Origin: Haplodiscus bocki
Taxonomy: Eukaryota
Direction: 5' to 3'
Length of the DNA: 64,000 bases
NCBI GenBank assembly: GCA_965655095.1
Contig: OZ296658.1
Coordinates: 57,908,001-57,972,000 of the forward strand
Under the pieces are notes generated by a model. The model saw nothing but the letters and a program-made list of their open reading frames with translations. It was not told the DNA's origin and did not search any database. Shown in pieces: positions 1 to 64,000 of this stretch. The stretch's first letter is position 1, and every line of letters starts with the position of its first letter. Both the position numbers and the translations under genes were made by a program.

Positions 1-402
1 TAGCTATTTTGTGCTGCAGTGCTGTAGTGAATATGGAGTGATTCTGGAATCACTCCTCATTTGAGCTTAGCTTGCCTCAACTACTAGTGGCTACGGAATT
101 ATTCCGGAAACCACTAGTAGCTACTCGTCTAAACGAGTAGCAAACTAGTATTTCTACTAGTTTCTCTTCATTTCTGAAGACAAATACTACTACTAGTGAA
201 TACGGATTTATCCGAAAACCATTTCTAAAGAGTAAAGACTTATGAACTACTGAGTGAATATTGATGATATGTGCATGAAATACCATGAATACCTTATATT
301 TACCATCAATTTTAGTTTTCCATACTTGCTACTTTAATTTTATAAATCTTTTCATTTTCCCAATTAAGGAGTTTTTCAACTTTTCCAATTATGGAATAAA
401 CA

Positions 403-1702
403 TTATTATCCCGCGAAAAGCGGGATATTGCAATCACCTTCGTGTGTCTGTCTGTTTGTTTGTTTGTTTGTTAGCAGGATTTCTCATAAACTACTGGTCG
501 GATTTCGATGAAATTTGGTGAGTAGGGAGGTAATGATCATAGGAAGACCGAGTTCAAATTTGGGTGTAATCCGGATTGAAATCCGGATCTGAGATCCGGA
601 TAACTGTTTCCCATGAACTACTGGTCGGATTTTGGTAGTGGGAAAATATAGCCAGTCTTTCAGTGCAGTAGTGGTTCATACATATATACAACTTATTCCG
701 ACGATGACTTGCACAAAGGTGGAGGAGTGGTATATATGCGAGTCTCGGGAGATGGAGATTGTGGGTTCGATCCCCTGTGATAACAGATAATTTTTCAATT
801 TTGTATTTTGTTACTGTTCTGATCCGCGGGACAATTATAAAATTTCGTGGTCACCGGGGATTCAACACACAATCTTCATCTCCGGAGTATCCCGTCTGCA
901 CCACTGCTGTACACTGTCACAAGATGACCAGAGAAATGGTCGTTTATAAAACTGTGTGGACGCAAAGACACAAAAAGGATCAGTGATCTGAAATATCAAC
1001 GACTGGGCTACGATCAAGAAAATCGGAGGGTCCAAGGGCTTTCGCGGGATCAGCGCTCTCCGAGTGCCATTTTTTTTGTTTGTTTGTTTGTTTGTTAGCA
1101 GGATTTGTCATAAACTACTGGTCGGATTTTGATGAAATTTGGTGAGTAGGGAGGTAATGATCATACAAGACTGAGTTCAAAGTTGGGCGTGATCCGGAAC
1201 GAAATTCAGATCTGAGATCCGGATAACTGTTTCTCATGAACTACTGGTCGGATTTTGATAGTGGGAAATATAGCCAGTATTTCAGTGAAGTAGTAGTTCA
1301 TACATATATAACAACTTATTCCGCCGATAACTTGCGCAAGGGTGGACGAGTGGTATTTATGCGAGTCTCGAGAGATGGAGATTGTGGGTTCGATCCCCGG
1401 TGACAACAGATAATTTTTCAATTTTAAATTTTGTTACCGTTCTCATCCGCGGGACAATTATAAAATTTCGTTCTCACCGGGGATTCAACCCACAATCTCC
1501 ATCTCCGGAGTATCCCGTCTGCACCACTGCTGTACACTGTCACAAGATGACCAGAGAAATGGTCGTTTATAAATCTGTGTGGACGCAAAGACACAAAAAG
1601 GAACAGCGATCTGAAATATCAACGACTGGGTTACGATTCAGGATATCGGAGGGTCCAAGGGCTTTCGCGGGATCTGCGCTCTCCGAGTGCCATTTTCTAG
1701 TT
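403..1702 (+). mobile_element. Tandem dimer of Helentron-associated non-autonomous element (HINE/DINE-1-like), ~620 bp units
   Basis: 5' subTIR ATCCCGCGAAA (408-418), (GTCT/GTTT)n microsatellite, 3' subTIR TTTCGCGGGAT (1040-1050 and 1663-1673), each followed by stem-loop GCGCTC-TCC-GAGTGC; ends CTAGTT. Two near-identical units head-to-tail. Confidence 0.8.
711..923. ncRNA. Convergent pair of tRNA(Arg-like)-derived heads in HINE unit 1 (repeated at ~1334-1546)
   Basis: Plus copy has A-box-like TGGAGGAGTGG and B-box GGTTCGATCCC. Minus copy reads ...CTCCGGAGATGAAGATTGTGTGTTGAATCCCCGGTGACC. GAAGATTGNGGGTTCGA resembles the tRNA-Arg variable/T arm. Confidence 0.55.
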
Positions 1703-2135
1703 TCGTTTGTAAACATTATGTCGGCGCGGGAATAAACACTTTGATATCCATCTCTGACGGATTAGGTCCGTCCATTCTCTGTCGAAAGATGGAAAGGACG
1801 CGTCTTATGAGGGAAGCGATGGATGGAAAAGTTGTTTATTTCCCGCCAGAGTCGGCATTCAGTCTTTGATGTTTTAATAATGTAATTATTTTTCCCTATT
1901 TGTATCTTGACTTGGCGTGTAAACAATTATGTTTCCTGCCAAGGAGAAGGTATAAATAGGAGAAATGAAAGTACAAAAACAGAAGTGTTATTATTATTTT
2001 GGAGTACTGATGATATTATCCAGTATTGTTAATTCCCTTCGTTGTAATATTGGAAACTGCTAAAACCTCAAACTGATTTCCCTTCAGCAAAAAGATAATT
2101 GAATATTAACAGCTGATCAATATTTTCCGTAGAAA

Positions 2136-2534
2136 ATGGCAACGCGAAACAAGAGAAACTTGGCAGCATTAAATAAGAAAAATGTGAAGAACATCCTAGG
2201 AGCAACTTGGCACAAAACTCAAATGCTCCTAGATCGCAGGAAGACTACATAACTCAAGTTTCTGAGGAATTTGAGGGAAGAGTCACTAAAAGGTTGTCAC
2301 AAGAGTTCAGTAGAACAGAAAACCGCATACTAGGCGCATTAGCACGTCTTGACGACTTTCTCATGAACCCGCTAATTCAGGAGTATTCCGGAAACGCTCC
2401 GGAAACGTCCCAGAACGCATTTGGTACAAACCAGGGAACGAATGAGGACGACTCCCAGAGTGATCCTCATCCTGAAGCGGGTCTCTTCCACAGCCAGATA
2501 ACGCAAAACTCTGGCCCAAAAGATGACCACGACA
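2136..2534 (+). pseudogene. LTR-internal ORF N-terminus (MATRNKRNLAA...YITQVSEEFEGRVTKRLSQEFSRTENRILGAL), frameshifted; putative gag leader
   Basis: ATG at 2136, frameshift near 2180 joining ORF 2207-2554; clear homologue of 16008-16433. Confidence 0.65.
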
Positions 2535-2539
2535 GGTTC

Positions 2540-5500
2540 CTTGTCTTAACCTGAAAAACGGAAACTTCTATGCAACGGAATTTTTGCCAACCACTATGAA
2601 GAATCGGAGTGGCAGCCTGCGGTTGCATATACTTTGAACCGGGTCACTGCGAGGGCGATGCTGATGCTCGTTTTCCCTCCAATGATTTTTAGTCAGATCC
2701 CTAAAAATAATTCCTGAAAGTTTCGAATAAAAGATTTTGTGGTTGGAGTTACAAAGAACATCATATCTCATGATATTTGGCATTGAGAAGGGATGTTCCC
2801 TAGTTCAAGAGTGGATACGGAATTGTTCATTCGTCTCGAACTTGCTTATGAGCTGACATTTGACCGACGGCTGAGTCTCTCCGACGACACCACTCGTCCG
2901 CAATCTCAGCTAGTACCAATCACATTAGCATGTGTAATCGTTTTGCACAACGCACGAAGCGATGCAGTTGATTCAAAGCTGAGAGGGAAATCCTCATTTA
3001 CGGGGGCGAAATTCGAATTTATTGCCATGAAAAGAACTAGAATAACCCTTCACCCCTTCACAGAGTGTGAGAGAGCACACTGTGACGAACGCTTCCAACG
3101 CAAGAGAGGTTGGTGCAGCTGGTGGTTGCGTAAAAGCAGTCGGTCACAGATCGAGGAATGGAAATACTGTACAATCTACAGTTACAACATCACTGGAACA
3201 ACCGCCATCCAGGTCGGCCTCCTCGTTCTCCAACAGATCATCATAATTACAATTCAAAGCCTATTACCATCCAAATTGACCACCATTGATATCTCTATGG
3301 AGCCGTATAAATATTACGATCAATTAAGCAGTAGTACTTGGAACTACTTTTGAATAGAAGCAAAATAGGTGCCTTCAAATTTTCACTTGGGAAGCCGAAG
3401 CACCCAGAAAAACGGGAACCCTTCCCAAAACAAGAAGAACTTCTGGTGCCAACTTACATGCTGAATTCATCTCCAGAAACTGCCAAAACAATCCCAGGGC
3501 CAATTTCCATGATGATGGCAGCCGCGTGTCATCACTGAATGAAACTTCTGCAGTGGCACTGGACATGTCCACTTGGATCTGATCAAAAGTGCTGAGGCGC
3601 CGGGGAAGTTACCGTGCTTCATCGTCAGGATGTACATTGGTTACGTTTTGGATGCACACTCTACAAGGAATGCGCTGTAGTAGTTTGGAATTACAACAAA
3701 TCCATCCCTTTTAGGCTTGTTTATCGGAGATAGCCTTGGTTGCAGTTTTTTTACGGCGCCTTGATCAGAGGATAAGGCTGAGTATTTGCTTTCCATTTGG
3801 TTTTTTGATTGTTAAAGTCACACTGAATCAAATTTCCTCTAATCCAAAACTACCTTCGCATTTGAATTTTTCCATCAGTCGCCTTAATTGATTTTCAACT
3901 TTTTCAGTGGCATTGAATATGTTATCCAAAAACATAACACATGACCATGCTTTTTATTTTTTTTGTCTCAGGGAGGCCAAAGTGTTGTTCATGGCTCCAT
4001 AAACAATAGCAGTGGATTTGCACAGATTGAAGAGCATGCGTTTCTTCTGAGAACTTCTAATTCACCCTTAGTAGCTTTCGCTCATCCTTCCTCCTGGGGG
4101 GTATCTGTCACGAAGCAGAAGTAAGATTTACTCTCGCTCACTCTGCCAATGCGGGGCGAACTTTCATGAATTCTAGAGGAGGGTACACCTTTTTTAAAGT
4201 TTGCCCTCTTATATTTTAAGAGAAATCAACAGACACGCATTTTTCTCCCACCCTTTATCTTGACCATAATTACTCCACTAGCCCAGGGGAATAGGATTGA
4301 GTGATCATCTCTAAGACAAACAATTCTCTGGAATCTTGAATTTTGTTCTTCCAACTTCCTTCCCCATCAAGCTTCACGTTCTTCCACAGTGTGAATCAAT
4401 GTTAGGAGTAGAATTTTTGCAACGGAGTTCATCAGCCTATGCCTGCTTCACGCCTCATCAAAAAGTCTGAATTTATTTTTGAAAGGTCACTCAGCGTATT
4501 CCTGTCATCCAATCATAATTTTCTCGCTACGACGCTGCGGACTGCTGAGCTACAATTCAGTAAAGCAGTTTACGAACCTTCGTCCCGATCAAACATAAAC
4601 TGATCACCAAAAGGGCAATGAGATTCTGTTGAAAAATCAGTCTACGGAGGTTTTTCAATTGAAAAGTGATCAACTACACATCATGAGCGTTCACATTCAC
4701 AATTGGTTTATTTTTTTAATTTTTTCACAGTGTGAAGTTCTTAAAAATGATCTTCTGAAATATTGACATCATGGTTCATGTTTGCAGGTATGTCCTTGTC
4801 TTCTCTCATCAGACAGAATAGGGAGCCTTCTAGTTGAAAATTGCTCACAGACTCAGCCAAAACAACACATGACTGAGCACGACGTCCGCTTTTTGTTGCC
4901 AGTATTGGTGCGCGCTTAGGTGACCAATATGGATGAGTTAGAATTTGTACCCTTACCATTTTAGCCTCCAATAGTGCAAACGCAATTTTTTGCCACTTAA
5001 CGGAAAAGAAAGCAGACACTCCAGTACAAACCGTATGAAAAGATGCAGTCATATTGTCCTGGTTCGGCCTGTTTTGACCAATGGAAACTTCATGAATTCT
5101 ATGAGTACAAGATACTGTCGCAAGACGAATTGTCCAACAATGAAAATATTGAAGATGCAACCGATCAGCACTACGAAATCAGTATACAGTAGGTGCGCAG
5201 CCATCATGAAGCACCAATGGCTACAATCAGATTGATGAGTTTTTGAAACATGCTCTATGGCGCATTCAGGTTAATTTTATTGACGCACAAATCGTGTTGG
5301 GCCTACTCCTGTTTGAACCATTGTTCTCATATTCACAGCATTTTGATTTGTTAAACAGGTCAAGGCAAATATAGCAATATGATTGAAGGGGGTCTTAACG
5401 GCCTACCATGGAGTTGTCTGTGGATCTCAAAACACATTGTCTTGTTCCTAACTTAAAAACCTTCCTTCAAGTCAACTTGCAGAACAACAGTGGTCTCTTT

Positions 5501-8500
5501 CTGCAGTTTCATCTTTTGGATGAACAGCCTGCCTTGTATTCGTAGAGATCTTCTCGCTTTTGTGTTTGCTTTTTCCTCAAGTGATAGTTTCTTGAAGATA
5601 AAATTTGGGCATTCTTTTCAGGACCTGACGAGCTAAACTAATTTCCGATTGAAGTTCACGGTACAGGTACCGGCTTTTTGGAAAGGAGGGTCATTTTTCA
5701 TCCAAGTGCAGCAATATTTTGAGCAGTTGTGTGTTGCTGCAAACGAGAGAAATTGGTACTGCCAATTTCTGATCATTCACAAACACAGTCTGATGAGGCT
5801 GTTGCAGCTCAGCTATAGCTGCCTGGTTAGATTGGTCCAGGTGGTATAGATAATAAACATGGTTTACGTCAGCACATTCCTGGAAGTTTCCGCACAAATT
5901 GAATCTGAAACTCCTTTTCTCAACAATTATAAGGGTCCAAAGTATTCTGAACGGTTCGGTAGCGTGCGCAGTGAAAGGTTTTTTCTGGAATAGGTCATGA
6001 ATTGCCTTAACTGGTTGCCATTGATTAATTAAATTGCGGGGTTGCTATTTTTTAGTTCCTTATCTAATGGCAAATTTGAAAGCAATTGTGTTTTAACTGA
6101 ATATTTATCGAGCATTTGTCGATTTGGTTGCTTTTCCTCCAATGTACACGCTTGGTTACACTCAAAGTTGGCGGTGGGGTTGCTGCAGGTGAAAGATCAG
6201 ATGGTGTCTGGACACTCAAGGGGAGACTAGGTGGGTAGGTTGGAATCCATTTTGATACCATTTTGTCATGATGAGATGCCCTGACAATGTTAGTTCTTTT
6301 TTGGCAAAGTCTCTCAATTCCTCTGCAACCAGCCAAGCATCTAAATTTTTCCTCTATGTGGACTTGGCTGCTAGGATGTCTTTGTTGCGTTGAGCTTCCG
6401 GTATACATGTTTGCATGATATCACGACATTCAGTCAGATCCCCAGGATATTATTTGAAGCGGATTTTTTGTATAACATCCGATTTTTTGAATTATTGATC
6501 CTACTGGTCTCTGCTCACGCGTGGAAAAAATTGTTGCTGGTCATTGCTCTGTTTTTTCCTTGCCAACCTTTCTTGACGGCTTTTTGCCGATTTGTTCTCG
6601 ATCCTTTTGGGTTTGTTCTAGATGAAGTATTTCACTTCAACCTTCAATCAACTGATAACTTACCACAACTCCTGTTACTGTTCCAGTGACAGTTAAAAAA
6701 CTTGGACAATGTGCTTCAAGATCGTGATCCATGCATCAACGCCTCCTTCTTGGCTTACATTGAGAGCCTCAAGCAGACCATTTTTGTCATTTTTTCGCAC
6801 AAATGAATGTTGACTCGTGGTGCATTTCTGCGACAATATGTCAGTCATCAGTTTGGTCACGCCGGCAAAAGTTACATAGTTGGTTGCTTCAGATTCCACA
6901 GCGACTTGAAGGTATCGTCAGTTGGCTTTCGGGTTTCTTAATTGATTTTGCAAGAGTCCTACACTTTCAGTTGATGCGTAGGATCGTGATGCGTATCCTT
7001 TTCGTTTGCAGCAACATAGATTTGAGTCATGACCTTGCGCCTTGCTTGCAAGTACACTTTCTCAACCTCTACTGTGTATGCTCTAGCCTTGGTTTCGAAG
7101 CCCCGAAATAATCCTGATGTTAACGCCTGTAGATTGAATTCAACCTCAAGATATGTCTTTGTTGCACATATTTGAGCTCTGAAAGTCTCAGCTTCGAGCT
7201 GCTGCAGTTCTCGTGTTATTTTTTCTGGATTACACTTCTTTGCATTCTGCTGGGCATGACTGTTTCTAGGTTTACTCTGCTTGACGGCTCCATTATGGTT
7301 TCGACAACTACAATCCAAGCGGAATTGATGGTTTGGAGCGTTATTGACCGAAATCGACTTGAGGTCCCATGAAAAAAAGTTTCCCGACCTATTGGGCTGG
7401 GAGAACACAAAAAGTACAACACTTTGGTCACCTTTTGGAATTCGAAAGTTTTGAGGCTTGCAGTACCACGGGAATTTGAAAAACTGCCTAGGTCTCCGTA
7501 GACCGGGATAGCGCACTTGGGACTGTTGGTTTACTTTTTGACTTTTCCCTATCTTTTTTTCGAGCACCCTTGTGACATCTCGATTCCTCTCTGTTTGGAT
7601 TTTGTTTCTGTTATTGGAATTTTGTTCATTATGCCTGGGTTCCTGAGAATAACACTTGCTGGGTGTCAAAATTGAAAATTGGACTTGCTTATCAATTACG
7701 CTGTGATTTTTGATAGTTTCAGTGACGAAAAATGTGGCAAATCCGTTTTTCAAACCTTCAAGACTGGTTCCTGCTGCTGTCACCAAGAAACAAGCAGGGC
7801 GTGCTTTGTAAGTTTTAGTGCACTTCGGTGAGCTTCGTGCCGTCAAAATATGAGAAAAGATACCAATTCCAGTTTTTAACCATCAAAATGCTTGAAAGTC
7901 TTGTGTCAATTTTGCTTTACCCAGAAAGTAGCTGTATAGCACGGGATAGCCCGGGTGTGCTTCAATTTTGATCGGTGTGTTCTTGTGAAGTAAACGAAAT
8001 GCCAAACTTCATTTCTTAACAAAGCTGGGAGCCGAATTGATTTAGCTCAAGTGGGCTCCACCTCGTGAATTTTCAGCATGGTTGAAGAGGAAAATTGAAC
8101 TGTCGGAAAACACATCTTCTTGTCAACTTGCTAGCAAAATGGATCCAAGTGTTTTTTGGATGAAGTGATCTAGAAGGCAAGTTTTTTGGACTGGAATAAT
8201 CTGTAGGCAATCTCTCCTGCGGGCTTAGAAACAAGAATCACTCCTTTTTGCTTGTTGATAGCAACCTATTAGTTTGAAAAGTTCAATTACACCTCAAGAA
8301 AGAAGCTGATTATCACTGCACTTGCTTGTCATGATAAGATTTTGGTAATATGTGGTCAGATCCGGCTGTCTGGGATTTGACAGAACATATTTCGAGCTGC
8401 GGTTGAACCCTTGAAATTCTCTTTATTTGGACATTTTAAAAAGCCGTTTTGCGCACAAGCTCGAGTGCTTCTGAGCAACAGTTGCTCGGAATGGTCGGAA

Positions 8501-9500
8501 TCACTGCTTTTTAAATGGTTTTGGTTTCAATGGTTGGTAGTATCTTTTCCGGTTTGATATTGCGCGGCGACTGAACGGCGCTTTTCAGTGTTTTTTGAGG
8601 GTTCAATTGCCACAAAATTAATCGAAAATAATCAATTTTGTTTCAATCGTCCTGAAGACTGATAAAAAATCTCACAAAATCATTCGATACCAGATTACAA
8701 GCTCAGAAAACTCCTGTTAGAAGTTGGCTCAGTTCCATTTGGGGAGAAAGAACTCTCGTCAAAGTTCTCCTAAAAATTGTTTTCTTTATAATTTTGCGGA
8801 AATACTTCAACAACTACGCTTCTGACGGAGCTGAAGCTGTGCCAATGTTATGTGCTCCCTCGGTAGAATCGGGCTACCTAGAATAAATTCTAATGCTGGG
8901 ATGCACCGTATTTTGCTGAACAAAAAATTCTAAAACTTACTCAAATAACGGCCTTCTAAAAACTTCAAATCTTCAAATCTCTACAAAAATAGGTTTACCA
9001 GCTCTTGAAATGGCGTTAAGTGTGAATCTCAGTTTGAAACTTGGGCCCAGGAAGCTTTTGGGTCGGGAGACACGTTTTTCTTCAGAATACGCCGATGTCC
9101 AATGTTTTTTTGAATATTTTTCTCTCACGAGTTGTCTGCTCAGGACACCAGAAAACTGCTTCAAGATTTGCCAAATAGGACTGAAAACTTCTCAAATAAA
9201 ACTGACAACTTCAGGGAAGTTTGTTCTTGGTTGGTCTGAATTGTTTCTGAGCTCAAATGTGTCCAATTAATTTTTTTCTAACAACATCCCGCCAGATGTT
9301 TTTTTTCTAGGAAAACATGCCAGAAGAGCCTGATTTACGATAATCTTGGTCACCAAAGATCAACTGATGAATTTTCTGAGCCCAACTTAGACCACTAATC
9401 ACTCCTTGGTCACACAAAACCAAATTAGTGACAAAATGGAGACTGAGAAGTCTCGATCTTAACCTCACCCGAAAAAAGAATATTAAAACTGGAAAGTTCA
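2540..9500. other. Decayed coding-like DNA of unknown origin (mostly minus-strand fragments; longest ORF 6959-7846, 295 aa)
   Basis: Balanced composition relative to flanks, dense broken ORFs with protein-like translations; no motif recognised. Confidence 0.3.
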
Positions 9501-11019
9501 GCTTTTTTGAAGGAAAACACCCAAAATTAGACCTTCCGTCCTTTTTCCTTTTTTTTGAGGTTTAATCACTTTTTTCCGGTAAGGTTTTGCTTAGTTGTAG
9601 AAAAAGTCTAGAATATTTTCTCCTCTAAATTTTTCCTGTTTGTTTTATTTTGACTGTTTTGCAGGCTGTTTTCTTCAATTTTTGTTTTGATTTATGAGAT
9701 AATTCTTTTTTTTCGTGCTCTCAATTTGTACCAAAACTTTTTGTGAGGCCAGATTTTGGTCTTTGAACTTTTAAAAAGTCCGGGCTGAAAGTGCTTGGCC
9801 GCAGGGGGACAAAGCAACTATTGGCTTTTGTAAGTTCACAAAGCTTGTAAAAAATTCTGCGGGAGTTGAAAAATTCTTGTTTTTTTAACTGACGTTTCTT
9901 CAGCTTTACCAGGTTCAATTTTCAATCAAGGTGTCAATCGATAGCCTTTTACTTCAGGAAGACTTTGTTTTCCTAAAAAAGTAAAATTCCATTCCTGCAC
10001 TGAAATTTAAATTCTGGTGGGTTAAAAATGACAAAAATGCTATTAGTTCAGACATATCTCGAAATTCCAAAGCATTCTTCTTAAGAAGTAGAGCTTTAAA
10101 TGCTTCGATCAATGTCTGAAAAGATGATTTCTGATTATTTGATGACTCTTAGAGCAAAAAAACGTTGATTTTTTTCCTTAGATTCAAATCGTGATTGCTT
10201 GAATTTGCTAAAGAGTCTTTTCAATCATATTTTTCTAAATTCACAGTTGTTTGACGCTACTGGCTTGAATTTTTCTGTCAAAGTGTTAGTCAAGAAATTT
10301 TTTGAACAGACATTGTTTTGGGAAAGTTATTTTGATTAAAGTTCTATCATTTATTTCTGCGCCCGTTTAGTGGAAAATATAGCAGTGCCACTGCGTCTCT
10401 GATGAGTTTTCTTCCTACCACAACTCCATTCTAACAGAGATCAAAATAAATAAAAAACTTCTGCCCTTTTTGTGGGCATGGAAATTTGTTTTCACCAAAA
10501 CCTAATTAAAGACCATTTGGACTAGTGTAACTTAATTTTGAGCAGCGGTACACGTATCGGCAACTTTGGCTGTTTTCGACCTACTATTTTACAGTTTTTT
10601 GTAGTTGTAGTTTGACTTTTAGTTAAAAGCAAAGTTAAAGCCTCTTGGTTAGTATAAATTTGAACTGCTTGAAAAAAGTAAATTCCTTAAATTAACTTGA
10701 GTACGGCCTATTTCCTATATAAATAACTAGGCTAACTACTTTGGACCGAATTGGGGTTCGGTACCAATTTGTCTTTTTCTCTTTTCGGTCAATTTCTTGC
10801 AGAACTGAAGCTAATTTCAGAATTATTTGAAAGTTTGGGGAAGGGATCATTCATCTCTTACAATTTCCAACAGAAGAAAAAACAAGATAGCCGACCAGCA
10901 CAGGCGTAATTTCCACCCTCTAATTTTCTTTTTGCAAAAGCATTTTTGCAAAAGTTAGTTTTCAAAAGCATGAAAAAAATTTTCCAAGTTCATTTTTTTT
11001 ATTTCTGCAAAAAAAACTT

Positions 11020-11610
11020 CAATTCAGTTGCAAAAAACACATTTTAATGAAAAATTAACTTTTGATACGCATTATAGGGCAAGTTTGCCACCTTCACCGA
11101 TTTTCAAAAAAGATGAAAGCTTTATTTCAAAAATCCCATCGTTTTTCCCAGAAAATTCCAAGTTTCGTACATCCTTCAATTTTCTACAATTTGGTGACAA
11201 AAAAATTTCACGGCTAGAACCGGCGAACCAAACTGAAAAAAAAATCTGTTTTTTTTGCCAAAAAACCTCACAATTAAGGTTTTTAACGGAAAAGACATTC
11301 TTAATAAAGGATATCATTTGATACGCATTTTACAGCAAATATTTCACCTTTAGCGATTTTGGAAAAATTCAAGTGTTTTAGGAAAAAATCCAATTTATTT
11401 GGGTTTTTAGAAATCTTACTATTCCTGCCACATTCTACTGCAATTTTGCTGCAAATTTGGTGATTAAAATTTTTCAAACTGAGAGCCGGACGCTAACGTC
11501 AAGTCGGATTTTATCAGTTGGCAAAAGAGTAAGAAAACGTCCAATTTTAGCGTTTTGAGTGGATGATTTCCCTTCCATATTGTAATTATGGGCGGAAATT
11601 AACAAAGGTT
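11020..11610. repeat. Interspersed repeat with ~256 bp internal duplication
   Basis: TTTGATACGCATT...CACCTT...CGATTTT...AAAA at 11061 and 11317. Confidence 0.5.
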
Positions 11611-12029
11611 TCTTTTCACTGTTACCAAAAAATGGACAGTGGATACGGGTACACTGAGGTTTACAATGCTCGAATTGATTTCAACCAAAATTATTTAACT
11701 TGCGTTCAATGCACCCTATATCATCGAAAATTCTCACAAACGGCTCAAAGTATATATTTCAACCTCAAAAAATTTGCTTTTTGTTTGATTTCTCGTCCGC
11801 TTAAAATCGTTTATACTTTTTAAAAGTAATTGAAACAGAAAAATGAAAAACGGGAAGGAGAAAATCACATATTAGTATTTTGAATTACCATGGAGAATTA
11901 CCAAGTGTACAAAAGTTTTTCATTTTCATTCTATCGTCAATTTGTTTCGAACGCAAAATGAATTTAGTTTTTGATAGGAACAGTAATTGAACGGAAGTTT
12001 AAATTTTTCTCTTGTTGTGTATAATCTGT

Positions 12030-12275
12030 CAGACAAAACTTGCAAGGTTCGTGAAAATTTCTTGCAAGATCTTGTAAGATTCGTGAAAGAGACTTCTGAT
12101 TTGTACAATTTTGTTGCAAGAAATGCCTGTTTAGTTGATCAGAGTTTTCCTTGCGAGTTTCTTTCAAGCAAATTGCAGGATTTTTCTGTATTTGCAAGAG
12201 AACTCCGTCTTTGTAAGATTCTTACAAGTATTCTCTCATGCAGCCGATTCTTCAAAGATTCTTGCAAGATAGCTC
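12030..12275. repeat. CTTGCAAGA-rich MITE-like repeat (related copies ~25575-25800, 29040-29280, 30760-30900, 44925-45131 plus 48677-48740, 49290-49420)
   Basis: Many degenerate (T)CTTGCAAGA / CTTGGCAAGA palindromic motifs in ~250 bp blocks recurring through the window. Confidence 0.6.
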
Positions 12276-14871
12276 TAGAAGATCGATCATCTTCGATATC
12301 ATGTGTTAGACAAAATTAACCTATTATGGTTAAATCAACCCTTACTTTTAGTTCTTTCTTCATGGCAATAGTTCTTGTTTTGCTTATCTGACTGGATATT
12401 TTTCTTTGGTTTGAGTCAATTGCTTTTTCGAGTTTTTATTCCACCTCCACTGTTGATGTTTCACTCCTTGTCAGTCAAGTATTATACCATTAAGCTACTT
12501 GTTTGGGTTTCTTTTATCTCAGATTTTTATATGGCGAGCGGAAAAGTTGCCAGTTGTTTTTGGGTGGGAATCCTCAGTCAGCGTAGTAGAGGCAGTGTAA
12601 TTTTAACTTTGTTTCTACCCTACTGAAATTTATCCCGTTTGTAAAAAAGTCTATTTTCCCTAAAAGTGTGTCAAATTTTCATTAGTAATTAAGGGAAACT
12701 AAGTCTAATCGGGACGGGGAAAGTATGCGGAAGCTTCCTTTGCTCCTTGTCTACCAGAGTTGCCGTCAATTTAGAGATGGCCCGGAGTCATCCCAAAATC
12801 TCCATGTCGTAAACTAAATAGACACAGAAACGTAGTAACTACCAAAGATCTTCAAGTTTTGACATTGATTGTGATATGGAAAACCCAACAGTGACTCAAA
12901 CCCACAGATCCTCGAAATATTATCCCCTAATACTCAAATGAAATTTCCCAAATGGGAACCTTTAAAACCGAGGAGCTCCTAGTCCCTGCCTTTCTTCTAT
13001 GCCAGGAGCAAGTATGAGACTTAGTATACATCACGACAATCTTTTAATGAACCTTTTGTTACTAACGGGACCAAGAATATCGGGCCTGTAACCTTGCACT
13101 TCACGATCCTTTTTCTATATGGAATGCCAATTCGCGTGATTTTTTCCAGAAAGTTTGTTTCCATCTAGGAATCACCACCTTCCAGAATTGAAGTTTCCAT
13201 CTGTATGGCATTTACATCCCGTGAAAGTAAAGTAGTTTATAACGCAGGATGATACAACTGGATCAAAAGACCTGAATCAAAGTGCAATGGGAGCCTTGCA
13301 GCTAAAGCAATTTTAAAATTTTGGATTTCACAACCCTGGATGAAAAATTCGAAGTTTTATTTCTGGAACGTTTCTGACATGCTGGACATCCAAAAAAGCA
13401 CCCCCCAAAATTATGAAGTCAAGAAACAGCATACCCAAGCCTTTTTTTCTTTCTCAATCAAGATAGAGAAAATACAAGAGAATGTTCATAAAAAAGACTA
13501 GGATATACTCAAACTTTCACCCTTTTCATTAATAATATGGGCATTTTTGAAAAAAAAATTCCTTGGTAAAATCCCTTTTTAGCCTCAGAGTAGAATCTTA
13601 CTGACCATCATTTATTTACGTCACAGGTTCGAGTTTTCTGGAGCAGGAGGCTAAGTCTAAGTCGTGATAGGCAAATAATCATCAGAAATTGCTTTCCTTT
13701 CTCTTCAGAACCTATCACGGAAATCAAAATTACCAGTGATTCAGGGAGGAGAGGATTTTCCGTGGTCTGACACCGGTTTATTTTTCGTTCAATTTTATGT
13801 ACATGGAGCCTACGAAAGATGTCTATTACAAAAGGAAGAGCTAAAACCAAAGTCTGCTGCTTTACACACAGCTTTCCATATAGCTTCACCTCGATTCTCG
13901 ATTCTGGTAGTCAAAATTGAAATTTTCCTTCCAGTTTTTGGTCTGCTGTGCATTAACTAGGATAATCAACAGAATTGAAAAAAGAATAATCGTAAAAACT
14001 GAAGTCCTCCCACAATTTTTATTAGTTCTTAGATAAATCGAAGTTTAATCACGATTTACAGAAGTTGAATGATTAAAATTGGAAACATTTAGCGGACGAT
14101 GTCCAGTGTTTTTCAATTTTCATGAGGGATCGTGCTAATAATCCTCCCAAGTCATCCAACAACAGTTGAGGGAAAAAGTTATGGCAGGCCTAAGTTGATT
14201 TGTGCATATTCAATGAGGCTATTGTTAAGCCATCTATACACGAACAAGTTTGGGGAGTGGTCTATATGCGTAGCTGAATTTAGGGGGTTGATTCTGTACA
14301 AAGAACAAAAAGGGATGATTGCAACATGATTCCTGCAAATCTTTCAATTATGTTAATGGACAATGTTGATTTTGAACATTTGATTCCATGGCAAAACAAC
14401 GGGTCAAAATTTGAGATGCTTTTTCATTTTGCGCAGATGAACAAGGTTTTTCCAATTTGAAGAGATTTTATTGGATGGCATGAGACACTCATCATCAGAT
14501 TCAAGTCGATTCCAGATATAGTTTTGTTCCCGCTGATGTATTGTTTGTCATTGATTTTTGTTGTTATTGTTGTTGTTGACTAATTTGAATAACACAAGGT
14601 GACCTAAAACAGCAACTGTGCTACTCGGAACTTTTTAAAAAGTTGATGTTGGTAACTAAGATGTAGAAACTTTTTTCCAGTCACCTATTCTTGCTGTCAC
14701 TCTATGTTGCTAATCATCAAACTTGGTTACATGTAAAATTCTCCCAACTAATTTTTTGTTCATAATTGATAAACTAATGGACAAACTACTTCATTCAATA
14801 GTTTTCTAGATTTTGATTGAAGAGTTTTAGAAAAGAAATTTTCACTTAGGATGTTTTGGCCTAACACCCAT

Positions 14872-16409
14872 TGTCGCATTATATCCGCGAAGCCTACGTG
14901 CATAAAGAAAGGAAAGGACATCCCCGGATTGCCTGAAAATTAGAAGAAACTGTATCGAAACTTTAGACTTTTCTATTTCCATTTATATATTATTGTTCCA
15001 TTCATATTTCAACGCCTTTACATGTAGTTGATACGTATCAAATACGTATCACTCTTCATTAAATTTTCATATAAATTCTACGTATTGTATACGTATCACT
15101 CCCGTGTACTGATCCAGATTGGGACGGAACTGCTACGGAATGGACACGTACCTACCTAGTAGCTACTCTAAGCTAGGAGTGAATATTTGTTCCGTACGCG
15201 TTCCGTCGCTACCGATCTGGTGACGTCACAAAATTTCAACCAATCCGCTGTGCTTTTATGCTGTGTCAATTTGGACGAACACGGAACGCTTACGGAGCCA
15301 CCTAATTCTTTCTTTTCAGTAGCACTGCGGCGTGCAGTGCTACAAGCGGCTACGTAGCCGTTCCGGAACACTTTGGCCAAAATGAGGAACCGGCGTGTAG
15401 TAACGAGGAACGGATTAAGCCTAGTTTTGTTCCAAAAGTGGATTAAATTGATGCAATAGTATTACCAAGCTTGTAATTATGATTTTCTATGATTATTTTA
15501 TTGTATTTTACTTAGTTTTGATGCATTTTTTATTACTTTCCTCTGATGGAAAATCTTTCTGATCATTCGTTTATGTTGTTATCTATCGTGTCGGCGCGGC
15601 AATAAGCACTTTGATATCAATTTCCGACTGATCAAACCCGTATATTTTCCGTCGAAAGATGGAAAAGACGCGGTGTGTGACGGAAGAAATGGACGGAAAG
15701 TTGTTTATTTCCCGCCACAGTCGGCATTTTTCTTTTGTAATTATTATGATTAAGGTACTTTTCCCTACTTTGTTACTTCACTTGGCGTGTAAACATTTTT
15801 GTTTCCCGCCAAGGAAAAGGTATAGATAGGAGAACTGAAAGTACTAGAAAAGAGATTGTTATAATCAATTTGATTATCAGTTGACTGTGCTGATTGCGAC
15901 TAGTTGTTTATTTCAAAGAATAACATTTTTTGTTATAATCTCAACTTGATTAAGAAATAAAAACTAATTCAGTCTTCATAACTGCGTAGCATTTTCCCTT
16001 CAAAAAAATGGCAATATTGAGAAACAAACGAAAGTTGGCAGCCGTTACAAGAGAAACACAAGGGGAACCTCCTAGGAACGGCCAATCACGAAACACGTCC
16101 GTTCCTAGAATTAACGAGGAATATATCACACAAGTTTCTGAAGAGATTGAAGGCAGAGTCACTAAAAAACTGTCCCAGGAATTCGGCAGGACAGAGTCCC
16201 GCATTTTGGGTGCTCTGTCTGAATTAGACGAATTTCTCTTGAACCCACAGATACGGATGCACTCCGGAAACGTTCCGGAGCATCCGGAAACACTAACGTG
16301 GAAAACCAGGGAACGAATGAGGACGACTCTCAGAGTCATCCTCATCCTGAAGCAGGCATCTTCTGCAGCCAGAATACACAAAACTCATGCCCAGAAGTTG
16401 GCCATGACA
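14872..16409 (+). mobile_element. Complete solo LTR, family A, copy 2 (1538 bp)
   Basis: Starts TGTC, ends GACA; perfect 5-bp TSD CCCAT at 14867-14871 and 16410-16414. Contains TGACGTCA plus CCAAT (15221-15245), TATA-like box at 15821 and ORF from 16008. Confidence 0.85.
16008..16409 (+). pseudogene. LTR-internal ORF N-terminus (MAILRNKRKLAAVTRE...), frameshift near 16280
   Basis: Homologous to 2136-2534 and 27064-27344; after the frameshift the homologous frame (NQGTNEDDSQSHPHPEAG) stays open to the LTR end. Confidence 0.65.
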
Positions 16410-16832
16410 CCCATAGTATGTGAAGTGGCATAAAAAAATACCTGACGTGCTTTTTCGATGCGGTGGAAAAGATCTAGTTAGTCGTGAACAGAATATTAAG
16501 AAAAACATTGACAGATTTCAAAATGATATCAATACAACGTGAACTGCGGATGATGTTTCTGTGCATGGCCATGATGGACGTCCGAAGTTTCTACAAATTT
16601 TCTCTGAATTCAATATTTTGAGATTAAAAGTACGGATGGATTAGCTTGGTGGTAAATTAAAAGCTTCGCTTGAAGTGGGTTGGAGTAAAAATTGAATTTA
16701 TTGCTAAATAATGGACATCATGATTCTCTGTTACAAAGGTCCAAAATTTAATTGACTTTATGAAATTGTATATGACGTCTTTTTCTCAATTACACACGAT
16801 CTTAATTGTTGTGAATTCACGACTTGACATAG

Positions 16833-17900
16833 TGTGAAGCGGTTTCCGCGAAAAATCTAAGTTTTTCCGTAGTTGATGGAATGGCATTCATGGTTTAGCC
16901 ATAATTGATGGAATGATTTTTGGATTGCCCTGATCTTGATATGAATTTCGGACAAATCAATGACTGTGATGAGAGTGTGTTTGTCGGTCGAAGTTCCTTT
17001 CAGCGACCGACAAGTCACCTGCCTCAGCGGTAATGTTACCACCAGTCTCATCGGTCTTATTGAAATCATTAGTCGAGCTCAACGTAATTGAGAAATCTTT
17101 CTGGCCTGGGTCAAGTATAGCACTACCCGTGTACCGTACAGAGGACGGTTAACTGATTGTACGGCCAGTTCCATCCTAGTTATCATCAAACTATCCTCTG
17201 CAGCCAAAACTGCTTCTTGTTCTCTGGTCACAGCCGTATGAGCCATATTGTTCACTTCACAACGCACTGTAACAGTGATATCTTTCTCAAGTGTTTCCAT
17301 CTCAACCTGAGAAACACTGACCATAAAAATTGTGTCAATAGAAGCTACGTTTCCACCTGGTGTATTCATCCTGCATTCCATCGGGGTGTCATAAATGTCT
17401 TGTCCTAATATAAAATTGTCAGTGAAATCATTCAAACGGCTTTGAAGCCTTCTATTTTGTTGTTCTCCTTCTACGTGTAGAAACCATGTTCCTTCCAACA
17501 AGTGAAATAAACCAAACTCTAGAACAGTACAAATAAAAAAAACTAAAAATTGATTCTATACTCAAAAAGTCCAATATATCAGTTTTAGTGTTTTGAGGGA
17601 CAACTTTTTGTCAAAATCACCAAAGTTCGAATGAACTCCCTATTTGGGTCTGATGGCAGTCGCGTCGCCTACATTCAACCTCAGTTCGGCGTCCAATCAG
17701 AAAGTCCCTTTTCATGACGTCACAACTATAACTAAAACTGTGACCAACATCAGAGGATGTGTGCCACAGTTTATTTGACGTCATTGAACAATTGCTCTGA
17801 GTAAACAAGGTGGAAAACACTATTGGGGTATAAATGGTTTTTGTCGGGTTGTACTGTTCTTCATGCATGAGACACGACCTATGTTGGAAAAGTATATATG
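16833..17900 (-). mobile_element. Probable solo LTR, family B, with internal ORF (17079-17501); 5' boundary undefined
   Basis: Minus-strand 3' end ...CCGCTTCACA at 16833; upstream CCAATCAG and TGACGTCA (17694-17723); ORF EQQNRRLQSRLNDF...LEKDI...; same architecture as family A. No TSD found. Confidence 0.45.
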
Positions 17901-18628
17901 GAAGGTCAGATGTTGGTTTTGGTGCTTGAGAAAGTGTTAAAATGCGTTAATTAACTCTTTCAGACTCAACTGCAGAATTGTGTCCGTTTAGCCTCACGCG
18001 ATCTATGTTTGCCAATTTGGTTTCATCAATTTTCAGTAGCGAGGTTTTTTTGACTATAACGTTTTAGAACAGCAACGACACAGCAAGATTGCGTCAGTTT
18101 CGTGCCCAATTTTGGCGTGTATTCATAAGATATGGTTCTCAATACGGCTGTTTCACTGATTGAGATGTGGGAGTCAGAATAGTACATATATATTGCAATC
18201 TACTGATCCTTGTTCAAGGCAATCGCATAACACAATCAAAACAATTCTACAAAGTCGCCGTTAGACTTTTTGACTATCCAACGACTGTATTTGTTCTCTG
18301 AGGTTTGGTTTCAGTTCTTCCATAATTTCCGATCAATGGGCAGGATCAAACCTCATTTCGACGCGTTAAAATTCATTTTTCGATAAGTTGACTATATTGC
18401 TACTCCTGCTATCAAAATGCACTTTCCCGTCCATGAAAAACAAATGAACGTTAATTGTGATACAAAACTTGCTTCCAAAATATCTGTTGAACCTCAATGG
18501 CTTTTTTTTCAACTGCTAGGTCTTAGGCCTGCCAAATGAAAAATCATTGGTTAACATTAATGAACTGATTTCAATTTGAGCGCTAAAATAGCAGTCAACA
18601 AAGAAAATTCTGTTTTTTTTTACTGAGT

Positions 18629-18828
18629 NNNNNNNNNNNNNNNNNNNNNNNNNNNNNNNNNNNNNNNNNNNNNNNNNNNNNNNNNNNNNNNNNNNNNNNN
18701 NNNNNNNNNNNNNNNNNNNNNNNNNNNNNNNNNNNNNNNNNNNNNNNNNNNNNNNNNNNNNNNNNNNNNNNNNNNNNNNNNNNNNNNNNNNNNNNNNNNN
18801 NNNNNNNNNNNNNNNNNNNNNNNNNNNN
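18629..18828. other. Assembly gap (200 N)
   Basis: Run of N. Confidence 1.
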
Positions 18829-18829
18829 A

Positions 18830-19910
18830 AATTTCGTTAATGAATCAGAAACATTAATTAGTGAGAATAGATATAACAATGAATCTACTGAAGTTATGAA
18901 AAAGCATTTTCCTTATGGAAATGAGATTTTTAGAAGAAGCTTCAAATGTTTGTACATCTGAAAGCGATCCAAAAAATTGGAAATCAAAATGTCCTGTTAC
19001 CTGGAAGTTTCTACGTGAAAAATAGCTTATTTTTATGAGTATTGATGATTATCAAAAATCTGTTAACAACTTTAGAAAGAAAGCGCCTGTTTAGTAAATT
19101 AAAAATTGATTATCCCAATGTTGAAAGAATAGACAGGAGTAAAAAAGTGATGAACTATTTATTATAAGGCTGTAGACGAATTAACTAAAGTATACTTAAG
19201 AAGTGTTGTTATTTTCTTCTCATTTGTTTTTGAGGAGTTTTTGAAAGTATCGATTAACAAATTTGATATCAATCCTCTATAGAGTGTTAGTATACCTGGT
19301 TGTAATTGGCTGTCTTGATTACATAAGACTGTATAAATTTACAAACATTTCGAGACAAAAAAATGATTCTATTACTTGAGAATGGCATTACGGGTGGTAT
19401 TTCATTTGTAATGGGTAATAGATTTTAAAAAAACAGATCAAAATAAAAAAAGATGATGTTTAAAACTTCTTTCGAAATTGATACCAACCCATTTTTTTGT
19501 GTAAGCTTGCCAGGATACACATATTAACAAGGTTTTAAAAATACTAAAATGGAATAACAAACAATTCAAGATAAAGTTTTAAGTTTGTTAATGGATAACT
19601 AAATTAGAGGAGGCATCTCATCAGTGACAGGAGATCGTTTTGTAAAATCAGACGAATAGAAAAAGAGATCATATTTTGATGCTAATAATTTATATGGTTG
19701 GCCCATTAGTGAATCTCTACCTTATGGTGAATTTAAAAAGGTTAACATTGTTAAATTAGAAGAATTTTTGAGTACTGATGATGATAGTGATTTTGGTTAT
19801 TTTGTCGAACTTGATGTAGACTTTCCTGAATATTTAAAAGAAAGACAACAAAAGTTTTTCCACTTGCACCCGAAAGTAGTATTAGTCCTAGAGATAAATT
19901 TAGGCACTTT
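18830..19910 (+). pseudogene. Protein-primed family B DNA polymerase (Polinton/Maverick/adintovirus pPolB) remnant
   Basis: Translates with stops/frameshifts to IRGGISSVTGDRFVKSDE..IIFDANNLYGWPISESLPYGEF..DDDSDFGYFVELDVDFPE..FPLAPE (RGG and D-x-N-x-L-Y motifs of pPolB). Confidence 0.85.
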
Positions 19911-19979
19911 ATGAGCTAGAGGAAACCATATATTTGCAAACAAGATAAAAAGTTTTTAAGTGAGTGGAATGACAAAAAC

Positions 19980-22900
19980 ATTTTGGGGATTTAGTACAGC
20001 ATGTTGAATTTTTTTTACCACACTGTATGATGTTTGACCGGAGACTCTGCTGTGTTGGGATTTCATTGTCAAAAACAGTTTGCACAAAGTTGGACAAAAC
20101 CTTAACAAAAAAATCTTAGACAAGACATACTACCCAGATCTCTTCTCAGGGATCGTGATTGTATCTGCGCAAGCCTGCACAAAACTTTCTTTTCAAACTA
20201 AATTCAGACAGTTACATTTGAATTGAGAAGTTATCTTTCTCTGTTTTAAACACCCTCAGGGCCGACCTTGTTCCTATGATTTTTAACAAGTGCAAATTGA
20301 TCTGCGGCCACAACTACAGACGCATTTGACACTCAGATCAGCTTCGTTAAAAGATTCCGCCCTGGGAGATCGTCTTTGGTGTCCTAACTTTTGGAAGGGT
20401 CACTACCTTGACCCTTAGGCGAGACGCTATGATGTATCTGAACTAGCTTGCAGAAAACAATCTGTTTCTTTTGGAACTATTTATTCCGACACGACTGAGC
20501 TTAGGTGTCCGGTTAGGCTATGAAAATTTTGTTCGTTTTGTTCAGAGGAATCTATGTTGGATCAAAAAAGGAAGCATCTCTTCCTGTGACAATTCGTTAT
20601 ATAAACGTTTAAAATCGCTCGGAAAGATCAAGTTTCTTGGAAATTTTTCTGCAAGGAACAATTCCCAAGTTCCCGAATCAGCTCATGCACTCCTATGCAA
20701 AAACAGCCAACGTTGATTTTAAGAACTTTCCTATTCACAGATCATCTGGGGCGCTTCAAATTGACACTTCAGACTTTGATTATCTGCTCCCGCTCTCTCC
20801 AAGGTCACCGAGCCTCACTGCACTCAAATTTTCATTAAAACTAACGTAGGCTATTGCAATTAAAGTCAATGGTTGGATTCCCTTATAGGAATGGACAACG
20901 TCAAGAAAACATTTGTTCATCCGCTGCGAAAAAGGGGCCTTGGCGTCAATCCAAATTTGTGCGATGTTTTGAAGACGTTTGATGCTGATTTTTCCATGTT
21001 CCTCAATTCCACGCTGCGTGTACCCGAAAACAGATTTATGTTGCTCAGCAGCATCTTTGGCGACCGCAGCACGGTCAGTAACCAGACTATTTGATGCACT
21101 GCGGAAGCTACAATTTGCTTAGGTCGAGTTTTTAATTTCATCCGACTGCCTAAATGCTTAGAAACTTAGCAAACTGCTACGATTACCACCAATTGTTTCC
21201 ACTGGAGAGGTGTCATTTGGCATAAAGCTGCGTTCCAGCCTCAAAAAAACCAAGGATAGAGCTCTCATAGGCTTCAAATGCTTGAATTCTGATCTGCGTC
21301 AACAAAATGGTGGCCTAGACCTGCGAACCACGTGTGAGATCCATCTGCCTACCCATCTTGATTTTTTGTTAGAAAATGCATCCCCATAGATATTCTAACT
21401 AACCAGTATTTCCACTTCTGCAATAAATCCTCCTATCAAAAACCCTTTTGGACCATATAAAACTTCCATTAAGTATAAACTTCCATAAGATATATTTGAA
21501 GAACTTCTTAAGATTTGAAGACATTTTCAACAAATTCATGCCAATCGCTTCCGAGAAAAGGATTTTGCAGCTCAGGCAAAATGTTGTCTTATATGACCAT
21601 CTATCCACCCTTCCAGTTTATAAAATAGCTCTGGAAAGGTAATCGCACGAGTTTGTCTGCTCTACTTCTGTTTCCAACATCGGTGCGCATTTGCCTTGTG
21701 TCAAGCATTGCCGGGCCTGCAACTTCCTAGATACAGTTAGCGCCCATAGAAACAGTTTTGGGGTTATAGTGAAAAACTACACCTTCATAAAGCGATCAGA
21801 TATCTAATTTTCTGATCAATATGTCAGGAAACTTCGCACCAGTGTTTGAGTTTTCCTCAATGTTCCGATTCTGCAGTAGAAAGCAGGACACATAGTGCTA
21901 TCTTCATGGTCTTGCACAATTGATGGCAGCGTCAGTTTTCTTTCCAAGCTTCAACAGTTTCAAGTTCCTCACAATAAAATGTTTATAAAGCAACGCAAAC
22001 GGAGGAGACAAAAATCTCTGCCAAGGAAAATGTTTGCAAAAGAAGCGGTGTGATTCGCCAACCAGTCGCGTTCGAGAAAAGTAGCGGGGTCTTTCTTCCT
22101 CCTTGCGCTTCTTGCCTTATATTTTGTCGCGCTGTGCGGCTGTTTGTGCCAAAATCCAGCCACATGTCTTCCTGGAGTTTTAGTAGAGGTCGAGCGTCGT
22201 CATCCAGCGTATCAATGCCAACTTCATACGGTGCATATCAGTTCAGATGGTCACGCCACATTTTGAAAATTATTTCTTGCAGCTTAATTGTTAAAAAAAC
22301 CGGCAATCCTATATTGCTGAAGCCGGCAAAGAACCCAAAGATGTCTCAACCTAAATACTGGATTCCTCCTACCAGCACGTATTTAGCACTGAGCCAGTTT
22401 CCAAGGATTCTTTCCTCAATCAATTAAAAATCCAGGAGGGTTATTCTTCACAACTTTCGAGCTCTGCACACCTTGAACTCCCTTGCTTCAGCGTAGATAG
22501 TGGAAACGGTTTTTTTTTCTAAAATTTTGAAAAAAATTCAACATCCCATGAAATTTTTCTGTCGTAGAACAAACAGTCATGGGGCCGAACTCTCGGCAAA
22601 CACATCCAACATGAGGTTCTTCGTTATAAACATAAAGTTTATCTACTGTAAATCAAGCAACAGGTGCTTAGCTTTTCGCTGTTCATTTATGATTGAGCTT
22701 CCTTCTTGCCGAACCTACAATCTGTAGTGCAGTGTCCGGTTGAGTTCGACGCATCTATACACAATGACTTTATCGGACCTGGAAGTCAAAATGGAGGAGT
22801 TCAGCAGCGTTCTCAGCTGTTGTTTGGGTCAACTGGAAAAATGAGAGTAGCCCAGTCAATCTTGACAGTCGTCTGGTCAAGGAGGCAGCATTGTCGATCA

Positions 22901-23550
22901 AAGATTCAACTCAAAACCGCTTTTCGTCACACCATTGACCGAGCAAGCTGATAGAAACAATTTGGCGGTCGGTTGGATTTTATCCATATGCCCAACACAT
23001 CATCAGACACAAAATATCATACAGCTGATAAACTGGAAGCCCAATCATATTTTAATGAGGGAAACATCTTTCCACAAACATCAAATGCGATTCCAACCTC
23101 AAATAAATATCCCCAATCTGAAACTGACCTGCCGTTGACTTCGTCCCTGAGCAGGTTCAAAAACCATCAGTATATTAGTGTGGCTGGTCAGCAGATCAAG
23201 CAAGAAGAGGTGCCAATCCTGGGTGTTTTTGCGAGATACAGGAGGCACCAGAACCAGAAACAATGCAACTGTGAAAACCAGAGCAATATATTCAAGCATG
23301 ATTGCTACAGAAGTTTGTTTCAGTTGCAATGCGTTTGATTAAAACAAGTACCGAAAATTCTACAGCCAAAGTCTTCCTTGCGGAACGAGACTTCCGCGCC
23401 TCTCCTAATTCTGATTCGACACGTTTGTGGTCGGCTGACAAACATCATGCAGAATTATACGCATCAACGTGGTGTTGGTAAGAAGATCTTATCAGCTCGA
23501 CACTCAAATTCCAAGTTCTGTACTCGGTCGTCCTAAATCAAAAAGCCGAA
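19980..23550. other. Decayed coding-like tract, apparently plus-strand (to ~21950) converging on minus-strand (from ~23500)
   Basis: Successive plus ORFs 20471, 20637, 20873, 21448 look like one broken frame; minus fragments WFLNLLRDEVNGRSVSDWGYLFEV.. and YEVGIDTLDDDARPLLKLQEDMWLDF..; no family recognised. Confidence 0.3.
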
Positions 23551-26500
23551 ACGACTTAGTGTCGAGAGTGCTGTTACAAACTAAAGATGTCTGTAAGACC
23601 CATGATGAAAAATTAACTGTTTGAATCTTCCATGCTAGTCTCTTTCTTGCTGTTGGAAAAATCACCTGGATTTATGGATTTGAAATTCAAAATTAGTAAA
23701 GAAATTTCCAAAAGTTATTTTTATGCAACTGATAACCAGTATTTATTGATTCCTTTTGTAACTCAAGATATCTTGCATTTGGTTGTGTGTACTCCAAAAC
23801 AAATGGATGGATTTCATGGATTTGATTTTTTGTGTTAAAATGTCAAGTTGTAATAAATTCCTTCGAACACCTTCTTTGGAAAAATATTGGAACACCATTT
23901 CGAATTGAAGCGTCTTTCAAATGAGACAGAAGAAATCATTTGTACGGATGAAACCAAAATTAGCGAAAATTGCCCGCGTTTCATTATCCCACCCAGAAAA
24001 AGTAAGCTATTGTTTTGTTACTTCAAATTTGGATCATCTTCGCGAGATATTTACCTCACCGTTTGAATACCGAAACTTTCCGACCACTTTTTAGCGCAAA
24101 AAATCGATGAAGAAAAAAGTGCATCAAAGCTAGCTTTCAGTACATAACAGTTTTGGATATTCAAACAGCGATAAAATTTAGGTTGAAAACGGGTTTCCTG
24201 ATAAAAAACACGGTTTGTGACAAAAAAGAAATTGTGCACATTCTCTTGTATAAGGTTTATTGGAGAAAAAAACTGTCAGAAGCGACTTTTTGGATTGCAC
24301 CAATGATTGATTGCTTGTTTAAGAAGCGATGTTAGCTAACAAAATGGCATTGGTAAAAGTATAGCAGAAATGACCCCAGTAGGAAATCAGGAAAAGTTTG
24401 TAAGAGTTCATAGGTTACGAAACACTTTTTGAATGATTTTGGATAATTTATATTAGATTTTCCCTGCCGAAATTTTTTTCTGCTGTGACGTCTTTCAAGT
24501 TCCCTCAAAGATTTTAGTAAAACTCATCGGCGCTTTCTAGGTTCGCTTTCAAAAATTGGCAGAACGAAAATAAATGAAGTTTTGCAAGTTTTTGGATGAA
24601 GCCTATTTAATTTTACAAGTGACAGACAACCTTAAAACTTTGACGAGCGTTACAAAAGAAGAAAAACAGATTAGGCTTATAAGTACCCATACCGAGACAC
24701 TAACCAAACGAAGATTAGCTGAAAAGTTGAAGCGTCAAAGAAATAACAAATATGAGCACCTCTAATGTAGTAGTGATTGAGTCAACAGAGGTGCGAGAAG
24801 TTTTACGTTTTCTAATTTACCTTGACATATTGAACAAACTTTTGCTGCTGCAGCGAAAACAATCAAAAAGCATCTATGCTAAATGTCTGATCTTTCCATG
24901 TTTGATGAAAATTTTGACTGCATACATGCATGCATTTTGCATGTCTTATCTGCACGTCTAACTAGGGGATTGAAGCCAAAGCAGAAATTTCCCAGTTCAA
25001 ATTATGCCACCCAGTATCCTCAATTTCCATGAGAGGATTTTAGCCGGAAATCTTCATGAGTCCCACTGGTGAGAAGTCTATTTGTCACGCCAAGACGAAC
25101 CTCTTCCTAACACATTCACTCCCAATTTGGCATAATAGGAAGGAGCTTACGCAGATCCCTCAGTTTCGGAAAACGTAGTGAACAGCGTCCAGACCACGCA
25201 TTGACAACACATTCTTTCCATGGGCTCTAGAACACCCGTTGAAGAGCAATTAGCCGTCATGTTAAAGCGGTAATAGGAATAAAATATATTCTGACACGCA
25301 TTTGTTGTTTTGTTAAACTAGGACACTTTTTCACAGGCTTGCGTGAAGAAAATGTATCCTGTATTTTTTTTACAATTCAGATCAATTGAAGTACCGAGGT
25401 TAAAAAAATCAAATTAAATTATTGTGCATTCATTGCAGTGTTTTTTCGAAGAGTTTTTGGACCACACTTGTCCATGCATAAAAATTTCTTACTCTTGGGA
25501 CTTCCAGTATCAATCCTCATGCTCAAACGCTCCAGTATTTTATGCATTATAAATCCAAGACGATAGTTGTTTTCCCTAATTGAGAGGTAATATATTACTT
25601 GCAAGACTCTGGCAGGAATTTTGCAAAACATAAATTTTTTGCGCAAGAATCTTACAAAACAATGCAATCCTTGCAAGATACTTACAAAACAATGCACTCC
25701 TTGGAAGATTCTTACAAGGCAATGCTTTCCGTGCAAGATTTTCGAAAGAATCTTGCGAGTAATGCATTTAGATTTGCAAGACTTCTCCAAGTATTGAATT
25801 TTTGCCTATGAATCAAGACTAATACCAGAAGCAATGAAAAAATTTAACAACCTGCTTTAGGCGATTAACTTGACAACTTTGTTGAGAATGACCAGCTGAG
25901 ACTTAAAGAAATTATATGAGAATTAACTTGAAGATTGTTGATGATTAACTCTTTGAAACATAATGAAATTACAAGAAAAGCTCAAGTATTTTACTTGAGT
26001 AAGAATCGGTAGTCCATTGACCCAGAAAAGCTCCAGTTTGAATGACGGTGGAGCTAATTATAGTTATAACTTCCTTTTTGAGCGTTTTACTGATTGAGAA
26101 AAGCTATAAACACGAGGCGCAACAGCACTCCGATATTTTCCGTCAACGGTTCAAAATTGAAAGTGCTAAAAACTTTATCAAAAACAAAGGCACACTAAAG
26201 TGCGACAAGGGTCACTCTTAACCTATTATAAACAATTTTTAGACTAAAAGTGGTGTGCTTAAAACAGATTTCTAGGTGTCAAGAAGAACTTCTGCGATTT
26301 TCAAACGTTTTGAACGTTTTCTTTTTGGAAATTTACCAAATTTTTCCTGTATAGATCGGATTCTGAGCGAAAAACTTTTGGCTGGTCTTCTCGAAACGGC
26401 ACTCTACGTGCCCTGGTGAGCGATTTGAATGGAAAAAACTTGGATCTTTTTGAAACTTTCTTTAGTTTTTTTTTACTTTAAGCAAAACAAATCGGCTGAT

Positions 26501-27063
26501 GTTCGGGTGTTATCAATATAGCATTCTACGTGTCCCGAGGAACATTTTGATTGATTTTTTAAACTGAAAATATTCGAAACTTCATTTTTTTCCGAAAAAT
26601 TAATTGGATGGTGTTGTCTATTTACAGAAATGCCTAATTCGTCTGTGAAATGACTCTGGAAGCAAAAATGGATCAAAATAAACCGCTGTCTCAGCAGTTA
26701 AAACTGAAGAATGTTCCGCAAAAAACCATATTGTTCAAAAAATTGCAAATCACTCAGGCAAAAGTTTTAACATTATTGAAATTAGTTTTCTGATGCCAGT
26801 TGGGGAAAAATTGGTCACAGAAAACTTTGAGAAACCTTTGGACAATGAATTCGTAAACATTTGAAACATAGTCCCTGAAAAAAATCAAAGCGCTGAAATG
26901 CTAATACCAAAACTTTCCTGGCGTCAGACAAATAAACCGCTATGTATTGAAAAAATAATTGATGATAACTACTTTGAAAACTTTTTAGGTGGTATATTTT
27001 CATTTTGACAGTTGATTATTTGATGTAGACTATGAAGGAATGTGATAAAAAAACAGATATTAC

Positions 27064-28470
27064 TGTGATGAGTCTCTTCCTGCTCCGTGTCGTTGATATT
27101 ACTAGAGTGGCAGGTAGAGAACACCGCTTCGGGACAGGGATAGTTTAGGGAACGATCCCCAGAGGGTTTCCGGTTTTCTAAGTAGTTGTTCCTGGATGTT
27201 CCCGGAACAGCTACGGAACAAGTCCGAAATTTACTCTTGAGCCATTCCCGCATCAAATGTGTTTTGTGACAGACTGTTCCTTGTAATTTCTGGTACTTCT
27301 CTCGAGACTGCCGCTAATTTTCTTTCATTCTCCAGCGTCGCCACGATTCGGAGGGGAAAGTTCTGTCCATTGTGAAGACTGAATTGGATTTTTAAATATA
27401 GAACAAAAGCGAATATCTCCTGTGATTATCAGAGAAAAGTTTTAACGAAAACAAACAGTTAATGACCAGAAACAAAAGTAATACCAAAAACTGCGATTCA
27501 TTTAATAACATAGTACTTTCGTTTCTCCTATTTATACCTTTTCCTTGGGGGAAAATATCTTTGTTTGCACGCCAAAATAAGGTACAAATAGGGAAAAGTA
27601 CTTTAATCACTCTATCTATAAAGGAAAAATGCCGACTTTAGCGGGAAATAAAACACCTCTCCGTCCATATCTTCCTTCATGGACCTCGACTTTTCCATCT
27701 TTGGACGGAAAAAATACGTGTCCAATCCGTCAGAAATGGACTTCAAAGTGGTTATTCCCGCGCCGACACAATAAATAACATCATATGCAAAAGATCCCAC
27801 AGGTTTTCCAAATTTAAAAAAAATAAATCGACAAGTAAGTGAAATACATAAAATAATGTACATATTAAGGATGGATAAAATTTATGTTTACATGTGGTTA
27901 CAAACTGCATTGATTAAATCCACTGCTGGAAACAAAACTAGGTTTTTTCCTATTCCGTTCCACAATTCTATTAGCTCGTGCCTCACCTAGGCCGAAGCGT
28001 TCGGGACCGACCACGTATCCGCTTGTACCACTGCTCCGCGCAGTGCTACTGAGGAGAATTAATCGGGTGGCTACGTAACCGTTCTGTGTGTGTCCAAGGT
28101 GACACATCATAATAACACAGCGGATTGATTGACATTCTAATGACGTCACCAGATTGGTTACGACGGAACATATGCGGAAAAAATATTCACTTTTAAAGTC
28201 ACGCTCTGTAATAATAGTTATAATGGTTATTGAAAACTTGTTGACACTGTCAATCTAGATTAAAATTACTGCACTATTAACTTTAAAAGTTGGATTTTTA
28301 ATTAAATTAAAACTTAAATTAGTTATAAAACTACCACCTAATAATGATATGAAAATACAGTAAATGAATATCCGTTTGTTCCGTAGTTGCTCCGTCCCAA
28401 TCTGGATCAATTCACCGGGAATACACCTATCGGATACATGCTTTTATATGAAGTATATATTTTGGAACAA
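27064..28470 (-). mobile_element. Solo-LTR-like element, family A, copy 3 (5' end not resolved)
   Basis: Reverse-complement homology to copy 2 (GATCCAGATTGGGACGGA, GTGACGTCA, TCGGCGCGGGAATAA, TATAAATAGGAGA at 27536). ORF VATLENERKLAAVSRE (27344-27064) has an internal deletion and ends ...CATCACA. Confidence 0.75.
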
Positions 28471-31244
28471 TACGTAGCTGCTAGATGAAAGAAAATGTTT
28501 CGCGGCCATTTAAAAATATGATACCAAAAAACTGAAGAAAGGGTAGAAATAATTTCACTTGAAGAGTACTTCTTGAGCATTTTTTTATTCCCGTCATGGT
28601 TTAGGGAGCATGAAAAGTTGCTAGGTAAATCAAAAGAGCGCAAACTCATTTCGAATTGTAACCGAAAGAAAACTTGGGAAGATCGTTCCGAAGTTTAATA
28701 ACTACTTCCTGCAAAAAATTTTGAAAAGACCAGACGTTGAATATGTTTTCAATTATTTTTTTTCAAAAGTAAATCGTTGGAGGAGTGATCTCATTTCATT
28801 CAGTGTTCGACGTTATGGGAAGATGGAGATTGGACAATCAGCGGCAACAAGACTCGATGCACGGTGATGGATAATCTAACTGAAACACAGACCTAGGCAG
28901 TGATAATTCCTTCTTTTTTGTTTGAGTTTAATGTTTTTGAAAACTATCTCTTTCAGATCAAGACATTTATTTTTGCCGGTTGAAACTTTACTTTTTTTTC
29001 TGTCGCGTTGTATACCTTCAAGAGTGCAATTTTGTTGCACGAGTAGTATAATTCTTGCTAGTTTCTTGCAAGACGCATTTCCTTCTGGTAAGCTTTTTGC
29101 AAGAGTGATCTGTTTCTTGTATGGTTCTTGCAAGGCTTATGTTATTCGTGCAAGATTCTTGCAAGAAAATTGTTTTTCTTCGGAAGATTGCTGGAAGATA
29201 CTTGTAGTAAAAATGCATTGTCGGGCAAGAGTTTGCAAGGTAGCTTGCAAGAACCTTCCAAGAATCTAGTTTTTTTTTCTGCGAGGATGTCCATGAACTG
29301 CCAGCTCAATCTCTGTGAGGACGTCACTCTTCAAAACCTCAATTTTTTACTTCTTTTCTGAACAATCTCAATTACATCATAAAAGACAATTTGTCTAAGA
29401 TTGTGAAACTGATGTTACAAAATATTCTATTTCTTTAATCGATCAATTCAACTTGGTTATTTGATAAAAAAACATGGAAACACTAAGCACCACAGAGCAA
29501 AAATAGCACTCAAAAATCAATGCGTTTCTTCAAGGAAGACCCGGTGGTCTGGAATAAAACTCAAGAATCATACAACCAAAACAGTTTCGAAGCTTTTATT
29601 GGATATACCATATATGAGTTGTATTTCAAACATTGGAAATGAAAGTACTTCAAATTAGCTCACATCTTTCAGAGTGGTATAAAACATAATCAAATTTAAA
29701 GTGGAAATACTGGCAAAGTGCTTGCTAATTTTGTGAGAAGAAATTAGACATTTGATTAATTGAACATGGTATATTTGATTTTCTTGCCGAAGGAATCAAA
29801 ATGTGACAAACAATGAAACTGGTACGTTTCGATTGGGAGGTTTGTTCCAGCCTTTTTGAGTGAATCAAGTTTTCAATCAAACCAAAAGCATTTTTATCTC
29901 GAAAACAATACCCATTAAATTTTCAGAGCTCTAACGTTGTTGATGATTGTGAGCAAACAAAAAGTCGCCACATCTTTCAATTGGACTCTTCTGTTTCAGC
30001 TAACGGCAAAAAACTTCGGGCCGAACAGTAATTTCAGCTGACATTACTTATGAAGTCTCCCTTACAATATAGGTAAAATGCATTTTCTATCTATACAAAA
30101 AATGACAGTTTCTCGGAAAACACGCTAATTTTCAAATTATTTTTCTGAATTATTTTACTCGTACTATTATGATTTCGAGAAAAAATGATATCACCAAAAT
30201 ATAGCAATGGGAATGAGCAACTTGGTATTATTGCGTATAACGTGTTTTTGAACCAAAACTTGAGGTTTCTTCGGTTTTAACTGAAAAAAATCCTTTTCCC
30301 CCGAAACAACATCTTCTTTACTAAATGCATTTCTTTCAGACAAATGAACGTGAAAAAAAACGCAAATTAACTGCGCATTTTGGTTTTTCTTCTCCAATAC
30401 TACCAACAAACTAGAGGCTCTCAGCTCAGGAAAACTGACCCAACGCTAAATCAACCAATCAAACTACTACAATATAAAATATTTCGACTCAAAAATCAAG
30501 ATATTTGGTGAAAAGTGAAAATGAGAGACTACAGGAAAACCTTAGAAACTGAGGCAAGTTTTCATTGATTTTGTGTTCTGGATATCTACATAATGTTGAA
30601 TGTACTATTCGAGAGCGTTGAAATCTAACTCGACAATATTTTGGCCCATTTTGATCAGTTCTTGACTTCATTCTCCGACAGGAGGGACAAATGGGAAGTT
30701 TTGGTTTGGCATTGGCCTGGCCTTGGGTTAGGGAAGCTGAAACAGGAAAAAAATTTTTGCTTACCTTGAAATTTTTGACATTACAGTCTCCACAAGTAAT
30801 GCAAAATCGCAAAATTCTACAAAATTCTAGAAGTATCTCGGCAAGGAAAATCTTCCTTGCATTACTCATTGATATATTACAATTGATGCATGTCAGCAAA
30901 GATCCTCGCTCCCCCCGTCGTCATGCCGTGCGAGGTTCTCAAGACACCAGTTTCCCTGTAGTACGGGGGTCATGTGTTTGGGCGTTGAGCACGCCAACTT
31001 TCCCTTTGGTAGTTTTCGCCAATTTGTTGTAGTTCAAATCATTTTTAAACTGAGTAACCTTTAAGACCTGCTCATTAAAGGGCTGCAAGTTTGCCGGAAT
31101 TCTTTCTTCATAAAGTTCGAGTTAAACCCGGTAGTTATTATAATAACTTAATGCAGCAAATGAAGATGGAGCATTTGTTTGTAACCAGCAAGAATTCTAC
31201 TCAACACAACTTGGAAAAAAAGCATTCAGATTCAAACTGTTGGA

Positions 31245-31995
31245 ACTTTGCAAGACTAGAACTAAGAAGTCAAGTCCGGATATGTTCAACCTTTATGCAG
31301 TCTTGACTAGTCATGACACGGTTACTGACGTAGGCAGAGCTTCCACTTTTAGGCGCATTTTCAACTCCCGTTCATTACAAACGAAAAGTAAAAAAATGAA
31401 GGACCTTCCGAAAACATGGGTTTTAACGGAAAACCAGTTTGAAGATTTCAGGCGGTAAAAAGAACAGAAACAATATTCTTGACCTTTCAGAAAAACCCAA
31501 TGGAAAACAAAGAACCCTACATGTGTCAATCGATCATGGCCCTCGTAAACAGTAAGGGTTAAAATAGAAAAAAAACTTGAAAAGAAAGAGAATCAAGATG
31601 AAAACCATTGGAAGTTTGCAAAACTAGAACTACGAAGTCAAGTCTTGACATGCTCAACTTTTACGTAATCTCAATTGGTCATGACATGGTCAATCATACT
31701 GACAGTTCTACCACGTGCCGGAGCAAATTCAAAGCTCCACCAATAAAAACAAAATTACAAAATGTGAAGCTCCTTCCGAAAACATGGGTTGCACCAAATA
31801 ACCGTTTGACGATTTCAGACCCAAAATTCAAAATTTTAAATTTGGGCATTAGAGAACATAACGAAGGAACTACAAGACCCCAGAGGCAACAAATGGAGAT
31901 GAACCTTGTAACCAGGAAGAAATAAACTAAAATTAGTTTGAGAGAGGCATCCAAGTTAAAACTGTCAAAACTTCTGCAAGACTCCAACTAGTCTA
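31245..31995. repeat. Diverged ~360 bp tandem duplication (2+ units)
   Basis: TGGAACTTTGCAAGACTAGAACTAAGAAGTCAAGTC (~31251) vs TGGAAGTTTGCAAAACTAGAACTACGAAGTCAAGTC (~31609); partial third at ~31970. Confidence 0.7.
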
Positions 31996-32216
31996 GTAGT
32001 AAAATGAACTCTTTTGTACACTTGTTTGGCTGTGGCACGTTCAATGGCACTATCAATACCGCCAGGTGCAGGCCCAGACTCCGGTCCCCTGCCGTTCTCC
32101 CACACTTTCGACGAAATATGCTCTAAAAGCTTCGTAATCTTTTGTCAAGTAAATGATTGACTGTGAGTTTCTTATTCTTCATGGAGTGAGAAAATCAGTT
32201 TTTTGAAGACACAAGT

Positions 32217-32358
32217 TTTTTCTGGTATAACAGCGTTAACGGTGTTCCTTGTCGGTATAAAGGCGTTAACGGAGTTTTTTGTCGGTATAAAGGCGTTAAC
32301 GGCGTTTTGCTTGTAAGTTAACGGCGTTAGCGGCGTTAACGCCGCTATACCGGAAAAA
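32217..32358. repeat. Small foldback/MITE with 30-bp internal tandem repeats
   Basis: Ends TTTTTCTGGTATAACAGCGTTAACG / CGTTAACGCCGCTATACCGGAAAAA are inverted; three GTCGGTATAAAGGCGTTAACGG-like units inside. Confidence 0.7.
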
Positions 32359-33399
32359 TAGCGGCGTTTTCCCAAAAAAGTTCGAACCGGGTAATTAGCG
32401 TTGTTCTCTTCGATTTCAGACTGCTCGCTAGGTTTTCTGCGTTTACGGACATTTTTAGATGTATATTGTGTGAGTACGTTTTACCAGTTCTGAGAGTTCT
32501 GCTATTGTGGGAAAAGCTGAAAAGCTCATGCTCGTAAAGGAGATTTAAAGTTTCGAGCTTAGTTGAGAGTTGTGGCTATTAATTACAGTAGTCTAGTCTG
32601 AAGGTATAGCAGACTAGACTAAAAAAATTTACCAAAAACACAGTCTTTCCTGTGTACCTACACAAGATACATCCTCTTCATTCCATTCCTCGTCTATTTC
32701 TCCTGCGTACGTATACAGGAAAAGTTTATTTTTTGTTAACTTTCATTACTGTAGTCTACAATACCACCCCACAACGCTAGGTTGATTCCCCTTTCACTCG
32801 AATCTCAACGTTCTGATTCTCCCTTTGTTCGAACTTGGAGCATTTGCTTACGACTGCTCAGCTCCCGCTCCACCTTGTCACCTTTTGTTAATGCAAAAAG
32901 ACATTTAAAAATATTAAAACCAAAGGTTGTACACATGAAAGACATAAAAAGTAACATCTAAAAAATTATTTTCTAAAAAATTCATTTTCGCTAAAATCGT
33001 CACTAAAGCTCGTATCAATGAGGGTACACAGGAAAGACTTTAAAAAACATATAAAAAAAGTTTCATAAAGAATCATATTCACCCTAAACTACCCCAAAGT
33101 TCGTATCAATGTTAGTACACAGGAAAGACAAAAAAATATTTTCTGTACAATTTCGTTTTACATGATTTTTTTGATAATACAATTATACACCTTAGAGAAC
33201 CTGCAATTTTAATTTCAAGTTGTACTTTCAATAATATTTATATAACATTGCTTCTCATCGAAGGGTGATTGTGTACATTTACGTATCCGTTGAAAATACA
33301 TTTCTTTATTAATTTATTGAATTATATAATCATCACAATCTTTTTTATATGGAGGAAGGTAGGCTTCGATATAATTCATTTCGAAAAGTTTTGTTTGAA

Positions 33400-33790
33400 A
33401 AAATGGATTGTGATATTCAAGAAAACAAATATTGTGCTAATGACAAGGAGTATAAAAAAAATTTTGTGAAACTCAGGATAAATTTGCAATAGATGGTTTT
33501 TATCAGAACCATTTAAAACCCAAAAATCATACAGATATTTTTCTTAAAAATAACGAATAAATAGTTCATCATCACCAAATAATTCAAACCAAAAAACTTT
33601 AGAGATGTACAAAATCTCTATCAAGTCCAAGCTTCTATGGATATGACATTAAATGAAATCAAATGATTAACTTCAGCTTGTTTGAATGAAATTGTCAACC
33701 TCTGATAAATGGTATGACCCAATACAAGTATATTGGTCGTTATCGTCTAGGGGTAAATAAAATATTCAATCCAAATCGCTCTCTTTTATA
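33400..33790 (+). pseudogene. Possible packaging ATPase (A32/FtsK-like) C-terminal remnant
   Basis: Fragments FRDVQNLYQVQASMDMTLNEIK*LTSAC..KYIGRYRLG recall Polinton-like ATPase C-termini; Walker motifs not visible. Confidence 0.35.
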
Positions 33791-33800
33791 TTTTGGTTAA

Positions 33801-34633
33801 ATGAGTACATATCTTTAATTAACGGAAGATTTGATTACCTTAGGTAAAATAGCAGAACAACAAAAAACTCAACGGGCAAAAAAAATTCTAAAAAAACAAA
33901 CTAAACTCGTGATAAAAAGTAGCGGAAAGCTTTAATTTTATAATTTAAGAATTAGAAGATAGAAGAGGTGGATAATTCTACTAAAAAATTAGAAAAACTA
34001 TTTGAAAAAACGACTCAACTAGCTACATATAACATCAAACCCGCTTTAAAAAATTCTCAAAGTCAAATATCTAAACTTGTAACAACTTGCTTTTTCTTGA
34101 AACAATTAGTAAAACGAATGATAGTCAAAACTTTTTTCACAATAACAAGAGATCCTGAAGGTAGGCTCTCATAGAATGGATATGATATCAACCCTTCAGA
34201 AAAAATTGGAATAGAAATCAATGGGGAGGCCTATCACTTAACACCAAAGATTCAGACCGCTTTCACTGATACGAGATACAAATTCAACAACATCGACATG
34301 AAATGTGAAGAAGTATTATCTTTTACAAAAATCCTACAAAGTGCTGGAAAACGATCTGATAATATGTGTAGGTAAAATTTTGAACCCTCTTTTACCATCA
34401 CCAACCATTGGAGATGAAGAATCTGATGATTTAAAACATCGATGTGTCAGAATCATCATCCCTTCAAATATATATGATATAAGAACCAGATTAGAAGTCC
34501 TCTTAGAACCAAAATTAACTGATCATACCGATATCCTAACAGAAGCATCAAATTTAAAAGACGAATTACAAAAAAAAGGTGAAATGCAAAATGAACAGCA
34601 ATATCGAAATGCTCTTGACACATTTCGTTCTAA
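33801..34633 (+). pseudogene. Polinton-associated hypothetical protein remnant
   Basis: IIIPSNIYDIRTRLEVLLEPKLTDHTDILTEASNLKDELQKKGEMQNEQQYRNALDTF, directly upstream of the penton-like frame. Confidence 0.45.
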
Positions 34634-35418
34634 ATGGAGTTTCCTAGTAACTTTTGGAGCAAACTGTTTCTATTACAAACCCTAAAGTAGAAAAGCCTAT
34701 GTTGAAAGTTATGGATAAATCTACACAAGAAGAGCATATATCTCAACTAATACAAACTGAAAATACACAATTCACAGTAGCTGTAATCTTTCTGACTGGT
34801 TATATTGGTATTTTCAATGCTTCATCTGGAAATAATGAATTCTATTCCACAATATCAAATACTGATAAAGATGGTTTCAAATAAATAACAATTCGACCAG
34901 GTGCTTATGAACTTGAATCAATAAAGGATGGAGTCAGGACAAGTTTTTTTGAGGAGGGTCATCTTACTGAAATAGCTTACCAGTTTACAATCAAACCATT
35001 TTTCTAAACTCTAGATAGTATCTTTGAAACCTCCAGACAAGAACTTTTGATTAGTTTTGCTCCTGATGATAGTATAAGACACTTTCTAGGGTTCAATGCA
35101 GACAGGATACAAGAAAAATTGAATTTATTTCCTAATCGGTTGGACATACTATCATTTGGTAACCTTTTGCTTGAAACAGTTATTGCCCAAGGGAAGATTT
35201 TTAACGGGAACGGGTCACGAATGTTAAGCAGCTTCAGAATGGATGTTGATCCTGTTTTAAAATACATCGAAAAATTTTGTGAAGGTGGTCAATGGTATAC
35301 GTTGCATATTATTGATTTTTTGTTGAACATCAAATTCAAATTAAAAAATGAAAACAACGAACTAGTATATTTCAACGGTCAATCGATAACATTCAGATTA
35401 TCACTTAGATTAGTTTAA
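34634..35418 (+). pseudogene. Minor capsid (penton-like) remnant
   Basis: IFNASSGNNEFY..ITIRPGAYELESI..DSIRHFLGF..DILSF..FRMDVDP..FKLKNENNELVYFNGQSITFRL resembles Polinton/virophage pentons. Confidence 0.6.
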
Positions 35419-35639
35419 AGCTTTTTAAAAGACAAAGACATTAAATTAATCAAGATTTACACATAAATATAAAAATAAATCACAAACAGTAATACCAAAA
35501 AGTGGATCATCTACCAATTTACACCCAAATCTACAAAGCTTTAAAAGTAAATTTTTATCAGGTAGCGGTTTTGGAGTTTATAACAGTTCTCCATAAATTT
35601 TTTAGGTTTTTTTGAACCCAACAATTGAGTTCTGCAGGT

Positions 35640-36015
35640 TTTCAATTGATAGATGACGAAAAAACTAATAATTCAATCTTAACAAATAACCTAATAAAAT
35701 TATATCATCAAAATGGTGCTAAAATAGACGATGAAAATTAAAAAATTAAATTCTTTATTGGAGAAAATCCAAACTATATACAAGAAGGTAATGGATATGT
35801 GGAAATCGACAGAAAACTTAGAAAATCTGACAACACTATTTTCATCGTTGCTGCTGATAATACAATTGAAGTAATTATATTAGTTAACAATGCGCTTGCC
35901 TTCACAATTCAAGATTCTTGAATTTCAACATCAGCTGGAACCGAAATAGTGCAAAAGAAATTCGTTGGACCCTTTTCAACTATTGAGATTAGTAACAAAA
36001 AAGATGGAGATAGCC
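35640..36015 (+). pseudogene. Major capsid protein (double jelly-roll) N-terminal remnant
   Basis: LYHQNGAKIDDEN*KIKFFIGENPNYIQEGNGYVEID..LVNNALAFTIQDS*ISTSAGTEI..KFVGPFSTI; position after the penton-like frame. Confidence 0.5.
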
Positions 36016-36869
36016 ACATGAAACAGGGTTACCTCAATGCAGGGATCGAAAACAGGGTTTTAAAAGACTCTTTGGGTTAATCAAATGCCATGTAAAGTAA
36101 ATTCTATTTTTCTGGGTTGAATGTGTTGATTTTTTCTCGTCAAGGTACAAGTAACCGGATAATTTTGGTTTTCTACGGCCTCCTAAAGTTTTTTTTATTC
36201 AGAGGTTTCCTTAGTTGTTGGCCAAATTAGGTTGGGACAATTTCATAATTCGCTATAGTTTCAAAATATTAACCAAGATAGGCAACTATGTTACTTAGCA
36301 AGAGCTTATGAAGTATCTTATCCTTCATGATGAGGTTTCGAAGCAGCTAACTTCACATGGCAGTTTATCATTTTTTTAATCCAAGAATTGATGATTTGCC
36401 ATTCCGTTTTTGAGTTCCAATGTTCTCAAATGCTTTAACACATTCACCACTTTAAACCGAGCAGCGAGTAGAATATTTGACACATACCTTTTAATTGCTC
36501 AATCTCTCTATCTATGGTTTTCTGAAAAAAAATCACACCTTCCTATATTTAAATGTTTGGCAAAACTTTGATCTCAAAAACTTCTTCCTGTGAAGTTTTT
36601 TCCCAAAACAGTGCACGTCAATTTTTTTTATCATATTTTATCATATTTTAACCATTAATGCAAAAAAACTGGACAATTAGGAATAAAGAGAGCAAAATTT
36701 GGTGGTAATCGACACTACATGATAGCTATATCTAGAGTGTATCTCTGTAGGATGTAAAGCTAGCGTTAAAAAATTTGCCCTCCAGTAATCAGATTTTTTT
36801 CAAGTAAACTTTCATTAAATTAGCGTAAATTGACGCACGCACACACATCATATCTCACAATATAAACGA

Positions 36870-38620
36870 AGTCAGGCTGATAAACGGCTGCACCAGAGCT
36901 GGCGCTCTAATCAGTCCGGGGGTGATGGCTCGAATGTGGTGTTGTAACCAACCGTTGCACCATTCGAGTTAATTTCTCTAGTTGTTTTGTGAGGGGTGGG
37001 GGCAATAAACCTTTTTATTTGTTTATTGACGACTTCTTGGGTCAGAGTACGAATTTCAAGGACTCCTTCCTCGGTACTTTCCCATAAATTACCGATTTTG
37101 CTGCCTTCAGTACTACCGCTTCCATTCATTGTGTAGCTGGCATTCGCTTTGTACCTTTTGCCGATCCTTAGTTCTCGGTATGAGGAGAAATCAAGCATTA
37201 AAATTTCCAGACTCGAATTTTACGATGAGATTTGATATAATTCGAGAACTTACTATGAGTGAGAATGTAAACGTAGGCGAGTTTACAAACGTAGATGAAA
37301 ATTGATGGAAACGTAATTCAGTGGGCAATAAAAGCTGAACCCAATCAAAGCAAATCCTTTAGCACTATGTTGGCAGTGCCTGTATTTCACACTGGTGAAA
37401 GCCTGCTTGCTGATTGAGCCAAATATGCGGTGGTGCTTGGTGGATTTGTCTGGTCACGTGACCGACGGTAAGATCCATTACTTACCATCAGCCAGTCCTC
37501 TTTGGTTTGTTTGTTAGATCTCTAATTAACTGATTGAGATGTGAACAAAAATCCGCCGCAAACGTGGGGGGTACGTTCGTAAAACATATTAAGAACGCTA
37601 AATTGGTGCAATAAATTTCCAATAACTCAAAATGGCTGATTAGATCCCAATACATACGTACTTTTCAAAAAAAATTGTGCGAATGATGAACGCTAGAGAA
37701 ATGATGGATTTTCCAATATATTCAGGACGATTTTATCTTTGTCCTACGTCTTTTTCAGGCTATTTTACTTTGCATCGGAATTCATCATTTCGTTCAATTT
37801 TTTTCCGGCTATTCCTCGTCTAAAAGCTGTTACTTCCAAAGTTTGACGAATTCCGATGCATTTCACTAATAGAACAATGCATTGCTCTACTGTAGTTCGT
37901 GAGTGTGACAATTAAGTCAAAATGGTTAAGTCAAATGAAAACTGATGTATATTACTTTATCAAAATACCTGATGAGTTTTGAGTGTAGCACTTCTGTTTA
38001 GTCCAGTTTTCATTTTGCCGATGAAAAGTGATGTTTTTTGAAAAATCTAGTAGTCTATAAAGGAAATTTTTATCGCTCGGATGAAAACTGATTAAAATTA
38101 AATTACTGAACGAAGCACAATTGGAGGTGTACACCGATCCCATGTGAGCCGATGAATTTTTTTGTGGCTATTAATCTATGGTATCATTACTTTTAATTCC
38201 TTGAATGCTCTCTTTTCAATGATATTCTATCCGAAGTGGATTAATGGAGTGAAAACATCAAACTGATGTTTTCAGATGGAGATGTCATCTGGTACACTGC
38301 TCTATCAGTTTGACCACAACAGAGGGCACTTGTAGTTCCTTGTGGTGTTCCTATTAGAGCATTCCGGGAACTATCATGGGAGTTATGGTTACTCTGAACC
38401 TTCTTTGAAACCTATCATTCTCACGGAAATGTTCCAGCACATTGATTTAAGATCGTTAAAGTCACTGTTATATGCTCAGTAATACTTTCTATAGGGTTCA
38501 ATTTGTCGTTCATATAAAACAAAAAGATCTTTCCCATCGTTATGCAGGGAGATAATAGTACATATCTGCATTTATACGTTTTTTCAATTTTGGCTACAGA
38601 ACAACAAAAAAACTCTTGTC
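36870..38620 (-). mobile_element. Probable solo LTR, family C, copy 1, with internal ORF (36911-37198)
   Basis: Colinear over ~1.7 kb with 39714-41420; ORF EEGVLEIRTLTQEVVNKQIKRFIAP near the 3' end; ends ...GGTGCAGCCGTTTATCAGCCTGAC. Confidence 0.55.
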
Positions 38621-38659
38621 CCAAGTTAGCTTGATCACCTAGACATAGAATACCAAAAG

Positions 38660-39555
38660 AAAACTATTGAAACATCGTTTATGATCGACGCTGATAAAAA
38701 CTCGAGTGGTTCCTACACATGCAAGAAAACGAAGGCTCTGAAAAAATGTCGTTGGACCGGGAAACAAAATTCGAATGTGTCGTAGAGAAATTCAGCAAGC
38801 AAAGCAATTATCCATCCAGAACGCCAGCTGAGATTAACCTGAGGTTCGTCTGATGATGAGCAACTAGTTGAAGAAACGCTCTAAAGAAGTCCAAATGGAT
38901 CTTTCTTTTATATGGCGAAGCAAGCGAAATCAGACGTGGCTCAGACATTGAATGTGCTCGCACGATTCATGGACAAATCGGCAAACTCCTATTGCTTGGC
39001 TGGCGAACAAAATTGCCGCTATCTATAAGCCACACTGTCTCTAAATCTCGTGTATTCAAGACATAGTGACTTCAGTCTCATGCAAGAAGTGACACAGACT
39101 GAAGTCAAAATCTTTATGGCGGACGCTCCACCAAAAGATATTTTTCAAGATGGGACTCGGTGGGGGAGCAGTGAGCTGGCAAACCAAGAAACAGCAAGCG
39201 GTGGTCTTGCGGAGTAGATTACTAAAGTTTGGGTGAAGCAGTTCGTGAAGCAACATTCTTGAGATCATTATTGTGTGAGATGGGCTCTCAGCAGACAGAG
39301 GCAACAGTCATTGGTCAGGACATTCAGAGCTTCATCAAATTGGCTACCAACCCTGTGATGCTCAAACGATCAAAACATATCGAAACAAAATACTATTTTA
39401 TTCGAGAAAAAGTTGATGACAACTCAATTCAATTTGTGTACACGCCGAATGATCAGCTGGTAGCCGATCTGTTGACGAAAGCAGTCTACAAAATCAAAGT
39501 TGAGCAGCATCGACAACAACTGTTTAGGCAATTGCAGATTTTTCCTTCCGAATAA
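38660..39555 (+). pseudogene. Ty1/copia pol remnant (RT C-terminus plus RNase H)
   Basis: PSRTPAEINL, GSFLYMAKQ, GGGAVSWQTKKQQAV, KLATNPVMLKRSKHIETKYYFIREKV, DQLVADLLTKA; followed by GGGG-TGTTGA (39571-39580), a likely PPT/3' LTR junction. Confidence 0.9.
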
Positions 39556-39713
39556 CGGAAAAATCTGTACGGGGTGTTGAAGAAAACATGTCGAAAATTC
39601 ATGAGCTACAAATTTTTTTTCTTCAGATAGCTCAAAAATGAGAAGGATCAAACTGATATGATGTTACTGCAAACTTTATGTTGTTCGATTTCCAATACAA
39701 TAGAAAAAGCTAC

Positions 39714-41420
39714 TGTTGGGCCGATTTACGACTGCACCAGAACTGGCACCGTAATCGTTCCGCGATAACCACTCATTTGCAGTGTTGTCACCTGCGCTTC
39801 AATCAGCCGAACAGTTTTTCAACTGTTTTGTAAGGGGGGTTGATAAACTTTTTTGATTGTTCATTGACCTACCTGTTCTTGAATCAAAGTATGTTTTTCA
39901 AGAACTTCCTCCTTGTGTCTTTGATCACTGTCCCAGTTAACTTCACTACCACCATTTTCAATCACCTAGTGCTCAATGTTCGTTTTGTACCTTTTATTGT
40001 TCCTTAGTTCTCGATTTTTTGTCAAAATCAATCATTCAAGTTTCAAGACTTGAGTTAAGCGATGAAATTTGATGTTGTTAGAGTATGCTAAATTTTAGAA
40101 TGTAAATGTAGTCGGATTTACTAATGCGGATTGAAAGTAAGGAAAATGCGAGTTAGTGGACGATGTCAGCTAAATCCTCTCAGAGCAATTTATTTAGTAC
40201 TGTGCAGGCAGCAGATAAAGATCTTCCCATTGGTGAAAACATACTTACTGATTGCATCAACTTTGCAGTTGTGCTTGGCGGATTTGCGGGGTCATCTGAT
40301 AGATGGTAAGACACATTTCTTACCACCGGTGAAATCTCATTGGCTCTTTAGTTGCATCTCTAATGGATTAATTAAGAAGTAAACGCAATTCTACCGCAAC
40401 CGTGGGGACTACGTTTGTACAAAATGCTAAATAAGCAAATTTAGTGCATTAAGTTTGCATAAATCGAAAGTGGGGTAGTATATCTAAATACATTGATAAT
40501 TTTGGTAGAATAATTGCACGGGAGGAAATTCAGAGGATTTATCCATTTACTACAGCATTCCAGATGTTCTCATCATTCCCCTACGTCATTTTCATGCGAT
40601 TTTAGTTTTTATCGGAATTCATCAATTCGTCTATTTCCAACCATGCTTTTCCTTGCCTATAGCTCTAACATGCTAAATGGCATGATTTGAGTTACGTTTT
40701 ACTACCAGCCCATCTCATTGCTCCACTTTGGCTCATGAGTGGGACGGTTAAGTCAATATTGCACTGAGTAGCTGAATGACGACTCAGAATACTTTATGCG
40801 GAAAACTTATCAAGATCGGGAGTAGCACTTCTGTTTGAACTTGTTTTCAGTCTCCTGAAGGAAAGTGATGTGTTTTAAATAGTCTAGTAGCCTCTACAAG
40901 AAGTATTCGTTGTTTGGAAGAAAACCGATTAAAAAAGTAAAAAAGAATCCGGTTAGAGCAATTTCGCTGGCTTTCAACGGTCTGACCTCAACCGATGAAC
41001 TTTGTTTGGATCTTCAATCCTTTCCGTCGTTACGTATAAGTCTATAAATATCTAAAGCTGTTCTCTGTTTAATGATATTCTTCTTTGTGTCTGATGTTTT
41101 CCGATGAACATGTAATCCAGCTCATTTGTTATTCTATTACTCTGGCCGCTTCAGAGGGCACCTGTAGTGCCATATGATGTTTCGTTTGGAGAATTGCGGG
41201 GTCTCCTATGTCAGTTGTAGTTAATCTGACCCTTCGTCGGAATCAATCATTCTCACGAAATTGTTCCAGCACACTGGTTTTGATGGTTGAAGTCGCTTTC
41301 ATAAGCTCACTAATACTCTCTTCATACTACATTTTGTTGTTTACATATTACATAAATCTTGTTCATACCAAGCGAGAGCGAATTGAAAGTACATAACTGC
41401 TTTTATACCTCTACAGAATT
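39714..41420 (-). mobile_element. Probable solo LTR, family C, copy 2
   Basis: Diverged homologue of 36870-38620; minus 3' end ...GGTGCAGTCGTAAATCGGCCCAACA; fragments LEKHTLIQEQV..NEQSKKFINP. Confidence 0.55.
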
Positions 41421-42148
41421 TGCATTGGGATCTTATTAATGATAATAACTTCAGACTTATTTGATATACCGTCAGTTTAGGGACATGTTGTTATCTCATA
41501 TTTCCCTCATACGGGCATGACAACAAAACATTTAGTTCAATGCTTTCAGAATGATTGCTTCCCTTACCACACTCATTTGGAGTCTTGTTCTTTCATAGCC
41601 CAGGGGTTATTTTTCCAATCCTCAATTTTGCGACTTGTTTCTTCAGATTGTTGATTTCAGTGCTTTTGCTTGTTAGTTGTCCTAGCACATCATTCTCTTT
41701 GTTTTTGGCATCGTAAATTTGAGACTAAAAAGCATTACCAACATTTTTTGTGAGTTCAAGTTTTCCGATCCGTTGAAGTGAACCTAAAATTAATTAAATA
41801 TAGGTTTGAACAACAGATTGGAAAACCTCTATTTATTTAATTTAGAAAACTATTACACTTAAATAATACATTCAATCATATTGAACAAAAAACCTGAAAT
41901 TTAAGCGTTTAAACTTAATCATTCGGGACAATAATGTTCACTGAACGTTTTATCGGCTCAAATAAAAAAAGATTATTTACACAATTTGCCATTATCGAGG
42001 TTTTGCGTGATACTACAAAAACTTTAATTATTGATGCACCTTTTGATGCCTTTTCACCAAAAATACGTTTTAAAAAATTAATTGAGTTTAAATTCTGCAA
42101 TTACTATTTACAGAAGGCAATAAGCTAACGCAGACGCAGCAAACATAA

Positions 42149-42220
42149 AGGACTGGCAGGAGTCGAACCCATAACTTCAACTCTGCATATTGTCTGCACT
42201 CCCTATGAAGTTTCAGTCCT
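42149..42220 (-). pseudogene. tRNA-like element (possible Cys-GCA derivative)
   Basis: 72 nt; acceptor AGGACTG/CAGTCCT, D-stem ACTT/GAGT, CAAT-ATGCAGA-GTTG arm, B-box GGTTCGACTCC; T-stem poorly paired. Confidence 0.4.
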
Positions 42221-43205
42221 TTTTGGTCGTGTGCCAAGTTCCGTTTATATAGTTAACTAACCGAATGTTTCTTTCAGTCAGAGCAATATAGCGGAAAAAA
42301 CAGACCTGAAGCGCGAGCGCTTCTTTGGCAACTTTTCTGTTGGCTTCTCTCAGGGTTGTTTCGCCGGATTGGCAGGCTGAGTACTTGTTTTTAATGCTGT
42401 CCACTTCCATAATTTTGAGATTCAACCTAGAAAAGTAAATAATTGAAACTGCCGGTAAATCGGCAACCGTTGTCATTGTTGCATGAAACTAATATATGCT
42501 GCATTAATGTTTGAAATTCCATTTTGTTTTACAAAAATAAAAAGGCAGAAAATCAGGACATATTTACTAAGTTTTCACTGCTGCATTCAAGTGTTCCAGT
42601 AAACATTGAAAAAGTGAACATCTGTCAGTTCTTTTGCCTCTGTTGTTATTAACCAAAAGTTTTGAATCTTGGCAGGTTTGTCATCATCGTGCAATATTAT
42701 AGCAGTATTTTCAAGATGCATGAAAAACCGTGGTAGCCTTGACAGGATTCATCGAAAAATATGAAAGTTTTTCATAATCAGATTAGCCATGCCAAAATTT
42801 TGCCGAGGAACAGCTGTCATGATCGATTTCCGATGCGAGACGAAACCGCTGATTCTAGAGTGGAATAAGATCGCCGATTTTTAAAAAAGGTACAAAACCG
42901 CCGTCTCTGATTATGAGACAAAACAGCCGATTTGTAATAATAAAAATCGCCAATTTTTTCAACCCTGGCAAAAATAAAAGTTGTTCAAGTTAATATTTAT
43001 GAAGTTATTACCACACATTTCATATCGCAATTGTTCAAATCTTTTAACCATTCAATTTTACAGTAACAGCGAAAATCAGACAATCCAAAATGCAAAATGA
43101 AAACGCTAAATAGAGGGCAAAGAAGTCAACGAACGGCGGTCAGTCGAATAATAAAAAAATAATACAAGGTGCATCCAACTGCGTTGCAAAAAAAATTTAC
43201 AAGTT

Positions 43206-44185
43206 GAAATGTTCCGCATCTCCAAAACTAAAAACTAATGTGTCTTTGATATGAAGTTAACTGATGGTTAAAACTGCGAGCCCAGCGGAGGTGAAGCGAA
43301 AGAAGTGGTAGATCAAATTTAGAAAAGAGCCAAATATTCATCATCAACTTTTGTGGTCGCCACCAAAATCAGTGAAAAATCCGATGATTACGCAGTTCAC
43401 CTTGCGATGCCCAAATTAGGCAACCTGTTGTGAGAAATCTCTCAAAAAACAACTAGAACAGATGCACTTTCAAGTAAAAGTAAGCCTCAATTGATCCAAT
43501 AATTTTAATCTAAGAGATACATACAATTGTGAGATCGGAATTACATTTGGACTACGGGCTGGTTCACCGTTTTATGAAAGGTTTAGAGCCGGTGACAATA
43601 AATCAAATTTACTTCACATTTTGTTTTCTCAGTGGAGGGCAAAATGCATCTATATCTTTCGGGTGACGTTTATTAAATTTGTTAGTTTGTCAGTTATGAC
43701 CTTTGAAAGTTACTGAAGACTGTCCAGTTATCACTTTCATTTTTATTTTTTTACTTTAATTATTTTGGAACGTGTTGAAAGATTTGAGCAACTTTGAACT
43801 TAACTAAATACAGCGAAATTGCAGAGGTTGAAATTGCAGCAGTTAAAATTGCACCGGATGAAATAGAATTGGACGAAATGACATGCAACAAAAAGAACCA
43901 ATCCAAACCAACCACGCCCAAAGTACCAAAAAACAAATAATTCGAAAAAGTTCGGAGTTTTTGCGTTTTTGTTAAAGGCCAAGTTTATAAAGTTGGAAGC
44001 CACGAACAGCTTGCAGATTTTCAATTTCTGCAAATGTAAAAATGGAAAACCATTGAATTTGAAAACTACAACGAAAAACAAACCTGTTGTAAATTCACGG
44101 CGGACTCTTTTTTTTCGTTTTTCTTCTTTCATCCCCCTAGCATGAACCAAATATATGCGAGAGGGCCATTTTTGAAAATTTGGGT
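43206..44185 (+). repeat. ~1 kb inverted repeat, left copy (partner 50790-51763)
   Basis: Continuous high-identity reverse-complement match, e.g. GTTCCGCATCTCCAAAACT vs AGTTTTGGAGATGCGGAAC; runs into the gap. Confidence 0.9.
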
Positions 44186-44385
44186 NNNNNNNNNNNNNNN
44201 NNNNNNNNNNNNNNNNNNNNNNNNNNNNNNNNNNNNNNNNNNNNNNNNNNNNNNNNNNNNNNNNNNNNNNNNNNNNNNNNNNNNNNNNNNNNNNNNNNNN
44301 NNNNNNNNNNNNNNNNNNNNNNNNNNNNNNNNNNNNNNNNNNNNNNNNNNNNNNNNNNNNNNNNNNNNNNNNNNNNNNNNNNNNN
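44186..44385. other. Assembly gap (200 N)
   Basis: Run of N. Confidence 1.
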
Positions 44386-45168
44386 TGAAAACTGTTATTT
44401 ATTTTGTGAAACTGCGAGAAGCTTATGAGCAGTCTTTTTGTCTTCCACACTCGTCTTGCAACCAGAGTAGGCAGCCTCTTTCAGAAGAACCTTTGGTATG
44501 TTTTTGACAAACCAACTAAGGCCTCTGTTGATTAAAAAAACTGGAGTGTTGTTGTGCTTCTTGTTGAAAATATCCTTGCAAATCTTTTTGTTGTGCGGGC
44601 AGTTTCGTTTTTGAAAAAAAATCGAGCAGATCGAGTTTATTAAAAAAATTACGTGTTTTGTGAATAGTTCAAATAACCAACAACTCTAGATTTCATCAGA
44701 CATAAAAAGCCAAAACCAATCCCAGCTTTCGGCTGTTTCAGGAGAAAAACTTTTCTGATGTGAGTAAGAAATCAACGTTAACACCACCGGCTAATTTTTG
44801 ACCAAAAGTTCTCGATAGCAAAATGGAGTCGTTTGGAGTAGGTGGTCGATTTGGAAAAAAATTGAAAAAGTAGTTTTGATCAAAAAATTGTTTCAAATTT
44901 TGGCAAAACTCTCACTGACTGCACCCAGTGCCCTTCGTTTTCTTGCCAGGATATTTCTTGGATTTTTGACATTACTTGCCAAGATCTTGGTAATTTTTGT
45001 TGGCAAGGTTCGCAATATTTTGAAAGATTTTTCAAGATCGTGAAAAGAAATCCAGGAAATTTCTTGGTGTTTTTGTCAACAAAAGCAAGAACAACCAGGA
45101 TCTTGGCAATAGAAACAAAAAAAGCTTGCATGTTGTTGTTGTTGTTGTTGTTTGTTGATTGCCTTAGC

Positions 45169-48100
45169 TCAGGAGGCGGCCTCAGTGGAATCATCGTCTT
45201 GCAAACGGAGGAAATTGGCTGCTTCTGTTGGGGAATCCCAGAGTGATAGCACGCACAACTTTGTAGGGTTTGCTTCACAGTAAAATAGATGGTTCGTTGT
45301 ATGCTTCTCCTTGTTGCAATCCGGGCATAGATCTGAGTCTTCTACTCCCGTACGCTTGAGATATGCTCGTAAGTGAGGTGAGTATCCACTTCGTAGTTGC
45401 GCCAGAATTCCGCTAGTTTTGCGTGATAACTTCTCTTCATCTGCGCTGAATTCTGGTGCTGGAAAAATGAGGACTTTATTGTCTTCGCGTGTATCCATGT
45501 AGTCTTCTACCTCGTTGGTATGGATGGACTGCATCATTGATTTGTAACGCTCACGAGAAGATAATTCATCATCTTAATCGGAGTCGCGAAGTGCTTCTAT
45601 GTAACGTTGGTATCTCGAATTGAGGGATTGTTTTGTTCTGGCAAGTGTTCTTTTATGTAGTCTGCTTCCAGGGTGATTCCGGATATGGTGTTTGAGTTGT
45701 TGTTGTATACTCTTCATTCGAATGTGTCTGCGAATCGGTAGGATTTTGCATTCGTCGTGCAGATGCTGTATCGAGGACATGGTTGTGCAACCTGTTGCGA
45801 CTCGTAGCGCCGCATTTTGCACTTTCTGCAGTTTTTCAATTGCACTCGGTGCAGCAGCAGGGGTCGAGACCGGGCATGCATATTCCAAGACTGGTTGCAC
45901 GAAAGCTTTGTAGCTATTGAGCAGTGTCTCCTTCTGTTGACCCGAGGTGGTTCCACTCAAGGTTTTCAGAGTGTTTACCCTTTTTGCTGCTTTCTGGCGT
46001 GATAGAGAACAGTGTGGTCCCCAGGAGAGTCCTTTGTCAACTGTCAGTCCGAGGATTTTCGGGTTTTTCTTGACCTCCACGATGGTGCTGTTGACTTTTA
46101 CAGCAGGCTTGCATTTGTAGTGTTTCGTCCTTGGAGGGAAAAGCGTGCTTGAGCATTTTTCTAGTGACACTTCCATTTGGCGTTGCTGTAGGAACTCGCA
46201 TAGCTGCTCCAGGTAAGCTAATATTTCTGTAGCTAATTAGTCCACATCGTTGCCCTTCGCGTAGACGTTAAAGTCGTCTGCGTACTACACCAGGTTCATG
46301 TGGGCTGGAGGTAGAGGAGCGCCACTAACATAGAAGTTGAATAAAGTGGGTCTTAGTACAGAGCCTTGTGCGATGCCAAATCGGACATTACGGCTTTTGG
46401 AGAGGGAATCGCGAAACATAGTCCTCGCTTGTCTTCGGTGCAGGTAGCAGGCCAGCCAGCGGGTTACATATCCCGGTAGTGACGACCTGGTTATGTCTGC
46501 GAGGAGGATGTTGTGAGAGACTAGGTCAAAGGCTTTCGACAAATCCAGGGCTACGAGAAGCGTCCTTTCGGCTGGAGGCTTTTTGTTGAAGCCATCGGTA
46601 ATCGCAGCTGATATCTCGTTCCGAGCCGATGTCGTCGAGTGATTCCTTCTAAAGCCATGCTGAGGTTGTTTGCATTTCAGGTGTTTCTGGATGGTTGGTA
46701 ATAGGCACTTCTCGAGAATTTTGGAAGCAGGGCATAGAAGTGCTATAGGGCGATACGATTTACTGTCGTTTACTGGTTTACCAGGTTTGAGAAGAGGAAT
46801 TAGTGTCGATTGTTTCCAGATAGAAGGTTAGGTACAGGTTGATATAGAAATGATGAACTTTTTTGTCAGATAGCAGAGGGCTTCGAATACAAGATGCTTC
46901 AGATGAATCATAGTGATCCCATCGGGCCCGCCGCTTTTGAGCTTTTGGCTGCTCGAATTGCTTCTTCGACCTCGGGAACAGTGAAAAAAGTGCCGTTGTC
47001 TAGGCTTCTTTTGCTTATCTCCCTTCGGATGACTCGATGTTGTTCCGAGTTGCTGTGCGGCTTCGGCGAAGTGAACTGCTTGTTAAATAGTTCTGACATA
47101 TATTTGTGATCAGTGATAGTTTTCTTGCGTTTTGAGAATTTGATTTTGATCGGGTCATTCATTTTGATTTTTGTTGCTTTGTTATTGAGACTCTTTATGG
47201 TCCTCCATAGTTTCGACGAGTTAGTTTTGTGGTCGAAAGAGCTGATGAACTCGCGCCATTTTTTTTCTTTGCTTTTGCGTATCGACATCTGAATACGGCT
47301 ATTTAGCTCCTCAATTTTTGGCGAGTGTGGTTCACGGGCTCTTAGCTCGTCTCTTTCTGTCATCCATTCTTTGGCTTCGTCTGAGAGCTGAGGAATCACG
47401 TCCTTGCGTCTGCCTGACGGAATGTGGTGTTTCTATGCTGTGTTTATGACATTCCGCAGTACAGCGTCACCTTGGTATACATCCGTTGGTCCAGGTTGGT
47501 TTCTGAGCGCACTTTCTATTTCTTCCTGGAAAGCAGGCCAGTCAGATTTGGCGATGTTACTGAAAGTGCGCTTGGGGGCGCGGATGAGTTCCAGGAATGA
47601 TGAGGATTAAATGGATATGAGGATTGGTAGATGGTCTGATCTGAGACCGATTTCGGTCGACCAATCGCAAGAGGTCAGCAACGATTTCGTGACCAAGGAG
47701 AAATCAGGGAATGTCGGCGGCTGGTTCGAGGGCAGGCGGGTAGGGCAGTTTTCGTTCAGGTTTCCCATTTCGGACTCTTCGATCTCTGCTGAGAGTTTGC
47801 TGCCTCGAGTGTCTGCGATCGTCGAGAACCAGGTTGGGTCGTGAGCGTTGGCATCCCCGAGCAGCAGGGCGTCCTTATGCGAGAGCAGGCTTTTGAGGGT
47901 TTCTTGGTAAACTGGAGGGCAACTGCTCTTAGGAGGAAGGTAGAAGTTGAAAATCTTCAGTTCCAGATTGCCAAACTTCACCTTGATGCCCTGCGTCTCG
48001 AGGACCTCGTCGCTGTGTTGTGGGATTTTTCTAAACTCGATACTTTCATGGATGATGAAAACCAATCCTCCACCAGGTTTGTTGTTGGGGTGATCTTGTC

Positions 48101-48635
48101 TGATGAAGTTGTAGCGAGATCCAAAATCAGGCGTCTTGCTTTTGCTCGTTAGTTTCGTTTCTTGGATGGCGGTGATCGATAGCTGGTGCTTTTGAATGTA
48201 AGCTGCAAATTTTTCCTTCCTTCCACTGATACCATTGCAATTGAACGGCAGGAGTCGTCAGCAGGTCTGTTGTTGGGTTGGATGTGGAGGAGGTGGTGGC
48301 GGTGGATGGTTCATACATTTTGTGCAGGACCAGTTATAAGATACGTGGCTGGCGTTGCTGAAAGGGGTGCATTTGTAATGGGCATACCTTCCGCATTTAG
48401 GGCAACGCACGCTTCCTTGGTTGTTCAAGGGTTTGCGACAGATACATCAATTCCATCTAGGTCCAGGATTTGTTTCAATGCCAGCTTGGATGAGAAGAAT
48501 CCGGAGCAATTCGGCCGGCGTGATTTGCTCCGTTGTCAAAAACCCGATTCCAGTTGAGGCCTCTCTTCTTCTCGAAGGAGGGATGATTGTCCAGCGTTTG
48601 ACCGCTGAACTTCCATTTGCACGGAGGAGCATCAT
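45169..48635 (-). pseudogene. LINE polyprotein: 2A-like peptide, PHD-like finger, APE endonuclease, reverse transcriptase, CCHC finger
   Basis: ORF pieces 48447-48653, 47607-48065, 46908-47399, 46285-46542, 45574-46176 and 45169-45537 are colinear; PHD-like CICRK..VRCPKCGRYAHYKC..WSCTKC. Confidence 0.88.
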
Positions 48636-48676
48636 TCGTGTTGGGTCCACCACGAAAAGGCGGAATGATTGGACCC
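48608..48676 (-). ncRNA. Predicted HDV-like self-cleaving ribozyme at the LINE 5' end
   Basis: P1 GGGUCC/GGACCC, P3 GCC/GGU, L3 UUUUCGU, P1.1 UU/AA, P4 CACG/CGUG, J4/2 CAAAU, P2 UUCC/GGAA; begins exactly at the TSD boundary. Confidence 0.65.
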
Positions 48677-50789
48677 AAAAAAAGCTCGCATCAAAATATT
48701 ACAAGATCTAAAGGTATCTTACAAGCAATTATCCTTGAAAGCTCAAAAAGGAGCTACTTTTGCGTAGGTTTTTATCTAAACCTCAACTTGGCCTGACCCA
48801 AAAGAATGAAGCAAAAATATATTGAAATAAAATGGACTTCAAAATCAAACATAATGGAATGAAAAAACTGGTCCAAACTTCCTTCGTCAAAATGTGTGAT
48901 TTTTTCCATCTTTTTCGGGGTTACAAATAAAACGATTTGACGTTGGAAAAAGTCTTGTCCAAGCTTTCTTCACCGAGTGCTAGAAACCTAGATCCAACAA
49001 AAACTGCTTCGCCGAATTTTTTTTCCTAGAAATGCAACTGACGTTTCAGTCACGTCTGTTTGCGTTCAAAAAAGATTCAAAATACTGAAACAATAAAAAC
49101 GAACAAGTAGAACGTTCTGAAAAGATTTTTTTTTTCAGTCGGCGCAGTTTTTACCAAAAATCTTTCAAAAAATAAACTGCAAAATGCGGGAAACGTAGTC
49201 AAAGAATGAGACTCCGTTTTACATAACCAAAAAAATATTTATAAACTAACTTATGGTTATAAAAACAGCTGTTACTTTCTTCTTTGAATTTCACTGGCAT
49301 GATCTTGGATTTTTTGGCAAGATCTTGATTTTTCTTGGATTTCTTGGCAAGATTTATTGCCGAGCTCAAGAAATCCAAAATCTTGGCAAGAAAACCAAGG
49401 CGCCAAGCACTGGGCAGCTTCGGCTCTTTTGAACCATCCGCATTTGATGCATTCTACAATCAAAACAACCGTCGAATTAGAATTCATAGAAAAAGAAATC
49501 AGCCGAAATTTTGTAAAAAAAAACCATTTGGACTATTGGACTATCAGGTTATCAGTGCCAAGTATAAAGACTGTAAAAATTGTCGTGCAAAATTATTGAC
49601 GAATTAGAAGGGTGTCGAAAGGGACTTCTGCGGAAGAATATCGAAAGGTTGTAATGGAATAAAACAATTGTTAACATCGCGAGAAAGCTTCACTCGCATT
49701 TCCTGTCATTCTAGGGACCAGCAGGTCTCCAATGTGAAGACCAACAACGATGTCTTCAAGAGGAAGTAGCTCTAATGAATTGAAAACGGTAAATTTTATA
49801 GCTGATGGATGAGATCAAAACAGGGTTAAGACATTGCAATGGTTGTGGATATCGGAAAAAATCATAGTAAGTACATTTTCGGTAATCTCGAACTATCAGC
49901 ATTTTGGAATGAATTACAAAAGTCAGACTTCAATCCTAATAGCCTTCCAATGAGATTTTACAGGAGAAAATGAAGCCGAATTTTTGAAAGAAAATAGTTT
50001 TGCTGGCCGAGAGCCCTCGGTATTAGAAAATTTTAGGAATATAAGAACTATCAAGAACTCAATCTAAATATTAGCAACGTCAATTTCTTTCATGAATATA
50101 TTTCTAACAGAAAGAATGGAAACAAACAATTTTGAAAGCACCCACTTGTAGGCCATGCATTCTACTTATTCCTCACAATCTAACATTTTAAATCGCAATC
50201 ACATTCGGTTTATTCTTGACAAAAATGTTTGCTACAATGATCAGATTGAAATCAGTTGTCTTTTCGGACAAACTGCTTTCTTACCAATCGGTTCCTGAAA
50301 ATGCCATCAAAACCTATTTTAATTTTTTTCCGTCAAAATTTTAGGTACAAAGCAAACTATTCATTTTAGAACAGGAGTTCTTTTCCTTTTTTTGATGATT
50401 AATTTAGTTTTAATCACACTGCCATGTGAAAAAAAAGAGCAGGAAAAAACCAACGAGTTTGAATAAGACAAAACTGCTGCTCTCAATAATGAGACGAAAC
50501 CGCCAACTTTGTAACTCAGAGCTAACCGCTCAGACAATTTTTTTGACCTATTTTTGATAAATAGCAATTATCTCACCAACTACTAATACAAACTGCAATT
50601 TCATTAACTGATTGAAATTTATTTCAATTTTTTTTGCGATCAACAAGTTTTCAAAATGCAAACACTGAAGTTTTTCATGAAACCTTCTTTTCCCCATCCC
50701 AAACTTGTGGTATCCGGACCATATGTTTGTGAACCGAACTTTTCCGAATCACTGAAATTTCTCCTTCTGAAAAAACTAAAACGCCAGGA

Positions 50790-51763
50790 CCAGAATTTTC
50801 AAAATTGGCCTTCCGTATATTTTCGCTTCATGCTAGGGGTATGAAAGAAGAAAAACGAAAAAAATGAGTACGCCGTGAAATTCCAAAAGGTTTGTTTTTC
50901 GTTATTGTTTTCAAATTCAATGACTTTCTTTTTTAGGACTTGCAGAATTTGAACTTCTGCAAGCTGCTCGTGGCTTCCAACTTTACAAACTTGGCCTTCA
51001 CCAAAAACGCAAAAACTCCGAACTTTTTCGAAATATTTGTTTTTTGGTACTTTGGGCGTGGTTGGTTTGGATTGGTTCTTTTTGTTGCATGTCATTTTGT
51101 CCAATGCTATTTCATCCGCTGCATTTTTAACTGCCGCAATTTCAACCTCTGCAAATTCGCTGTATTTAATTAAGTTCAAGGTTGCTCAAATCTTTCAACA
51201 CGTTCCAAAACAATTAAAGTAAAAAAATAAAAAAGAAAGTGATAACTGGACAGTCTTCAGTAACTTTCAAAGGTCATAACTGACAAACTAACAAATTTAT
51301 TAAACGTCACCCGAAAGATATAGATGCATTTTGCCTTCCACTGAGAAAAAAAGGGAAGTAAATTTGATTTATTGTCACCGGCTCTAAACCTTTCATAAAA
51401 CGGTGAACCAGCCCGTAGTCCAAATGCAATTCCGATCTCACAAAAGAATGTATCTCTTAGATTAAAATTATTGGATCAATTGAGGATGACTTTTACTTGA
51501 AAGTGCATCTGTTCTAGTTGTTTTTTGAGAGATTTCTCACAACAGGTTGCCTAATTTGGGCATCGCAAGGTGAACTGCGTAATCATCGGATTTTTCACTG
51601 ATTTTGTTGGCGACCACAAAAGTTGACGTTGAATATTTGGCTCATTTCTAAATTTGATCTATCACTTCTTTCGCTTCACCTCCGCTGGGTTCGCAGTTTT
51701 GATCTTCAGTCAACTTCAATTCAAAGACAATTTAGTTTTCAGTTTTGGAGATGCGGAACTTTT
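50790..51763 (-). repeat. ~1 kb inverted repeat, right copy
   Basis: Reverse complement of 43206-44185. Confidence 0.9.
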
Positions 51764-51769
51764 CCAAAA

Positions 51770-52002
51770 TTGGTGATAGTATAAGAGACATTCTAGGTTT
51801 TAATGCTGACTCATTATATGGAACAAATAATTTATCTCCTGATACAGTTGATAATATGTCCTTTGATAAAATTTGCCTCGAAAGAAATACCGCTCCAGGT
51901 ATGGTTTTTAAAGGTAAGAGATCTATAATATTTCGAAACTTCACTATTGATGTCGACCCTGGTTATAAATACATTGAAAGTTTCCGCGAAGGAAACCAAT
52001 AA
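51770..52002 (+). pseudogene. Second penton-like fragment (Polinton-like)
   Basis: DSIRDILGFNAD..SFDKICLE..GMVFKGKRS..FTIDVDPGYKYIESFREGNQ aligns with 35047-35418. Confidence 0.7.
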
Positions 52003-52275
52003 AAGCCTAAGAAATTATAAGTTGTAAGAAAGTGAGCTGAGCAAGTGGGGGGAGTTGAAGACCCTATGTAATAAGATAGGCTATAGCGAACCTATTCGAG
52101 TCGAGAGCCGAGAAGGGTCTTCAACCCTAGCCGGGAGCTTTCGGGTGTTGTAATACTCGATTCTGACGACTGGGGTGACTTAACATTCGATTTTGATTGG
52201 CTGACAACTCGGGTGACGTAATACTCGATACTGATTGGCTGACGACTGGAATTGCCGAAATCCGAGTGCATTTGG

Positions 52276-52591
52276 TTCAATGTATTACGATAGTGTCTAG
52301 TTCAGTTCAATGTATTAAGATAGGGTAAAGTTCGGCTCAAGGTAACAAAGTGGGGTATAGTTCAGCTAATTGTATTAGGATAGGGTTTAGTTCGGTAAAG
52401 TATTAGGATAGGGTATAGTATGAAAATGTATTTAGAATGGTTATAGTTCAGTGATGTATTATGATAGGGTATAGTTCGATACTGTATTAAGATGGGTTCT
52501 AGTTCGGTAATGTTTTAAGCTAGGGTTTAATTCGGTAATGTATTAAAATAGAGTTTAGTTTCGCAATGTATCAAGATAGGATATAGCTTGG
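52276..52591 (+). repeat. Tandem array of ~11 units of 27-30 bp (CAATGTATTAAGATAGGGTATAGTTCRG)
   Basis: Direct reading; same unit family at 53990-54185 (-), 57880-58585 (-), 58830-59650 (+), 63930-64000 (+). Confidence 0.85.
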
Positions 52592-54119
52592 TGACGTTTA
52601 CGAAACAGTATTTCACAAGAAAAATCTCAAACAAATGTAAAGAATGTAGCAACTTGACTGTATCAACGCAAAAGGAAAAGTTGCGAAAAATCAGTAGCAA
52701 GTGTTGTCTCTTACAATATTCTCTACATGCAAAGACCATAAAAAGAAAGACCAACCATAAAAGGCAAGACTAACCATAAAAACAAAAACCGCACGAGCTG
52801 TCAATCACGTTCTGTTGCGCTGGCTTATACTGTTTTGAACTAATGCTATGTAAAACTATTGACTTTAATTTCGAAAAATTTAGTTAGAGAGTAGAAATGT
52901 TTTCAAAAACAGTGAACAACCTGCACATTTACACTGATGCAGTCTAAATAAACCATGACTTTTTACGCCTACACCTGTATTGTACGTCTGCAGGTACTCC
53001 TTTGCTATTTCAACGTTACATCAAAAGATTTTTTTGAAAAGTCCCGGTTTGAGTGTTGTTTCTGATCCGCGCAATGTATTGAGACACAAGGAAGGACGTC
53101 TAACATTGTAAGAACTTGGGTTTTTATTTCGCTCAATCTACAATGATAGAGTTTCATAGATAATCTTGTGTATTGGAACTTTTTATGTTCAATTAAAGCC
53201 GCACTTCTTGAACTGGAAAAAGCAATGTTCATCGGCGTAACTCCTGTTCCTATGTTTACCATCAACACTCCATGTCCTTATATGGGTGACTGTATGAAAG
53301 TTACAGATCTCATTGAAACAGTCAGATGTTTTTGACATGTAGTTGACGTTTGTTCTGAATTGCAAAGGGATTTTCATTACATTTGTCTCTGTAACATGTC
53401 TGATGAAATAGTCGTGGGAATTGATTTTTGGTTGCTTGTGATTGTAAAACTACGATAACTTTTTTGCGCTACAACATGACCAATACGCAGTACTTTTGAA
53501 TAAGTACCAACAAGAAGAGTCACTTAGATAACAAAAATTGGGTTTCAATGGACAGCAACGGAGTCTGCATGACTGTAGGACACCACAACAAATTTGTTCT
53601 TTGTGTTTTTCTACTCAAATCTTGGAATTTGAGGACAAGCAAGCAAACAAATGTTTGACACAGGAGTTGTAGTTTGAGAGTCAAAGAACATGGAGGAAAG
53701 TCAACCATATTTTAAAATTGGTAGCAATATGCTTAAAACTAAATGATGAGTTCATGTATCTAAATGCTTCTTCTAAGTTGACTGCCAGCTAATGCCGACA
53801 ATAAATGGAGGAAGGTAGGCGAAAAGTTTAGAAGCCCGCTCTAAACGCTATCACCTTATTTTGTGGAACAAAAAGGTCGCACTTCCTTAAACCTTGACGG
53901 ACTCATACGCTCAGTTTTCGCCGAAAGAGCAAACATATCTCAATTGAGTGACTCAGACACCCAAATCCAAACCGTCTTTTATTGCAGTACAGAAGTGTAC
54001 CTTGTCCTAATACATTGGTGGCTAGTTGAGGCTATCTTATTACTTTGATGAAGTACACCCTGTTTTTTTTACATTGTTCAGCTATACCCAATCCTAGCAC
54101 ATTGTTGGAGTTTACCCAA

Positions 54120-57100
54120 CCTAAATACATTGTTGAGCTGTACCCTGTTTTAGTACATTGTCGAACTATGGCTGATCCTAATACACTGATGTCATCTTTC
54201 GCGAAACTTTGTTGACAACTAATCAGAATCGATTAATGTGTCACCCAAACGCACAATCAAAAATTGACCTGACTAATTTGCGAAAAAAACAACCTATTAC
54301 CTACATGTACTTATATGGAAACAATATTAAAACCATTGCCACAAATGGAAATCCTGTAGAAAAATCATCAAGCAATAGTTTCAGCGAGTTCATTCACGAG
54401 TATCATAAATGTGAAAAAGTTCCGTAAGCGGTTGGAAGCGAGAGAGGATAGACATACAGCGTCAAAAGCGTGGAGTAGCTACATCGTTAATTTTCATTTA
54501 AATAAATCGGACTTAACCTGCGACAGGCAGTCGTTCCCATATCAAGATATTAACCCAACCGACTTGAACTACTTAACAAGAAAGTAGTACCTTTTGTACA
54601 TCTCTGATAAGGCGAGAGGTTGTCTGGAGAAATAATTCTGAAAAAATGCATGAAAAAATTTAGTGATAAAACTTGCACCAAGTCGTTAAAAAAGGAAATA
54701 CCTTCCATATATGGAAATCGTTAAAGCTTCGACCAAAAACGAAACGTTATGTCCATCTAAAGAAGGTGTGAACTGGTTAAAATCATAAAAAAGCAGTAAC
54801 TTAATACTCTGAAAAATCTTTCTTTAAAAATCGTTCCCAACAAGAGCAACCCGTTTTATCCAGTTACCAACGTTCCCATCCACTGGTGAAGTTTTTCATC
54901 AGTAGCTGCTGACAGTCAGAATTCAGTGGTCAACTTTGGTGAAACAAATTCTCCCTTTGCAGGAGCCGATGTGAAACTTCAATGAAACGCAAATCTCTCC
55001 TTGTGATCCTACAGAGCTTGCAATTCAATCTATTTTGCGTCCAGAAGATAATCTTCTATCAATTTGTGGTCAGAATTTCAAAAAGACTGTTTTCTTCGAT
55101 AATATTGTGCATTTCATTGATGGGGAGATTGTCGTTAAGTATGTAGATTTTGATTGTGGTATTACTTTTTACTCTGAAACTCCTTCAAAAATCAGGCAAA
55201 TCAACCGAGAACGGATTTGATTTCCAGATCCTGTGAAAAGCCGAAGCGCAATCCAAGCAAATATCAACAAAACTGTTTTTTGATGAGCAGCATGCCTGTG
55301 ATGTCTTCCTGAAACCGTACAAATTATGGGACGTGGTTACAGCAGCCCTTTTGTCACTCAACCACATTAATGATAGATACTCTATGTCCAATCAAAACCC
55401 TCAACAAACAATTCAACAACCTACGACAGACTCATATCCGATGTTATTTTCATTGCGAACTATGGACAGCAAAAGGAAAGTATTCCGCGTCAATTTTGCA
55501 TTCTTTCGACAGAAATACGTAGCGGACGGGCAAGTAAACGAAATAATTGCCACCATTGAAAGAATTTAGTAATCTCTAGACACCCGGAGCAATGGATGGA
55601 ATTCCACCAATTGTGATGAACTGTAATTGTATTTATTTTAGCTACTTTTTTAATTCTATTGTTTGCTGGTGGCATTTTTGTTGTTCTTTCGAAAAATCAC
55701 TTTTTTGTCCCCCTTCTTTGATGACTTTGAGTGAGAAGCAAAATTTCATCGACAACTTCAATGTAAGGTAACACTCCATAAGGCAGACGAAGCCGCAACC
55801 TGTCTTAGTGCATTGCCGAAGTTCACCTTAGCGCAATACATATGTGCACACCCTCCTAAGCCACCACTCTCTATATCCTATTTCAATACTTTTTCAGGTT
55901 CGTTTTCTGCTTGATCATAGGACATAAAGTCATCATAAAAGAGTCATTGAAGTCAGAATACTTATCTCTATATGTTGCAGACCTCATAGTCTCTAGTAGA
56001 AACTTGTTAAAAAACATTCCTTGTCTACGTATACTACGTATAGCGATGAACAAACTCGGATCGGAATGGTCGTTTTATTACGTCTTGTTACGTCGATCAC
56101 AGTTGGCGTACAGAAAACCTATCCTAACAAAATAACTTGACTAAACGATCCCACAGCAAAGATTAAACCAAAACCGGAACGTCTGCTGCTTTGATGAACG
56201 CATGGAACTTTGATAAACTGCCAGAGAAGTACAATCAATATCTGACACGTTTTTAAACTTTTAACTCAAAATCTGACGCGTTATAAAAGAATTTATTCAA
56301 AATCGGACCGAACGAAAGATTTTCAATTCAGAATCATGCTTTTTACAAAAACATTTTTATTCGAAATCATGCTATATATAAAAAAAATTTATATTCACAA
56401 TCTTGCTTTTTAGAAAAACCTTTTTCCTCGAAATCGTGTTTTTTTTTAAATTGCATTTAAAACGTTAAATTTCCGCCTTTTACTGGGTAAATTAAATCAA
56501 AACGTGATTTTTTGCGTGCAATTTTTTTTCAAATTTTTGAAAATAATTTTTCTTCAAATCCTCAAAACAGAGCTTTTTTTGAAATACTTTTTCTTCAGAG
56601 ACATGCTTTCTAAAAGTGCATTTTTGTTAAAAATCTGACGCGTTTTAAAAAAAAACTGATTCAAAATCAGACGCGTTGTAAAAATTTCTATTTGAAATCT
56701 GACGCAATGTAAAAATTTTAACTCAAAATATGACGCGTTGTAAAACTTCGAAATCAAAATCTGACGCGTTGCGTTTTTTTCATTTCAAAATCTGACATGT
56801 ATTAGAAATTTCAATTCAAAATCTTGTTTTTCAAAAAAGCACGAAAAATGCAAATTTTGTCGATTTCACTGAGTAAAAAGAACCGAAACGTGATTTATCG
56901 GATGGAAACAATTTTTCAAAATCTGACATGTCAAAAAAAAATTTTAATTCAAAATCTAACGCTTTGAATTTTTTCGAACCAAATCTGAAGCGTTTTAAAA
57001 CTTTAACCTCAAAATCTGACCTTTTTTGATATTTATGTCTCAAAATCTGACGCGTTGGAAATCTTTAACGGAAAAATTGACAGATTGTAGAACTTTTTCT

Positions 57101-60100
57101 CCGAAATCTGAATTTTATCTTGTTTTTCAGGTTCTGACTGAATGATGATATCTTCTGTCAACGTTAGGTCAACTCATTTTGAAGATAAGAATTGAAACAC
57201 AATGCGTGTTATAGATATAATCGTCAGATGTACAACTGAAACCTGCCATATGTTAGTTCGAATCTTAATGTGTGAGGAATAGGATTATGATAACACACAA
57301 TTTTCACGGTACTTACGGACAGAATCCTGCGGGGCAGAAAATTTAGCAGATCAGCAGTGTTTCTCAAAAGTACTTATGTTAAAACAAAAGAGAACGCGCT
57401 TTAGTTAGAATTCTTCATTTTCTCCAATGTTTTTGTGTTAGCAACGAGAGGAAGAGCGATGGAAAGAAGCTGACACATACAGAGCATCTATCCAAAATTA
57501 GCTGCAGGAAGTTACCTACCACAATCTTGACACTTATCAAAACTGACAATGTTATTCAAAAATCGATTTTTCAGACATGTGTGACTCAAAACAGACCTTA
57601 GCTGGTCCCATAAATTCCCGAACCCTCAACTCAACTTCAAAAAGTGCAGATATAAAGCATACTTTGGTACGTGTACGACCTTCTCAGCTTCAAGTCTTTT
57701 TCGCCGTTTTTCAATGTCTGCACGGTCTGGCCCTACACGCTATCACAACGCATTGCTGAACAAAATCAGCTCGGACTGCACATCATGAATCAATGATGGT
57801 CTTATGCACACGGTTTTTACCGAAAGCTTCAACCTTTCTCAAGTTAAGGACTCGGACGCCCAAATTGATACCATACATTGACACATTGCGGAAATAAACC
57901 CTGTCCTAATACATTGGTGGGGATGGTACGCTATCCTATTACTTTGCCGAAGTATACGCTGCCTTGTTACTCTGTTGAGCTATACGCATCGTTATTACAG
58001 TGTTGTGGTATACTCCTTTTTGCTACAGTGCTGGGCCATACCCATTCATAACACATTGCTGAGCTAAATCCAAACTTATTATATTGCTGAGAATTTCCCA
58101 AATTTAATGCATTGATGAGCTATACCGAATCTTACCACATTGTTGAGGTACACCCTGTCTTTTTACATTGCAGGGCTGTTCCTAATATTATGACAATGCT
58201 TAGGCATATTTTGTCTGAATATTTGGCTGAGCTCTTCCATTTCTTAAAATATTGCTGAAGTATACCTTGTATTATTACATTGCGGAGATGTTCTCGATCT
58301 TGAAACATTGCTGACGTATTACATTGCTCAGCTTATCCTAATCTAATATTTAGTACATAGCTCAGCTTTTCCCAATCTTCAAAACTTGCTGACGTATACC
58401 CTGTCTTATTACATTGCTGAGCTGTTGTCCATCTTAAAACATTGCTCAGGCATACTTTACCTTATTATGCTGCTGAGATGTTACCAAACTTATAATATTG
58501 CTAACGTATACCCTGTGCTATTACATGGCTGAGCTTCACCTATCTTAGTACATTGTCAAACTATGGTCTATCCTAAGACATTGCTGCCAGTTTTCACGTA
58601 AAATTGTCGGCAGCCAATCATATACGAGTATTACATCAAACAAAAGCCCCGACAGCTGTCGACTAGGGTGCAGGTTCCTCTGTTCTATGATAGGTAATAG
58701 CGAGTTGACTCGCTATAAACTATTATAGAACAGAGGAACCTACATCCTAGTCGACAGCTCTTGTGACTTTTGGGTGACGTAATACTCAATTATGATTGTC
58801 TGCCGAAAATGCTACCTGAAAACCGACAGTAATGTATTAGGATAGACCATAGTTAGACAATATACTAAGATTGATATGGCTCAACCATGTAATAGCACAA
58901 GGTATATGTTAGCAATTCTTTAGGATTGCGAACAGCTCAGCAATGTATCAAGACAGGGTATACGTTGGCAGTGTTTCAAGACTGGGAACATCTTAGCAGC
59001 GTAGTTAGATAAAGTGTGCCTCAGCAACTTTATAAGATGGGGAACAGCTCAGCAATGAAACAAGACATGTAATACATCAGCATTGCTTCAAAGATGGGAG
59101 CTTTTCAGCATTGTAAGAAGATAGGGTAAACATCAGCAATGTATTAAAACAAGATATGAGTCAGCAATATTATTAGATGAATACCTCAGCAATGTAAAAT
59201 AACTAGGTATACGTCAGCAGTGTTTTAAGATGGGGAACTTCTCAGCAATGTAGTAAGACAATGTATGCGTCAGTAATTTTTTAAGAATGGGAATAGCTCA
59301 GCATTTTAATAGGACAAGGTATACCTCAGCAATGTTATAACTTTAGGAACAGCTCAGCAATATGAAAAGACAGGGTGTATCTCACCAATGTGTTAGGATT
59401 CGAAATAGCTCATCGAGGCATTGAAAATGGGAACTTTTCAGCAATACAAAAAGATCGGATTAAGCTCACCATTGTGTTAGGATTGGGTATGGCCCAGCAC
59501 TGTAATAAAAATGATTTTACCACAACAATGTAATAACGATGGGTGTAGCTCAACAGAGTAACAAGGCAGCGTATACTTCAGCAAAGTAATAAGATAGCGT
59601 ACCATCCCCACCAACGTATTAAGACAGGGTTTATTTCTGCAATGTATCAATGTATGGTATCGATTTGGGCGTCAGAGTCCTTAACTTGAGAAAAGTTTAG
59701 GCTTTTGACAAAAACCGTGCGCATAAGACCATCAAAGTTTTATGATGTTCAGTCTGAGCTGATTTTGTTCGGCAATGCATTGTGATAGCGTGTAGAGCCA
59801 GACCGTGCAGACATTGAAAAACGGCGAAATAGCCTTGAAGCTGAGAAAGTCGTACACGTACCAAAGTATGCTTTATATCTGCATTTTTTGAAGTTGAGTT
59901 GAGGGTTCGGGAATTTATGGGACCAGCTAAGATCTATTTCGAGTCACACATGTCTGAAAATTCGATTTTCGAATAACATTGTCAGTTTTGGTAAGTGTCA
60001 AGATTGTGGTAAGTAACGTCCTGCAGCTGATATTGGATAGATGCTCTGTATGTGTCAGCTACTTTCCATCGCTCTTCCTCCTGTTGCTCACACAAAAACA

Positions 60101-63100
60101 TTGGAGAAAATGAAGAATTCTAAGTAAAGAGCGTTCTCTTTTTTTTTAACATAGGTGTTTTTGAGAAACACTGCTGATCTGCTAAATTTTCTGCCCCTTA
60201 GAGTTCTGTCCGTAACTACTGTGAAAATTTTGTGTTATCATAATCCTATTCCTCACACCTTGAGATTCGAACTGACATGTGGCAGGTTTTGGTTGTACAT
60301 CTGACGATGATATCTATAACACGCATTGTCTTTCAATTCTTCTCTTCAGAATGAGTTGATATTAACGTTGACAGAAGATATCATCATTCAGTCAGAACCT
60401 GAAAAACAAGATAAAATTCAGATTTCGGAGAAAATGTTTACAATCTGTCAATTTTTGCGTTAAAGATTTCCAACGCGTCAGATTTTGAGACATAAATATC
60501 AAAACAGGTCAGATTTTGAGTTTAAAGTTTCGAAACGCGTCAGCTTTCGTTTGAAAAAAATACAAAGCGTTAGATTTTGGATTAATTTTTTTTTGAAAAA
60601 CCTTTGCATCCAATAAATAACGTCTTCTTCTTACTCCTTGAAAACGACATATTTTGCATTTCCCGTGCTTTTTTGAAAAGCATGCTTTTGAATTGAACAT
60701 TTCATTACGTGTCTGATTTTGACTTGAAAAAAATACAACGCGTCAGATTTTGATTTAGAAGTTTTACAACGCGTCAGATTTTGAGTGAAAAATTTTAAAA
60801 CGCATCGGATGTTAAAAAAAAATTTGCAACGCTACAGACTTTGTATCAAAATTTTTACGACGCGTCAGATTTTGAAGAACATTACAATCTCAAAAAGCAT
60901 ATTTTTGAAGGAAATTTTTTTTGAAAGCACGTTTTTGAAGAAAAAAATTGTTTTTAAAAAGCAGAATTTGAAGAAAAAGTTTCTTCTAAAAAGCATGGTT
61001 TTGAAAGTAAAAGTTTTTATAAGAAGCATGATTTCGAAAGAAAATGTTTTTGTAAAAAGCATGATTCCGAATTGAAACTCTTTCGTTGGGTCAGATTTTG
61101 AATAATTTTTCCTATAATGCGTTAGATTTTGAGTTAAAAATATTAAAACGTGTCAGATGTTATTTGTACTTCTTTGGCAGTATGCCAAAGTTGCATGCTT
61201 TCTTCAAAACAGCGGACGTTTCGGTTTTGCTTTAATGTGTGCTCTGGGATCGTTTAGTCAAGTTATTTTGTTAGGATAGGCTTTCTGTACGCCAACTGTG
61301 ATCAACGTAACAAGACCTAATAAAATGACCATTCCGATCCGAGTTTGTTCATCGCTATACGTAGACAAGGAATGTTTTTTAACAAGTTTCTACTAGAGAC
61401 TATGAGGTCTGGAACGTATGGAGATGAGTATTTTGATTTCAATGATTCTTTTAAGATTACGTCATGTCCTATGATCCAGCAGAGAACCAACCTGATAAAG
61501 TATTGAAGTAGGATACAGAGAGTGGTGGCTGAGGAGGGTCTGCACATATGTATTGCGCTAGAATGAACTTCGGCAGTGCACCAAGACAGGTTGCGGCTTC
61601 GTCTGCCTTAGGGAGTGTTACCTTACATTGAAGTTGTCGATGAACTTTTGCTTCTCACTCAAAGTCATCAAAAAAAAGGGACAAAAAAGTGATTTTTCGA
61701 AAGAACAACATTAATTGCACCAGCAAACAATAGAAATAAAAAAAATAGCTAAAATAATTACAATTACAGTTCATCACAATTGGTGGAATTCCATCCATTG
61801 CTCCGGGTGTCTAGAGATTACTAAATTCTTTCAATGGTGGCAATTATTTCGTTCACTCGCCCGTCCGCTAAGTAATTCTGTCGAAAGAATGCAAAACTGA
61901 CGCGGAATACATTTCTTTTACTGTCCATAGTTCGCAATGAAAATAACATCGGATATGAGTCTGTCGTAGGTTATTGAATTGTTTGTTGAGGGTACTGATT
62001 GGATATAGAGTATCTGTCATTATTGTGGTTGAGTGACAAAAGGGCTGCTGTAACCACGTCCCATAATTTGTACGGGTTCAGGAAGATATCACAGCCATGC
62101 TGCTGATCAAAAATTAGTTATGTTGATCTTTGTTGCGGTTGCACTTCGGCTTTTCACAGGATCTGGAAATCTAGTTCCGTTCTCGGTTGATTTGCCTGAC
62201 TTTTGTAGGAGTTTCAGGGTAAAAAGTAATACCACAATCAAAATCTACATACTTAACGATGTTATCACAATCATTGAAATGCACAATATTATCGAAGAAA
62301 ACAGTCTTTTTGAAATTTTGACCACAGTTTGATATAAGATCATCTTCTGGACGCAAAATAGAATGAATTGCAAGCTTTGTAGCATCATGAGGAGAGACTT
62401 GGGTCTTTGGGTTGTTGCACATCGCTTCCTGCAAAGGAAGAAGTTGTTCAATTTCGACAAAGTTGGGCATTGAAATCTGACCGTCTGCAGGTGTTGATGA
62501 GAAACTTTACCAGTGTTTAATTACGTTGGTAGCTGGAAGAAGCGAGTTGTTTTTGTTGGGAACGATTTTTGAAGAATGATTTCCCAAAGTAGAAAGTTGC
62601 GGCTTTTGTATGATTTCAACCAATTCATACCTGCTTTATATGGACAACGTTTCTTTTCTTTGGTCGGAGGTACAACTATATCCACATATGGAAGGTGTTT
62701 CCTTTTTTGGGGACTTGGTGCAAGTTTCAATACTATTTTGTTTTTCGGTCATCTGTTCGGAGTAATTCCTCCAGACAATTTGTCAACTTATCAGAGGACT
62801 TTAATACTCTCAAGTTCTTTTCTCAGACACGCTGTCTGCGAAGTTAATCCCCTTGAATTGTTTTCCCAGACTGTCCATCACCATGAAAGGGGAACTTGTT
62901 CCACTTGAGTTGTTTTCACAGACAAGCATATTCATCCTTTTAGCTGGTTTTTAAATGTAAATTGTCCGTTTTTAAACCGGAAGAAGGAGATTGACAGCCC
63001 TTCTCATGATTGGTCTTTCCATTTTTGGACATTCCATATCTGATATAAAGTAATGAGTAACACTTGCTACAAATTTTCGCCATTAATTCTTTTTCATTGA

Positions 63101-64000
63101 ATCAGTCAAGTTCTTTTTTACTACTATTACTCAAATGTCTTCCGCCAAACACAACTAGGAAAAGAGTCGAAAAAATTGCGGAACACAATCTAGAAGAAGC
63201 AATTTCTGACGGTATACGAGATGTTCAACTGAGACGCTTCATTTTACTCAGTGTCCCAATTTCTCAACAACTTCCCAGGCTTACCTCTCTTTACTTCTTT
63301 AGTTTTCTCTGTTGCCCGATGAAACACGACTGCACTTTTTGTTGACAAAATTCAGGTGGTTTTGAACAATTAACCAACCTTGAGGGCTGCAAACTATTCT
63401 GTTGCAAGTAACAAGTTGCAGAGCACCCCTCATGCAGTTTTCACCCTAGTTATCTTCCCATTAATCTTTGCAGCTTCTATTGAGTGTCTGGACTCTACAA
63501 CTTTGACCAAAAAGAAAACATATTGTAATACTTTCCTGTTATGTAGTTAAAGTCGATCGGGTTAATATCTTGTTATAAAAGCCACTGCCTGTCACAGCTT
63601 CGGTTCAATTTTTTCACCTAAATATTAGTGATGTAGCCACGCCACGCTTTTAACGCTGTATGTTTATTGTTTCTCGCCTCCAGCCACCTACGGAAGTATT
63701 TTAAACACTTGATACTCGTGACTCAACTCGCTGAAACTATTGCATGATGATTGGTCTACAGGATTTCCTTTTATGGCATTGATTTCATAATTGTATCCAT
63801 ATATGTACAAGTAGGTAAAAGGTTCTCTCTTTGCAATTTAGTCGGATCAGTTTTTTTATTGTGCTATTGGGTGACACATTACTCGATTCTGATTCGTTGT
63901 CAAGAAAGTTTCGCGAAAGATGACAGGAGTATATTAGGATCAGCCACAGTTCGACATTGTATCAAGAAAGGTTTAGCTCAGCAATGTTTTCAAACTGGGA
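54120..64000. repeat. Giant palindrome/foldback centred 58706-58707; right arm runs off the window
   Basis: Centre ATAGCGAGT-TG-ACTCGCTAT; arms colinear in reverse complement, e.g. 57140-57900 vs 59600-60400, 55010-56230 vs 61160-62390, 54160-54580 vs 63530-63960. Confidence 0.95.
56235..57115 (+). repeat. ~30 bp tandem array AAAATCTGACGCGTTGTAAAA (mirror at 60415-61160)
   Basis: Repeated AAATCTGACGCG motif; CGCGTCAGATTTT on the other arm. Confidence 0.85.

What the first reader, a model, noticed from the sequence alone, without database searches (positions are those of the whole stretch)
48608..48676. HDV-like ribozyme with U-A P1.1 and the ORF start codon inside P4
Seen: the first 69 nt of the LINE fold into the HDV double-pseudoknot order, starting at the element boundary. 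L3 is UUUUCGU with AA after P1, where HDV has CC/GG, which looks compensatory. AUGAUG of the ORF lies in the P4 loop. Known: HDV-like ribozymes occur at 5' ends of R2, RTE and L1Tc/ingi elements. Inference: it defines the 5' end by self-cleavage and may position translation initiation. An alternative pairing AUCAUUC/GAAUGAU would sequester the AUG and could act as a switch.
Basis: partly seen in the sequence, partly recalled or inferred. Interest (0 to 1): 0.7.

Follow-up and report, generated by a model that had tools for sequence, protein, structure and literature searches.

The report
HDV-like ribozyme heading a 2A LINE
The first 66 bases of a dead 3.5-kb jumping gene (a LINE) fold as a hepatitis-delta-type self-cutting RNA that would trim the transcript to its exact 5' end. 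The fold is real and kept in distant relatives, but the device is already known from other LINEs.

Summary
Confirmed. On the minus strand, 48676..48611 threads onto the complete HDV-like double pseudoknot: P1, P2, P3, L3, P1.1, P4, J4/2. My descriptor scan found this site and one unrelated locus in the whole window. The null rate is 0.9 loci per 127 kb.

G48676 is the exact 5' end of a 3.5-kb single-ORF LINE (45132..48676), and 11 of 14 genomic copies that reach the 5' end start at GGGUCC (one more has a G2 substitution). Target-site duplications abut G1.

Relatives from other assemblies share 35-48% protein identity. Seven of ten, plus one further element in this genome, carry the same fold 180-260 nt upstream of their 2A (NPGP) site. 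All helices covary. P1.1 is UU/AA here and GC/GC, AU/AU or AC/GU elsewhere. The core nucleotides are invariant: L3 U and G, and J4/2 C-A-A.

- The first ATG of "AUGAUG" is a private G-to-T change. The family has one AUG, at +45 in the P4 loop.
- The proposed 7-bp switch helix exists only in this copy.

Cleavage is untested and no Rfam cut-off is met. This is a new member of a known kind. The scan has already noted HDV-like ribozymes on other LINEs of this genome. The pairing of ribozyme and 2A peptide recalls L1Tc.

The parts
48611..48676 (-). HDV-like ribozyme, 66 nt, G1 = 48676; predicted cleavage 5' of G48676
   Evidence: Descriptor hit; sub-threshold full-length Rfam RF02682 alignment, 15.7 bits; covariation with relatives
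48671..48676 (-). P1 5' strand GGGUCC (nt 1-6), pairs with 48643-48648 (nt 29-34)
   Evidence: 54/54 cells paired over 9 lineages with 2-4 pair types per position
48662..48665 (-). P2 5' strand UUCC (nt 12-15), pairs with GGAA at 48611-48614 (nt 63-66)
   Evidence: P2 differs in sequence in almost every lineage yet pairs in 48/48 cells; 0 of 20000 permutations match
48649..48661 (-). P3 (GCC/GGU, nt 16-18 with 26-28) enclosing L3 UUUUCGU (nt 19-25)
   Evidence: L3 U1 and G6 invariant in 9/9 lineages, C5 in 8/9. P3 changes to GCU/AGU, GGG/UCC and GCC/GGC in relatives
48641..48642 (-). A35 and A36, the 3' half of P1.1, pairing with U21 and U20 of L3 (48656, 48657)
   Evidence: P1.1 was not part of the covariance model but is paired in 92% of cells, with both pairs changing on both sides. 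Permutation 20/20000
48620..48640 (-). P4 hairpin (CACG/CGUG stem, 13-nt loop)
   Evidence: A truncated sister family in this genome has CACAU/AUGUG at the same place. P4 is a hairpin of different sequence in every relative
48615..48619 (-). J4/2 CAAAU; C58 (48619) is the candidate catalytic cytosine
   Evidence: C-A-A invariant in 9/9 lineages. It fits the C-R-R-A rule of the published descriptor (PMC6326823)
48630..48632 (-). Family start codon AUG (nt 45-47) in the P4 loop. The ATG at 48633-48635 is a private mutation of this copy
   Evidence: 12 of the 13 other copies read GAAGGATG (L014 has GGTTG); first in-frame AUG of the 2A ORF
48459..48509 (-). 2A ribosome-skipping peptide, ending AGIETNPGP, in frame with the AUG in P4
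   Evidence: Translations; NPGP lies at +179 to +258 from the ribozyme start in all ten lineages
45132..48676 (-). Whole LINE copy: ribozyme, then a single ORF (2A, Cys/His-rich finger, APE endonuclease, RT, C-terminal Cys/His motif), then a (CAA)n tail. The ORF is broken by many stops in this copy
   Evidence: blastn of copies; Pfam PF14529, PF03372 and PF00078 on a better copy; translations
48677..48691 (-). 5' target-site duplication, 15 nt, directly abutting G1
   Evidence: Same 15-mer, with one mismatch, at 45117-45131 after the tail
45117..45131 (-). 3' target-site duplication

Best explanation
The first 66 nt of this LINE's RNA form an HDV-like (hepatitis delta family) self-cleaving ribozyme.

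Inferred mechanism: when the element is transcribed, from its own start or as part of a longer host transcript, the ribozyme folds co-transcriptionally. It cuts the phosphodiester 5' of G1 (48676), with C58 in J4/2 as general acid and the L3 G24-U19 pair holding the metal ion. The retrotransposition template then begins exactly at G1 with a 5'-OH.

Shown here: full-length insertions in the genome all begin at G1, next to their target-site duplication. The fold is under selection across a clade of single-ORF LINEs that carry a 2A peptide. P1.1 in this clade is A-U-rich or a single base pair instead of the canonical two C-G pairs.

Inferred only: the uncapped, ribozyme-headed RNA is then translated from an AUG embedded in P4 (+45). 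The 2A site about 55 codons downstream releases the leader peptide, which is encoded partly by the ribozyme, from the endonuclease-RT protein.
For: 1. Fold and rarity. The site gives a full descriptor match, one of two in 128 kb, against a null rate of 0.9 loci per 127 kb.
2. Exact 5' boundary. Eleven of the 14 copies that reach the 5' end start at GGGTCC with unrelated upstream DNA; one more has a G2 substitution. Target-site duplications abut G1 in the window copy, L020 and L023.
3. Relatives. LINEs with 35-48% protein identity and an N-terminal 2A motif carry the same architecture in L035, L036 and L039 (strict descriptor). Model R1 plus manual parsing adds L040, L042, L044, L037 and L059.
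4. Covariation over 9 lineages:
   - P1: 54/54 cells paired
   - P2: 48/48
   - P3: 26/27
   - P1.1: 15/18
   - Permuting 3' strands among lineages reaches these values in 1, 0, 73 and 20 of 20000 trials.
   The tool count on A3 gives 96.9% paired against 71.1% in shuffles (0/500). The covariation score is 0.633 against 0.188, and slid controls give 26-50% paired.
5. Catalytic core. L3 U1 and G6 and the J4/2 C-A-A are invariant, and L3 C5 holds in 8/9. These match the published descriptor: U19, C23, G24 and C-R-R-A (PMC6326823).
6. Sub-threshold Rfam hits land exactly on the element. RF02682 scores 15.7 bits over the full model at 48677..48609. A relative hits the CPEB3 ribozyme model at 25.6 bits.
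7. Other LINE families in the same genome carry canonical CC/GG HDV-like folds at their 5' ends.
Against: - No cleavage assay and no RNA 5'-end data exist.
- No Rfam family reaches its gathering score.
- Two U-A pairs in P1.1 are weaker than the canonical two C-G pairs and may slow or abolish catalysis.
- In three relatives only one P1.1 pair forms.
- My segmentation of four relatives (L040, L042, L044, L037) was chosen with the fold in mind, so their 100% pairing is partly by construction.
- The permutation tests ignore phylogeny.
- The nested MFE fold has only a modest z-score of -1.84 and does not show P4.
- In the window copy the upstream U-run could extend P1 onto A35-A36 and compete with P1.1.
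- All seven copies examined have broken ORFs, so the family may be extinct.
Confidence: 0.8

Rival explanations
1. The HDV-like fold is conserved but no longer self-cleaves. It would serve as a structured 5' end that protects the RNA, recruits ribosomes (IRES-like), or is recognised by the element's own protein during second-strand synthesis.
For: P1.1 is weak here (two U-A pairs, or one pair in L040, L042 and L037). The start codon sits inside P4 in two lineages. HDV-like ribozymes on retrotransposons are reported to promote translation initiation (Ruminski 2011, as cited in PMC13725137).
Against: The residues conserved are exactly the catalytic ones: L3 U and G, and the J4/2 C. The 5' ends of insertions coincide with the predicted cleavage site to the nucleotide. 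L1TcRz cleaves with a single-bp P1.1 (PMC3185411). A translation role and cleavage do not exclude each other.
Confidence: 0.1
2. The precise 5' end comes from an internal promoter that starts transcription at G1, and the ribozyme-like fold is secondary or incidental.
For: Many LINEs have internal promoters. In L1Tc the same 77 nt act both as promoter and as ribozyme (PMC5814959). Nothing here distinguishes a transcription start from a cleavage site.
Against: Covariation in five helices shows selection on RNA structure, not only on DNA sequence. Helix sequences differ almost completely between lineages, which a DNA promoter motif would not tolerate. A promoter could still coexist with the ribozyme.
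Confidence: 0.07
3. Chance resemblance to the HDV fold in a GC-balanced 5' UTR.
For: HDV descriptors are loose. My own produces about one false locus per 140 kb. Rfam scores are below threshold.
Against: The chance of a hit at one given position is about 7e-6. The same fold recurs in seven of ten independent relatives from other assemblies and in a further element of this genome, with compensatory changes.
Confidence: 0.01

Closest known systems
HDV-like ribozymes at the 5' termini of non-LTR retrotransposons (R2, R4, R6, SART, Baggins, RTE; Eickbush & Eickbush 2010; Ruminski et al. 2011, known to me through citations in PMC3774820, PMC4908430 and PMC13725137)
   Same: Nested double pseudoknot. 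Cleavage site at the first nucleotide of the element. Conserved L3 and J4/2 core. Proposed roles in 5' processing from co-transcripts and in translation initiation.
   Different: The host element is a 2A-bearing single-ORF LINE of another lineage, with a Cys/His finger between 2A and APE. Its clade was not determined here. P1.1 is U-A/U-A instead of C-G/C-G. P1 is 6 bp. The ORF's AUG lies in the P4 loop. I could not read Ruminski 2011, so I cannot say whether AUG-in-P4 was described there.
L1TcRz / Pr77 of Trypanosoma cruzi L1Tc (PMC3185411, PMC5814959, PMC4035085)
   Same: An HDV-like ribozyme occupies the first ~77 nt of a single-ORF APE-type LINE that also has a 2A peptide at the N-terminus of the ORF. 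P1.1 is non-canonical (one base pair). Cleavage is at +1.
   Different: L1Tc is a kinetoplastid element with RNase H and a poly(A) tail. This one is in an animal-type genome, has a (CAA)n tail and shows no RNase H hit. No sequence similarity between the two ribozymes was shown here. Promoter activity is unknown for this element.
[quoted passage not shown] 2013, PMC3708506)
   Same: A 2A motif in the N-terminal region of a single long ORF. A PHD-type finger lies between 2A and APE in some families (Crack, CR1 and sea-urchin STR elements).
   Different: That paper never mentions a ribozyme (0 occurrences). Here a ribozyme sits 180-260 nt upstream of the NPGP site in every lineage examined.
Rfam RF02682 (HDV-F-prausnitzii) and RF00622 (CPEB3 ribozyme)
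   Same: Full-length alignments land on the same coordinates and in the same helix order. L3 UCUaCGU in RF02682 compares with UUUUCGU here.
   Different: Scores are far below the gathering cut-offs: 15.7 against 44 bits for the window, and 25.6 against 35 for relative L035.

Membership tests
HDV-like self-cleaving ribozyme | Strand order of the nested double pseudoknot: P1, P2, P3, L3, P3', P1', P1.1, P4, J4/2, P2' | tested here: met
   Descriptor match at 48676; all helices covary in 9 lineages
HDV-like self-cleaving ribozyme | Cleavage site at the first nucleotide of P1, with G1 paired to a pyrimidine | tested here: met
   G1-C34 here, and G-C or G-U in 8 of 9 lineages. Genomic copies and target-site duplications place the element's 5' end at G1. 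The chemistry itself was not tested.
HDV-like self-cleaving ribozyme | L3 with conserved U (first position) and C-G (positions 5-6), giving the reverse wobble U-G | tested here: met
   L3 is UUUUCGU. U1 and G6 hold in 9/9 lineages and C5 in 8/9. Descriptor taken from PMC6326823.
HDV-like self-cleaving ribozyme | P1.1 pseudoknot forms between L3 positions 2-3 and the two nucleotides after P1 | tested here: met
   U20-A36 and U21-A35. The inner pair forms in 9/9 lineages (U-A, C-G, U-G) and the outer in 6/9.
HDV-like self-cleaving ribozyme | P1.1 made of two C-G pairs, as fixed in the canonical search descriptor | tested here: not met
   Two U-A pairs in all copies with an intact L3. Natural exceptions are known, for example the 1-bp P1.1 of L1TcRz.
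HDV-like self-cleaving ribozyme | J4/2 reading C-R-R-A and holding the catalytic cytosine | tested here: met
   C58-A-A-A; C-A-A is invariant in 9/9 lineages
HDV-like self-cleaving ribozyme | Self-scission giving a 5'-OH product, abolished by mutating the catalytic C | not testable with these tools
   Needs in vitro transcription and cleavage assays
HDV-like self-cleaving ribozyme | Score above an Rfam gathering cut-off (RF00094, RF02682, RF00622, drz families) | tested here: not met
   No gathering hit in the window. Best is RF02682 at 15.7 bits against 44.
2A-bearing single-ORF APE-type LINE (Odon 2013) | [quoted passage not shown] | tested here: met
   AGIETNPGP lies 55-58 codons after the AUG. 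APE and RT domains by Pfam.
2A-bearing single-ORF APE-type LINE (Odon 2013) | PHD finger between 2A and APE | tested here: inconclusive
   A Cys/His-rich stretch is visible, but Pfam gave no PHD hit for this family. Relatives have only faint PF00628 or PF27108 hits.

The most novel reading that the evidence does not exclude
The ribozyme, the embedded or nearby start codon and the 2A site may form one conserved 5' expression cassette of a metazoan LINE clade. Self-cleavage leaves an uncapped, structured 5' end. Ribosomes start within or just after the ribozyme. The 2A skip, at a fixed distance of 180-260 nt, discards the leader peptide whose codons are constrained by RNA structure. The same logic in trypanosome L1Tc would then be homologous or convergent. 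The A-U or one-pair P1.1 would mark a distinct ribozyme subclass that canonical CC/GG descriptors miss.
Probability: 0.3. Interest if true: 0.6.

Novelty: new member of a known kind. Interest (0 to 1): 0.38.

Why it matters
- It adds a well-supported lineage to the retrotransposon HDV-like ribozymes, with covariation in all five helices.
- Searches that fix P1.1 as CC/GG overlook a whole subclass with A-U-rich or single-pair P1.1.
- The ribozyme sits at a constant distance upstream of a 2A skipping site in single-ORF LINEs. This was known for trypanosome L1Tc, and the main survey of metazoan 2A LINEs does not mention it.
- That arrangement gives a concrete, testable system for how uncapped ribozyme-terminated LINE RNAs get translated. 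In two lineages the AUG lies inside P4.

Tried and rejected
- Rfam at gathering thresholds found nothing in the window. Only sub-threshold hits appeared.
- The 7-bp alternative "switch" helix is rejected. It is private to the window copy, drops to 5 bp in the family (93/500 shuffles reach that) and is absent in relatives.
- "AUG in P4" as a general rule is rejected. It is in frame only in this family and L039. L035 and L036 have out-of-frame AUGs in P4 and start the 2A ORF downstream. An AUG somewhere in P4 in 6 of 9 lineages is only weakly above expectation.
- A 7-bp P1 (A7-U28) is rejected in favour of a 3-bp P3. When position 28 becomes C, G16-C28 forms while A7 stays A.
- The thermodynamic fold is only modestly better than shuffles (z = -1.84), predicts P1 but not P4, and cannot show pseudoknots.
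- MAFFT alignments A1 and A4 misplaced gaps and were not used for pair counts.
- L041 has a 26-nt internal duplication that makes its fold ambiguous, so I left it out of the counts.
- The L043 hit and the second L044 hit of model R1 are false; the L043 hit lies in the 2A coding region. L038 and L043 showed no ribozyme, possibly because their contigs are incomplete.
- The sister family L027/L028 is 5'-truncated inside another repeat, so it informs only P4 and P2'.
- Ruminski 2011 (PMC3308841) is not held.
- The protein atlas search did not help to assign the LINE clade.
- I met no contig that I took for human and no spliced gene model.

Full report
**Observation**

Read on the minus strand, the window from 48676 downward begins with GGGUCC. 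It threads onto the HDV-like order of strands. With G1 = 48676:
- P1: nt 1-6 with 29-34
- P2: nt 12-15 with 63-66
- P3: nt 16-18 with 26-28 (GCC/GGU)
- L3: UUUUCGU (nt 19-25)
- P1.1: U20-A36 and U21-A35
- P4: CACG/CGUG (nt 37-40 with 54-57) with a 13-nt loop
- J4/2: C58-A-A-A-U

I wrote an explicit descriptor requiring:
- G at +1
- P1 of 6-7 bp
- P3 of 3 bp
- L3 of 7-8 nt
- a two-pair P1.1
- a P4 stem of at least 4 bp
- a C followed by 2-4 nt in J4/2
- P2 of 4-6 bp

On both strands of the 64-kb window it hits only this site and one unrelated locus near 1209. Forty composition-matched random sequences gave 0.9 loci per 127 kb, about 7e-6 per position.

Rfam gives no hit at gathering thresholds. 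A permissive scan of 501 nt aligns the whole RF02682 model (HDV ribozyme of F. prausnitzii) to 48677..48609 on the minus strand, at 15.7 bits against a cut-off of 44. The nested MFE fold recovers P1 but is only modestly better than shuffles, z = -1.84.

**The element**

A DNA search of the window's own genome (1.5 Gb) found 14 copies that reach the 5' end. Eleven begin exactly at GGGTCC with unrelated upstream sequence. One more (L010) has a G2 substitution, and two (L003, L013) have altered first 2-3 bases.

Full copies are about 3.53 kb and 93-96% identical. In the window the copy spans 45132..48676.

It ends in a (CAA)n tail and is flanked by a 15-nt target-site duplication (48677-48691 and 45117-45131, one mismatch) that abuts G1 directly. 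Duplications also abut G1 in L020 (12 nt) and L023 (11 nt). L018 has two extra nucleotides and L019 nine extra nucleotides at the junction.

The element encodes one ORF with these parts, in order:
- an AUG at +45
- a leader of about 55 codons
- a 2A ribosome-skipping motif (AGIETNPGP)
- a Cys/His-rich finger
- an APE endonuclease (PF14529, PF03372)
- a reverse transcriptase (PF00078)
- a C-terminal Cys/His motif

Every copy I examined has stops or frameshifts, and the window copy has many. I did not determine the LINE clade.

The "AUGAUG" is specific to the window copy. The other 13 copies read GAAGG at this spot and 12 of them keep GAAGGATG (L014 has GGTTG), so the first ATG is a private G-to-T change at nt 43. 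The family AUG is in frame with the 2A ORF and is its first in-frame AUG.

The same private change creates the proposed 7-bp alternative helix AUCAUUC/GAAUGAU. In the family sequence the best alternative helix between J1/2-P2 and P4 is 5 bp, which 93 of 500 shuffles reach. No relative has anything better than chance. The switch idea is therefore not supported.

**Relatives and covariation**

A protein search with the N-terminal 477 residues of a better copy gave 146 relatives. Many start with a 2A motif. I fetched ten encoding contigs from other assemblies.
- The strict descriptor found the same architecture in L035, L036 and L039. About 0.005 false hits are expected per region scanned.
- A covariance model built from three sequences (P1, P3 and the P4 base only), plus manual parsing of its weak or partial alignments, added L040, L044, L042 and L037. 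It also found a further degenerate element in this genome, L059.
- L041 has a 26-nt internal duplication and was left out.
- L038 and L043 showed nothing.

In a structure-guided alignment of nine lineages, the segment lengths P1 6, P3 3, L3 7 and P1.1 2 are identical throughout, while the helix sequences differ.

| Helix | Cells paired | Permutations reaching this (of 20000) |
|---|---|---|
| P1 | 54/54 | 1 |
| P2 | 48/48 | 0 |
| P3 | 26/27 | 73 |
| P1.1 | 15/18 | 20 |

The permutations reassign 3' strands among lineages.

P1.1 reads UU/AA here, GC/GC in L035, GU/GC in L036, AU/AU in L039 and AC/GU in L044 and L059. In L040, L042 and L037 only the inner pair (U-A) forms.

The tool count on the model-derived alignment A3 gives the following:
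- 96.9% of cells paired against 71.1% in shuffles (0/500)
- covariation score 0.633 against 0.188
- 26-50% paired when partners are slid by 1-3 columns

P1.1 was not part of the model, yet it is 92% paired with changes on both sides in both pairs.

A 5'-truncated sister family in this genome (L027, L028) shows CACAU/AUGUG where this family has CACG/CGUG in P4.

Caveats:
- Four segmentations were made with the fold in mind.
- The permutations ignore phylogeny.
- A3 contains two false rows.

**Catalytic core**

These positions are conserved across the nine lineages:
- the first L3 nucleotide, U: 9/9
- the sixth L3 nucleotide, G: 9/9
- the fifth L3 nucleotide, C: 8/9
- the J4/2 triplet C-A-A: 9/9

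They correspond to U19, C23, G24 and C-R-R-A of the comparative descriptor restated in PMC6326823. There, U19-G24 is the reverse wobble needed for catalysis and the J4/2 cytosine is the general acid. That descriptor fixes P1.1 as two C-G pairs, which this family does not meet. Natural exceptions exist: L1TcRz works with a single-pair P1.1 (PMC3185411). Sanchez-Luque et al. also noted that the original screening rules were too restrictive (PMC4035085).

**Mechanism**

Shown:
- a conserved, covarying HDV-type fold with the catalytic residues in place
- an element 5' end that coincides with the predicted cleavage site

Inferred from established knowledge of HDV-like ribozymes on R2, RTE, Baggins and L1Tc elements (PMC3774820, PMC4908430, PMC5814959):
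- co-transcriptional self-cleavage 5' of G1 frees the LINE RNA from upstream transcript
- the ribozyme therefore travels with every new copy

More speculative: the uncapped product is translated from the AUG in P4, and the 2A site releases the leader.
- The NPGP codons lie +179 to +258 from the ribozyme start in all ten lineages. I did not find this constant arrangement described for metazoan 2A LINEs.
- Odon et al. 2013 never mention a ribozyme.
- L1Tc has both devices.
- HDV-like ribozymes are reported to promote translation initiation. That is Ruminski 2011, which I could only see through citations; the paper itself is not held.
- The AUG lies in P4 and in frame only in this family and in L039.

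In this particular copy, the U-run just upstream of G1 could extend P1 onto A35-A36 and compete with P1.1. This effect is described for L1TcRz and R2.

**Context in the genome**

Searching the genome with RF02682 found three better-scoring HDV-like folds (31, 27.8 and 27.5 bits). Two (L024, L025) sit immediately upstream of APE-type ORFs and have canonical CC/GG P1.1. Earlier notes of this scan (s1-376489, s1-369351) record HDV-like ribozymes at other LINE 5' ends in the same genome. The device is thus common here, and the scan has found it before on other DNA.

**Verdict**

The switch hypothesis and the generality of the AUG placement do not.

It is a new member of a known kind. Three points of moderate interest are the A-U P1.1 subclass, the AUG inside P4, and the fixed ribozyme-2A spacing, which parallels L1Tc. 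Catalysis remains to be shown. I met no human-like contig and no spliced model.

Noticed in passing
window 48459-48509 (-): The LINE ORF carries a 2A ribosome-skipping motif (AGIETNPGP) about 55 codons after its start. In the window copy a stop follows three codons later.
   Followed up: partly
L024:1501-1570, L025:1501-1569 (G000:C2:71497782-71497851 and C2:96258063-96258131): Another LINE family in the same genome starts with a canonical HDV-like fold (CC/GG P1.1; RF02682 at 31 and 27.8 bits, below the cut-off of 44). An APE-type ORF follows.
   Followed up: partly
L026:1501-1566 (G000:C8:86077800-86077865): A third HDV-like candidate (27.5 bits) with L3 UCUUCGU and A-U after P1. No obvious LINE ORF appears in the next 900 nt.
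   Followed up: no
L027 and L028 (G000:C2:130402641.. and C8:22966058..): A sister family, about 70% identical, survives only as two copies truncated within the ribozyme. Both are embedded in the same upstream repeat, so the fragment was duplicated as part of a larger unit.
   Followed up: partly
L059:1501-1569 (G000:C7:7331210-7331278, -): A degenerate ribozyme of the same type in this genome. It has a C-C mismatch in P3, an AUG in the P4 loop and an NLGP motif at +241.
   Followed up: partly
L041:117-213: A relative's ribozyme carries a 26-nt internal duplication spanning P3' and P1', which leaves two alternative P1 3' strands.
   Followed up: no
L019 5' junction (G000:C9, near 64757490): One full-length copy has nine extra nucleotides between its target-site duplication and G1. 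They could be untemplated addition or a short uncleaved leader.
   Followed up: no
window 1209-1290 (+): The only other hit of my HDV descriptor in the window. It lacks the conserved L3 and J4/2 nucleotides and looks like a chance match.
   Followed up: no
window about 44000-44250: A run of 200 N (assembly gap or mask) lies just downstream of the LINE. It was left untouched.
   Followed up: no
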